Source of the DNA: Escherichia phage HEMP4 | Strand: one strand, 5' to 3' | Sequence record: OR424387.1 | Length of the DNA stretch: 39,891 nt | Shown: positions 1 through 39,891 of the stretch, in pieces | How the letters are laid out: every line of letters starts with the position of its first letter | Position numbering within the stretch: the first letter of the stretch is position 1 | The notes under the pieces: generated by a model | What the model was told of the DNA's origin: nothing | Databases searched by the model: none | The model's input: the letters and a program-made list of their open reading frames with translations, nothing else | Translations under genes and position numbers: made by a program

Positions 1-127
1 CATGGCATTTTTCATGGTACTGATTTCCGGTGACGGTATATAAAACGGTACGATAAAAATTGAGATTTGGAAAAATGTTATCACTCAATTGGTTATGGTT
101 ATCGTAAATAATTGAGTGGGAATGATT
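1..127. repeat. Terminal direct repeat, copy 1 (identical to 39765..39891)
   Basis: First 127 nt of window match last 127 nt exactly by direct comparison; truncated by window edge so true length may be longer. Confidence 0.9.
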
Positions 128-173
128 AACAGCTAACTCATAGCAAGTCATTCCTATTCAGATGCTAATTCAA

Positions 174-204
174 CCCTCTGTTTTTACAGAGGGTTTTTGT
201 TTTT
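174..204 (+). terminator. Rho-independent terminator (CCCTCTGT-tttt-ACAGAGGG followed by T-runs)
   Basis: Perfect 8-bp stem, 4-nt loop, TTTTTgTTTTT tail; lies downstream of lysis operon in a circular map and upstream of int. Confidence 0.7.
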
Positions 205-317
205 ATGTATTCATTTCTATTCACTCTACACCATATTTTTCGGCGGTACAGGTGACGGTATTACCTTAAAGGTATACTCTCATACCGTCATGAAAATGGT
301 TTCTATACGGGTGAATT

Positions 318-1568
318 GTGCTTACCGATACAAAATTAAAAAACCTCAAGCCGCAGGACAAACTGTACAAGGTCTCCGATCGTGACGGGCTGTATGTAGC
401 TGTGCTTACGTCAGGCACGGTCTCGTTTCGCTATGACTACCGTATCAACGGTCGCCGCGAAACACTGGTAATCGGGCAGTATGGGCGTGACGGTATCAGC
501 CTGGCAGAAGCGCGAGAAGAACTGATTGCTGCAAAGAAGCTGCTTAAAGCAGGCCAGTCACCGGCTGCGGCTAAACGTGACGGTATCAAAAAGATTCGTG
601 GTGCCGAGACGTTTGCGGTACATACCGACAGTTATATGAAACACGTCATCCTGGCTGACAGTACCCGCGCAATGAAACAGGCGGTGATCGACCGTGACAT
701 ACTTCCGGTTCTTGGCAATAAAATGATGGCTGAAATTACCACATCGATGGTTCGTGATTTGTGTGACCGGATTGTCGAACGCGGTGGCCGGGCAACAGCA
801 GTGCAGGCCAGGGAGATCATCAGTAGCGTATACCGTCACGCCAATGACCGTGGTCATGGTTTGTTTAATCCTGCGGCTGACATTAAACCTTCGTCTATCG
901 CCATATTTAAACCACGAGAGCGAACACTGACACCAGAAGAAATTGGCCTGTTCTTCCGCACGCTGGATGCCATTGGTGCTATGGGCACTATGAAAATGGC
1001 TTTAAAGCTGGTGCTTATCACTATGGTTCGTAAAGGCGAATTCACTAATGCAACGTGGGACGAAATAGATTTTAAAAAATGGACATGGACAATTCCTTCA
1101 GACCGCATGAAGGGAAGCCGGGCGCACGTTATTTACCTGCCTAAACAGGCTCAGGATATATTGGTTGGGTTGCAGATGTGCGCTGGTGGAAGTGAATATC
1201 TGGTTCCTGGTCGTTACAACTTCCGGAAGCCATTATCTAATGCCGCGCTGAACTCTCTGATCGACAGAACGGTGAAAATAATAAATGAAGATGGTGAGCA
1301 TATTCAGGACTTCACCGTACACGATATGCGCCGTACAGCCAGTACGTTGTTGCATGAGGCTGGTTATCCTTCAGACTGGATTGAAAAGGCTCTGGCACAT
1401 GAGCAGAAAGGTGTGCGCGCCGTATATAACAAAGCGGAATACGCCAGACAGCGCGCCTACATGTTGCAGCAGTGGTCCGATATGATTGATTCCTGGATTA
1501 ACGGGGAGCATACGGATCTGATTCCGTTCTCCCCGTCGAAGTTTGAGAAGTGGATGGCGGGGGAATAA
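318..1568 (+). CDS. int: Tyrosine-type site-specific integrase (P4-like, N-terminal arm-binding domain)
   Basis: 416-aa ORF, GTG start; N-terminus MLTDTKLKNLKPQDKLYKVSDRDGLYV typical of P4-family integrases; C-terminal catalytic region with HDMRRTASTLLHEAGY...VRAVY consistent with R..H..R..Y tyrosine recombinase motifs. Confidence 0.9.
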   Translation: MLTDTKLKNLKPQDKLYKVSDRDGLYVAVLTSGTVSFRYDYRINGRRETLVIGQYGRDGISLAEAREELIAAKKLLKAGQSPAAAKRDGIKKIRGAETFAVHTDSYMKHVILADSTRAMKQAVIDRDILPVLGNKMMAEITTSMVRDLCDRIVERGGRATAVQAREIISSVYRHANDRGHGLFNPAADIKPSSIAIFKPRERTLTPEEIGLFFRTLDAIGAMGTMKMALKLVLITMVRKGEFTNATWDEIDFKKWTWTIPSDRMKGSRAHVIYLPKQAQDILVGLQMCAGGSEYLVPGRYNFRKPLSNAALNSLIDRTVKIINEDGEHIQDFTVHDMRRTASTLLHEAGYPSDWIEKALAHEQKGVRAVYNKAEYARQRAYMLQQWSDMIDSWINGEHTDLIPFSPSKFEKWMAGE

Positions 1569-1577
1569 TTTTGCCCG

Positions 1578-1842
1578 GCACATCCCTGTGCCGCCGCCGT
1601 CAGAAGAATCCTGCCTTGTCGTTGATGTACTCCGCGTGGGTCTGGATATCACGCAGGCATTTGCTCACACCGACGATGTAGCAGAACATGGTGGTCAGCT
1701 CCGCCGCCGCGCCCGATACGTCGTGCCCGTCTTCCTGTAACTGGTTCAGCAGATTCATCAGCAGTGAGTTCTCCGTCAGGCCGAGAACACCAGACGGAGA
1801 ATGAATCAGACTGCGGTAGCCGGGCTTCAGTGGGGCGCTGTA
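1578..1842. repeat. Internal direct repeat copy A (about 265 bp, about 96 percent identical to 33780..34045)
   Basis: Direct alignment by eye; covers 3-prime coding end and 3-prime UTR hairpin (GGCACA-nnnn-TGTGCC) of antirepressor-like gene. Confidence 0.85.
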
Positions 1843-2256
1843 TTCTTTTTTGTCTTCCAGCTTGATCGCCTCCATAATGGCGGGCATGAAGCCTGACAAG
1901 ACCTTCTCCACTTTTGTTTCTTGTTGTCTTAAACGTTTCTCGCATTCAATGAAGTAGCGTCGTACCTGACGACCTTTTTCGTTACGCTCGACCATTGCTA
2001 GTTCTTTGGCTGTATCGAGGGTGAGGTGGTACTCTTTGCGGTTGTGGCCGCCTCTACCAGATGTTTGCTTTCCCAAATTGGAAAGCAAAATATAGTCTTG
2101 ATTTTCAATGAATTCGTATTCTGAAATGCGATTTGTAATCCATGCTGCAAACACCTTTTTAACACCTAAAAAAGCGTGCAGATCGCGGGCATTGCAAAGT
2201 AGGGCTGTTTCGTTAGATATAGTGCCGTTGAATACGGGGATGAGTTGACTGGTCAT
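1600..2256 (-). CDS. Antirepressor-like protein, AntA-type N-terminal domain plus shared C-terminal domain
   Basis: ORF track 1600..2286; ATG at 2256 preceded by AGGAGG SD; N-terminal [12 protein letters not shown]...[14 protein letters not shown] resembles AntA/AntB antirepressor domain; C-terminal 80 aa identical to C-terminus of 33803..34513 and homologous to 34829..35086. Confidence 0.6.
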
Positions 2257-2580
2257 GATGACCTCCTTTGAAGTTTTAGTTAGCAATCACCAGTTAGTAG
2301 CTGGTGATCGGGTGTCAACTAGAGCCTTCAAAGACGCTCCGGGCATATTCCCCTTTTGGGTATTGTATTACGCCTCTCCACCCGACCTTTGTACGGATGT
2401 GACTATGCCAAATTGCAGGCATAAAAAAGCCGCAAAGCTATCGGGTGCGGGTGACCGCTTTGAAGTTCTAGTGCGGTCAGTATGCGATAGCTCTGGCGGC
2501 ATTGTCAAATCATGCGCCACTGAGTCCAGCAATCTCTGCAATACCAATAGCGAGATAATCGCGATTCGTCAGGCGTGATT

Positions 2581-2829
2581 TTATTGCATATGTCTTAGCT
2601 CCACTGAAGTTGTGATTTTATATGGGTTGCCTTTTACCTCAATAACACGATGAGGATCATTTTTTAGCTCTTCCGTAATCTTCCGTAATCTTCTAACAGC
2701 TGAACTTCGGTGTTTATAACGGTAAGTTACAGTTTCTTTTCTCTGCAATACCTCATCATTGCGGTACTTAGTCAAAACCATGACGACTTCAAACCTGACG
2801 CCGTTGTGTGCAACCATAATCTGCTTCAT
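2581..2829 (-). CDS. Hypothetical protein (82 aa)
   Basis: ORF in operon context; internal ATG start overlaps stop of upstream methylase gene (translational coupling); contains 10-bp tandem repeat 2671..2690. Confidence 0.4.
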   Translation of the reverse strand: MKQIMVAHNGVRFEVVMVLTKYRNDEVLQRKETVTYRYKHRSSAVRRLRKITEELKNDPHRVIEVKGNPYKITTSVELRHMQ

Positions 2830-3476
2830 GCTGCACGCTCCCGCCCCTGGTTGTCTGTTGGTGACACCGGAGCATTGCTGAATGCATTTGTTAATCCGCC
2901 AATATCCAACGCGTATCCAGGGTGTAGTTGCACTGCCGGGTCTTCGCACTGATTACCCCAAACATCGAAGCCATGAGACGTCTGGCGGGCGAACAGTTCA
3001 ATGCGAGAAACATCGCCTAACAATTGCACAAGTTTTTCACGAACGACATCTGGTTTTCTTGAATGCTCAAGCCGCGGTGCGGTAAATGACTGAACGATCC
3101 CTGCATTAATGCGTGGAGGTAGTTTTCCCTTTACTGCAAACAGGCAATCTTCACTATTGGCGCGAGTCATGTGTCCCATACCCATAACCAGTTTATCTGG
3201 TTGTCGACTACCACATTTTATCCACGTGAAGCCCTTCATGGTCATCAGACGGAATCCCCAGGCTTCAACAACTTTTAGCGCTTCGAGTGGTTGTGTTGGC
3301 ACCCACCACATGGCCAACAGACAGTTTTCATCGGCCAAATCCCACACAGGAAGGCGGCAGATATCCATCACACTCATAACCGGATATTTAAAACTGGCAC
3401 CGCGATTACCATCTGCGGCTTTGTCCCGGTATACCCAGGGTGGATCTGCATAGATTAGTGTGTATTTCTTAGTCAT
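2826..3476 (-). CDS. DNA N6-adenine methyltransferase, MT-A70-like
   Basis: Protein begins MTKKYTLIYADPPW with DPPW catalytic motif typical of MT-A70/N6-adenine MTases; no adjacent restriction endonuclease gene recognised. Confidence 0.8.
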   Translation of the reverse strand: MTKKYTLIYADPPWVYRDKAADGNRGASFKYPVMSVMDICRLPVWDLADENCLLAMWWVPTQPLEALKVVEAWGFRLMTMKGFTWIKCGSRQPDKLVMGMGHMTRANSEDCLFAVKGKLPPRINAGIVQSFTAPRLEHSRKPDVVREKLVQLLGDVSRIELFARQTSHGFDVWGNQCEDPAVQLHPGYALDIGGLTNAFSNAPVSPTDNQGRERAA

Positions 3477-3768
3477 AAACCACCCCACAACATCCTATGC
3501 CGCTATAGTCGCCACGGCGAAGGCCGTTACCTTTTGTGATACATTGGTCCCTGCGAACCGCGATCCTTGCACGCTCAACATCACCAGAAGCAACATCCAT
3601 ACACTGAAGCCAAAGGTGGGCGGCAATGCGGAACTGCCCTTTTTTCTCTCTTTCAATCGCGCGTTTTTCGATCTCTATTGCCGCAGGAGTAACGGCAACA
3701 ACCTTTGAAGGGCTGCGCATTGAAACCTTGTTCATGTGATATTTTTCAAGTCGGCTTAACTTTCTCAC
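3469..3768 (-). CDS. Hypothetical protein (99 aa)
   Basis: ORF in leftward operon, overlaps methylase start by 8 nt; GTG start with GAGGG upstream. Confidence 0.4.
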   Translation of the reverse strand: MRKLSRLEKYHMNKVSMRSPSKVVAVTPAAIEIEKRAIEREKKGQFRIAAHLWLQCMDVASGDVERARIAVRRDQCITKGNGLRRGDYSGIGCCGVVYD

Positions 3769-3877
3769 TTAATCCAACCCTCTCTGAAAATTAATGCCAG
3801 CAGATAAAGCCATGCTGAAACAGAGGCCAGGAATAAGTACCATCCTGACCATTTGCTCCAGTGCCTTAGCAGCACAC

Positions 3878-4126
3878 TCATGCAGCGTTGCTCACAGGAC
3901 GATATACACGTTGCTGAACAGGAGGCTTTTTACCCTGGAACTCTGCCGGGCTTGCTGCCTGACGTTCATCAAGCCAACGCTCAACTTCATCACGGTTCCA
4001 TGCGCAGCGTTTATCGGTGATATACCAGCGTTTAGGAAATTCCCCTGCGCGCTCCATACGGTCGATAGTGCTCCATGACAGTGGCACCACCGCCAGGAGT
4101 TCCTTCTTACCTAATGCACCTTTCAT
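3878..4126 (-). CDS. AlpA-family DNA-binding protein / putative excisionase
   Basis: 82 aa; KKELLAVVPLSWSTIDRMERAGEFPKRWYIT...WNRDEVERWL matches AlpA/Xis-like HTH pattern; GAGG SD 6 nt upstream of ATG. Confidence 0.7.
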   Translation of the reverse strand: MKGALGKKELLAVVPLSWSTIDRMERAGEFPKRWYITDKRCAWNRDEVERWLDERQAASPAEFQGKKPPVQQRVYRPVSNAA

Positions 4127-4175
4127 AAATACCTCTCTTGGTTGCAGTGCGGCGCGCGTGGCGCCGCGGTGGTGG

Positions 4176-5057
4176 TTACATAGATGTTTCGTTTAATTCT
4201 TCCCGACGAACGCTGTAAACGTCGGTGGCTTTTGCCAGCAGTTCGTCATCATCTGAAAGTTTTTGTGCAATGTATTTGTAAGCCTTATCCAGTTCGGAGA
4301 CAGTGCTGTAATTCATCGCTGCGCTGGTAAAGGCCATCAGCATTTCTTCTGGCTCACGGCTATCCGCTTTACGCGTTTGCTCATCAGGCTTTTTCACTGA
4401 TTTAGCGTTGATCAGACTGTTCATTCCCGCAGCCGTAGTCATTTGCGGAGTAATGTCTCGCTCAACGCGCGGTGCCGTTTCCTGTAATTCGTCAGGGGTG
4501 TAAACACCGAGAAGTACATCAGGAGCGTGCAGGCGAGCCCATCGTTTCGTGCAAAGATAGGCAAGTTGCTGGCGCGGATCCTGTTCCCACAATGGAGAGT
4601 TACGCACTCCTGCTTGCGCCATACTGATGGTAAGCTCACGTGGTTCTGCTTCTCCTTTAAGAACTGCTGACACAGTTACCGTCAGATTCGGTGATTTATC
4701 TGTTTTGCCGTTAACATTCGACCAGTCACCGCTCCAGCGATAATTCAGGCGTGTCGCCAGCAGGCTGGAAGAGGATACGACCGCGTTTACCAACTGTGCT
4801 TCGTAGCCTAACGTTCCGTTTACCACATGCGTTTTCTGCGCCACGGCGAAAGGGTTCATTCCCCACTGTGCCGCCTGCATGGTCACCGCCAGGCAATCGG
4901 CAGGTTTGCCTTCAAGATGTTTCGGTACAGTCGCTTTGCTTTGTGACATCAACTCCGCGAAACGCACCAGTTGATTCATGCCCTCGGGGCTGAAGATTGC
5001 CGCAGCAGTGCCTACAGTTGCGCCTGGTTGTGATGTGATTGCGATATCATTGCTCAT
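4176..5057 (-). CDS. RecT/Red-beta family single-strand annealing protein
   Basis: 293 aa; segment PLWEQDPRQQLAYLCTKRWARLHAPDVLLGVYTPDE resembles conserved region of lambda Bet; directly downstream of and overlapping exonuclease gene. Confidence 0.6.
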   Translation of the reverse strand: MSNDIAITSQPGATVGTAAAIFSPEGMNQLVRFAELMSQSKATVPKHLEGKPADCLAVTMQAAQWGMNPFAVAQKTHVVNGTLGYEAQLVNAVVSSSSLLATRLNYRWSGDWSNVNGKTDKSPNLTVTVSAVLKGEAEPRELTISMAQAGVRNSPLWEQDPRQQLAYLCTKRWARLHAPDVLLGVYTPDELQETAPRVERDITPQMTTAAGMNSLINAKSVKKPDEQTRKADSREPEEMLMAFTSAAMNYSTVSELDKAYKYIAQKLSDDDELLAKATDVYSVRREELNETSM

Positions 5058-5875
5058 ACGTACATATCCTGTTTACGTGCCCAGTCAGGGCGTTTAATAA
5101 TTTCCACTCCGCCCCATTCATCGTTGATGCGGCATTCGTGATAGGTATTCAGATCCCGGCGGAACAGAGCGTGCCCGGCATCGACATCCGGCGCATCCAG
5201 CTCGAACACGCGTACCGGATACCGACCACAATCAATGCTTTCGCTCACGGCAAGAAAGAAAAAACCATGTGGCTGACCAGTAACCCTCATTGCGCCTTCG
5301 CGGTACATTGCGTCCTGCACGTGGTAGCGGAACTCCTCGATGTGGCGTGCAAAACGGTCCATATCTGTAACCTTTTTCACGTCGACGATCACGTTGTGCT
5401 CTTTCAGCCATTTGTCTGGACGAATGCGGCACAACTCACCAGTCTCTTCATCGTTCCAGTACATTGATGCTTCGCAGTAACCAGGTGCTTCCAGCATCCA
5501 GCGTGCCGCCGGGTGAGCCATTGCGCTATCACGCATCAGCTCCAGTTTCCGCCACTGCTCGGCATCAAGTACCGTAATCCCCATATCCGCCACATCACGA
5601 AGAAATGCCTCTTCGTCAGCTTTACCTTGTTTCGTCCGACGATCGAATTTCGGCGAAACAATGAAGCGTTTGTCGAACTCTCCAGGCTCCAGAAGCAGAT
5701 AGTGCAATGCGGTTCCCATATCCAGTGCAGACTTTTTCTCTTCGTCTTCTGGTGCTGCCTGAACCCATTTAAGAAGCGCCGGATTCTTGGCAACCATGTC
5801 CAGTTGCGACTTACTCACGCCGTCCCCGGCGTGGTAGTCTTCGTTGCTGATGTCGAAATAAATTCCCGGCTTCAT
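5054..5875 (-). CDS. RecE-like exonuclease (PD-(D/E)XK, exodeoxyribonuclease VIII type)
   Basis: 273 aa starting MKPGIYFDISNEDYHAGDGVSKSQLD, characteristic of phage exonuclease VIII-like proteins; paired with annealing protein. Confidence 0.75.
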   Translation of the reverse strand: MKPGIYFDISNEDYHAGDGVSKSQLDMVAKNPALLKWVQAAPEDEEKKSALDMGTALHYLLLEPGEFDKRFIVSPKFDRRTKQGKADEEAFLRDVADMGITVLDAEQWRKLELMRDSAMAHPAARWMLEAPGYCEASMYWNDEETGELCRIRPDKWLKEHNVIVDVKKVTDMDRFARHIEEFRYHVQDAMYREGAMRVTGQPHGFFFLAVSESIDCGRYPVRVFELDAPDVDAGHALFRRDLNTYHECRINDEWGGVEIIKRPDWARKQDMYV

Positions 5876-6171
5876 GCCGCGTCCCTCTGCCCATCAAGCT
5901 GATCAGCCAGATCCCAGCGGGCGATAATTGCCATTGCCTCGCGCCGGTAGGAATCCATCAGTTCTTCGAACTCAGGGCTGTCTTTAGCTGCTTCCAGCAC
6001 TTCCTGGCGAACTCCTTTGCCTGTTACAACGTCGAAAGTTGAGGCCAGTTGATGAAGCCGGATGCTCTCAATCAGTTCAACTTGTCGGTCATATAGCTGT
6101 TCTGACAGGCGGTAGTCCTTGTCGAATGCCAGCATGATTTTTTGAAGATTTTTCTGCTGATTAACGTTCAT
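5872..6171 (-). CDS. Hypothetical early protein (99 aa)
   Basis: ORF 5872..6186 with internal ATG at 6171 (MNVNQQ...); overlaps exonuclease start. Confidence 0.5.
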   Translation of the reverse strand: MNVNQQKNLQKIMLAFDKDYRLSEQLYDRQVELIESIRLHQLASTFDVVTGKGVRQEVLEAAKDSPEFEELMDSYRREAMAIIARWDLADQLDGQRDAA

Positions 6172-6173
6172 TA

Positions 6174-6326
6174 TCAGCCCTCCCATATCTCGTTATCGTT
6201 GGCCACATCGCGAGCTTCTTTGCTGACGAAAGCCCACTTAATACCTTCCTGTAAGGTGCGGAACTTCCAGCTCATGAATCCGCATGCAGTAACGCAGTAC
6301 CAACCGTTGATGATTTTCCACTGCAT
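6174..6326 (-). CDS. Small hypothetical protein (50 aa), first gene of leftward operon
   Basis: Hand-translated MQWKIINGWYCVTACGFMSWKFRTLQEGIKWAFVSKEARDVANDNEIWEG; GAGG SD upstream; below ORF-track length cutoff. Confidence 0.3.
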   Translation of the reverse strand: MQWKIINGWYCVTACGFMSWKFRTLQEGIKWAFVSKEARDVANDNEIWEG

Positions 6327-6345
6327 AACTTGTTACCTCGGTTTG

Positions 6346-6360
6346 TTACCGTTGAGGTAA
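6346..6360. promoter_or_regulatory. Operator-like palindrome TTACC-N5-GGTAA (left operator region, site 1)
   Basis: ttaccgttgaggtaa, perfect inverted repeat, intergenic upstream of leftward operon. Confidence 0.55.
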
Positions 6361-6407
6361 TGATTATGCGTATTTGGTTTGGTGTCAATAGATATGAGTT
6401 AAAAAAA

Positions 6408-6422
6408 TTACCCACAAGGTAA
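6408..6422. promoter_or_regulatory. Operator-like palindrome TTACC-N5-GGTAA (left operator region, site 2)
   Basis: ttacccacaaggtaa, perfect; 62 bp from site 1. Confidence 0.55.
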
Positions 6423-6479
6423 TCTTGCTGGCAATAAAAAAGCCGCCATGAGGCGGCTTACTTGCTGAAAACTATAGTT

Positions 6480-7064
6480 TTATTGTTTGCTTTTTTCGTT
6501 CTGGTTGATGACAAATTCAATGTAACTTTCGATCTTTGCTTTCTCGGTTTCGGGTAACAATGCGTAGCGCGAGCGGTCATAGTTGATAGTCGCAGGGTCG
6601 TGCGGGTGAATCAGTAATTCATAGCCGTGACGCCCGAATGCGGATGCAACATTCTCCAGGGTGGAAATGGAAACGCTGACCTCATTGTTTAACAGGCGGC
6701 TGATTGTCACCTGGGCGACGCCGGATGCGCGGTGAAGTTTTCCCTGTGTTGAAAGGTCGCGGCTTTCGCTCATCCAGCGTTCCAGGTTGTGAGCCGCCAG
6801 CTGACCAATGTCGCTTGGGCCGACAGGCTGAAAACCTTCCTGAGAAAGCGAGCGATCGATATCAAGCCAGTTACGGGGTTTATTGGCGGCAGCTTCAATT
6901 TTTCGCGCAACCTGGTCGCCGATAACCTTCTTACCAAGAGCCCAGCGGTTTACCAGATTTGCCTGAGTTCCAAGTTTTTCTGCCATCCGCGTCTGAACAC
7001 CATTGAATTCACGGTCGATCAAGTCGTTGAGATTTTGCCTGCGGACGTCCTGGATACTTTTCAT
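6480..7064 (-). CDS. Putative prophage repressor (HTH, no recognisable S24 peptidase domain)
   Basis: 194 aa, divergent from Cro-like gene with operator cluster between; N-terminal HTH-like segment TRMAEKLGTQANLVNRWALGKK; no Ala-Gly/Ser-Lys autocleavage module seen; no SD upstream of ATG. Confidence 0.55.
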   Translation of the reverse strand: MKSIQDVRRQNLNDLIDREFNGVQTRMAEKLGTQANLVNRWALGKKVIGDQVARKIEAAANKPRNWLDIDRSLSQEGFQPVGPSDIGQLAAHNLERWMSESRDLSTQGKLHRASGVAQVTISRLLNNEVSVSISTLENVASAFGRHGYELLIHPHDPATINYDRSRYALLPETEKAKIESYIEFVINQNEKSKQ

Positions 7065-7119
7065 TTTCTGGAAAATCGCCTCATATATGAATCAGTAGAT
7101 GATTCAATTTAAAGCAATA

Positions 7120-7182
7120 TTACCCAACAGGTAAATGCACCCCATAGGTAACTATCCTTGATTTTTGTTACCTTATGGGTGA
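7120..7182. promoter_or_regulatory. Right operator cluster: three TTACC-N5-GGTAA-type sites (7120..7134 perfect, 7137..7151 8/10, 7168..7182 9/10)
   Basis: ttacccaacaggtaa, gcaccccataggtaa, ttaccttatgggtga within the 154-bp divergent intergenic region. Confidence 0.6.
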
Positions 7183-7218
7183 ATATTTATTATCTGAAAT
7201 AAATATCAGGCAATAGCT

Positions 7219-7449
7219 ATGAGCGATAACGGACATTTCGATTTCAAAAAGCACTGGCTTGCACTTACTCCGGATGAGCGTGAAGCCTTCGCACAGGAAG
7301 CCGGAACGACGAGTCACTATATACAGACTCACTTAACAGGTAAGCGCAAAATGCCAGGTAAGGTATTGATGAATGGGCTTTTTAAAGCCTGTAAAACAAG
7401 ACAATGGCTGCGCTCAAAAGCAGAACTGGCATACTTCTTCTACTCATGA
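7219..7449 (+). CDS. Cro-like / YdaS-type HTH regulator
   Basis: 76 aa, divergent from repressor; LTPDEREAFAQEAGTTSHYIQTHL HTH-like segment. Confidence 0.6.
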   Translation: MSDNGHFDFKKHWLALTPDEREAFAQEAGTTSHYIQTHLTGKRKMPGKVLMNGLFKACKTRQWLRSKAELAYFFYS

Positions 7450-7472
7450 TATCCAGCCACAACCCTCTGTAG

Positions 7473-7494
7473 ACCGCCACCCGGCGGTCTTTTC
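7473..7494 (+). terminator. Rho-independent terminator after cro-like gene
   Basis: GACCGCC-accc-GGCGGTC followed by TTTT. Confidence 0.65.
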
Positions 7495-7597
7495 ATATCT
7501 ATTCGTACCTCAAAGGTAATAAAAAACCAAATCTGGTTGATCAAATTTTCCAATTGTGCAAAATAGCCAATATCAATAACAAAAAGGGGCGGAAAAA

Positions 7598-7810
7598 TTG
7601 AAGATAGTAACCAGAATGGAGGCCGCAAAAGCCGGGTTAAATCGCTATTTCACAGGAAAGCGGTGCCGTCACGGCCATCTCTCTGAAAGGTATGTTCTGA
7701 ACGGAACATGTGTTGAATGTGCAATGAATAGCGCCAACCGCTATCGTAATGAATTTGCTTGTGCACTAAAGAGTGCAAGAGGGGAAACCTATGGCAAGCA
7801 GCTGGATTAA
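7598..7810 (+). CDS. Small Cys/His-rich protein, possible zinc-binding regulator
   Basis: 70 aa, TTG start with AGGGGCGG upstream; CRHGH...CVEC motif; function not recognised. Confidence 0.4.
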   Translation: MKIVTRMEAAKAGLNRYFTGKRCRHGHLSERYVLNGTCVECAMNSANRYRNEFACALKSARGETYGKQLD

Positions 7811-8621
7811 GGTTGAAGTTATCACTCCTGATAAACCTGAAATTTTTCAGATAGCAGAAATTCTGGGTATTGATCCAGATGCTGTTCTTGGAAAGCTGGT
7901 TCGTATATGGGCATGGGCTGACCAGCAAACAATAGACGGTAACGCTGGCAGCGTTACAAAAGGAGTACTTGATAGACTCGCTTTTATTACAGGATTTGCT
8001 GACGCCCTCATTAGCGTCGGATGGCTTGCTTATCATGACGGCAAACTAATTCTTCCAAACTTTGAGCGACACAATGGAGAATCATCGAAAAAACGTGCAC
8101 TTACGAATAGAAGAGTGGCAGAGCATCGAAAACGAGTAACGCAAAAAGTAACGCCAACAGCGTTACAAAAGGAGTTACCAGAGGAAGAGGAAGAGGAAGA
8201 TATATATAAAACCCCACACATAGCGCACGTGCGCGAGGGTGCTCCGACCAGTGAAGCGAACAGTACGCCGTTGCAGGTGGCAGAACCTGAATTTCTGGAT
8301 GGCCTGAGTGAACCCATCGGGAAATTTCCGATGACAGATGGCTGGCTACCGTCGCCAGATTTTCGGCGGCGTGCTGCGCTGTGGGGAACGGCCCTGCCGG
8401 AACCGGAATTTACACCTGCTGAACTTGCTGCATTCCGGGATTACTGGATGGCTGAGGGCAAAGTGTTCACGCAGGTTCAGTGGGAACAAAAATTCGCCAG
8501 GCACGTAAATCATATCAGGGGAAAATCAAAAAATGCCGGGAAAAGCGATGAGCTTGACTGGAATAACACTGACTGGATAGAAGGGGTGTGGGATGAAATC
8601 AACTCCAGAACTTCTCAATGA
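7791..8621 (+). CDS. Replication initiation protein (O-like position, DnaT-like C-terminal region)
   Basis: ATG at 7791 with AAGAGGGG SD; occupies O position upstream of P-like gene; contains iteron-like DNA repeats; C-terminal AELAAFRDYWMAEGKVFTQVQWEQKFARHV resembles DnaT-like domain. Confidence 0.55.
   Translation: MASSWIKVEVITPDKPEIFQIAEILGIDPDAVLGKLVRIWAWADQQTIDGNAGSVTKGVLDRLAFITGFADALISVGWLAYHDGKLILPNFERHNGESSKKRALTNRRVAEHRKRVTQKVTPTALQKELPEEEEEEDIYKTPHIAHVREGAPTSEANSTPLQVAEPEFLDGLSEPIGKFPMTDGWLPSPDFRRRAALWGTALPEPEFTPAELAAFRDYWMAEGKVFTQVQWEQKFARHVNHIRGKSKNAGKSDELDWNNTDWIEGVWDEINSRTSQ
7939..7966. repeat. Iteron-like element 1 (GTAACGCTGGCAGCGTTACAAAAGGAGT)
   Basis: 28-bp sequence with internal inverted repeat AACGCTG/CAGCGTT; repeated at 8148..8175 in a different reading frame. 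Confidence 0.5.
8148..8175. repeat. Iteron-like element 2 (GTAACGCCAACAGCGTTACAAAAGGAGT), followed by (GAGGAA)x3 and AT-rich tract
   Basis: Near-identical to 7939..7966; extra AGTAACGC half-site at 8135..8142; (gaggaa)3 at 8181..8198 then tatatataaaa. Confidence 0.5.
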
Positions 8622-9369
8622 GTACGATCGCTTACGTGAGCATGGTGTTGCTGTGCATGAAGAGCGGCGTGACAGCAATGGCAAAAAGGAGCAGGTTGCT
8701 AGAATTTTCAATGAACTATTTGTCCAGTTACAGGCTGCATTTCCTGCAAGCGTTTCGACCATAAGGGAGCAGAACAAACTTAATGAATTCCGTAAGCAAT
8801 GGATGCTTGCGTTTCTGGAGAATGGGATCACTACAATGGAACAGGTTAACGCTGGTATGCGCCACGCCCGCGCCAGTGAATCTCCGTTCTGGCCGTCGCC
8901 AGGGCAATTCATCAAGTGGTGCAAAGACAGCAAGATGGTTCTTGGCGTCACCATTGACGATGTGATGGCGGAGTTTCACCGGTACAGCAAGGAAAAAAGT
9001 TTATATCCTGGTGGTCCCGAAAGATTCCCGTGGCGACATCCGGTTATGTACTGGGTCGTATGTGATACCCGCCGTGCAATGTATCAGCGCCAGCTTAGCG
9101 AGATTGAGGTTGAGAAACACGCGCGCAGGCTGCTCGATGATTGGGCGAAAAAGGTGGCTTCCGGACAGCAGATACCCGATCCGGTGATCAGCATACAGGC
9201 AAAGCCAGAACCCATGAGTACGCCTCCTGACACTGGGAGAGACGTTTACCATCCACCAGGGCGAAGTTTCGGGTGCATGCCTAACGCCGCCACCCTGGGG
9301 GGAATAACACCGGCGCAGTGGCTGATAGAGGAATACAGGCGGGGAAAGGCGGCAGGATTTATCAAGTAA
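8593..9369 (+). CDS. Replication protein P-like helicase loader
   Basis: 258 aa; NGITTMEQVNAGMR...PSPGQFIKWC closely resembles conserved core of lambda P. Confidence 0.8.
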   Translation: MKSTPELLNEYDRLREHGVAVHEERRDSNGKKEQVARIFNELFVQLQAAFPASVSTIREQNKLNEFRKQWMLAFLENGITTMEQVNAGMRHARASESPFWPSPGQFIKWCKDSKMVLGVTIDDVMAEFHRYSKEKSLYPGGPERFPWRHPVMYWVVCDTRRAMYQRQLSEIEVEKHARRLLDDWAKKVASGQQIPDPVISIQAKPEPMSTPPDTGRDVYHPPGRSFGCMPNAATLGGITPAQWLIEEYRRGKAAGFIK

Positions 9370-9406
9370 TACCAGCGCGATAGCGCATTTTTTTACGCCT
9401 ACATGA

Positions 9407-9421
9407 TTACCTGTTGGGTAA
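9407..9421. promoter_or_regulatory. Operator-like palindrome TTACC-N5-GGTAA
   Basis: ttacctgttgggtaa, perfect, intergenic. Confidence 0.5.
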
Positions 9422-9468
9422 CAAAATGTTCTAATCTCTATTGATTTCATGTCTTATGTGGTTTTTAA

Positions 9469-9483
9469 TTACCTAAGGGGTAA
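9469..9483. promoter_or_regulatory. Operator-like palindrome TTACC-N5-GGTAA overlapping RBS region of 9487 gene
   Basis: ttacctaaggggtaa, perfect, ends 4 nt before ATG. Confidence 0.5.
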
Positions 9484-9486
9484 ATC

Positions 9487-9831
9487 ATGAGAAAACAGAT
9501 ACAGGCTCTTGGTCGACTCAAAACAGGCCAAATGAACAAAACAGAATCTGCGTATTGCCAGCACCTTGAGCTGCGTAAACGTGCAGGAGAAATCGTCTGG
9601 TATCGATTTGAGGGTATCAAGCTGCGGTTAGCTGACAACACGTTCTATACGCCCGATTTTGCTGTGATGCTCGCCACCGGCGAGATGGAACTGCACGAAG
9701 TGAAAGGTTTCTGGACCGACGACGCCAGGGTGAAAACCAAAGTCGCCGCAGATCAGTATCCGTTCCGAATCATCGGGGTAACGGTTAAACCAAAGAAAGC
9801 AGGTGGTGGCTGGAACATCGAAGAGTTCTGA
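9487..9831 (+). CDS. DUF1064-like phage protein (PD-(D/E)XK-like fold)
   Basis: 114 aa; YTPDFAV...ELHEVKG pattern typical of DUF1064 proteins found beside replication genes. Confidence 0.6.
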   Translation: MRKQIQALGRLKTGQMNKTESAYCQHLELRKRAGEIVWYRFEGIKLRLADNTFYTPDFAVMLATGEMELHEVKGFWTDDARVKTKVAADQYPFRIIGVTVKPKKAGGGWNIEEF

Positions 9832-9892
9832 AGCGACGATCTTTTTAGTTATCAATGTAATCAATAAGTTATGTGGATAAGCGAGGGTAAAG

Positions 9893-10324
9893 ATGGAAAG
9901 TAATATCAAAGGGTTAGTTGCCGCCGGGCATGAGATGGCTTCGGAACTGAAAGCAGAATGTGGTGCCGTTGATATGCGCAGTGTGGCAAAGCTGATCAGC
10001 GATTTGGCAACGCAACTGGAAGTGCAACTGGTGCGTGCTAATGCGCTGGCGGCGGAGAATGAGCTGGCTCGTAAGGCAGTTCAGGCATTCTGCGATGTTG
10101 TTGGCGACAACACCGAGGTTATCGCTGAGGTGGTTGGGCGAGATGGCGTTCTGGTTATTTTGGAGGCCATGAAGGCAACAGGAAATATGCCAGCCACCGA
10201 TGCTTTTCTGGCTGAAGTACGGGCGCAGGGGGTGGAGATGTTTGCGGAGTGTGCATACACACTTGAACATCATGATCACGCAGTAGCCTTCGCCGCTGAG
10301 CTTCGCAAAGGAGGCAACCAGTGA
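9893..10324 (+). CDS. Hypothetical protein (143 aa), Ea22-region-like
   Basis: ORF with GAGGG SD; alanine-rich helical protein. Confidence 0.45.
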   Translation: MESNIKGLVAAGHEMASELKAECGAVDMRSVAKLISDLATQLEVQLVRANALAAENELARKAVQAFCDVVGDNTEVIAEVVGRDGVLVILEAMKATGNMPATDAFLAEVRAQGVEMFAECAYTLEHHDHAVAFAAELRKGGNQ

Positions 10325-11055
10325 GCAAGATTGATTATCAAAAGCTTCGTGAAATCGCTGAAAAAACAAAAATTGCTGGTGAAGCACCTGTAATGCCTTT
10401 CGATCAGCGAATTAATGCGCTTAACGATTTTATGAAGCACTTTTCGCCAGATATCGCGCGGGCATTGCTGGATGAACGGGAAAGGAACCAGCAATACATC
10501 AAACGCCGCGACCAGGAGAACGAGGATATTGCGCTAACGGTAGGGAAGCTGAGAGTTGAGCTTGAGGAAGTAAAACAACACGCTGAAGAATTATCCGAAA
10601 CCAAGGCTGTTCGTAACCAATGGCGGCCAGATATTTGCCCAATAACCGGACGTGCATTTTTCATGTGGATTGAGCATCCAACATTGGGGAATGTGCCGAC
10701 ATATGGTGGCCCATTAGATAGTTACACAATTCCAACAAAGGACGGTGACGGTGAGTTTTCATGTGAGCGTTACGATCATGATTTTGGCGGTTGGGTAGAA
10801 AGCGAATGTCTTGGGTTATATCTGATTGATGATAGAGAACAATGCAGGGTCTACGAACTGGAGGAACGCGTTAAGGAACTGGATGCTCGGGAAATATCGC
10901 TCCCGGAACGTAGCAGCATGCTTCATCGAACAGATTTTCACGATGATTACCAAACGGTAATGGCATACAAAGTTTCTGAAGTCATCGATGCAATCCGCGC
11001 TACTGGCATTTGCATCAAAGGAGACGCAGGAGAGCAAAACGATGAAAAACCGTAA
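10321..11055 (+). CDS. Ead/Ea22-like protein
   Basis: 244 aa; GTG start 6 nt after AAGGAGG; N-terminal MSKIDYQKLREIAEK and coiled-coil region resemble Ea22-family proteins. Confidence 0.55.
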   Translation: MSKIDYQKLREIAEKTKIAGEAPVMPFDQRINALNDFMKHFSPDIARALLDERERNQQYIKRRDQENEDIALTVGKLRVELEEVKQHAEELSETKAVRNQWRPDICPITGRAFFMWIEHPTLGNVPTYGGPLDSYTIPTKDGDGEFSCERYDHDFGGWVESECLGLYLIDDREQCRVYELEERVKELDAREISLPERSSMLHRTDFHDDYQTVMAYKVSEVIDAIRATGICIKGDAGEQNDEKP

Positions 11056-11407
11056 AGCAAAATTACTTCTTTTATCGCGTTCGACGGGGTACGAGAAGCT
11101 ACCAATCAGCAATCACAAACGGGCGGTGATCGGCATGTTTGGTAGGGTGGTATTCGCATTTAACTATAAACCCACCGCGTCGCGGAACAGACGAGAGAAG
11201 GGGTACGCAGTGCGATGAAAAACCGTAAGGCAAAGATGCTGATAGCAAAGCCCGGGCAGCGTATCCGTATCTCAAATCGGCTTGTTATTTACTATAGATA
11301 TCTGGGTTTTAGGGGGTGTTCCTCTATTCGTTTTTACGGTGTCTGGCGAAACAGAAGCGCAGCACAAAACCGCTGGAAAAACCACTTTCGCACTAAAGGA
11401 GAGTGAT

Positions 11408-12241
11408 ATGACCACTTTCACCGACAAAGAACTGATTAAAGAAATCAAAGAGCGTATCAGCAGCCTGGACGTTCGAGACAATATTGAACGCCGGGCTTAT
11501 GAAATCGCCCTGGCATCGCTGGAAGCAGAACCGGTGGCGTGGATGCGTGATGACGCAGATGGTCGTGAGTATAACGCTCGCAATGAATTTTCTGGTGGAG
11601 GGGGAGGAATTCCACTCTACGCCACCCCTCAGGTGCAGGTAGTGCCGGAAGAAATGTATTGGCAGGATGCGCCAGTTGAAGGCAGCAGCAAAGCGGCTGC
11701 ATACGCTACAGGCTGGAACGATTGCCGCGAAGCCATGCTTCAGTCCGGAAACTTTCGGGAAAATAAAGATTCGTCAACCAATAATTTTCGGAAAATCCCG
11801 GAAGCGTCAACCAGCTCTCCGGTAACTCCGGCTCTTCTGCCTGGTGGTTTCACCATTGAGGAGGCGAAGGAATTACATGAAGACCTGGTATGCAGCCACA
11901 TAAGCAAGGCCTTAAGTGGCGAAAAGATGAAAAAGAAAGATCGCGATGCTGATTTGCGCTGGATTCATGGCGTTATAGTTCAGGCAGCGTGGTTTGTAAA
12001 AGCATCACTGGAGCAGAATGCACTATCGGGCAACTATCCGGTAACTCCGGATGGTTGGATAAGCTGTAGTGAGCGAATGCCCCCTCAAGATGATTGGATT
12101 TTAATTTATTCAAAGCACGGCGAGTATATGGCAGGACAGGTACAAGGGGAATACGTGGAGTTGAGCGACGGCACTTTATCGTGGTTAGGGAACGCCTTGT
12201 TCTGGATGCCGCTACCAGAACCGCCGCAGGAGGTGAAGTGA
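11408..12241 (+). CDS. DUF551-domain protein
   Basis: ATG at 11408 after AAGGAGAG; C-terminal ...GTLSWLGNALFWMPLPEPPQE typical of DUF551. Confidence 0.55.
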   Translation: MTTFTDKELIKEIKERISSLDVRDNIERRAYEIALASLEAEPVAWMRDDADGREYNARNEFSGGGGGIPLYATPQVQVVPEEMYWQDAPVEGSSKAAAYATGWNDCREAMLQSGNFRENKDSSTNNFRKIPEASTSSPVTPALLPGGFTIEEAKELHEDLVCSHISKALSGEKMKKKDRDADLRWIHGVIVQAAWFVKASLEQNALSGNYPVTPDGWISCSERMPPQDDWILIYSKHGEYMAGQVQGEYVELSDGTLSWLGNALFWMPLPEPPQEVK

Positions 12242-12591
12242 TGGACTATTCACAGTTAAGTGATTTTGAAATTAACAGAATGGTAGGAGACATAATTTTT
12301 AAAGGCCTTTGGGCGTGTAAACCGGAAACATCAGGGAATAACACCAACAAATGGTATTACGGAAATACTGATACAACTTTTGAGCCATTAAACCCTTTAC
12401 CTGACTACTGCAATAATCCATCGGATGCATGGCCTATTATTGTTGATAATAAAATCAGTCTAACCTGCCACCAATCTCGCGGTGAGTGGTCAGCTGTTTT
12501 TAATGTCGAGAACATTTGCTTTCATGCGAATAATCCACTCCGAGCCGCCATGATTGTATTTCTCATGATGCAGGAAAATCAGAATGGCTAA
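12241..12591 (+). CDS. Hypothetical nin-region-like protein (116 aa)
   Basis: Start overlaps stop of upstream gene (TGATG); ORF track 12094..12591 trimmed to coupled ATG. Confidence 0.5.
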   Translation: MDYSQLSDFEINRMVGDIIFKGLWACKPETSGNNTNKWYYGNTDTTFEPLNPLPDYCNNPSDAWPIIVDNKISLTCHQSRGEWSAVFNVENICFHANNPLRAAMIVFLMMQENQNG

Positions 12592-12922
12592 ATCAGCAGC
12601 AGAGCGCAAAGCCGCTCAGAGAGCCAGACAAGCTGCATCTGGTGTGCGTAAGCTGGAGATTGTGCTTGATGCTCAGGAAATTGAAATGCTTGAGCGTAAC
12701 TGTGCCGCACGTCGCCCCGGGCGTGCGCCTTACGAATTTGGTGAGTATATAGCGTTACTGATCCGCCAGGATGATGCACGCGTGCGCGGGCGTATAAAAT
12801 CGATCAGTAGAAAACGTTGCGGTAAGTGCGGCGAGAGAGTTCCCGTTAATTCATGCCCGTGTAATGGTGACTCGCAATGCTGGGTGACTAAAGGCTGGTA
12901 TGAAACGAAATTAATAGTGTGA
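12584..12922 (+). CDS. Putative DNA-binding regulator with C-terminal Cys-rich zinc-ribbon-like tail
   Basis: 112 aa; basic N-terminus ERKAAQRARQAASGVRKLEIVLD (ribbon-helix-helix-like) and CGKCGERVPVNSCPCNGDSQC; last gene before packaging operon; stop codon lies inside GTGACATGTCAC palindrome. Confidence 0.5.
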   Translation: MAKSAAERKAAQRARQAASGVRKLEIVLDAQEIEMLERNCAARRPGRAPYEFGEYIALLIRQDDARVRGRIKSISRKRCGKCGERVPVNSCPCNGDSQCWVTKGWYETKLIV

Positions 12923-12930
12923 CATGTCAC
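12919..12930. promoter_or_regulatory. Palindrome GTGACATGTCAC, copy 1
   Basis: Perfect 12-bp palindrome overlapping TGA stop of 12584..12922; also at 15184 and 32792. Confidence 0.5.
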
Positions 12931-12971
12931 GAGTAGATTATGCATGATGAATTTGACGGGTTTTGAATACT

Positions 12972-12997
12972 GCCGCCAACTATGGCGGCTTTATTTT
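12972..12997 (+). terminator. Rho-independent terminator
   Basis: GCCGCC-aactat-GGCGGC followed by TTTATTTT. Confidence 0.65.
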
Positions 12998-13008
12998 GCA
13001 TGGTACTA

Positions 13009-13041
13009 TTACCACAACGGTAACTATTACCACGGTGGTTA
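13009..13041. promoter_or_regulatory. Two operator-like sites upstream of terS (13009..13023 perfect; 13027..13041 9/10)
   Basis: ttaccacaacggtaa and ttaccacggtggtta. Confidence 0.5.
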
Positions 13042-13637
13042 TGATGCCTGCTGAACCTAAAACCTATAAACGCAAATCAACGCAATTTAAGCCACTAACA
13101 GCAATGCAGGAGGCTTATTGCCAGTCATACATCAAAACGCCTGAAAACCAGACTCAGGCAGCGATTAACGCAGGATTCTCCCCAAATACAGCGGCAGTTA
13201 AAGCCAGTGTCATGATGCGCGATGAACGCATTCAGAAACGGATTGCCGAGTTGATGGAGGAGCGCAACAAACGAATGCGCGTCAGTGCTGATTACGTTCT
13301 CATGCGCCTGGTGGAGATCGACCAGATGGACGTTATCGACATCCTCAACGACGATGGGAGCCTTAAACCAATCCGTGAGTGGCCGAAAATCTGGCGCACT
13401 ACGCTTAGTGGCTTTGATCTGTCATCGACCATCATGAACATGAACGAGGATTCGATAGAGACAATCCTCAAAAAAATTAAATGGCCTGACAAGGTGAAGA
13501 ACCTTGAGCTGATTGGTAAGCATGTTGATGTCAATGCGTTCAAAGAACGTCTGGATGTTAATGTGAATGTGACAATTGCTGATCGCATAGCGGCAGCCAG
13601 GAAGAGACTGAAAGAACGTCAGGATGGCAATCAGTGA
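13041..13637 (+). CDS. terS: Terminase small subunit
   Basis: ORF 12963..13637 trimmed to ATG 13041; TPENQTQAAINAGFSPNTAAVKASVMM matches Terminase_2-type small subunit signature; directly upstream of terL. Confidence 0.8.
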   Translation: MMPAEPKTYKRKSTQFKPLTAMQEAYCQSYIKTPENQTQAAINAGFSPNTAAVKASVMMRDERIQKRIAELMEERNKRMRVSADYVLMRLVEIDQMDVIDILNDDGSLKPIREWPKIWRTTLSGFDLSSTIMNMNEDSIETILKKIKWPDKVKNLELIGKHVDVNAFKERLDVNVNVTIADRIAAARKRLKERQDGNQ

Positions 13638-15109
13638 CAGATACAGCGTTATCTCCTGAAGAGCAGTTAATTGAGGATATTGCAGGGTTCACTCACGATC
13701 CGCTTGGCTATGCCCTCTATGCGTTCCCGTGGGGGGAAGAGGGGACTGAACTGGCACATGCTACCGGCCCACGTCAGTGGCAGGCCGATGCGTTCCGAGA
13801 GATACGTGATCACCTGCAGAATCCAGAGACGCGTTATCAGCCGCTTATGCTGGCACGTGCTTCTGGTCACGGTATTGGTAAATCCGCATTCATCTCAATG
13901 CTCATCAACTGGGGCATGTCCACTTGCGAGGATTGTAAGGTCGTGGTGACCGCCAACACCGACAACCAGCTACGAACGAAGACCTGGCCGGAAATTATCA
14001 AGTGGTCGAACCTTGCTATCACGAAAGACTGGTTTACCTGTACCGCTACCGCGATGTACAGCAATGACCCTGGGCACGACAAGCGGTGGCGGGCTGACGC
14101 AATACCCTGGTCTGAGCACAACACTGAGGCATTCGCCGGACTACACAACGAGCGCAAACGCATCATCGTGGTGTTTGATGAAGCGTCGAACATTGCGGAT
14201 CTGGTGTGGGAAGTTGCCGAGGGTGCGCTTACGGACGAAGACACTGAGATTATTTGGGTGGCGTTCGGAAACCCTACACGTAACACCGGGCGTTTTCGCG
14301 AATGTTTCCGCAAATATAAACACCGCTGGAAAACTGCGCAGATTGACAGCCGGACGGTGGAAGGCACTAACAAACAGCAGTTGCAGAAATGGGTTGATGA
14401 CTACGGGGAAGACAGCGACTTCGTTAAAATCCGTGTGCGTGGCATATTCCCTGATGCATCTGAATTGCAGTTTATCCCTACCGGTCTTACTGACGAGGCA
14501 ATGAAACGGGTGGTAACCGCTGCGCAGGTTGCACATGCTCCGGTGATAATCGGCGTTGACCCGGCATACTCCGGCGTTGATGACGCTGTGATATACCTGC
14601 GGCAGGGGCTACACAGTAAGGTGCTGTGGACTGGCAACAAGACTACCGACGATCTGATTATGGCGAAGCGTATCGCTGACTTTGAAGACCAGTATCAGGC
14701 TGACGCGGTGTTCATCGACTTCGGTTACGGAACCGGTTTGAAGTCAATCGGTGACGGCTGGGGTCGTACATGGCAACTTGTTCCGTTCGGTGGCGCGTCT
14801 ACTGACCCGCAGATGCTCAACAAGCGTGGGGAGATGTTCAACTCATGCAAGACATGGCTGAGGCTCGGTGGCATGCTGGATGACCAGGAAACAGCGGACG
14901 ACCTGTCGGCAGCAGAGTACAAAGTTCGAGTGGACGGTAAAATCGTTATCGAACCGAAGGAAGATATCAAAGAGCGACTTGGGCGTTCTCCTGGTAAAGG
15001 CGATGCGCTACTGCTGACGTTTGCGTTCCCTGTGTCGAAGCGTCTGCGAATTCCCGGTCAGCAGAACCAGCAAGGCAAGGCCATCACAGATTACGATCCC
15101 TATGCTTAA
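13634..15109 (+). CDS. terL: Terminase large subunit
   Basis: 491 aa; Walker A-like ASGHGIGKS, Walker B-like IIVVFDEAS, C-terminal nuclease-like region; overlaps terS stop. Confidence 0.85.
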   Translation: MTDTALSPEEQLIEDIAGFTHDPLGYALYAFPWGEEGTELAHATGPRQWQADAFREIRDHLQNPETRYQPLMLARASGHGIGKSAFISMLINWGMSTCEDCKVVVTANTDNQLRTKTWPEIIKWSNLAITKDWFTCTATAMYSNDPGHDKRWRADAIPWSEHNTEAFAGLHNERKRIIVVFDEASNIADLVWEVAEGALTDEDTEIIWVAFGNPTRNTGRFRECFRKYKHRWKTAQIDSRTVEGTNKQQLQKWVDDYGEDSDFVKIRVRGIFPDASELQFIPTGLTDEAMKRVVTAAQVAHAPVIIGVDPAYSGVDDAVIYLRQGLHSKVLWTGNKTTDDLIMAKRIADFEDQYQADAVFIDFGYGTGLKSIGDGWGRTWQLVPFGGASTDPQMLNKRGEMFNSCKTWLRLGGMLDDQETADDLSAAEYKVRVDGKIVIEPKEDIKERLGRSPGKGDALLLTFAFPVSKRLRIPGQQNQQGKAITDYDPYA

Positions 15110-15159
15110 TCCGCTGGTGGGGATAATGTCGTTGATATCCTCTGGTGAGGATAAAACAA

Positions 15160-15184
15160 AGCCAGCTCATAGGCTGGCTGTTTG
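15160..15184. terminator. Bidirectional hairpin terminator between convergent terL and moron gene
   Basis: AGCCAGC-tcatag-GCTGGCT; T-rich tail on minus-strand side (TTGTTTTAT), weaker on plus. Confidence 0.55.
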
Positions 15185-15195
15185 TGACATGTCAC
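15184..15195. promoter_or_regulatory. Palindrome GTGACATGTCAC, copy 2 (within 14-bp palindrome TGTGACATGTCACA)
   Basis: Perfect palindrome adjacent to terminator. Confidence 0.5.
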
Positions 15196-15199
15196 AGAG

Positions 15200-15622
15200 C
15201 TAGAAAATAATTTCATCAAATGCAGCATTTATTGCCTTTGCTTCGCTAATGGCGCCTTGTTTATCGACAATAGCTTTTTTACCAAGCACCTCGGCAAGGC
15301 ACTGTAGCTTCATGTTGTATAAGTGTTCGCTCATGTAATCATTATCACTTTTTGCTTTAGCGCAAACAGAGCGAGAAATATCAAACACATCGCCTTTTTC
15401 CATTTCAGAACGTTGTGCTGTTATCCAGTCATGGAACGTAACGCTAGTACCATGGTCTTCGCTAAGAGTTAACCCGGTCAGTCCCTCACTCTGAATTACT
15501 TCGTAATGCATTTCATTACCAGCAAAAACGCCATAAAAAACGCAGTCTTCAGCCTGAACGATACGAGAATATTTTAATGGCCATTCATTTAGATACTTAG
15601 CCAACATATCAATTGTTTTCAT
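15200..15622 (-). CDS. Hypothetical moron protein (140 aa), AT-rich
   Basis: Opposite strand to flanking structural operon; visibly AT-rich; AAGGTGAG SD; no recognisable motifs. Confidence 0.6.
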   Translation of the reverse strand: MKTIDMLAKYLNEWPLKYSRIVQAEDCVFYGVFAGNEMHYEVIQSEGLTGLTLSEDHGTSVTFHDWITAQRSEMEKGDVFDISRSVCAKAKSDNDYMSEHLYNMKLQCLAEVLGKKAIVDKQGAISEAKAINAAFDEIIF

Positions 15623-15820
15623 GATCTCACCTTAAAAAAATGCCCAGCGAACCGGGCGAACTGGAAGCAATGAGTTATGCCTTCCGTGGCTGTACGGGTT
15701 TACAGCATGAAGTCATCGCAATGGCGTCCTGCTGTAAAAAGGGCGGTGATAGTCCTTCAAGGGAAACCATCACCGCCAAGCACCTGGAACTTCTGGCATC
15801 ACGGTCCTTAGGCGTGATTC

Positions 15821-15897
15821 TGGCGCGGCATGCAGGATTCGAACCTGCGACCAACCGCTTAGAAGGCGGTTGCTCTGTCCAACTGAGCTAATGCCAC
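15821..15897 (-). tRNA. tRNA-Arg (anticodon UCU)
   Basis: Reverse complement folds as cloverleaf: acceptor GTGGCAT/ATGCCGC (one G-U), D-arm GCTC-AGTTGGACA-GAGC, anticodon stem ACCGC/GCGGT with loop CTTCTAA (anticodon TCT), T-arm GCAGG-TTCGAAT-CCTGC, discriminator G, CCA end; 77 nt. Confidence 0.85.
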
Positions 15898-16219
15898 AAC
15901 GCTGAGAGCACTTAGCCTGTTAAGGCGCCACACTTTGTCGCGGCTCCATAAATGCTCTCATCGTTGTACCCTCGTCTCTTCCGAGGTGTCACACCGAATC
16001 GCCGGGATGGTGAATCCCCGTGCGCGGAATAAAACCGCTCGACTTGCACATTCCGGCTACCTGGTTCGTTTGCCCGAGCAAGGGAGGGTGCCCCTTAAAC
16101 GTATCCAGACCGCTATCGGCGCATGTGCCATACGCCGTACTGCTCAAAATAAAAGCTCACCCCACCTGTTCAATTTAACGACAAGCCAGTCAGATTAGTA
16201 ACTGGAGTGAATTCTTTGG

Positions 16220-16234
16220 TTACCTGAAAGGTAA
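16220..16234. promoter_or_regulatory. Operator-like palindrome TTACC-N5-GGTAA upstream of portal operon
   Basis: ttacctgaaaggtaa, perfect, followed by TAATAAT. Confidence 0.5.
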
Positions 16235-16324
16235 TAATTCGTGCGTTAAATGTCAACTGTCTACGATAAATAAATCATATGTGGTTAAATTGGTAATAAT
16301 TTAATTGCGTACGGAGTCATTGAT

Positions 16325-16531
16325 ATGTGCATGGGTAGCTCACCATCAGTGCCTGCAACACCAGAAGTTCAGGCAGCACCACAGGAGCAGGATGCCGCCG
16401 TTGTTGATGCCCGCGACGAAGAAACTCGTCGCCGTCGCGCTGCTGCTGGTCGTAGTTCTACGCTGCTTACCGGTTCTCAGGGCGACACATCAACCGCTAA
16501 TACCAGCGGTAAAACGCTGCTTGGTCAGTAA
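16325..16531 (+). CDS. Hypothetical small protein (68 aa) upstream of portal
   Basis: GGAG SD 10 nt upstream; codon usage consistent with neighbours; alternative overlapping frame 16305..16544 judged less likely. Confidence 0.45.
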   Translation: MCMGSSPSVPATPEVQAAPQEQDAAVVDARDEETRRRRAAAGRSSTLLTGSQGDTSTANTSGKTLLGQ

Positions 16532-16545
16532 CCGGAGTCATTGAA

Positions 16546-18225
16546 ATGGCGGAAACAACTAAAGAGCGATTGAACAAACAGTTCGCACAACTTGAAAGCG
16601 AGCGTCAGTCGTTCGAGCCGCACTGGCGCGAGTTGAGTGATTACATCAACCCGCGTGGTTCCCGCTTTCTGACTTCTGAGGTCAACCGTAACGATCGGCG
16701 CAATACACGCATTATTGATTCGACCGGGACTATGGCGGCGCGCACTCTCGCCAGCGGCATGATGTCAGGCATCACAAGCCCCGCGCGTCCGTGGTTTCGC
16801 CTGGCTACGCCAGATCCTGAAATGATGGATTATGGCCCTGTTAAGTTGTGGCTTGAGGCAGTTCAGAACCGCATGAACGATATGTTCAATAAGTCGAATC
16901 TCTACCAGTCTCTTCCGCAGTTATACGGAAGCCTCGGCACATACAGCACTGGTGCAATGGCAGTGCTGGAGGATGACGAGGACATCATTCGCACAATGCC
17001 ATTCCCGATAGGCAGTTACTACCTGGCTAACTCACCTCGTGGCAGTGTTGACACCTGTTTTCGCAAGTTCTCTATGACTGTTCGTCAGCTTGTTCAGGAG
17101 TTCGGGCTAAATAACGTCAGCGAATCCGTAAAAAGCATGTGGGAAAGCGGCACCTACGAGAAGTGGATCGAAGTGATGCATTCGGTTTACCCGAACATTG
17201 ACCGCGATACATCGAAGCTGGATAGCAAGAACAAGCCATTCAAATCGGTTTATTACGAGGTTGGTGGAGATAACGACAAGTTGTTGCGTGAGTCCGGATT
17301 CGATGAGTTTCCAATTATGGCTCCGCGCTGGGAAGTTAACGGCGAAGATGTTTATGGATCATCATGCCCGGGTATGCTGGCGCTTGGACCTGTTAAGGCA
17401 TTGCAGCTTCTCCAGAAGCGCAAGTCGCAGTTGATTGATAAAGCCACCAATCCGCCGATGGTTGCTCCGACTTCCCTCAAGAATCAGCGCGCCTCCCTTC
17501 TTCCTGGCGACATCACGTATATCGATCAGATTACTGGTCAGGATGGCTTCAGGCCTGCTTATCTGGTTAACCCCAGTACAGCAGATTTGGTGGCAGACAT
17601 TCAGGACACTCGTCAAATCATTAACAGCGCCTACTTTGTCGATCTGTTCATGATGTTGCAGAACATCAATACCCGCTCGATGCCTGTTGAAGCGGTGATC
17701 GAAATGAAAGAAGAAAAACTTCTGATGTTGGGGCCGGTTCTGGAGCGTCTGAACGACGAATGTCTTAATCCTCTCATTGACCGCGCTTTCTCGATGATGG
17801 TGCGCAAAAACATGCTGCCGCCACCGCCTGACGCGATGGAAGGCATGCCCCTGAAGGTCGAATACATTTCCGTCATGGCTCAGGCGCAGAAGTCTATCGG
17901 CCTGTCCAGTCTGGCGTCCACGGTTAACTTCATTGGTCAACTTGCGCAAGCGAAACCAGAAGCTCTCGACAAACTCAACGTTGATCAGGCGATCGATGCA
18001 TTCGCTGATATGTCCGGAGTGTCTCCAACCGTCATTGTTCCGCAGGAACAGGTTGAGCAGGCTCGCCAGCAACGGGCACAGCAACAACAGCAGCAACAAA
18101 TGATGGCGATGGGGATGGCGGCGGCACAGGGGGCCAAGACGCTAAGCGAAGCTAAAACTTCGGATCCGAGTGTGTTGTCAGCTATGGCGAATGCAGTTAG
18201 TGGTCAGGGTGGGCAATCACAATGA
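16546..18225 (+). CDS. Portal (head-to-tail connector) protein, podovirus type
   Basis: 559 aa; position after terminase; Gln-rich C-terminus; resembles T7 gp8-class connector proteins. Confidence 0.75.
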   Translation: MAETTKERLNKQFAQLESERQSFEPHWRELSDYINPRGSRFLTSEVNRNDRRNTRIIDSTGTMAARTLASGMMSGITSPARPWFRLATPDPEMMDYGPVKLWLEAVQNRMNDMFNKSNLYQSLPQLYGSLGTYSTGAMAVLEDDEDIIRTMPFPIGSYYLANSPRGSVDTCFRKFSMTVRQLVQEFGLNNVSESVKSMWESGTYEKWIEVMHSVYPNIDRDTSKLDSKNKPFKSVYYEVGGDNDKLLRESGFDEFPIMAPRWEVNGEDVYGSSCPGMLALGPVKALQLLQKRKSQLIDKATNPPMVAPTSLKNQRASLLPGDITYIDQITGQDGFRPAYLVNPSTADLVADIQDTRQIINSAYFVDLFMMLQNINTRSMPVEAVIEMKEEKLLMLGPVLERLNDECLNPLIDRAFSMMVRKNMLPPPPDAMEGMPLKVEYISVMAQAQKSIGLSSLASTVNFIGQLAQAKPEALDKLNVDQAIDAFADMSGVSPTVIVPQEQVEQARQQRAQQQQQQQMMAMGMAAAQGAKTLSEAKTSDPSVLSAMANAVSGQGGQSQ

Positions 18226-18518
18226 CAGATTACGAAGACGATCAACTGAAAGAAGAAAACGCCCGTAAGCAACGTGACATGGCGCAGCGTGAAATTGATG
18301 ACATTCGCTTTGTCATGAGCAGTGAACAGGGGCGTCGCGTTGTCTGGTCGGTGCTGGAGAAAGGCCGTGTGTTTTCCGCTATCTCACCGATGGACGCTAT
18401 GGCAATGGCATTTAATGAGGGGCAACGCAATCTGGCGCTGGAACTGTTTCAGCGCGTTATGGCGCATTGCCCTGAACAGTATTTGAAGATGGCCAAAGAG
18501 GCCAGTGAACAGGAGTGA
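18222..18518 (+). CDS. Hypothetical protein (98 aa)
   Basis: ORF overlapping portal stop, between portal and scaffold. Confidence 0.5.
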   Translation: MTDYEDDQLKEENARKQRDMAQREIDDIRFVMSSEQGRRVVWSVLEKGRVFSAISPMDAMAMAFNEGQRNLALELFQRVMAHCPEQYLKMAKEASEQE

Positions 18519-18520
18519 TC

Positions 18521-19216
18521 ATGAATTTATTTGAGCGTTTGCTGTATCGCCGTCTTTGCAATGAGCAACCAGTCGATGGTGGAGCAGCTCCGGCTGCGTC
18601 AGAACCGTCAGCGCCTGCAGGTGATAACCATGCTCCAGTTGGTGATCCATCACAACCGGAAGGTGATAAGTCACAACCTGTTGCTGATGGCGATAAACCT
18701 GCTGATGACAAAAATCCTGAAAACGATAAGCAGGATGAAAAAAAGGACGGCGATAAACCAGAGGGTGCGCCTGAGAAGTACGAGTTTCAGGCTGCCGAAG
18801 GCGTAGAGCTGGATACAGAAGCGTTGAAGGAATTCGAGCCGGTGGCGCGAGAACTAAACCTGACCAACGAGCAAGCGCAAAAGCTGGTTGATGCTTATCC
18901 GAAGATTCTGGCAGGTGTTCAGCAGCGCCAGGTAGAAGCCTGGCAGAAAACAACCGAGCAGTGGGCTGCGGATGTAAAAGCTGACAAAGAAATCGGTGGC
19001 GACAAGTTGATTTCTAACCTTAGCGCCGCACAGCGTGCGCTTGACCAGTTCGGGACACCTGAACTCAAAGAATATCTGAACACCACCGGGCTGGGTAATC
19101 ACCCTGATCTGGTCAAAACGTTCGTGAAAATCGGAAAGGCGATGTCTGAAGATGGCATGGTCACCGGTGGTAATGAAGGCCAGCGTAGTGCGGCCGAAGT
19201 GCTCTATGGCAAATAA
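18521..19216 (+). CDS. Capsid scaffolding protein
   Basis: Acidic Pro/Asp/Lys-rich low-complexity N-terminal half, helical C-terminal half; immediately upstream of major capsid gene; AGGAG SD. Confidence 0.65.
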   Translation: MNLFERLLYRRLCNEQPVDGGAAPAASEPSAPAGDNHAPVGDPSQPEGDKSQPVADGDKPADDKNPENDKQDEKKDGDKPEGAPEKYEFQAAEGVELDTEALKEFEPVARELNLTNEQAQKLVDAYPKILAGVQQRQVEAWQKTTEQWAADVKADKEIGGDKLISNLSAAQRALDQFGTPELKEYLNTTGLGNHPDLVKTFVKIGKAMSEDGMVTGGNEGQRSAAEVLYGK

Positions 19217-19230
19217 GAGAGGAAATGACA

Positions 19231-20217
19231 ATGGCTGTTAAAGGCTTAACTGCGCTAACGCTGGCTGACTGGGGTAAGCGCGTCGATCCAAACGGGAAAG
19301 TCGATAAGATTATCGAGCTTCTCGGTCAAACTAACCCGATCCTTCAGGATATGCCTTTTGTCGAAGGGAACCTTCCTACCGGACACCGAACCACCATTCG
19401 TTCTGGTTTACCTTCAGCTACCTGGCGTTTGCTGAACTATGGCGTACAGCCAAGCAAATCAACCACAGTGCAGGTAACCGATTCCGTTGGCATGCTGGAA
19501 ACCTATGCGGAAGTCGATAAGTCACTGGCTGATCTGAACGGCAATACCGCCGAATTCCGCCTGTCTGAAGACCGCGCATTTATTGAAGCGATGAATCAGC
19601 AGATGGCGCAGACGCTGTTTTATGGTGATTCCAGCGTTAACCCTCAGCAGTTTATGGGACTGTCCTCCCGCTATTCCAGCCTGTCTGCGGGTAATGCTCA
19701 GAATATCATTGATGCTGGTGGCACGGGTACAGATAACACCTCAATCTGGTTAGTGGTGTGGGGCGAAAACACCGTGCATGGCATCTTCCCGAAAGGGCAG
19801 AAGGCTGGCATCCAGATGGAAGATAAAGGCCAGGTGACACTGGAAGATGCTAATGGCGGCAAGTACGAAGGCTATCGCACCCATTACAAATGGGATAACG
19901 GACTTGCTCTGCGTGACTGGCGTTATGTTGTTCGCATTGCAAACATCGATGTCAGCAATCTTTCAGAACCATCCTCTGCCGCAAATATTGCGAAGTTGAT
20001 GGTTAAAGCACTACATCGCATTCCAAACCGTGGCATGGGCCGCCCGGTGTTCTACATGAACCGCACTGTAGGCCAGGCTCTTGATCTGCAGTCTCTGGAG
20101 AAAACATCTCTGGCTATCAGCGTAAAAGAGACAGAAGGCGAGTGGTGGACTTCATTCCGTGGTGTACCAATCCGTGAAACTGATGCGCTTCTGGAAACAG
20201 AAGCCCGCGTGGTGTAA
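19231..20217 (+). CDS. Major capsid protein
   Basis: About 330 aa, strong SD, position after scaffold, followed by stem-loop; ORF track start 19225. Confidence 0.75.
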   Translation: MAVKGLTALTLADWGKRVDPNGKVDKIIELLGQTNPILQDMPFVEGNLPTGHRTTIRSGLPSATWRLLNYGVQPSKSTTVQVTDSVGMLETYAEVDKSLADLNGNTAEFRLSEDRAFIEAMNQQMAQTLFYGDSSVNPQQFMGLSSRYSSLSAGNAQNIIDAGGTGTDNTSIWLVVWGENTVHGIFPKGQKAGIQMEDKGQVTLEDANGGKYEGYRTHYKWDNGLALRDWRYVVRIANIDVSNLSEPSSAANIAKLMVKALHRIPNRGMGRPVFYMNRTVGQALDLQSLEKTSLAISVKETEGEWWTSFRGVPIRETDALLETEARVV

Positions 20218-20268
20218 CGCCTGTTATTAACCTGTGGGTCGTAACAGACCCACTAATGGAGAAAGAAG

Positions 20269-20706
20269 ATGATCACCGACAAACTGTTGATGTTCTCCGA
20301 AGCTCAGGCGGTTACGAATACCGCGGCTTCTACTGACGTAATCGATCTCGGTCCAATTGACGGAAAACGTCGTGATATCGGCGTGGGTTACCCGCTTGAG
20401 TTTTGGGTGCTGGTTAACGCAGCCGCCGCAGCAAGCGGTGATGCAACTGTAAACATCCAGTTGCAGACGAGTGAGAATAACACCTCATGGACCACTATTT
20501 ATGATAGTGGCGCACTGGTAAAGACCGCCCTGACAGCAGGTAAACGAGTTGTTTCTGCAAAGGTGCCTGCCGGTGTTCAGCGATATCTGCGTGTTAACTA
20601 CTCCGTCGCAACTGGCCCACTAACGGCTGGCGAATTCACTGCTGGTATCAGTCTTGATGTTGATGCCAATACGCCGTATCCGATCCGCTCAAAAGTAACT
20701 GGTTAA
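20269..20706 (+). CDS. Hypothetical virion protein (145 aa)
   Basis: ORF in structural operon with GGAGAAAG SD. Confidence 0.5.
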   Translation: MITDKLLMFSEAQAVTNTAASTDVIDLGPIDGKRRDIGVGYPLEFWVLVNAAAAASGDATVNIQLQTSENNTSWTTIYDSGALVKTALTAGKRVVSAKVPAGVQRYLRVNYSVATGPLTAGEFTAGISLDVDANTPYPIRSKVTG

Positions 20707-20716
20707 GGTGATATCG

Positions 20717-21052
20717 ATGTCAGGTGAGAAACCAAGATACCGCGTTCTGCGCCTCTCTCATATCCATAACACTCTGTGGCCGGAGGGGGCAGAAATCGAA
20801 TACGAAGGTGAGCCTGGTAGCGCACTGGAACCTGTTAACGATGCAGCCAGACAGGCAAAAGCAAAAGTTGCAGGAAAGGTGTCAATGGCAGCAACCAGCA
20901 CCAAAATCATCAACGATGTGTCAGATGATGGTGAACTGGATAAGCTCCGTGAAGAGTACGAATTGCTCTTTAACGAGAAGCCACACCATAACGCCAAAGC
21001 TGAAACGCTCCGCGAGAAGATCGCAGATAAGCGTAAAGAACTGGGCGTGTAA
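20717..21052 (+). CDS. Hypothetical virion protein (111 aa)
   Basis: ATG 6 nt after AAGGTG; followed by terminator. Confidence 0.5.
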   Translation: MSGEKPRYRVLRLSHIHNTLWPEGAEIEYEGEPGSALEPVNDAARQAKAKVAGKVSMAATSTKIINDVSDDGELDKLREEYELLFNEKPHHNAKAETLREKIADKRKELGV

Positions 21053-21068
21053 GCCTCGCGAATCAGAC

Positions 21069-21090
21069 AAGGGGCTTCGGCCCCTTTATT
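21069..21090 (+). terminator. Rho-independent terminator
   Basis: GGGGC-ttcg-GCCCC followed by TTTATT. Confidence 0.65.
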
Positions 21091-21102
21091 GCAGGAGTGT
21101 AT

Positions 21103-21426
21103 ATGGAACTCGTAAACCTCAAAACCGGCACTGACAGCTACCAGGATGAGAGCGGAGAAACCAGAACTCGTGATGAATACCCGTGGGGGCTGTGCATCAC
21201 TCTTAATAACGACACATTGAATAAGCTGAAGGCGCAACCTAAGGGCGTCGGAACGGAAGTGATGATAACTGCAAAGGCTGTTATTCGAGGCCTGTCTGCC
21301 AGAGAAACTGACGATGGCGTTAATCGCAGCGCCGATCTGCAGATCACTGATATGGCGATCGCTCCTGTTTCCGGGGATGTAGAAAAATCAGCGGCTGAAA
21401 CTCTGTACGGTAACGGAGGTGAGTGA
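21103..21426 (+). CDS. Hypothetical virion protein (107 aa)
   Basis: ATG 5 nt after AGGAG. Confidence 0.5.
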   Translation: MELVNLKTGTDSYQDESGETRTRDEYPWGLCITLNNDTLNKLKAQPKGVGTEVMITAKAVIRGLSARETDDGVNRSADLQITDMAIAPVSGDVEKSAAETLYGNGGE

Positions 21427-22031
21427 TGGCCTCTGTAGTAGAGATCTGTAATCGTGCGCTGTCCAATATTGGCAACAGCCGCAGCATTAACAGCCTGACG
21501 GAAGCCAGCAAGGAAGCGGGGGAATGTTCGCTGCACTTTGAGGCCTGCCGTGATGCTGTGCTTTCTGATTTTGACTGGAACTTTGCTACCAAACGCGTGG
21601 CGCTTGCAGATACGAGCAATCCACCGCCTGACTGGGAATATGCGTACCAGTACCCGTCAGATTGTCTGCGCATTACTGAAATTATGCTTCCTGGTGTACG
21701 CAATCCAACAGCAGCAATGCGCGTTCAGTACGAAGTTGGTGCAGACACCAACGGAACAGGAAAGTTGATCTACACAGACCAGCCTCAGGCATGGCTCAAG
21801 TATGTCTCTCGCGTTACAGATGTGAACATGTTTGATGCCATTTTTATGGAGGCGTTGGCCTGGCGTCTTGCGGCAGCTATTAACATGGCGCTGACTGGGA
21901 ATGCAGACCTCGGTACGTTTGCCCTCAATATGTACAATCGCGTGATTCTTAGTGCTGGCTCGCATAGCCAGAATGAATCACAGGAACCACAGCCACCGGT
22001 TGACGAGTTTACCATTGCGAGGTTGTCCTGA
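21426..22031 (+). CDS. Putative tail adaptor (T7 gp11-like tail tubular protein A)
   Basis: 201 aa; N-terminal ICNRALSNIGNSRSINSLTE pattern resembles gp11-type adaptors; precedes nozzle-like protein. Confidence 0.45.
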   Translation: MASVVEICNRALSNIGNSRSINSLTEASKEAGECSLHFEACRDAVLSDFDWNFATKRVALADTSNPPPDWEYAYQYPSDCLRITEIMLPGVRNPTAAMRVQYEVGADTNGTGKLIYTDQPQAWLKYVSRVTDVNMFDAIFMEALAWRLAAAINMALTGNADLGTFALNMYNRVILSAGSHSQNESQEPQPPVDEFTIARLS

Positions 22032-24502
22032 TGGCTATCAGTTGGATCCAGCCCAGCTTTGCCGGTGGTGAGATTGGACCGTCGTTGTACGGACGTATCG
22101 ACATGGCGAAGTACCAGGTGGCATTGCGCAAGTGCGATAACTTTATCGTGCGGCAGTATGGCGGCGTTGAGAATCGACCTGGTACGCGTTTTGTCGGTGC
22201 CGCCAAATACCCAAATCGGAAATGCCGCCTGATCCCGTTCCAGTTCTCGACGGTTCAGACCTATGCTCTGGAGTTCGGACACCAGTACATGCGCGTTATC
22301 AAAGATGGTGCGTTGGTGCTGAACAGCAGCAATGTTATTTATGAAATTGCCACGCCATATACTGAAGCCGATCTGTTCCGAATTAAATTTACGCAAAGCG
22401 CCGACGTGCTTACGCTGGTTCACCCGGCATACCCGCCGAAAGAGTTGCGCCGCTATGCGCATGACAACTGGCAACTGGTTGATGTGGTAACGAAGAACGG
22501 GCCATTTGAAGATATCAATATTGACGAGTCAGTGACGGTTTATGCCAGCGCCAGCACTGGGACAATTACGTTAACGGCAAGCGCCTCTATTTTTGGCGCG
22601 GAGCAGGTAGGCAAATTGTTCTATCTGGAACAGCCTGCAGTGGATTCTGTGCCGGTATGGGAAACCAGTAAGAGTACGTCGATTGGCGATATTCGCCGTG
22701 CAGACAGTAACTACTATCGCGCCGTTACAGCAGGAAAAACAGGCACTTTGCGCCCTTCGCATACAGAAGGCACATCATGGGATGGCTGGGGCGGATCCGG
22801 TGATGATGATACTGGCATTGAGTGGGAGTATCTGCACAGTGGTTTTGGCATTGCCCGTATAACTGCTGTAAATGGCACTACTGCAACTGCTGAGGTGATT
22901 TCCTATATCCCTTCGCAGGTCGTTGGCGAGGATAATGCCAGCTATAAATGGGCTAAATATGCCTGGAACAGTGTTAATGGTTATCCTGGCACTGTTGTTT
23001 ATTATCAACAACGTCTTTACTTCGCCGCATCGACTGCGTTCCCTCAGACTATCTGGGCCAGCCGTACTGGGGATTATAAGGATTTTGGCAAAAGCAATCC
23101 TACGCAGGATGACGACAGAATTATCTACACCTATGCCGGGCGTCAGGTTAATGAGATCCGCCACCTGATTGATGTTGGTTCGCTGGTGGCGCTGACTTCC
23201 GGAGGTGAGTATGTCATCACCGGCGACCAGAACAAAGTGTTAACCCCATCATCATTTGCATTCAGCTCTCAGGGATCAAATGGCTCAAGCAACGTCCCGC
23301 CAATTGCCGTGGCGAATATTGCTTTGTTCGTCCAGGAGAAAGGCAGTGTTGTACGTGATCTGGCCTACTCATTCGATGTTGACGGCTATCAGGGGAACGA
23401 CCTGACCATCCTTGCCAATCATCTTTTTCAGAAGCACAGCATTGTTGACTGGTGCTTCTCGATTGTCCCTTACTCCAGCGCCTTCTGCATTCGTGATGAC
23501 GGTAAATTGCTGGTGATGACCTATTTGCGTGATCAGCAGGTTTTTGCATGGGCACCACAATCCAGTACCGGGAAATATGAAAGCACATGCAGTATCAGCG
23601 AAGGCAATGAAGATGCGGTGTATTTCGTCGTTAACCGAACCGTTAACGGGCAAACAGTGAGATACATAGAGCGACTGTCCAGCCGTTTATTTACCAGCGA
23701 TGAAGATGCTTTCTTTGTTGATTCTGGCCTTAGCTATGATGGAAGAAATACGTCTGACAGAACGATGACCATCACTGGTGGTTCTGGTGAATGGGATTAC
23801 CGCGCGGAATATACAATCAGTATTTCTGGTGGTGCGTACTTCACCAGTAGTGATGTCGGTGCGCAACTACAATTCCCTTATACCGGAACTGATCCTGATA
23901 CTGGCGATGAAGTGTCAAAAGAATTACGTTGCGACATTATTTCTGTAACCAGCAATACCGCTGTAGTGGTTCGTCCTAACAGGAACGTCCCATCATCCCT
24001 CAGGAATGTGGCCACCACGAACTGGCAGATGGCGCGCCGGACATTTGGAGGCCTGTCTCATCTTGAAGGCCAGATCGTAAACATTCTCTCTGATGCGAAC
24101 GTGGAACCACAGAAAGTTGTTTCCGGAGGTGCCGTCACGCTGGAATCTCCGGGGGCTGTAGTGCACATCGGCCTGCCAATAACTGCTGAATTCGAAACAC
24201 TGGATATCAACATTAGCGGACAGGAAACGCTGCTGGACAAAAAACAGGTGATCCCGTCCGTTACTCTGGTTGTGAATGCCAGTCGCGGCATCTGGGCGAC
24301 TACGCCCGGCGGTAAATGGTACGAATATCCACAGCGTGAATTCGAGTTCTACGATGATCCTGTTGATGATGCTACCGGAAAAGTAGAAGTGAAACTGGAC
24401 AGTAACTGGGGCAAAAACGGGCGTGTAAAAATCCGTCAGCTTGACCCGTTGCCGCTGTCTGTTCTTGCCGTTATTCCTCGCCTTACTGTTGGGGGATTCT
24501 GA
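22031..24502 (+). CDS. Putative tail nozzle (T7 gp12-like tail tubular protein B)
   Basis: 823 aa; N-terminal QPSFAGGEIGPSLYGRID...GGVENRPGTRF pattern similar to gp12-class proteins. Confidence 0.5.
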   Translation: MAISWIQPSFAGGEIGPSLYGRIDMAKYQVALRKCDNFIVRQYGGVENRPGTRFVGAAKYPNRKCRLIPFQFSTVQTYALEFGHQYMRVIKDGALVLNSSNVIYEIATPYTEADLFRIKFTQSADVLTLVHPAYPPKELRRYAHDNWQLVDVVTKNGPFEDINIDESVTVYASASTGTITLTASASIFGAEQVGKLFYLEQPAVDSVPVWETSKSTSIGDIRRADSNYYRAVTAGKTGTLRPSHTEGTSWDGWGGSGDDDTGIEWEYLHSGFGIARITAVNGTTATAEVISYIPSQVVGEDNASYKWAKYAWNSVNGYPGTVVYYQQRLYFAASTAFPQTIWASRTGDYKDFGKSNPTQDDDRIIYTYAGRQVNEIRHLIDVGSLVALTSGGEYVITGDQNKVLTPSSFAFSSQGSNGSSNVPPIAVANIALFVQEKGSVVRDLAYSFDVDGYQGNDLTILANHLFQKHSIVDWCFSIVPYSSAFCIRDDGKLLVMTYLRDQQVFAWAPQSSTGKYESTCSISEGNEDAVYFVVNRTVNGQTVRYIERLSSRLFTSDEDAFFVDSGLSYDGRNTSDRTMTITGGSGEWDYRAEYTISISGGAYFTSSDVGAQLQFPYTGTDPDTGDEVSKELRCDIISVTSNTAVVVRPNRNVPSSLRNVATTNWQMARRTFGGLSHLEGQIVNILSDANVEPQKVVSGGAVTLESPGAVVHIGLPITAEFETLDINISGQETLLDKKQVIPSVTLVVNASRGIWATTPGGKWYEYPQREFEFYDDPVDDATGKVEVKLDSNWGKNGRVKIRQLDPLPLSVLAVIPRLTVGGF

Positions 24503-24966
24503 TGATCGATGTTCAAATTATTCCCGCTACCGAAGAGCATCTTCAGATGATTTTGCCGGATGTTCGTCAGGCTGATATTGACGAACTGTATGCGGTATCG
24601 CTGATGACTACCGAAGATGCGCTGCGCGTTGGTCTTCGCACTGCGACTATGGCCTGGTCAGGGTTCGCGAACGGAGAACTGGTAACCATGTTTGGTGTAT
24701 CTCCGGCGTCAATGATCGGTGGCAATGGTACGCCCTGGCTGGTAGGAACCAGCCGTATTGAAAAATATCAGAAGACATTTCTGCGCCACTGCCGCCCTGT
24801 ATTGCAGCAGATGCTGGCAGTTTATCCGCGCCTGGAAAACTACGTCGACGAGCGAAACCATGTTGCCAAAGCATGGCTGCACTGGCTTGGATTCAGGCTT
24901 GAAGAAGCCGCGCCTTATGGTGCTCTTGGTCTTAATTTCCACAGATTTCACATGGAGAGAAAATAA
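24502..24966 (+). CDS. Hypothetical virion protein (154 aa)
   Basis: ORF coupled to upstream stop. Confidence 0.5.
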   Translation: MIDVQIIPATEEHLQMILPDVRQADIDELYAVSLMTTEDALRVGLRTATMAWSGFANGELVTMFGVSPASMIGGNGTPWLVGTSRIEKYQKTFLRHCRPVLQQMLAVYPRLENYVDERNHVAKAWLHWLGFRLEEAAPYGALGLNFHRFHMERK

Positions 24967-25511
24967 TGTGCGATCCGGTTATTGCTGGTGGCGCAATGCT
25001 CGCCATGAGTGGCATTCAGGCATACACCCAGTACCAACAGGGAAAGTATGCCTCGAAGGTTGCAGAAGCGAACGCAGATATAGCCACAGCTCAGGCAAAT
25101 GATGCAATAAACAGAGGTAACGCTGAAGCTGAGCAACGACGCAGAGAGACCCGACAGCGGCTTGGTACACAGGCGGCGACAATGGGGGCTACCGGCGCTG
25201 ATTTATCTACAGGTAACGCGCTGGATATATTTGGCGACACTGCCCAGTTTGGCGCTCTTGATTCGCTGACGACGGTGAATAACGCGCAACGCGAGGCTTA
25301 CGGTTATCAGGTTCAGGCTGCCAACTATAAAGCAGAAGCCAGTTCAGCCCGTAAACAGGGGAATGTGGGAGCAGCAACAACATTGCTCACTGCGCCTCTG
25401 AAGGCATACGGTGCCTACCAGATGTTTGGTGGGACGTGGAGTCCGTTTACTCAAAGTACTCCTGCACCAATCGGGGCAGCAGCAGGAACCAGATTACCCG
25501 GAGGATTATAA
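24966..25511 (+). CDS. Putative internal virion protein (181 aa)
   Basis: Ala/Gln-rich, N-terminal hydrophobic segment; position upstream of large internal proteins. Confidence 0.45.
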   Translation: MCDPVIAGGAMLAMSGIQAYTQYQQGKYASKVAEANADIATAQANDAINRGNAEAEQRRRETRQRLGTQAATMGATGADLSTGNALDIFGDTAQFGALDSLTTVNNAQREAYGYQVQAANYKAEASSARKQGNVGAATTLLTAPLKAYGAYQMFGGTWSPFTQSTPAPIGAAAGTRLPGGL

Positions 25512-28024
25512 TGCCAGTCGTACCAACAGTATCCGGACGTCAGGTTGAGAGCCGTGGAGTTCAGTCAGCAGGCTTGCAGACGTTTTCTCAGCCAGGTATT
25601 GGTGATGCTTTTGTTCGGGCAGGGGCAGAGGCTATTGATGTTTTTGGTCAGGCAAAACAGCGTGCCAATATCGCTCTGGCTCAGGAGGCATCTCTTAACC
25701 TCAGTCAGATAAGCAGTGATCTGCTGAATAATCCTGAAACAGGATTGCTTAACCTGAAAGGGAAAAATGCTATTGGAAAAGGCCATGAGTATACGCAGCA
25801 GTTTGATGCTCAGGTCGAACAACTGGCTATGTCGCTGCCGGATGAACAGGCTCGTAATGCTTTCATGCAGCAGGCGCAGCAGCAGCGCATTCAGTTCACT
25901 ACGCAGGCAGGGCGGCACGAGATAGGGCAAATAAATGCCTACGAAGAAGGCCAGTTTCAGGCTACGCTGCTGAACAATGGTAAAAATGCCGCAGCATTGT
26001 ATGGCGACAACGCCGCATACGTATTGGCTAATAAGCAAACTTTCCAGCAAATTGAGGATTACGGCATTGCACATGGCTGGAGTGACGAGCAAATCCAGGC
26101 CAAGAAAATCGAGTTTAAAGAAGCAACAGCAAAAGCAACTGCTCAAAATGCTATTGGAGCAAACTATCTTCAGGTAAGACAGCAAAACGGCGAGTTAAGC
26201 GATACTGCTGCTGGATCTCGCCGTGCTGTAGCAGATAGTGGCTCTTTCGATCGTACCCGCGGTATACGCAACAATAACCCCGGCAATCTTGAATACAGCA
26301 AAACTAATCCGTGGGTTGGGCAGACAGGTGATGATGGTCGCTTTGCTAAATTCGAAACACCTGAACACGGTATTCGTGCATTAGGGCGGAACCTGATGTC
26401 GTATCAGCGGCAGGGTATTGATACCGTCAGCGAGATAATTAATCGCTGGGCACCGCCCACTGATAAAAATGACACAATGTCGTATATCAAAGCAGTGTGC
26501 GAACAACTTGGCGTTTCTGCTGATGAGTCTCTCGATGCATCTAATCCGGATACCCTGAAGGCGCTTTGTGCAGCCATTATCCATCATGAAAACGGTAGCC
26601 AGCCATACAGTGATCAGCAGTTAACTGATGGTGTTAGTGCTGCGCTGGGGCTTTCTCAGCTACCGACAAAAAATAAACGTTATACCGGTGTAGCTTGGTT
26701 CGATGCTTTAAGTGAATCAGATCAGGCCAGCGTGTTGCGACAGACTGATGCACTAGCCAGACAACAGCAGGCTGAATATAAAACGATGCTCGACAGCCGG
26801 GTTCGCGATGCGACGGCTGCGTATATGCGTGGCGTTGAATTTCCTAACCCACCTGGTGAGGATGATTTTATTGCAGCTTATGGAGTCAGAGAAGGAAACC
26901 TGCGATATACCGAGTTTAAGAATACGCAGATCGCCGGACAGTATATAGGCTCTTTCCGCAACATGCCGACAAGCAGCATTACAGCATATGTTGAGCAATT
27001 ACGCCCGGATACTGGTGATACAGGGGAGGGGTATGCGGCACGCGCAGCTCTTTATGACAACGTTGTTTCGGCTGCAAATCAGGTGATAAAGCAGCGGCAG
27101 TCGGATCCTGTGCAGTTCTCTCTTGCCTCCGGACAGGCAAAGCCTATCGACATGAGCAATAAGGATAACTTTGGACAGAGCGTTGCCTTGCGTGCCGCTC
27201 AGGTCAGTGACCTTGCTAAGTCATATGGCACTCCACTGACGTTCTTTTCCAAAGACGAGGCCAATCAGATCGGTGTTTTCTTTCGTGATGCTCCAGTTTC
27301 CCAACAGGCAGCATATCTCGATACCATCAGGCAGAGCACTGGTGGTGGGCAGGTGTATATGTCAGCACTACAGCAGATCAGTGCCAACGCTCCATCTGCT
27401 GCCGTTGCCGGGATACTGATGGATAAGCCTGGTGGTATTTTGGCAGAAAAAAACTGGTTTAATCCGGATGTTTCCGTGTCTCCTGAAACCGCTGCGCAGA
27501 CAATTCTTGCTGGCGCGGCGGCTCGTAAAGGTACTGATGATGCGAAAGGTATTCCGATGCCTAAAGATGCTGATCTTCGCCTTGAGTTTTCTGACATGGT
27601 GAAGGATGCATTTGCTGGTGACGCTCAGGGGGCATCAATGGCATACGAGATCGCAAAGGATTATTACGCTGGTGTGATGGCGAAAAAAGGCGTGGTATCA
27701 GGCGAAATTGACAATGATGTCTGGAAACAGGCTGTTAACGTAGCTACAGGTGGCGTGCATGACTATAACGGAATGGGGAATGTCCTTTTGCCGTGGGGAA
27801 TGTCTGCAGAGCAATTCGATAAGCAGGTTAATCAGGCTTGGAATGAACAAGTTGTCGGCTCTGGGATAAAAACACCGCCTGGTCAGTATGGTTTGCAAAG
27901 TTACGGCGATAGTCAGTACCTGGTGAAACTTGGTACTGGTTATCTGCTGAAAGATGATGGTTCTCCCGTTGTTCTTAATCTGACACAGAAGCGTCAGAGA
28001 TTCTCCGGAGATATTCCGCAATGA
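25511..28024 (+). CDS. Large internal virion / ejection protein (837 aa)
   Basis: ATG after GGAGGA SD (ORF track 25436..28024 trimmed); position and size analogous to podovirus core proteins. Confidence 0.5.
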   Translation: MPVVPTVSGRQVESRGVQSAGLQTFSQPGIGDAFVRAGAEAIDVFGQAKQRANIALAQEASLNLSQISSDLLNNPETGLLNLKGKNAIGKGHEYTQQFDAQVEQLAMSLPDEQARNAFMQQAQQQRIQFTTQAGRHEIGQINAYEEGQFQATLLNNGKNAAALYGDNAAYVLANKQTFQQIEDYGIAHGWSDEQIQAKKIEFKEATAKATAQNAIGANYLQVRQQNGELSDTAAGSRRAVADSGSFDRTRGIRNNNPGNLEYSKTNPWVGQTGDDGRFAKFETPEHGIRALGRNLMSYQRQGIDTVSEIINRWAPPTDKNDTMSYIKAVCEQLGVSADESLDASNPDTLKALCAAIIHHENGSQPYSDQQLTDGVSAALGLSQLPTKNKRYTGVAWFDALSESDQASVLRQTDALARQQQAEYKTMLDSRVRDATAAYMRGVEFPNPPGEDDFIAAYGVREGNLRYTEFKNTQIAGQYIGSFRNMPTSSITAYVEQLRPDTGDTGEGYAARAALYDNVVSAANQVIKQRQSDPVQFSLASGQAKPIDMSNKDNFGQSVALRAAQVSDLAKSYGTPLTFFSKDEANQIGVFFRDAPVSQQAAYLDTIRQSTGGGQVYMSALQQISANAPSAAVAGILMDKPGGILAEKNWFNPDVSVSPETAAQTILAGAAARKGTDDAKGIPMPKDADLRLEFSDMVKDAFAGDAQGASMAYEIAKDYYAGVMAKKGVVSGEIDNDVWKQAVNVATGGVHDYNGMGNVLLPWGMSAEQFDKQVNQAWNEQVVGSGIKTPPGQYGLQSYGDSQYLVKLGTGYLLKDDGSPVVLNLTQKRQRFSGDIPQ

Positions 28025-29823
28025 GTTACTTTGGCCTTAATCCAGTAAACCAGAATCAGCAGCTTGACGAAGCAGCATCAAATCCAGCTGGCTTTAACAG
28101 CGATGTTGGTTTTTTCGACAATGCTGTAGGAGCGGCATTGTCTGGTTTGTACTCCGGGCTGGTGGCAAAGCCAGATCAGTTGCTATGGGCAGGGATGGAT
28201 AAAATCGTATCCCCGATTGCTCAGTTTGTTAACGAAAACACCTCGCTCAATGATACTTCAGTTTCATACATTGCCGAGCAGAGAAAACTAGCAGAGCAGC
28301 AGGTTAAGCGGCTGACGCCTGATGCCGCGACAACCGGAACCGCTGGGCAGGTTCTTTATGGGTTGTTCGATATGGGCGGGCAGGCTGTTGTCGGTACAAC
28401 GCTCGGTGGTCCTGTCGGAGGTGCAGCGGCGGTAACTTCGCTACAGGGTTTTTCTGAGTTTGAACGGCTGACAGCACAGGGTGTTGATTTCAGGACGGCG
28501 CAGGAAGCGGGATTAGTGCAGGGCATTACTGCTGGTGCCGGAACGCTGATCCCTATGAGCCTCGGGTTACGTGCTGGTGGTGCGCTGGCGGAAGGTGTGG
28601 CGGCTCAGCTTGCGCGGACGGGTGAGAGTTCAGTGCGACGCGCCGCAGCAACAGCAGTACGTGCAACGCCAGATATTGCCTATGCCGCAGGTACAAATAT
28701 TGCGTTCGGTATGGCACAGCGTGGGCTTACTGCAAAAACACTTCGTGATGGTGGCTATAGCGAAATGGCTAACCAGTATGATGTGTTGGATCGACAGGCA
28801 ATTGCTATTGATGCTGTTCTTGGGGTGGCGTTTGGTGGTGTCGGCAGATTTATTAACTCTCGCGGCGAGTCTACAAACGCACCAAATTTTTCACCAGTTG
28901 ATATCGATGCTGCACTGGCGGCGAATGCCGCTCATCATGCTGAAATTGATATTGCGCCCGGCGTGCCGATCAACGTGCTTTCGCGCAATTCTCACATTCA
29001 GGCTCTGCGAAAAGCTATGTCTGATGTTAGCCAGGGGAGACCTGTAGACGTTGCCAGCATTGTTGAGTCTGCATCTTTCAGTGAAATTCCTGGGCGCAAG
29101 AGTCTGCTGTCTCAGGCAGTTAATGAGGCTCTGTCATCTGTAGATGATGGAGTAACGGCGCGCGCTATAGAAAATCGGTTGCTTGAAGAACAGGCCGCGC
29201 AGCTTTTGCCGCGTGGAGATAGACAGGTTTACCAGTCTGAAATCGCTAATAGCCAACGAATTATTGAAAATCTCACTGAACAGCGTGCACAAATTCTTGC
29301 AGAAGAGCCAACCGGTAGCGGTAAAGCTTTGTCTCGTGCTCGATCAGATAAACAGGCCAGACTTCGCGATATTGATCAACGAATCCGGCAGGCACAAGAA
29401 CGCCTGGAATTTTCCCGTAACGCGTTGGCACCGCACGAGCCTGGCGGTCAGTTTTTTGAAGCTCGAGCAGAACTGGCTCGGAGACAGCAGGCAGAAAGTG
29501 AACTTAATGCTCAGGCTGTTTCATTCTATAAAACAGCAGAGGTCAGGACGCCAGACGAAGTAGCTCCTTTTGAGCCTGATAAAATATTGCAACAGGCAGA
29601 ACAAAAAATGATGTCAGATCAGGCAGGAGATATTGATCTGCGCATAGCTGAAGACTCGCTGCTTGAATCACCTGACATGATAATCACCGTGCTGGATGAT
29701 GATGGTAATCCACAATCGCGCAGTGCGCGTGAAGTACTGGATGAAGCGAACAGGGAAAGTGAGCAGGCAATACAGGATTCCAGCCTGTTTGATGTTGCTG
29801 TGGCGTGTTTCTTGAGAGGTTAA
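28021..29823 (+). CDS. Large internal virion / ejection protein (600 aa)
   Basis: Overlapping start/stop with neighbours; Ala/Gly-rich. Confidence 0.5.
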   Translation: MSYFGLNPVNQNQQLDEAASNPAGFNSDVGFFDNAVGAALSGLYSGLVAKPDQLLWAGMDKIVSPIAQFVNENTSLNDTSVSYIAEQRKLAEQQVKRLTPDAATTGTAGQVLYGLFDMGGQAVVGTTLGGPVGGAAAVTSLQGFSEFERLTAQGVDFRTAQEAGLVQGITAGAGTLIPMSLGLRAGGALAEGVAAQLARTGESSVRRAAATAVRATPDIAYAAGTNIAFGMAQRGLTAKTLRDGGYSEMANQYDVLDRQAIAIDAVLGVAFGGVGRFINSRGESTNAPNFSPVDIDAALAANAAHHAEIDIAPGVPINVLSRNSHIQALRKAMSDVSQGRPVDVASIVESASFSEIPGRKSLLSQAVNEALSSVDDGVTARAIENRLLEEQAAQLLPRGDRQVYQSEIANSQRIIENLTEQRAQILAEEPTGSGKALSRARSDKQARLRDIDQRIRQAQERLEFSRNALAPHEPGGQFFEARAELARRQQAESELNAQAVSFYKTAEVRTPDEVAPFEPDKILQQAEQKMMSDQAGDIDLRIAEDSLLESPDMIITVLDDDGNPQSRSAREVLDEANRESEQAIQDSSLFDVAVACFLRG

Positions 29824-29828
29824 ATTAA

Positions 29829-32303
29829 ATGAGACAGGAATGTATACAAGCGGTCCAGCAGGCGGCGCAGCGCACGTTAACGGCGCGAGAAATACAGAAC
29901 ATTGAAGACCGCATTTATCGAAATATGCGCTCCATTGCTCGTGATGACCCGATGTCGTGGCGACAACTTTCCGAATCAGAACGGTTGTATCGTGCAGCAC
30001 AATTGGCATCTGAAGAATTACAGCGAGAAGCGGCATTAAAGAAACGTCGTGTGGCCCTCACTATAGCCGCACGTCAGAGATTGGATAAATTTATCAATAG
30101 CTATCAAGGGGCTGATGGGAAACTTGGCGCTCTTAACCGTACTATTGCTTTTAATGCAGACGGTAAATCGAATTTCCTCTCTGTTGAATCCAGAACAAAA
30201 GCCACCCGTGATTATGCATTGAGTCAATTGCAGGAGGCATTCGAAGCAGTTGATCCTCGCTTTTTTGGTCTGTTTGAAGATGAAGCGGGCGTACGTGACC
30301 TGATATATGAAATGCGGGGGCAAAATACTGGCAATGCTAAAGCAAGAAAAGGTGCTAAGGCGTGGAGAGAAGTTACAGAGCTGCTGCGCCGCCGGTTTAA
30401 TGATGCTGGTGGGGACATTGGCTATCTCGAAAACTGGGGGATCCCTCAACATCATTCTATGGAAAAGGTTGGGGCGGTATCAAAAGATAAATGGGTTAGC
30501 GATGTTATAGGTAAGCTGGATCGCAAATATTATACCCGAGCCGATGGACAACTGATGAACGATGCCGAGTTGTCTGCATTTCTTGGAGAGGCTTATAACA
30601 CGATCGCTACTGGTGGGCTGAATAAGCTTACTGATACCGGAATGCGAATTTCCGGCGCACGTGCTAACCGTGGTAATGCATCACGACAGATACATTTCAA
30701 AGATGCAGATTCCTATCTGCAATATCAGCAACTTTATGGCGATCGCTCTCTATGGGAAATCATGGTCGGTCACCTGGAAGGTATCAGTAAAGATATTGCA
30801 CTGGTGGAAACATATGGTCCAAACCCCGATCATGTTTTCCGCTCTCTTCTTGATCAGGTGAAGGCAGAAACGGCAACAGCTAACCCGAGTAAAACCGGTA
30901 AAGTCGAGCGGCTGGCGAACAACACAGAGAATCTGTACAACTTTATTTCCGGAAAGACACAGCCTGTAGCGAATCCGCACATCGCGCGATGGTCTGACAA
31001 TATCCGCAACTGGCTGGTTGCCAGCAGACTCGGATCCGCGTTGCTGTCATCGTTCTCTGATCTTGGAACCATGTATCTGTCTGCGAAGGTTACCAACCTT
31101 CCAATGAACCAGTTATTCCGCAACCAGCTTGAAGCTATGGACCCAACGAACCGTACAGAACTTGCGCGGGCGCGCCGCGCTGGTCTGGCGATGGAATCTC
31201 TACTTGGCAGCGTTAACCGCTGGGCGATGGATAATATGGGGCCGTCTGTGTCTCGTTGGGCTGCAACGGCGGTAATGCGTGCCAGTGGGCTTACAGCATG
31301 GTCAGATGCGCACAAGCGCGCCTATGGCGTAACCATGATGGGAAGCCTGGGAGAAGTAGTGTCACGGACACCAGACCTTCGTCGCCTCGATGACTCTGAT
31401 TTTCGTATCCTGAAAAGCAAAGGGATTACTGACACAGACTGGAGCGTATGGAAGTTGGCGCAACAGGAGGACTGGGGGAACGGTAATAATACGATGCTGA
31501 CACCGGAAAGCATTATGCGTATCCCTGATTCAGCAGTTAAACATCTTGGTGAGCCTGAACGCGTGAAATTTGAGGCAATGCGTAAACTGCTCGGTGCCGT
31601 AACTGAAGAAGTTGATATGGCTGTTATTACACCGGGAGCACGTGAGCAACTGATAACCGGTTCTGGTATTCAGCGTGGAACATGGAAAGGTGAATTAACG
31701 AGAAGTGTTTTCCTGTTTAAATCGTTCCCTATCTCGGTTGTTATGCGTCACTGGTCACGCGCTATGGGTATGCCGTCTGCTGGTGGGCGTGCGGCATATA
31801 TTGCGACGTTTATTGCCAGTACGACCATTCTTGGCGCTTTGTCGCAACAACTTAACGACCTTGCGTCTGGTCGTAATCCTCGAGAGATGACAGGAGAAGA
31901 TGCTGCTAAATTTTGGCTTGGTGCTCTACTGAAAGGTGGTGGTCTTGGCCTTTACGGTGACTTTTTATTGTCAGATCACACTAGGTACGGGAGCGGCGCG
32001 CTGGCGTCGATGCTTGGCCCGGTAGCTGGTCTGGTTGATGACGTAGTGAAGATAGCTCAGGGCATACCGCTAAATGCTGTGGAAGGGAAGAGTGAGCAGA
32101 CTGGTGGTGATCTGGTGAAGCTGGGGAAAGGTTTGATGCCAGGTGCGAATCTCTGGTACTTGAAGGCGGCTCTCGATCACATGATCTTTAATCAGATGCA
32201 GGAGTATTTTTCACCAGGCTATTTGCGTAAAATGGAGCAACGTTCGAAGAAAGAGTTTAACCAGACATACTGGTGGCGACCTCAGGATGTCACTCCGCAA
32301 TAA
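29829..32303 (+). CDS. Large internal virion / ejection protein (824 aa)
   Basis: Large ORF completing structural operon. Confidence 0.5.
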   Translation: MRQECIQAVQQAAQRTLTAREIQNIEDRIYRNMRSIARDDPMSWRQLSESERLYRAAQLASEELQREAALKKRRVALTIAARQRLDKFINSYQGADGKLGALNRTIAFNADGKSNFLSVESRTKATRDYALSQLQEAFEAVDPRFFGLFEDEAGVRDLIYEMRGQNTGNAKARKGAKAWREVTELLRRRFNDAGGDIGYLENWGIPQHHSMEKVGAVSKDKWVSDVIGKLDRKYYTRADGQLMNDAELSAFLGEAYNTIATGGLNKLTDTGMRISGARANRGNASRQIHFKDADSYLQYQQLYGDRSLWEIMVGHLEGISKDIALVETYGPNPDHVFRSLLDQVKAETATANPSKTGKVERLANNTENLYNFISGKTQPVANPHIARWSDNIRNWLVASRLGSALLSSFSDLGTMYLSAKVTNLPMNQLFRNQLEAMDPTNRTELARARRAGLAMESLLGSVNRWAMDNMGPSVSRWAATAVMRASGLTAWSDAHKRAYGVTMMGSLGEVVSRTPDLRRLDDSDFRILKSKGITDTDWSVWKLAQQEDWGNGNNTMLTPESIMRIPDSAVKHLGEPERVKFEAMRKLLGAVTEEVDMAVITPGAREQLITGSGIQRGTWKGELTRSVFLFKSFPISVVMRHWSRAMGMPSAGGRAAYIATFIASTTILGALSQQLNDLASGRNPREMTGEDAAKFWLGALLKGGGLGLYGDFLLSDHTRYGSGALASMLGPVAGLVDDVVKIAQGIPLNAVEGKSEQTGGDLVKLGKGLMPGANLWYLKAALDHMIFNQMQEYFSPGYLRKMEQRSKKEFNQTYWWRPQDVTPQ

Positions 32304-32312
32304 GGAAGTGTT

Positions 32313-32486
32313 GTGTTTTTAATTATTTTGAGTGTGATAATTTCTGGTGGATTGTTATTTATTGACCGCTACAAATATTTTCTTAACCCTCAGACTCAAG
32401 CTATTTGCTGGTTCATCTTTGTTGTGCAGGGAGTAGTTCTTGTTGCAAGCCTTATTGAGGGGAGGCCTCTTATTTTTACTGGGTAA
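32313..32486 (+). CDS. Small hydrophobic protein (57 aa), putative membrane protein
   Basis: Hand-translated from GTG 32313 (AAGGA SD 6 nt upstream): MFLIILSVIISGGLLFIDRYKYFLNPQTQAICWFIFVVQGVVLVASLIEGRPLIFTG; below ORF-track cutoff. Confidence 0.3.
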   Translation: MFLIILSVIISGGLLFIDRYKYFLNPQTQAICWFIFVVQGVVLVASLIEGRPLIFTG

Positions 32487-32498
32487 ATAGGTGACTAC

Positions 32499-32795
32499 AT
32501 GCAAGCTATAGGATTCATTGTTTATATCGTCGTTGGTCTTTTTCAGTTGGCAGCAATTATGGCTGGGCTTGAATCATGGTGGGGATTGCACTGGATAATT
32601 GCAGCCCCCATTGCTTTCATCGTGAGCTATATTCCATTTGTTGGAGCGATTGTTGGTATGGTTGGCGCTGTGGATGTATGGCGGTGGGAGTGGTGGCAGG
32701 CTGGCCTTCTCTTCTTTGGTGGGATCATCTTTGCTATTGTCTGCGGTGGAATGTCATCATTTTTCGAATGGCTATCATTCAGAAAAGGGACGTGA
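32499..32795 (+). CDS. Small integral membrane protein (98 aa, about 3 TM segments)
   Basis: Highly hydrophobic; AGGTGA SD; stop codon inside GTGACATGTCAC palindrome, then terminator. Confidence 0.5.
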   Translation: MQAIGFIVYIVVGLFQLAAIMAGLESWWGLHWIIAAPIAFIVSYIPFVGAIVGMVGAVDVWRWEWWQAGLLFFGGIIFAIVCGGMSSFFEWLSFRKGT

Positions 32796-32803
32796 CATGT
32801 CAC
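32792..32803. promoter_or_regulatory. Palindrome GTGACATGTCAC, copy 3
   Basis: Perfect 12-bp palindrome overlapping TGA stop, directly followed by terminator. Confidence 0.5.
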
Positions 32804-32804
32804 A

Positions 32805-32828
32805 GGCCGCTTTCGCGGCCTTGTTTTT
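32805..32828 (+). terminator. Rho-independent terminator
   Basis: GGCCGC-tttc-GCGGCC followed by TTGTTTTT. Confidence 0.7.
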
Positions 32829-33054
32829 AACGAATGCCACCGCCGCCCGGGCGGGAATCCGCAGAACGCCCACCGCAGCGGGAGCCGTCAGCGGCAGTGT
32901 CGCTGTCGTGCTGACAACGACCGGCAAAGGCCTGAGTTGAAGCTACCAGAGACAACAAAACGAACAGTGCAGCAAATGCTTTTTTCATTGTGAAATTTCC
33001 ATCTATAAGCCACCTCAATGTGGCGTCAATGAGTGTAGCACTGACTTTTGTTTC

Positions 33055-33083
33055 GTCCACAAAAAAGCCCGCAGCGCGGGCTA
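33055..33083 (-). terminator. Rho-independent terminator for moron cassette
   Basis: On minus strand TAG-CCCGC-gct-GCGGGC followed by TTTTTT; stop codon embedded in stem. Confidence 0.7.
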
Positions 33084-33521
33084 TTCTTCTTCATCATTAA
33101 AAAGCGGATTGTTGTTTCCATCTGATGAAAGGAAAGGTATGTGTTCTCTTGAAAATCCAACAATGACAATTTCATTATCATTTTTTGCATAATGAATGCA
33201 TTCATTAGAATGCCTTCCGCTAGGGTTGAAATTTAAGTTAATGGTATAATTCTTAAATGTGTTTGGATACCATGTTGGCCCACAATGATAATGCCAATAA
33301 TTCTCTTGCTCATAATTGTCTGAGCCGGGAATTTTATCATGGTTATCATCAACCCATGAGGGCTTGTTTTTTCCAACAAGCGCCCTTCCATTGGCAACAT
33401 CCTCTAAAAAACTTTGTATGATTTTTATTTCATCATCAGTAAGGAAAGGTCCGTCTACAGCGAAAGGGGTGTTGCTTTCCCCATGTAGAAAACTATTAGA
33501 TATTCTAATGTTAAACTTCAA
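33081..33521 (-). CDS. Hypothetical moron protein B (146 aa), AT-rich, acidic C-terminus, probable TTG start
   Basis: ORF track 33081..33662; no in-frame ATG after upstream gene stop; TTG at 33521 sits 7 nt after AGGAG; Asn/Asp/Glu-rich with HYHCGP and C-terminal NDEEE. Confidence 0.5.
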   Translation of the reverse strand: MKFNIRISNSFLHGESNTPFAVDGPFLTDDEIKIIQSFLEDVANGRALVGKNKPSWVDDNHDKIPGSDNYEQENYWHYHCGPTWYPNTFKNYTINLNFNPSGRHSNECIHYAKNDNEIVIVGFSREHIPFLSSDGNNNPLFNDEEE

Positions 33522-33541
33522 GGAAAACTCCTGATGTGCTT

Positions 33542-33709
33542 CTATTTGGAGCGAAATGCCGCCTTGAAGTCGCTGAAAGATGTTCCTGTCTGGTAAACCA
33601 TATCCTTGTCGCGCTCTTTGCTTGCGCGGCCAAGCATAACTTTTCCAATGACATCCCAGCATTGCTTGGCTTGTTCATTGTGCTGAGTACGATTTTTCAA
33701 CGCTGTCAT
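33542..33709 (-). CDS. Hypothetical small moron protein A (55 aa)
   Basis: Hand-translated MTALKNRTQHNEQAKQCWDVIGKVMLGRASKERDKDMVYQTGTSFSDFKAAFRSK; GGAGG SD 6 nt upstream; operator-like site just upstream. Confidence 0.4.
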   Translation of the reverse strand: MTALKNRTQHNEQAKQCWDVIGKVMLGRASKERDKDMVYQTGTSFSDFKAAFRSK

Positions 33710-33721
33710 ATCGCGCCTCCT

Positions 33722-33736
33722 TTACCTTTAAGGTAA
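33722..33736. promoter_or_regulatory. Operator-like palindrome TTACC-N5-GGTAA upstream of moron cassette
   Basis: ttacctttaaggtaa, perfect, followed by TATTAC. Confidence 0.5.
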
Positions 33737-33779
33737 TATTACGCGAATCTACATCACATCGCCAATGATTATTTTAAAG

Positions 33780-34045
33780 GCACATCCCTGTGCCGCCGCC
33801 CGTCAGAAGAACCCAGCCTTGTCGTTGATGTACTCCGCGTGGGTCTGGATATCACGCAGGCATTTGCTCACACCGACGATGTAGCAGAACATGGTGGTCA
33901 GCTCCGCCGCCGCGCCCGATACGTCGTGCCCGTCTTCCTGTAACTGGTTCAGCAGATTCATCAGCAGTGAGTTCTCCGTCAGGCCGAGAACACCAGACGG
34001 CGAATGAATCAGGCTACGGTAGCCGGGCTTCAGTGGGGCACTGTA
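33780..34045. repeat. Internal direct repeat copy B (matches 1578..1842)
   Basis: Same as copy A. Confidence 0.85.
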
Positions 34046-34513
34046 GGTTTTGTTCTCTATCTTCATCGCCTGCATTACTGCTGACGCCGTGGCGTTGGCT
34101 ACCTGGTCGGCAACCATCTTTATGCGTTCTTCCTGCGGGAGCGAGTTTTTAATGTAACTTCCGGTGCGGCGGATCTGAGGAAGAACCTCACCTGTAACCC
34201 ATTTACGAAAGCGGTAGGGGATAGTGCCTGGTGTCACTGCGTCGCGGCAGCGGAGGATCAGTGTGTAGAGGCCTGACTCGGAGATGATGTTGATCTCTTT
34301 TACTCGGCTGTCAAAAATTGCACGATGTTCATGCCCTATGTTGAACATAGACCTTTCATCATCATCCAGTTTTTCAAGTGCTTGGGTGACGTTTTGGATG
34401 CGCAGCGCACTACAAACGTCTTGGGCTACAAACCATGGTTGGCCATCGATAATGATGGAACGGATAGGGTTAACAGATTCAAATTTGAAGATGGCAGTTT
34501 GAGCATTAGCCAT
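33803..34513 (-). CDS. Bro-N domain antirepressor-like protein with shared C-terminal domain
   Basis: ATG at 34513 (ORF track GTG 34528); N-terminal AIFKFESVNPIRSIIIDGQPWFVAQDVCSAL is classic Bro-N; C-terminal 80 aa identical to C-terminus of 1600..2256 gene. Confidence 0.75.
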   Translation of the reverse strand: MANAQTAIFKFESVNPIRSIIIDGQPWFVAQDVCSALRIQNVTQALEKLDDDERSMFNIGHEHRAIFDSRVKEINIISESGLYTLILRCRDAVTPGTIPYRFRKWVTGEVLPQIRRTGSYIKNSLPQEERIKMVADQVANATASAVMQAMKIENKTYSAPLKPGYRSLIHSPSGVLGLTENSLLMNLLNQLQEDGHDVSGAAAELTTMFCYIVGVSKCLRDIQTHAEYINDKAGFF

Positions 34514-34667
34514 GGTGGTTATCTCCACTTAGTGATTTTAATCACCACCGCAACGCCAATTACTGGTGGTGAACTGGACAAGGTTGGCGTACCGGCCTAA
34601 GTGGTACCGGCGTCCTTTCGGACCCCTGCCCAGCCCACCATAATTCGGATATAGCTGTGCTTAACGC

Positions 34668-34780
34668 ATAAAAAAACCACGTCTGGCGTGGTATGCGCCA
34701 CTTAGTAACTCGGGACGCCAATCCCGGCACTGGATTTTGCCAGTGCCTGATTACTATGGCACAAGAGGAGTGCGATGTAA
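34668..34780 (-). ncRNA. Candidate structured small RNA or leader upstream of Bro-N gene
   Basis: Minus-strand noncoding segment with stem-loops GGCACTGG-caaaat-CCAGTGCC and CGGGA-ttggcg-TCCCG, ending in terminator ACCACG-ccaga-CGTGGT plus U7; begins just downstream of operator-like site. Confidence 0.3.
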
Positions 34781-34782
34781 AT

Positions 34783-34797
34783 TTACCGCAAAGGTAA
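34783..34797. promoter_or_regulatory. Operator-like palindrome TTACC-N5-GGTAA
   Basis: ttaccgcaaaggtaa, perfect. Confidence 0.5.
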
Positions 34798-34828
34798 ATA
34801 TAAGCACTCCACTTGGTAATTGCAAACC

Positions 34829-35086
34829 TTATCTGGTTTGCTTTCGTAATTGTTCGGCACAATAGTCGAGATGTGTTTGCAGATCCCGCATAGACATCTG
34901 TGAGCTGGTGACGTAGTTAATCAGTGCAGTCAGTTCGGCAAGTGGGCCATCGACATTAAATCCATCCTTATCGAGATCCCGGAGTAATTTCATCAAGTGC
35001 GATCCCTCCACCAGTGACCTGACGCCTCCCGGCGTGTGAATCCTTTCGGTAAATCCGTCTTCCAGTGGATAGTGATACTGCTGCAT
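34829..35086 (-). CDS. Small antirepressor-like protein (85 aa), free-standing homolog of the shared C-terminal domain; LexA box upstream
   Basis: ATG 35086 with GGAGAA SD (ORF track TTG 35104); IHTPGGVRSLVEGSHLMKLL...DGPLAELTALINYVTSSQMSMRDLQTHLDY aligns with [20 protein letters not shown]...[30 protein letters not shown] of the two larger proteins. Confidence 0.6.
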   Translation of the reverse strand: MQQYHYPLEDGFTERIHTPGGVRSLVEGSHLMKLLRDLDKDGFNVDGPLAELTALINYVTSSQMSMRDLQTHLDYCAEQLRKQTR

Positions 35087-35105
35087 CTTATCTTCTCCAT
35101 GCAAT

Positions 35106-35125
35106 AACTGTATAAATATACAGTA
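35106..35125. promoter_or_regulatory. LexA (SOS) box
   Basis: aaCTGTataaatatACAGta: CTGT-N8-ACAG with AT-rich spacer, matching consensus; 20 bp upstream of small Ant-like gene start. Confidence 0.7.
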
Positions 35126-35162
35126 TCAAATAATTTGTTTGCTATCCAGCACGTTTTGCAAA

Positions 35163-35177
35163 TCACCTGAAAGGTAA
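35163..35177. promoter_or_regulatory. Operator-like site (9/10 match, TCACC-N5-GGTAA)
   Basis: tcacctgaaaggtaa between LexA box and tailspike start. Confidence 0.4.
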
Positions 35178-35281
35178 TATCTTTTCGTATTTATGGGTTA
35201 TCTATCCATATGTGGTTTTTCAGGTAATAGAATAACCAGATATGCGGCGCAACGGGTGCTGCGACTATCTGGAGATTTAAC

Positions 35282-37471
35282 ATGACGGTCTCAACCGAAG
35301 TTGACCACAACGAATACACAGGTAACGGCGTTACGACATCATTTCCGTATACCTTCCGTATTTTCAAAAAATCCGACCTGGTTGTTCAGGTGTCTGACCT
35401 GAACGGGAACGTAACAGAATTGGTTCTGGATACCGGTTATACGGTAACTGGGGCGGGCACTTATAGTGGCGGTTCTGTGGTTCTTCCGTCTCCGCTTGCT
35501 GCTGGCTGGCGAATTACGATAGAGCGTGTGCTTGATGTGGTGCAGGAGACTGATCTTCGCAATCAGGGAAAATTTTTCCCCGAAGTTCATGAAGATGCAT
35601 TTGACTACCTGACGATGCTGATCCAGCGATGTTTTGGGTGGTTCAGACGTGCATTGATGAAACCATCTTTGCTTGCAAAATATTACGATGCAAAGCAAAA
35701 CAAAATTTCTAACCTTGCAGATCCATCATTTGAGCAGGACGCTGTAAATAATCGCTCAATGCGTAATTATGTCGATGCTGCAATCGCCGGGGTTGTTGGT
35801 GGTTTTGGTTGGTTTATACCGTCAGGAAGCGGGGCAAGACAACGAACATTTCAAAGCAAAATGAGGGATATAATTTCTCCTTGTGATTACGAAGATAATA
35901 TTTTTATGATTAAGGAGTTGATATCCAAAGGCAAAAATGCCGCTGTTTTTAACTCATATTATACTTTTGTTATTACTGTTGGCGAATGGGGTGATTACCC
36001 TACACTCAAAGATGCAATCATTGCAGCCCAGTCAATGAGACCTATGTGGGATGGTGGTAATGCTTTCTGCGAAATAAGAATTAAGACCGGGCATATTATC
36101 AACTATCAAATTGAATTCAGTTCAGGTGTTGATTTGTCTTGGATTAAAATAACATCAGAAGACTCAGTGGTTTTCTCTGACACTCGTTTGTTTACTAAAA
36201 TCGTTAGAACGTATTACGAATACAAGTATTTATTTTACATTTGCGATGCAGCAAAAAGTCCTGTATTTGCTATTCAGATCGAAGAAAATAGAGATGATAG
36301 CGATGTTTGTGCATTTATTGTAACTCAAAAAGCTGAACTTAATTTCTATCCGTATTCAGGTGCTCGAAAGTTCTACGTTGGAATTCATGGTAGTTTTGGT
36401 GCAAAAATTAGTGCATATCATACCGGATGTGCTCCTGATGAGGAAAGTGTTGCTGCATATATGCCAGAAGGGTATTACGTATGTGATTTTTCTTATAGCA
36501 GATACTCTTCCCTGCAACTGGTAAATAATGTCAAGGCATCAATGCCTGTAAGCAAGTTTGAACGGTGCACAGAGAGTACGGTTGCGTCAGTTAATTGTAT
36601 TTATAATGTTAAAGCAGATTTTCAGGGGTCAAGTGCAAGCTATTGTTATATAGGATGGAATGTAAGAGATGGTTCAAATGTTAATATACGCGACCATAAA
36701 ACTATACATTGCTCATATCGTGGATTAACCTGCATTCATACAGCATATGTTGATGCAAGACGACATGACGTTGAAGAAAGTGATGCAGAAACAAGTGGTA
36801 AAGTCCTTGAACCAAATATTGAAAAAGGTTTTTATGGATGTGCACTTGGTGTGCGTATTGATGGTGCGGGTTGCGTTGATGTTGCTGGTAATGATATGCG
36901 CAATTGTGGAACAGCCGTTAATGCAGACACTGGTGCTGTTATTTCAGGAAAGGCTGTAGATATCTCAGGGGCTGAGCTGGGATTTGATTGCCATGCAGGA
37001 GCATCTGTTAATTTTCCAAGGCTATGGGGTACAGATATAAAAAAATTAATGCACCTCCAAGATGGTGTAAGGTTTAACTCTAATATTTGTCATGTATTTG
37101 GTGCAAATCCCACAAAAGATATTAGATGGATTGATGTAGAGAGATCTGAAGCTTCTTTTATGAATGCAACGCTGGATGCAGATTCAGGATTTATTGCCGA
37201 CTGTGGTAGTAGGATAACCATTGAAGGAAGTAAAGTTAAAAACCAAACAATAAGAAGTTTTTTTGGATCATATGTGGCTATAAATAATACTGTTGCTGAC
37301 AGAACTTATTCAGATATAGCCGATGTTCCGCAGTTGACTATTAGTGGAGGATCTTTTATTTCTGCTACAGGATATTCTAATTCTGACTCCAGCCCTCTGA
37401 GGTTGAGCACAACACGAAATACACTTGGCGTTGGAGGAGCCATATTTTCAACCAATGGGGAAGTTTCATGA
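35282..37471 (+). CDS. Tail fiber/tailspike: T7 gp17-like N-terminal adaptor domain plus beta-helix-like receptor-binding region
   Basis: 729 aa; N-terminal YTGNGVTTSFPYTFRIFKKSDLVVQV resembles T7 tail fiber N-terminal domain; central/C-terminal Gly/Asn/Val-rich repeats typical of parallel beta-helix depolymerases; distal part AT-rich. Confidence 0.75.
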   Translation: MTVSTEVDHNEYTGNGVTTSFPYTFRIFKKSDLVVQVSDLNGNVTELVLDTGYTVTGAGTYSGGSVVLPSPLAAGWRITIERVLDVVQETDLRNQGKFFPEVHEDAFDYLTMLIQRCFGWFRRALMKPSLLAKYYDAKQNKISNLADPSFEQDAVNNRSMRNYVDAAIAGVVGGFGWFIPSGSGARQRTFQSKMRDIISPCDYEDNIFMIKELISKGKNAAVFNSYYTFVITVGEWGDYPTLKDAIIAAQSMRPMWDGGNAFCEIRIKTGHIINYQIEFSSGVDLSWIKITSEDSVVFSDTRLFTKIVRTYYEYKYLFYICDAAKSPVFAIQIEENRDDSDVCAFIVTQKAELNFYPYSGARKFYVGIHGSFGAKISAYHTGCAPDEESVAAYMPEGYYVCDFSYSRYSSLQLVNNVKASMPVSKFERCTESTVASVNCIYNVKADFQGSSASYCYIGWNVRDGSNVNIRDHKTIHCSYRGLTCIHTAYVDARRHDVEESDAETSGKVLEPNIEKGFYGCALGVRIDGAGCVDVAGNDMRNCGTAVNADTGAVISGKAVDISGAELGFDCHAGASVNFPRLWGTDIKKLMHLQDGVRFNSNICHVFGANPTKDIRWIDVERSEASFMNATLDADSGFIADCGSRITIEGSKVKNQTIRSFFGSYVAINNTVADRTYSDIADVPQLTISGGSFISATGYSNSDSSPLRLSTTRNTLGVGGAIFSTNGEVS

Positions 37472-37764
37472 TTAAGAGCATTGATGTCACTCCATTTCTT
37501 CACTCGCTTTGCGCTTTTGTGGCTCAGGTACTGGTTGGTATTTTTACCGGAAACTGGGCTTACGGTGCGATAGCCGGTTGTACGTTCTTCATTGCGCGTG
37601 AACACACCCAGGCAGAATATCGCTGGATAGAAAAGTTTGGGAAAGGGAAACGTATCAACATGCCGTGGTGGGGAGGTTTTGATCCACGCGTGTGGGATGT
37701 GGGAAGTCTGTTGGATTTTGCTGTTCCTGTTGTTTTTTGTTTTTGTGTTTATTTCTCTATTTGA
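37468..37764 (+). CDS. Small membrane protein (98 aa), translationally coupled to tailspike
   Basis: ATGA overlap with tailspike stop; two hydrophobic segments; function unknown. Confidence 0.5.
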   Translation: MIKSIDVTPFLHSLCAFVAQVLVGIFTGNWAYGAIAGCTFFIAREHTQAEYRWIEKFGKGKRINMPWWGGFDPRVWDVGSLLDFAVPVVFCFCVYFSI

Positions 37765-37966
37765 CTGCTACCGCGCCATTAAATGGTGCGGTATTCAACC
37801 TGCTCTTCACTGTTTGTTTCTTCAGAGTCATGTAAAAGGTGAGCTTTATTCTCGGCATGAAAAACAGGGAATTGACGATGTTAAAGTAACAAAAAACCAT
37901 AAATGGTTTATTATGCGTAATGCTTTACTGTTCAGGAGGTTGTTATGCATATAAACGGTGGAAAAC

Positions 37967-38371
37967 ATGTCAGCTCAACTAACCAGTGAAACTTTAAATC
38001 AGTGGCTTAGCATGAGTTCTCTGGCGGCGGTGATAGCAGGAGTTCCTCCTGAGGTTGCTTTGGGTGCTTTGGCTGGAGCGGTAATTTTTGTTACCTCTGC
38101 AGTAGAGTACCCCATCCGTCGCCGGGTGCTCCTGTCGATGCTCAGCTTTCTTTGCGGCCTTCTCTTTTACAAACCAGCAGCATCAATTCTTATCGGCATA
38201 GCCAGCCTGATCCCTACCATCACGCAGGACTCTTTTGAAAAAGGGATTGTTTTCTCTGCAGGCGCATTCGTGTCAGCAATTGTCGCTGTGCGTATTGGTA
38301 TATGGCTCTATCACCGTTCCGATAATCCACGCGAGTTAATTCCGGGGAGAAAAGACGATGGTAACGCATGA
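37967..38371 (+). CDS. Putative holin (membrane protein, about 3 TM)
   Basis: ORF track 37958..38371; ATG 37967 after GGTGGA; hydrophobic segments, charged C-terminus; located upstream of endolysin. Confidence 0.45.
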   Translation: MSAQLTSETLNQWLSMSSLAAVIAGVPPEVALGALAGAVIFVTSAVEYPIRRRVLLSMLSFLCGLLFYKPAASILIGIASLIPTITQDSFEKGIVFSAGAFVSAIVAVRIGIWLYHRSDNPRELIPGRKDDGNA

Positions 38372-38666
38372 GTTTTTTTTGCTTATCACCAATGCAGTTA
38401 TTTGCACTGGCATAGCAATTCGCGTTGTCACATTCCGGCGTAACGGCTCTCAACACCGAAGGTGGGGAGGATGGCTTGCTTATTTCCTGATTGTTGCTGC
38501 GGCCAGTATTCCTGTTCGTGTCGCCTATGCAATCTGGTTACGTACGCCAATGGCTGTGGATTTATCTGAGGTCATTATCAACGCTGTCATGCTAGCTGCG
38601 GTTATTAAAACGCGCGGTAACGTCGTTCAAATTTTCAAAGTATCGAGGTCTAAACATGGAGATTAA
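38358..38666 (+). CDS. Putative holin/antiholin (membrane protein)
   Basis: 102 aa hydrophobic protein overlapping both neighbours. Confidence 0.45.
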
Positions 38667-39285
38667 ACAATTCCAGCGAGCTGCTGGTATCAGCGAGGCA
38701 CTGGCCGCACGCTGGTTCTCGCATATAACTTCTGCGATGAAAGAGTTTGGTATCAGCAAACCAGAAGATCAGGCTATGTTTATTGCTCAGGTCGGGCATG
38801 AGTCTGGAGGCTTCACCCGGTTGCAGGAGAATTTCAACTACAGCGTCAGCGGACTGGCTAACTTTGTTCGGGCTGGGCGTCTCACTCAGGGACAGGCCAA
38901 CGCATTGGGGCGACGTGCAGGCGAACCACCATTGCCACTTGAGCGCCAGAGAGCGATTGCCAATCTGGTGTACAGCAAACGCATGGGGAACAATGCCCCT
39001 GGTGATGGCTGGAACTACCGTGGGCGCGGGCTTATCCAGGTTACCGGTTTGAATAACTATCGTGACTGTGGAAACGGTCTTAAGGTTGACCTGCTGGAGA
39101 GTCCTGAACTGCTGGCGCAGGACGAATACGCGGCTCGTAGCGCGGCGTGGTTCTTTGCCAGCAAAGGATGCATGAAGTATACCGGCGATATTGCACGTGT
39201 AACTCTGATTATCAATGGTGGCCGGAACGGCATCGACGACCGGCGCGCGCGATACATCAATGCCAGTAAGGTGCTGGCGGTATGA
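38656..39285 (+). CDS. Endolysin, glycoside hydrolase family 19-like
   Basis: 209 aa; [12 protein letters not shown]...[16 protein letters not shown] resembles GH19/chitinase-like phage endolysins; GAGGT SD. Confidence 0.8.
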
Positions 39286-39764
39286 TCTGGGCATTCGTAA
39301 AAGCATACCGGAAACAGTTGATTATCATGGCGGTGCTTGCTGTTCTGGTCATATCAGGAGTTGTTGCCTGGAGTGTACACGGCAGTCGTCAGTACGACGC
39401 CGGGTATGCGCAGGCGAAAGAAGACCGCAAAACCGAAGATGAGAGAATTCGTCAGCACTACGAACAGGAGAAAGCGATCAATGAACGTGAAGCGCAGCAG
39501 AGGATCGACCAGGCGCGCAATGATGCTCTTGATGCTGCCGCTCGCGCTGGCCGGTTGCAGCAACAGCTCGTTGCCATCCGTGAGCAGCTCAGGCAGTATA
39601 ACGCCATTGTCGGCGCTGGGACGTCAGCCGCAGACACCGGAGTTTTGCTTGCCGACGTGCTCAGTAAATCTCTCGAGAGAAACAGACAACTGGCAGAGTA
39701 TGCTGACCGGGCAGCCGAAGCCGGAAGAGTCTGTGAAAAACAGTACGACACCCTGACCAGATAG
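39282..39764 (+). CDS. Rz: Rz-like inner-membrane spanin
   Basis: 160 aa; N-terminal TM helix [17 protein letters not shown] then charged coiled-coil; overlaps endolysin stop. Confidence 0.7.
39481..39756 (+). CDS. Rz1: Rz1-like outer-membrane lipoprotein spanin, embedded in Rz in +1 frame
   Basis: Internal ORF with signal peptide and lipobox LALAGC; Pro/Ser-rich mature part; wholly inside Rz gene. Confidence 0.6.
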   Translation: MNVKRSRGSTRRAMMLLMLPLALAGCSNSSLPSVSSSGSITPLSALGRQPQTPEFCLPTCSVNLSRETDNWQSMLTGQPKPEESVKNSTTP

Positions 39765-39891
39765 CATGGCATTTTTCATGGTACTGATTTCCGGTGACGG
39801 TATATAAAACGGTACGATAAAAATTGAGATTTGGAAAAATGTTATCACTCAATTGGTTATGGTTATCGTAAATAATTGAGTGGGAATGATT
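39765..39891. repeat. Terminal direct repeat, copy 2 (identical to 1..127)
   Basis: Exact match to window start. Confidence 0.9.

Follow-up and report, generated by a model that had tools for sequence, protein, structure and literature searches.

Our analysis suggests that the locus around the small ant gene of Escherichia phage HEMP4 is very probably the induction module of a phiV10/epsilon15-like prophage, and that it represents the same system as the Rep-Ant-LexA switch of phage SPC32H (Kim and Ryu, 2013, J Virol 87:11775; Kim et al., 2016, PNAS 113:E2480; PDB 5D50, 5D4Z). The window referred to throughout is the whole stretch of DNA analysed, 39,891 nucleotides in length (sequence record OR424387.1). 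A preliminary description had proposed a LexA-controlled small antirepressor directed against a non-cleavable repressor, and this idea is supported by the presence of an Ant 86% identical to that of SPC32H, a Rep homologue and a LexA box that aligns with the SPC32H box. The principle is already known and not new: a LexA-gated small antirepressor acting on a non-cleavable repressor has been worked out both genetically and structurally for the Salmonella homologue. The elements on which the comparison rests are the following:

34829..35086, minus strand: ant, encoding an 85-aa antirepressor of the SPC32H Ant family, with the ribosome binding site GGAG (35098-35095) 8 nt before the ATG.

35106..35125, minus strand: LexA (SOS) box, the 20-mer TACTGTATATTTATACAGTT on the ant-sense strand, with the core CTGT-N8-ACAG at 35108-35123.

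35120..35148, minus strand: putative ant promoter, with the -35 element TGGATA (35148-35143), a 17-nt spacer and the -10 element TACTGT (35125-35120).

6480..7064, minus strand: rep, encoding a 194-aa prophage repressor with two HTH-type domains, homologous to SPC32H Rep.

In the lysogen, tetrameric Rep would occupy TTACC-N5-GGTAA operators at the heads of transcription units and keep the phage silent, while host LexA, bound to the SOS box at 35106-35125 over the -10 element and start of the ant promoter, would keep ant switched off. Lacking an autocleavage domain, Rep would be unable to sense RecA directly. DNA damage would activate RecA and provoke the self-cleavage of LexA, allowing ant to be transcribed; the 85-aa Ant would then bind Rep, split the DNA-binding tetramer into dimers and free the operators, turning on the lytic genes. 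This scheme follows what two later papers relate of the homologous system. One states that Ant is produced once LexA has cleaved itself, and that Ant inhibits the repressor through direct protein-protein interaction (PMC7380047, citing Kim and Ryu, 2013); in the other, Rep binds DNA as a tetramer, which an Ant tetramer disrupts by binding two Rep dimers (PMC9638917, citing Kim et al., 2016). For the window prophage itself, we infer LexA binding, the promoter assignment and the contact of Ant with a more divergent Rep by analogy with this system.

The window corresponds to one complete integrated prophage of the phiV10/epsilon15 type (genus Uetakevirus), to judge from the 17-bp att core ATTGAGTGGGAATGATT that is repeated at both of its ends, at positions 111-127 and 39875-39891. 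This att core is the one reported for phiV10, epsilon15 and ZX5, and the att site of ZX5 has been placed at the 3' end of guaA (PMC9782041). The DNA around the ant locus is 92-95% identical to that of the E. coli phages phiV10, TL-2011b, vB_EcoP_ZX5 and phiv142-3, all of which belong to the genus Uetakevirus (epsilon15-like), as does SPC32H. In the window and in the Uetakevirus relatives compared, SPC32H included, ant is divergent from the tailspike gene.

The strongest evidence for the nature of the small gene comes from its product, which aligned over residues 2-84 with residues 3-85 of chain E of PDB 5D50 ('Anti-repressor protein'; E = 1.4e-46). Ant is 86% identical to SPC32H Ant, 83% to gp19 of epsilon15, 98.8% to the phiV10 protein and 100% to that of phiv142-3. 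It is assigned to PHROG 450, a family that carries the label 'unknown function', and had no significant match in Pfam or NCBIfam; in Pfam, neither a Bro-N or ANT domain nor DinI or any other family rose above threshold. PADLOC likewise returned no match for Ant, for the Bro-N protein encoded downstream or for the neighbouring cargo genes, and we found no experiment in the literature on the small ant gene of any E. coli member.

Rep, for its part, aligned end to end with chain A of PDB 5D50 ('Repressor'; E = 3.5e-42), and each of the 34 phage records with an Ant gene encodes a Rep homologue too. In Pfam, the window Rep matched HTH families alone, with no match to Peptidase_S24 (autocleavage), which bears out the earlier remark that this repressor candidate has no autocleavage domain; the possession of two HTH-type domains and the absence of an S24 domain are common to the Rep family of both phages. 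The window Rep differs from the SPC32H protein in being only 42.5% identical to it (45% in the N-terminal and 41% in the C-terminal domain), and contact between Ant and Rep in the window prophage would thus be an extrapolation from the more divergent SPC32H Rep. The divergence of the two proteins is in fact discordant: compared with the Salmonella phages, Ant is 83-87% identical and Rep only 43%, the corresponding values for the Klebsiella phages being 60-64% and 45%. Either Ant contacts a conserved surface of Rep, or the ant and rep modules have been exchanged separately by recombination. Sixty-six Rep residues, located in both domains, are invariant across four lineages, making a conserved Ant-binding surface plausible; they include the NLVNRW motif of the N-terminal domain, whose invariance would fit the operator core that the lineages share.

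The second line of evidence is the LexA box. Its core, CTGTATAAATATACAG (35108-35123), lies within the 20-mer TACTGTATATTTATACAGTT, which matches the LexA consensus TACTGTATATATATACAGTA at 18/20 positions, the 2 mismatches both falling outside the CTGT/ACAG cores, and which is the sole site in the window with ≤3 mismatches to this consensus. The consensus SOS box announced at 35108..35123 is therefore confirmed as a near-consensus site unique in the window, and its position, given as about 20 bp upstream of an 85-aa gene on the minus strand, is equally correct, with 21 nt between the end of the box core and the ant ATG. The box aligns base for base with that of SPC32H, where it occupies the equal position over the ant promoter, and is found at the equal place in SPC32N. 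Within the box, the SPC32N record departs from that of SPC32H at a single base (ACAG versus AAAG, a C to A change corresponding to window position 35110), a difference that we take to be the mutation that, in the 2013 abstract of Kim and Ryu, is said to lead to constitutive Ant synthesis and a virulent-like phage.

The position of the box is kept in seven relatives, phages of Escherichia, Salmonella, Enterobacter and Klebsiella, within a common layout consisting of a TTACC-N5-GGTAA palindrome, 14 bp, TGGATA, 17 bp, TACTGT as the beginning of the SOS box, the ribosome binding site and the ATG. The Klebsiella phages show variants of this layout, with 12 bp instead of 14, TGGAAA for TGGATA and TATATG for TACTGT. 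The spacer sequences diverge among the seven while the elements stay fixed, and on the strength of this conservation we assign TGGATA-17-TACTGT as the putative ant promoter, from which transcription would begin near 35113, within the box. TACTGT is also the opening hexamer of the SOS 20-mer, and the LexA box would overlap the ant promoter to the extent that this promoter assignment is right. The promoter was absent from the output of a generic sigma-70 consensus promoter scan. A different candidate, TTGCAA (35161-35156)-17-ACAAAT, was dropped because its -10 element is not conserved in the relatives, whereas TGGATA-17-TACTGT is conserved in all seven.

The third line of evidence is the operator family. 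With ≤1 mismatch allowed, the window contains 14 copies of TTACC-N5-GGTAA where 0.63 would be expected, and none of 100 shuffles reached 14. The copies are distributed as follows:

261: operator before the integrase gene.

6346-6360 and 6408-6422: two operators 3' of rep, where the leftward early genes begin.

7120-7134 and 7168-7182: operator pair in the intergenic region between rep and the cro-like gene.

7505: operator after the cro-like gene.

9407 and 9469: operators between the ORFs 8593-9369 and 9487-9831.

13009 and 13027: operators before the small terminase gene.

16220: operator before the portal region.

33722 and 34783: operators flanking the Bro-N gene region; the second, at 34783-34797, is a perfect copy (TTACCGCAAAGGTAA) that follows the ant stop codon and abuts the -35 element of the isrK-like promoter.

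35163-35177: operator TCACCTGAAAGGTAA between the ant promoter and the tailspike promoter, with 9/10 of the specified bases of TTACC-N5-GGTAA.

The operators lie between genes, several of them as pairs 48-62 bp apart, and TTACC-N5-GGTAA is found at equivalent places in epsilon15 and SPC32H, the operator core being common to the window phage and SPC32H. In the GenBank record of epsilon15, several such sites are annotated as 'protein_bind: repressor', including one upstream of its ant homologue and those equivalent to the 6346/6408 pair (32479, 32554 and 32616). These 14 intergenic copies suggest that one repressor could directly gate early, late and accessory units. By our own inspection of the sequence, the operator at 7168-7182 appears to lie in the spacer of a rightward promoter-like element, TTGATT...GAATAT. 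As a separate observation, the gene that starts at 9487 has its Shine-Dalgarno sequence within the operator at 9469-9483 (TTACCTAAGGGGTAA), an overlap that also occurs in epsilon15 (35969) and SPC32H (36034).

The part of the layout that lends itself most readily to two interpretations is the operator at 35163-35177. The preliminary description had noted an operator-like site here, near ant, and the site is a real one: it is a member of the 14-copy family, it is conserved, and its epsilon15 equivalent is annotated as repressor-binding. In a departure from SPC32H, it has one mismatch to the operator core (GGTGA), and it is present in all seven relatives, 14 bp upstream of the ant -35 element in five and 12 bp upstream in the two Klebsiella phages. 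The chances that it signals dual control of ant by LexA and the phage repressor, as opposed to serving the divergent tailspike promoter, appear about even. That it is a Rep site for the tailspike promoter and not for ant, which would then be under the control of LexA alone, has in our view a probability just short of one half. The operator is centred near -57 relative to the predicted ant start, upstream of the putative -35 and not over the core promoter; the operators at the rep-proximal early promoters, by contrast, fall within the core promoter or adjoin it. Operators also precede other late units, namely the small terminase gene (13009/13027) and the portal region (16220), with equivalents annotated in epsilon15, and on the tailspike side, 28 bp away from the operator, there is a conserved promoter-like element:

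35205-35233, plus strand: candidate tailspike promoter-like element TCCATA-17-TAGAAT (TTCATA in SPC32H), with a conserved GGTAA half-operator in its spacer.

On the other hand, the fixed distance from the operator to the -35 element among the relatives suggests coupling to the ant promoter, and the second, perfect operator at 34783-34797, past the ant stop codon, could allow a Rep tetramer to bridge both sites. A further tailspike-directed candidate, TTGCAA-16-TATCTT with the operator in its spacer, was dropped, since its conservation does not extend to SPC32H or the Klebsiella phages.

The locus departs from both SPC32H and epsilon15 in what follows ant. The window ant has no terminator of its own, and transcription from it would enter a module consisting of two RNA elements and a gene for a larger protein with an Ant-like domain:

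34670..34746, minus strand: IsrK-family small RNA (Hfq-binding), a full-length match to Rfam RF01394 (67.2 bits; gathering score 50).

34562..34645, minus strand: C4-type antisense RNA element (the orf45'/C4 region of isrK-type loci), a full-length match to Rfam RF01695 (66 bits; gathering score 45).

33803..34513, minus strand: gene for a Bro-N protein of 236 aa, with an ATG at 34513 preceded by GGAG; the longest ORF starts at a GTG at 34528.

The isrK element has an intrinsic terminator of its own (stem 34692-34676, followed by a T run), which is the first terminator downstream of ant, none being present between ant and the IsrK module. It is also preceded by a promoter-like site, TTTACA-17-(TG)CATAGT (34781..34753), whose predicted start near 34746 coincides with the first base of the IsrK match. 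A 20-codon TTG ORF (34519-34581) stops 5 nt before the Bro-N ATG at 34513, and there is no clear equivalent of orf45. The window resembles the isrK-orf45-anrP locus of Gifsy-1 and the c4-icd-ant arrangement of P1 immI in having a full-length IsrK RNA, a C4 element and then the Bro-N gene, all on the same strand; at the Gifsy-1 locus, too, IsrK is followed by the C4/orf45' region and then by the antirepressor gene (PMC4825925). It differs from both in that a LexA-controlled gene stands immediately before the module, whose own promoter adjoins a Rep-type operator, and in that the C-terminus of its antirepressor is a paralogue of SPC32H Ant.

The Bro-N protein contains the Pfam Bro-N domain (E = 1e-19) and shares 43% identity with the small Ant over residues 160-233 (E = 2e-16). 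It belongs to PHROG 130 ('anti-repressor Ant'), its C-terminus also matching PHROG 450, and a 12-residue motif of the protein matches the Ants of the Klebsiella phages and not the resident small Ant. Because its C-terminal ~80 aa are an Ant paralogue, this protein (33803-34513) is likely to be a second antirepressor, for which it is at present a candidate. It is 85% identical to ORF4 of ZX5, overexpression of which lowered lysogen counts by about 1000-fold and shifted the phage towards lytic growth (PMC9782041). The gene is more variable than ant: the Ant-like domain is mostly missing from the shortened Bro-N protein of phiV10, the C-terminus of the Bro-N protein is joined to another N-terminal domain in phiv142-3, and both the IsrK/C4 module and the Bro-N/Ant-domain gene are absent from the SPC32H and epsilon15 genomes.

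It is possible, though we regard it as rather doubtful, that in the phiV10 lineage the SOS-gated Ant constitutes the first stage of a two-stage antirepressor circuit, with the Bro-N/Ant protein as the second. With no terminator after ant, transcripts released from LexA would run into the IsrK-type RNA and, on the Gifsy-1 precedent, this read-through would unlock translation of the downstream Bro-N protein; the operators that bracket ant and abut the isrK promoter would allow the loss of Rep to reinforce both stages. Such an arrangement, if it exists, would form a feed-forward and positive-feedback switch in which LexA, Rep and a small RNA are integrated through two proteins sharing a Rep-binding domain.

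The same observations could be read differently, the Bro-N/Ant-domain protein being the effective antirepressor of the E. coli lineage and the small Ant an auxiliary or redundant protein, or one aimed at the repressors of co-resident related prophages. We consider this improbable. It would account for the Ant-like domain at the C-terminus of the Bro-N protein and for the roughly 1000-fold effect of ZX5 ORF4 on lysogen counts, and the contrast between the 86% identity of Ant and the 43% identity of Rep in the E. coli and Salmonella lineages would be consistent with an Ant that is not tuned to the resident Rep. However, the sole LexA box of the window is found at the small ant gene and not at the Bro-N gene; the latter is absent from SPC32H and epsilon15 and truncated in phiV10, while the small ant is present in 34 of 34 records; and the 66 invariant residues in both domains of Rep are enough for a conserved Ant-binding surface. 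A 2022 study of the lysis-lysogeny proteins of ZX5, the one experimental paper on a near-identical E. coli phage, makes no mention of the small gene, LexA or SPC32H and ascribes antirepressor activity to the Bro-N protein (PMC9782041); given this attribution, the relative weight of the small Ant and the Bro-N protein could lie on either side. An SOS-gated small Ant directed against the resident Rep nonetheless remains the reading that we favour.

The notion that the palindrome is a chance inverted repeat in A+T-rich intergenic DNA, and that the small ORF is not SOS-regulated, is hardly credible and was rejected on the basis of shuffling and of conservation in the relatives: the bare motif CTGT-N8-ACAG does occur three times in the window (0.56 expected; 2 of 100 shuffles reached three), but 100 shuffles gave no site within three mismatches of the consensus, which the full 20-mer matches at 18/20 positions, the box keeps its position in phages of four host genera whose flanking spacers have diverged, and the homologous SPC32H box holds the one-base difference between SPC32H and SPC32N. 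The other two bare sites, at 15690-15705 and 20232-20247, have G+C-rich spacers and >3 mismatches to the 20-nt LexA consensus, and are probably due to chance.

Other phages offer more distant parallels, and those named at the outset were the Gifsy phages and Tum of coliphage 186. The C-terminal part of Tum is DinI-like, and SPC32H Ant is reportedly described by its authors, in the 2013 abstract, as structurally distinct from antirepressors of the Tum/Gifsy type. The logic is the same in 186 Tum and in the Gifsy/Fels-2 antirepressors GfoA and GfhA, where a small antirepressor under LexA repression contacts a non-cleavable repressor protein and thereby inactivates it (Lemire et al., 2011, PMC3121763). 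In this respect the comparison stands; as to descent it does not, since the closest kin of the small Ant are the Ants of the SPC32H/epsilon15 type. No sequence kinship with Tum or the Gifsy proteins was detected through Pfam and NCBIfam, and because the small Ant has no significant match in either collection, the Tum and Gifsy antirepressors are, on the family searches, its functional analogues and not its relatives. The immI region of P22 (mnt-arc-ant) shares with the window an antirepressor locus that adjoins the tailspike gene of a short-tailed temperate phage. It differs in being controlled by Mnt, Arc and sar RNA and not by LexA, and its proteins are unrelated to the small Ant; the P22 ant mutant is still SOS-inducible thanks to the cleavable C2 repressor (PMC7380047).

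Of 5426 complete E. coli genomes, about 390-534 carry the module, with ant annotated as 'hypothetical protein', and Ant homologues are said in the 2013 SPC32H paper to occur in many prophages. With the mechanism established, the gain here lies mainly in annotation: where ant is recognised, SOS-triggering antibiotics can be expected to induce the E. coli prophage concerned, and the gene responsible can be named. The prophages affected include phiV10-type phages of O157:H7, which are used as typing and reporter phages. New biology could come only from the way in which ant is wired to the IsrK/C4/Bro-N module.

Three further features of the window may be recorded:

15821-15897, minus strand: tRNA-Arg gene with the anticodon TCT; a tRNA-Arg is annotated in SPC32H too.

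2298-2387, minus strand: Rfam match to sRNA-Xcc1 (62.9 bits; gathering score 53), in the leftward region that follows the integrase gene.

33081-33662, minus strand: cargo gene of low G+C content (35-40%) adjoining the antirepressor locus, assigned to PHROG 5954 (unknown function).

The cargo gene had no match in Pfam or PADLOC, and the operator copy at 33722-33736 is situated just upstream of it.

Follow-up and report, generated by a model that had tools for sequence, protein, structure and literature searches.

The gene studied here lies on the plus strand at positions 35282-37471 of the analysed window, the 39,891-nucleotide sequence of Escherichia phage HEMP4 (OR424387.1). Its 729-codon open reading frame encodes a tailspike or receptor-binding protein (RBP) and opens with an ATG preceded, 7 nt upstream, by a GGAG Shine-Dalgarno sequence. 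As judged from the ORFs and their PHROG hits, the gene is carried by a ~39-kb temperate podovirus, and it is the only RBP gene seen within this epsilon15/phiV10-like prophage region. In gene order it corresponds to the tail fibre genes of phiV10 and epsilon15: ant-like genes in reverse orientation precede it, and a moron slot and a holin-endolysin-spanin cassette follow. The DNA on either side shares 91-95% identity with phiv142-3, ZX5 and phiV10. Over its full length the protein matches PHROG 5662 ('tail fiber protein'), and for E. coli EC332 RefSeq labels it 'phage tail protein'; it is already present in both resources, and is an ordinary case of known modularity. It is predicted to be assembled on the virion as the tailspike. 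A scan of 34900-38100 for promoters and terminators returned counts within the shuffled expectation.

The stop codon of the tailspike gene is overlapped (ATGA) by a small ORF on the same strand (37468-37764), whose 98-amino-acid product is a membrane protein with about three hydrophobic segments. This ORF occupies the serotype-conversion slot, where phiV10 has oac and epsilon15 its O-antigen polymerase/inhibitor genes. Its product matches phrog_1443, a family of unknown function, is 89% identical to JEP4_21 and has homologues in 69 phage records of Uetake-type, P22-like and lambdoid phages; no match for it was found in Pfam, NCBIfam or PADLOC, nor any similarity to the epsilon15 alpha-polymerase inhibitor. 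Further downstream, at 37943-38500 (plus strand), every relative is back on the Uetakevirus backbone, with a holin-like membrane protein and a holin: from 37943 the sequence is 94.5% identical to ZX5, and both Phage_holin_8 and PHROG holin hits fall in this interval.

The N-terminal anchor (35282-35817, plus strand; aa 1-179) belongs to the same backbone. DNA from 35000 to 35817 is 95-97% identical to that of three E. coli Uetakeviruses, and this identity stops at 35817, that is, at residue 179. Protein similarity to phiV10 and epsilon15 ends slightly earlier, at residues 165-166, with nothing further; in BLASTP searches the anchor was 68% identical to phiV10 over aa 1-162 (E 3e-67) and 72% identical to epsilon15 over aa 1-161 (E 6e-69). 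A boundary after about 170 codons, or near 35850, as the sequence-only reading had proposed, therefore agrees well with both breakpoints. The first ~165-205 residues of the phiV10/epsilon15 RBP, by which a Uetakevirus RBP is recognized, are thus represented here, and 21 other PHROG families share with the protein only residues 1 to ~166-206. The same reading had likened the N-terminus to T7-type fibers, a resemblance that holds for the fold and fails at the level of sequence. PF03906 (Phage_T7_tail) reached only 12 bits (E 0.18) over aa 135-161, below its gathering threshold of 25.2 bits, and when the anchor alignment was compared by hhalign with a protein bearing PF03906, no match emerged (probability 0.07%); the anchor shares the three-dimensional fold of the gp17 N-terminus, and the T7 link was recovered by fold comparison only. 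In a sequence search of the PDB the anchor alone was matched, the distal part remaining without a match. Residues 1 to ~166-179 form a small beta-sandwich plus helix of the T7 gp17 N-terminal type, which co-evolves with the virion backbone and, by analogy with the T7 and Carin-1 tail structures, would probably dock a trimer onto the tail.

Beyond the anchor, the relationships of the gene change. All three Uetakevirus relatives break at 35817, the match to ZX5 declines from 100% identity to 56% over the stretch 35800-35850, and the closest Uetakeviruses have nothing alignable in the distal 1.4 kb. The break coincides with a junction motif, W-F-I-x-x-G-S-G-A-x-x-R-T-F-Q-x-K-M-R-D-x-I-S (aa 177-199; 35810-35878, plus strand), which marks the left edge of the swappable module and is conserved in protein alignments of ZX5, phiv142-3 and EC.W1-9 despite their unrelated receptor-binding domains (RBDs); a related motif, R-T-Q-H-D-K-N-A-E-I-I-S, opens the module in JEP4 and in 92CQ. 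From 36099 to 37727 the sequence is 98% identical at the nucleotide level to the P22-like phages JEP4 and HZ41 (Lederbergvirus; 97.9% for JEP4), and the 130-kb phage 92CQ matches 36099-37484 at 97.5% identity. The mosaic is hence one of three tiers rather than two, with an extra junction inside the RBD near 36099. The main beta-helix part of the RBD (36099-37471, plus strand; aa 273-729) recurs nearly unchanged in the P22-like phages and the large myovirus. The first part (35818-36098, plus strand; aa 180-272) is private: no DNA match to it was found in the phage collection, or in E. coli genomes beyond the 11 that carry the whole gene, and its protein is 34-53% identical to JEP4, so that it represents a diverged allele within one RBD family.

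Because the two halves have their closest relatives in different phage genera, these comparisons directly show horizontal exchange of the distal module, over and above any argument from base composition, and bear out the earlier proposal of a mosaic tailspike with a swapped receptor-binding module. The module is moreover joined elsewhere to other anchors. Among 24 relatives of the RBD (37-100% identity, at least 97% coverage of aa 180-729), the N-termini belong to PF09008, PF18668, PF12571 or PF03906, or to no known family, so that the module is found behind P22 Head_binding, Tail_spike_N, tail-collar and T7-tail N-termini; the JEP4 spike matches Pfam Head_binding with an E-value of 1.8e-61. 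Both halves together were found in no phage record, none of which covers 80% or more of the gene. Full-length colinear copies are confined to 11 E. coli genomes, and all are at least 99% identical.

The composition of the gene, which had been described as AT-rich from about 35850 onward, was analysed as well. GC content is 46.1% in 35282-35817, 38.4% in 35818-36098 and 37.9% in 36099-37471, as compared with 48.8% for the whole window. The distal 1654 nt (38.0% GC) fall in the lowest 0.55% of all windows of that size (mean 48.9%, sd 2.9), and the window-wide minimum of the same-size scan begins at 35841. At third codon positions GC falls from 43% (codons 1-179) to 24% (codons 180-729), the structural ORFs having 49% (range 41-59%). 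A single change-point test gave a log-likelihood ratio of 7.3 over all positions, matched by 3 of 1000 permutations; for third positions only it gave 14.2, matched by none of 1000 permutations, with the best point at codon 126, which precedes the homology breakpoint by about 50 codons. In another all-position scan, 35652 and 35844 were nearly tied for best. The likelihood of synonymous codons relative to structural genes did not separate the halves (-1.10 versus -1.15; structural chunks -1.13 +/- 0.05). The discontinuity is consequently a step in GC and GC3 and not one of general codon preference. An even GC profile together with colinearity to a single homologue in related phages, which would have spoken against the sequence-only reading, was not observed.

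Could the gene have evolved vertically, its AT-rich distal part merely reflecting the amino-acid composition of a beta-helix or relaxed constraint? The undivided codon likelihood is compatible with such a history, as are the low GC of other Uetakevirus RBDs (36-37% in phiv142-3 and EC.W1-9) and the colinearity of the whole gene in the 11 genomes. The last of these, however, represents a single prophage, and the drop in GC is strongest precisely at synonymous third positions. Over the distal 1.4 kb and part of the next gene there is 98% identity to phages that belong to another genus and have an unrelated anchor, the distal DNA also matches a 130-kb phage, and the closest Uetakeviruses lack alignable distal sequence. 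The phage DNA matches and the Uetakevirus break at 35817 refute vertical descent, which we regard as extremely improbable. Since Uetakevirus RBDs are commonly AT-rich, AT-richness by itself is uninformative on the age of the swap; low GC (38%, GC3 24%) belongs to the RBD cassette wherever the cassette occurs.

Under horizontal exchange, the cassette would have arisen by at least two putative homologous-recombination events. The junctions lie at the GSGA..RTFQ.KMRD.IS motif, at a point inside the RBD (~36099) and in the small downstream membrane-protein gene common to both genera. One exchange would have taken place at the short conserved motif of aa 177-199, which opens every RBD in this phage group. 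A second, putatively later one would have moved 36099 to ~37700 between Uetakevirus and P22-like (Lederbergvirus) lineages, with its left crossover falling within a pair of alleles from one RBD family and its right crossover within the small membrane-protein gene found behind the spike in both genera. In this gene, JEP4 and phiv142-3 each match a conserved core (37551-37700) at 96-100% identity; past 37700 identity to JEP4 falls to 0.46-0.68 while that to phiv142-3 holds at 0.74-0.94, and the core is, on this sequence evidence, the putative right-hand crossover zone. We conclude with high confidence that 35282-37471 encodes the tailspike of a temperate Uetakevirus (an epsilon15/phiV10-like podovirus) integrated in E. 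coli beside yfgI, in which an anchor is combined with a mobile beta-helix RBD cassette built by at least two recombination events.

The distal part had also been credited with beta-helix-like repeats. An AlphaFold2 monomer model (pLDDT 93.9) predicts a right-handed parallel beta-helix, in keeping with that description; no Pfam repeat family matches the region, and no family of Pfam, NCBIfam or PADLOC matches the distal 550 residues. Across the 24 relatives, D284, D294, E335, D402, D463, D538 (full-length numbering) and several Arg and His residues are invariant. The RBD would most likely bind, and probably cleave, a host surface polysaccharide. Alternatively, the beta-helix might be a non-enzymatic adhesin, or its target might be a widely conserved structure, for instance ECA or a type of LPS core, instead of a glycan specific to one serotype. 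Acidic, Arg and His residues with such invariance are typical of an active-site groove, and the high-scoring structural neighbours of the model are mostly depolymerases or tailspikes; the RBD is also rare (16 of 5426 complete E. coli genomes), which one would not expect if its receptor were common. We therefore consider this alternative unlikely.

A correlate of the receptor was sought in the genomes of the RBD's carriers, three of which (EC332, MS 198-1 and GPEC1186) have a second place that matches the RBD. The kps region 2 of strain 118UI, which is of ST69 and O15, occurs in 10 of the 16 carriers versus 40 of the 5426 genomes (Fisher p 1e-18), and the ten include hosts of both Uetake-type and P22-type prophages; MS 198-1 is capsule-positive as well. 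Most of these ten probably represent one clone (ST69), so that the association is not phylogenetically independent. The other six carriers lack the 118UI locus at megablast level, and they were absent among the matches listed in a distant blastn search for diverged capsule region 2. The commonest K locus of CC69 is K52 (PMC13171598), and the K52 label used here derives from that literature frequency, not from typing.

An O-antigen-specific tailspike, as in phiV10, epsilon15, P22 and HK620, would be the conventional reading, with O15 as the receptor and the prophage marking O15 hosts. In Uetakeviruses and Lederbergviruses the O-antigen is the typical target of the RBP, and the RBD of a prophage usually agrees with its host's serogroup (PMC10408124), and O15 wzx/wzy are indeed found in 6 of the 16 carriers versus 100 of the 5426 genomes (Fisher p 2e-7). 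Ten carriers, however, are not O15. The carriers show at least five O types, namely O15 (six), O11 (MS 198-1), O25 (GN02461), O83 (PD23) and O2/O50 (GPEC1186), EC332 having been left out because the synteny search for its O locus ended in rearranged DNA. A single serogroup, as expected of an O-antigen RBP subtype in the sense of Pas et al. (2023), does not embrace all carriers, and the O15 hypothesis was dropped once the additional O types had emerged. Every O15 carrier has the capsule locus while the reverse does not hold, which makes O15 the narrower, nested correlate; both associations are confounded by ST69 ancestry. We judge O15 specificity to be quite improbable. A suspected identity between 'E. 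coli E15', the host of JEP4, and an O15 genome named E15 was rejected, as the genome is from Hebei, China, and the JEP4 host is a Korean isolate.

The best receptor correlate is a group-2 capsule locus that is rare and characteristic of ST69/CC69 (probably K52); no single O serogroup fits. That the RBD is a depolymerase for this capsule rather than an O-antigen spike, common in nearly unchanged form to three unrelated types of phage (epsilon15-like, P22-like and a 130-kb myovirus), is a possibility that we advance only tentatively and with considerable doubt. JEP4, with the same RBD, reportedly lysed 48% of 67 diverse chicken isolates, mostly of phylogroup A (PMC8425383), a breadth that sits poorly with a narrow specificity for capsule. 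Neither a receptor nor a serotype is named in that paper, and the tables of Pas et al. (PMC10408124) list neither JEP4 nor HZ41.

The phenomenon itself is not new: exchange of anchors and RBDs among Uetakeviruses, Lederbergviruses and large multi-spike phages has been published and is already used in engineering. The locus offers a clean worked example with sharp breakpoints at the start motif, at an intra-RBD crossover and at a crossover in a shared downstream gene, as well as an uncharacterised RBD subtype among whose carriers encapsulated ExPEC of the ST69 type are overrepresented. Should the capsule link be true, the module would become a candidate reagent for typing or treating the ST69-type lineage, and the RBD would be the first sequence-defined enzyme against the K type whose invasive potential in bloodstream infection is reported as the highest.

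Among known systems, phiV10 (YP_512279) and epsilon15 (gp20, NP_848228), both Uetakeviruses, have an anchor 68% and 72% identical, respectively, over aa 1-166, and a gene in the same place, after a reverse-oriented anti-repressor block and before the moron slot and holin/endolysin/spanin genes. They share the architecture described by Pas et al. (2023; PMC10408124), in which the anchor (the first 205 aa of the phiV10 RBP) is followed by an exchangeable RBD, and for which horizontal transfer to Lederbergviruses and others was reported. Their distal parts are unrelated in sequence to the HEMP4 RBD, and the HEMP4 prophage differs in carrying the 98-residue membrane protein in the serotype-conversion slot. 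The target of phiV10 is O157 and that of epsilon15 the Salmonella group E1 O-antigen. JEP4 (QOC67869) and HZ41 have the same receptor-binding beta-helix (97.9% nucleotide identity over 36099-37471; 97-100% amino-acid identity in every 30-residue block of aa 331-729) and share the downstream membrane-protein gene, whereas their anchor is a P22 head-binding domain (PF09008), the first ~90 RBD residues are only 34-53% identical, and virion type and integration module differ. More distantly, the N-terminal domain of T7 gp17 (PDB 7boz, 8e4g; PF03906) is 15-16% identical to the anchor, and the Dpo31 tailspike of phage Carin-1 (PDB 8ck1, 28lx) has a distal depolymerase without detectable sequence relation. 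The K1 endosialidase spikes of ZX5 and CUS-3 are capsule-specific depolymerases. In model comparisons, the closest structural relative of the RBD is the RBP gp15 of Staphylococcus phage Andhra (PDB 8egr; 15-16% identity), which differs in its Gram-positive host, its presumed wall teichoic acid receptor and its N-terminal attachment, and to which no enzymatic function is assigned. K52 is a phosphodiester-linked polymer, and structural kinship with the RBP of a teichoic-acid-binding phage would fit that chemistry.

An E. coli prophage of the epsilon15/phiV10-like type (Uetakevirus) makes up the window; phiv142-3, EC.W1-9, ZX5, TL-2011b and phiV10 match its right-hand 6.9 kb piecewise at 91-95% identity, and the chromosome of E. 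coli EC332 carries the same DNA adjoining yfgI/yfgH. The tailspike ORF (35282..37471, plus strand; ATG start, GGAG ribosome-binding site) encodes 729 aa and lies between a reverse-oriented anti-repressor-like gene block and a small "moron" slot followed by a holin/endolysin/spanin cassette, the position that the tail-fibre genes occupy in phiV10 and epsilon15. The protein belongs to the Uetakevirus receptor-binding protein (RBP) family by the homology of its anchor and by where its gene lies. The exact protein is already catalogued, both in PHROG 5662 ("tail fiber protein"), whose match spans it end to end (1-729 of 729), and in RefSeq as "phage tail protein". The neighbouring block contains a Bro-N/Ant-like anti-repressor (33803-34528, minus strand, 241 aa) and a 91-aa ORF (34829-35104, minus strand) whose only matches are PHROGs for the C-terminal domain of anti-repressors of this kind (phrog_450, 15539, 1760), making it either a free-standing or a residual copy of the Ant C-terminal domain. 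Upstream of the anti-repressor genes, an AT-rich 193-aa ORF (33081-33662, minus strand; about 37-41% GC; phrog_5954, function unknown) gave no match in Pfam or PADLOC and looks like another horizontally acquired moron.

Residues 1-166 of the tailspike, its N-terminal anchor, share 68% identity with the phiV10 RBP and 72% with epsilon15 gp20; past residue 166 there is no similarity to either. Among solved structures, the sole relative by sequence is Dpo31, a tailspike seen on the tail of phage Carin-1 (8ck1; E 5.5e-32, aa 1-202). The sequence-only reading had described this N-terminus as T7-type, which holds for the fold and presumably for the function but not for sequence-family membership: the Pfam T7 tail-fibre N-terminal family (PF03906) reached only 12 of the required 25.2 bits, with the match limited to aa 135-161, and comparison of the anchor profile with a PF03906-bearing protein found nothing.

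The same reading had noted an AT-rich distal region beginning near 35850, and the composition bears this out. GC content is 46.1% in 35282-35817, 38.4% in 35818-36098 and 37.9% in 36099-37471, against 48.8% for the whole window; the distal 1654 nt fall within the lowest 0.55% of equal-size windows, whose global minimum begins at 35841. GC3 drops from 43% in codons 1-179 to 24% in codons 180-729, the structural ORFs having a GC of 50.8% and a GC3 of 49% (range 41-59%). A single change-point model was significant: 3 of 1000 permutations reached it for all positions, and none of 1000 did so for GC3. In the GC3 test the best change point fell at codon 126 (window 35659), some 50 codons before DNA homology breaks off at 35817, so AT enrichment already extends into the anchor's helical end. 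Scoring synonymous codon choice by its likelihood under the usage of the structural genes gave no separation between the two halves; the step is thus one of GC content and not of general codon preference. Other Uetakevirus receptor-binding parts (RBDs) are similarly AT-rich (36.8% GC in phiv142-3, 36.1% in EC.W1-9, 44.5% in ZX5).

The suggested horizontal swap of this module is borne out by the two ends of the gene matching different phages. Among 50,697 phage records, gene nt 1-536 are 95-97% identical to ZX5, phiv142-3, EC.W1-9 and related prophage fragments, and nt 826-2190 are 98% identical to the P22-like phages JEP4 and HZ41 and to 92CQ; none of the records spans 80% of the gene, which, with the GC step, speaks against a compositionally uniform gene colinear with a single homologue. 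By blastn, window 35000-35817 aligns with these three Uetakeviruses, all of which break at 35817; phiv142-3 and EC.W1-9 match the backbone again from 37481, ZX5 from 37943. JEP4, a Lederbergvirus whose spike N-terminus is the Pfam Head_binding domain (E 1.8e-61), aligns over 36099-37727 (97.9%), and 92CQ, a 130-kb phage with several tail-spike/fibre genes in series, over 36099-37484 (97.5%). The intervening 281 nt (35818-36098, aa 180-272) are absent from 5426 complete E. coli genomes save 11 that carry the whole gene, and identity to the JEP4 protein is 34-53% over these residues, then 73%, then 93-100%. On these block matches the gene is built in three tiers: the anchor belongs to the backbone, the RBD start is a private and divergent allele, and the main RBD has been exchanged recently.

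At the left edge, the protein alignment of Uetakevirus RBPs whose RBDs are unrelated holds through W-F-I-x-x-G-S-G-A-x-x-R-T-F-Q-x-K-M-R-D-x-I-S (aa 177-199), and DNA identity collapses between 35800 and 35850; the module shared with JEP4 and 92CQ opens with a related motif, R-T-Q-H-D-K-N-A-E-I-I-S/T-P-N-D-F. At the right edge, a 98-aa membrane-protein ORF (37468-37764, plus strand; about three hydrophobic segments; phrog_1443, function unknown), whose start overlaps the tailspike stop codon, has homologues after tail-fibre/spike genes in 69 phage records, including Uetakeviruses (phiv142-3, EC.W1-9), P22-like phages (JEP4, HZ41, Gally) and many lambdoid phages. Both JEP4 and phiv142-3 match positions 37551-37700, inside this ORF, at 96-100% identity; past 37700, JEP4 identity falls to 0.46-0.68 while that of phiv142-3 holds at 0.74-0.94. 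The simplest reading of these alignments is that an older exchange at the RBD start motif would have been followed by homologous recombination, with one crossover near 36099-36150, between two alleles of one RBD family, and the other within the small shared downstream gene. The data fit transfer in either direction. The slot of the 98-aa ORF is occupied by oac in phiV10 and by O-antigen polymerase/inhibitor genes in epsilon15; the ORF has no Pfam, NCBIfam or PADLOC match and no similarity to the epsilon15 inhibitor, and a part in receptor masking or exclusion would be a guess from position.

A search with aa 180-729 returned 24 proteins, each with at least 97% query coverage and 37-100% identity, from named sources including E. 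coli, Aeromonas media and Salmonella enterica. Their N-termini belong to PF09008 (P22 head-binding), PF18668 (Tail_spike_N), PF12571 (tail collar), PF03906 (T7 tail) or to no known family. Two of the 24 (P0015 and P0018; 45-49% identity) have added SGNH/GDSL esterase domains, suggesting that some members of the family also deacylate their glycan substrate. The model built from the relatives' alignment is of high confidence (pLDDT 93.9, pTM 0.89) and has short strands in regular repeat, and the predicted fold is that of a beta-helix tailspike, in keeping with the beta-helix-like repeats proposed earlier. The relatives share many invariant acidic, Arg and His residues (among them D284, D294, E335, D402, D463 and D538, full-length numbering), and sequence allows no catalytic assignment.

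The RBD (36150-37471) occurs in 16 of the 5426 genomes, on a Uetakevirus anchor in 11 and on a P22 head-binding anchor in five, two of these five assemblies being equal in size and probably the same strain. O types were taken from PGAP wzx/wzy names and from a concatenated query counting carriers with the O15 polymerase gene. Six carriers are O15 (118UI, ECO_1_S, ECO_2_R, EECO1006, MSB1_7C, 24A16CRGN010), single carriers are O11 (MS 198-1), O25 with a frameshifted wzy (GN02461), O83 (PD23) and O2/O50 (GPEC1186), and the remaining six are not O15. With carriers of so many O types, the usual rule that a prophage RBD reflects the host serogroup fails here, and the RBD does not behave as a serogroup-specific RBP subtype. 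The O-antigen polymerase gene is annotated as frameshifted in GN02461 and also in an unrelated O15 strain, E. coli E15 (China); loss of O-antigen polymerisation would be a plausible way to escape phage. EC332 (NZ_AP039429.1), MS 198-1 (NZ_CP146687.1) and GPEC1186 (NZ_CM142789.1) each have a second chromosomal RBD-matching place, that of GPEC1186 also matching the private 35818-36098 segment; these could be second prophages or duplications. EC332 additionally carries, unrelated to the tailspike, a chromosomal mcr-1.1 in a genomic island (2918822-2920447).

Carrier 118UI (ST69) has a group-2 capsule locus at pheV (NZ_CP032515.1 3551944-3566660), for which K52 is a candidate label; its region 2 has genes for a large acyltransferase, a GT2, a HAD-type phosphatase and an unnamed protein of 525 aa. 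This serotype-specific region is found in only 40 of the 5426 genomes, and 10 of the 16 carriers are among those 40; the 10 include the O11 strain, a chicken isolate (99.5% locus variant) and three hosts of the P22-type prophage. All O15 carriers are capsule-positive, and not all capsule-positive carriers are O15. Carriage is associated with the capsule (Fisher p 1e-18) and with O15 (2e-7), in genomes that are largely one clone, so that the tests are not independent. The capsule is a tentative candidate for the RBD target, rather unlikely on balance: its region 2 is strongly over-represented among carriers, but six of the 16 lack the locus, and lysis by JEP4 has been reported for 48% of a diverse set of chicken isolates, most of them phylogroup A (PMC8425383). 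The O15 antigen, shared by six carriers, is a distinctly more doubtful target, and most of the probability lies with something else or a mixture. Of the K loci in CC69, K52 is the most common, and it is the K type for which the highest invasive potential has been reported; CC69 frequently switches O and K types (PMC13171598), which could also explain mismatched lysogens.

The literature searched contains neither this RBD subtype nor its target, nor any report that the small downstream gene acts as a common arm for recombination, and JEP4 and HZ41 are not in the tables of Pas et al. The sequence-only reading was correct, and the feature is ordinary and well understood in kind. The authors of the study on Staphylococcus phage Andhra relate its RBP domain to tailspikes and to enzymes that degrade polysaccharides (PMC9710869). 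Already published are the architecture, exchange with Lederbergviruses and large multi-spike phages, and the engineering use of such modules (PMC10408124), and the exchange model fits the picture drawn there of conserved anchors and exchangeable RBDs flanked by sequence motifs.
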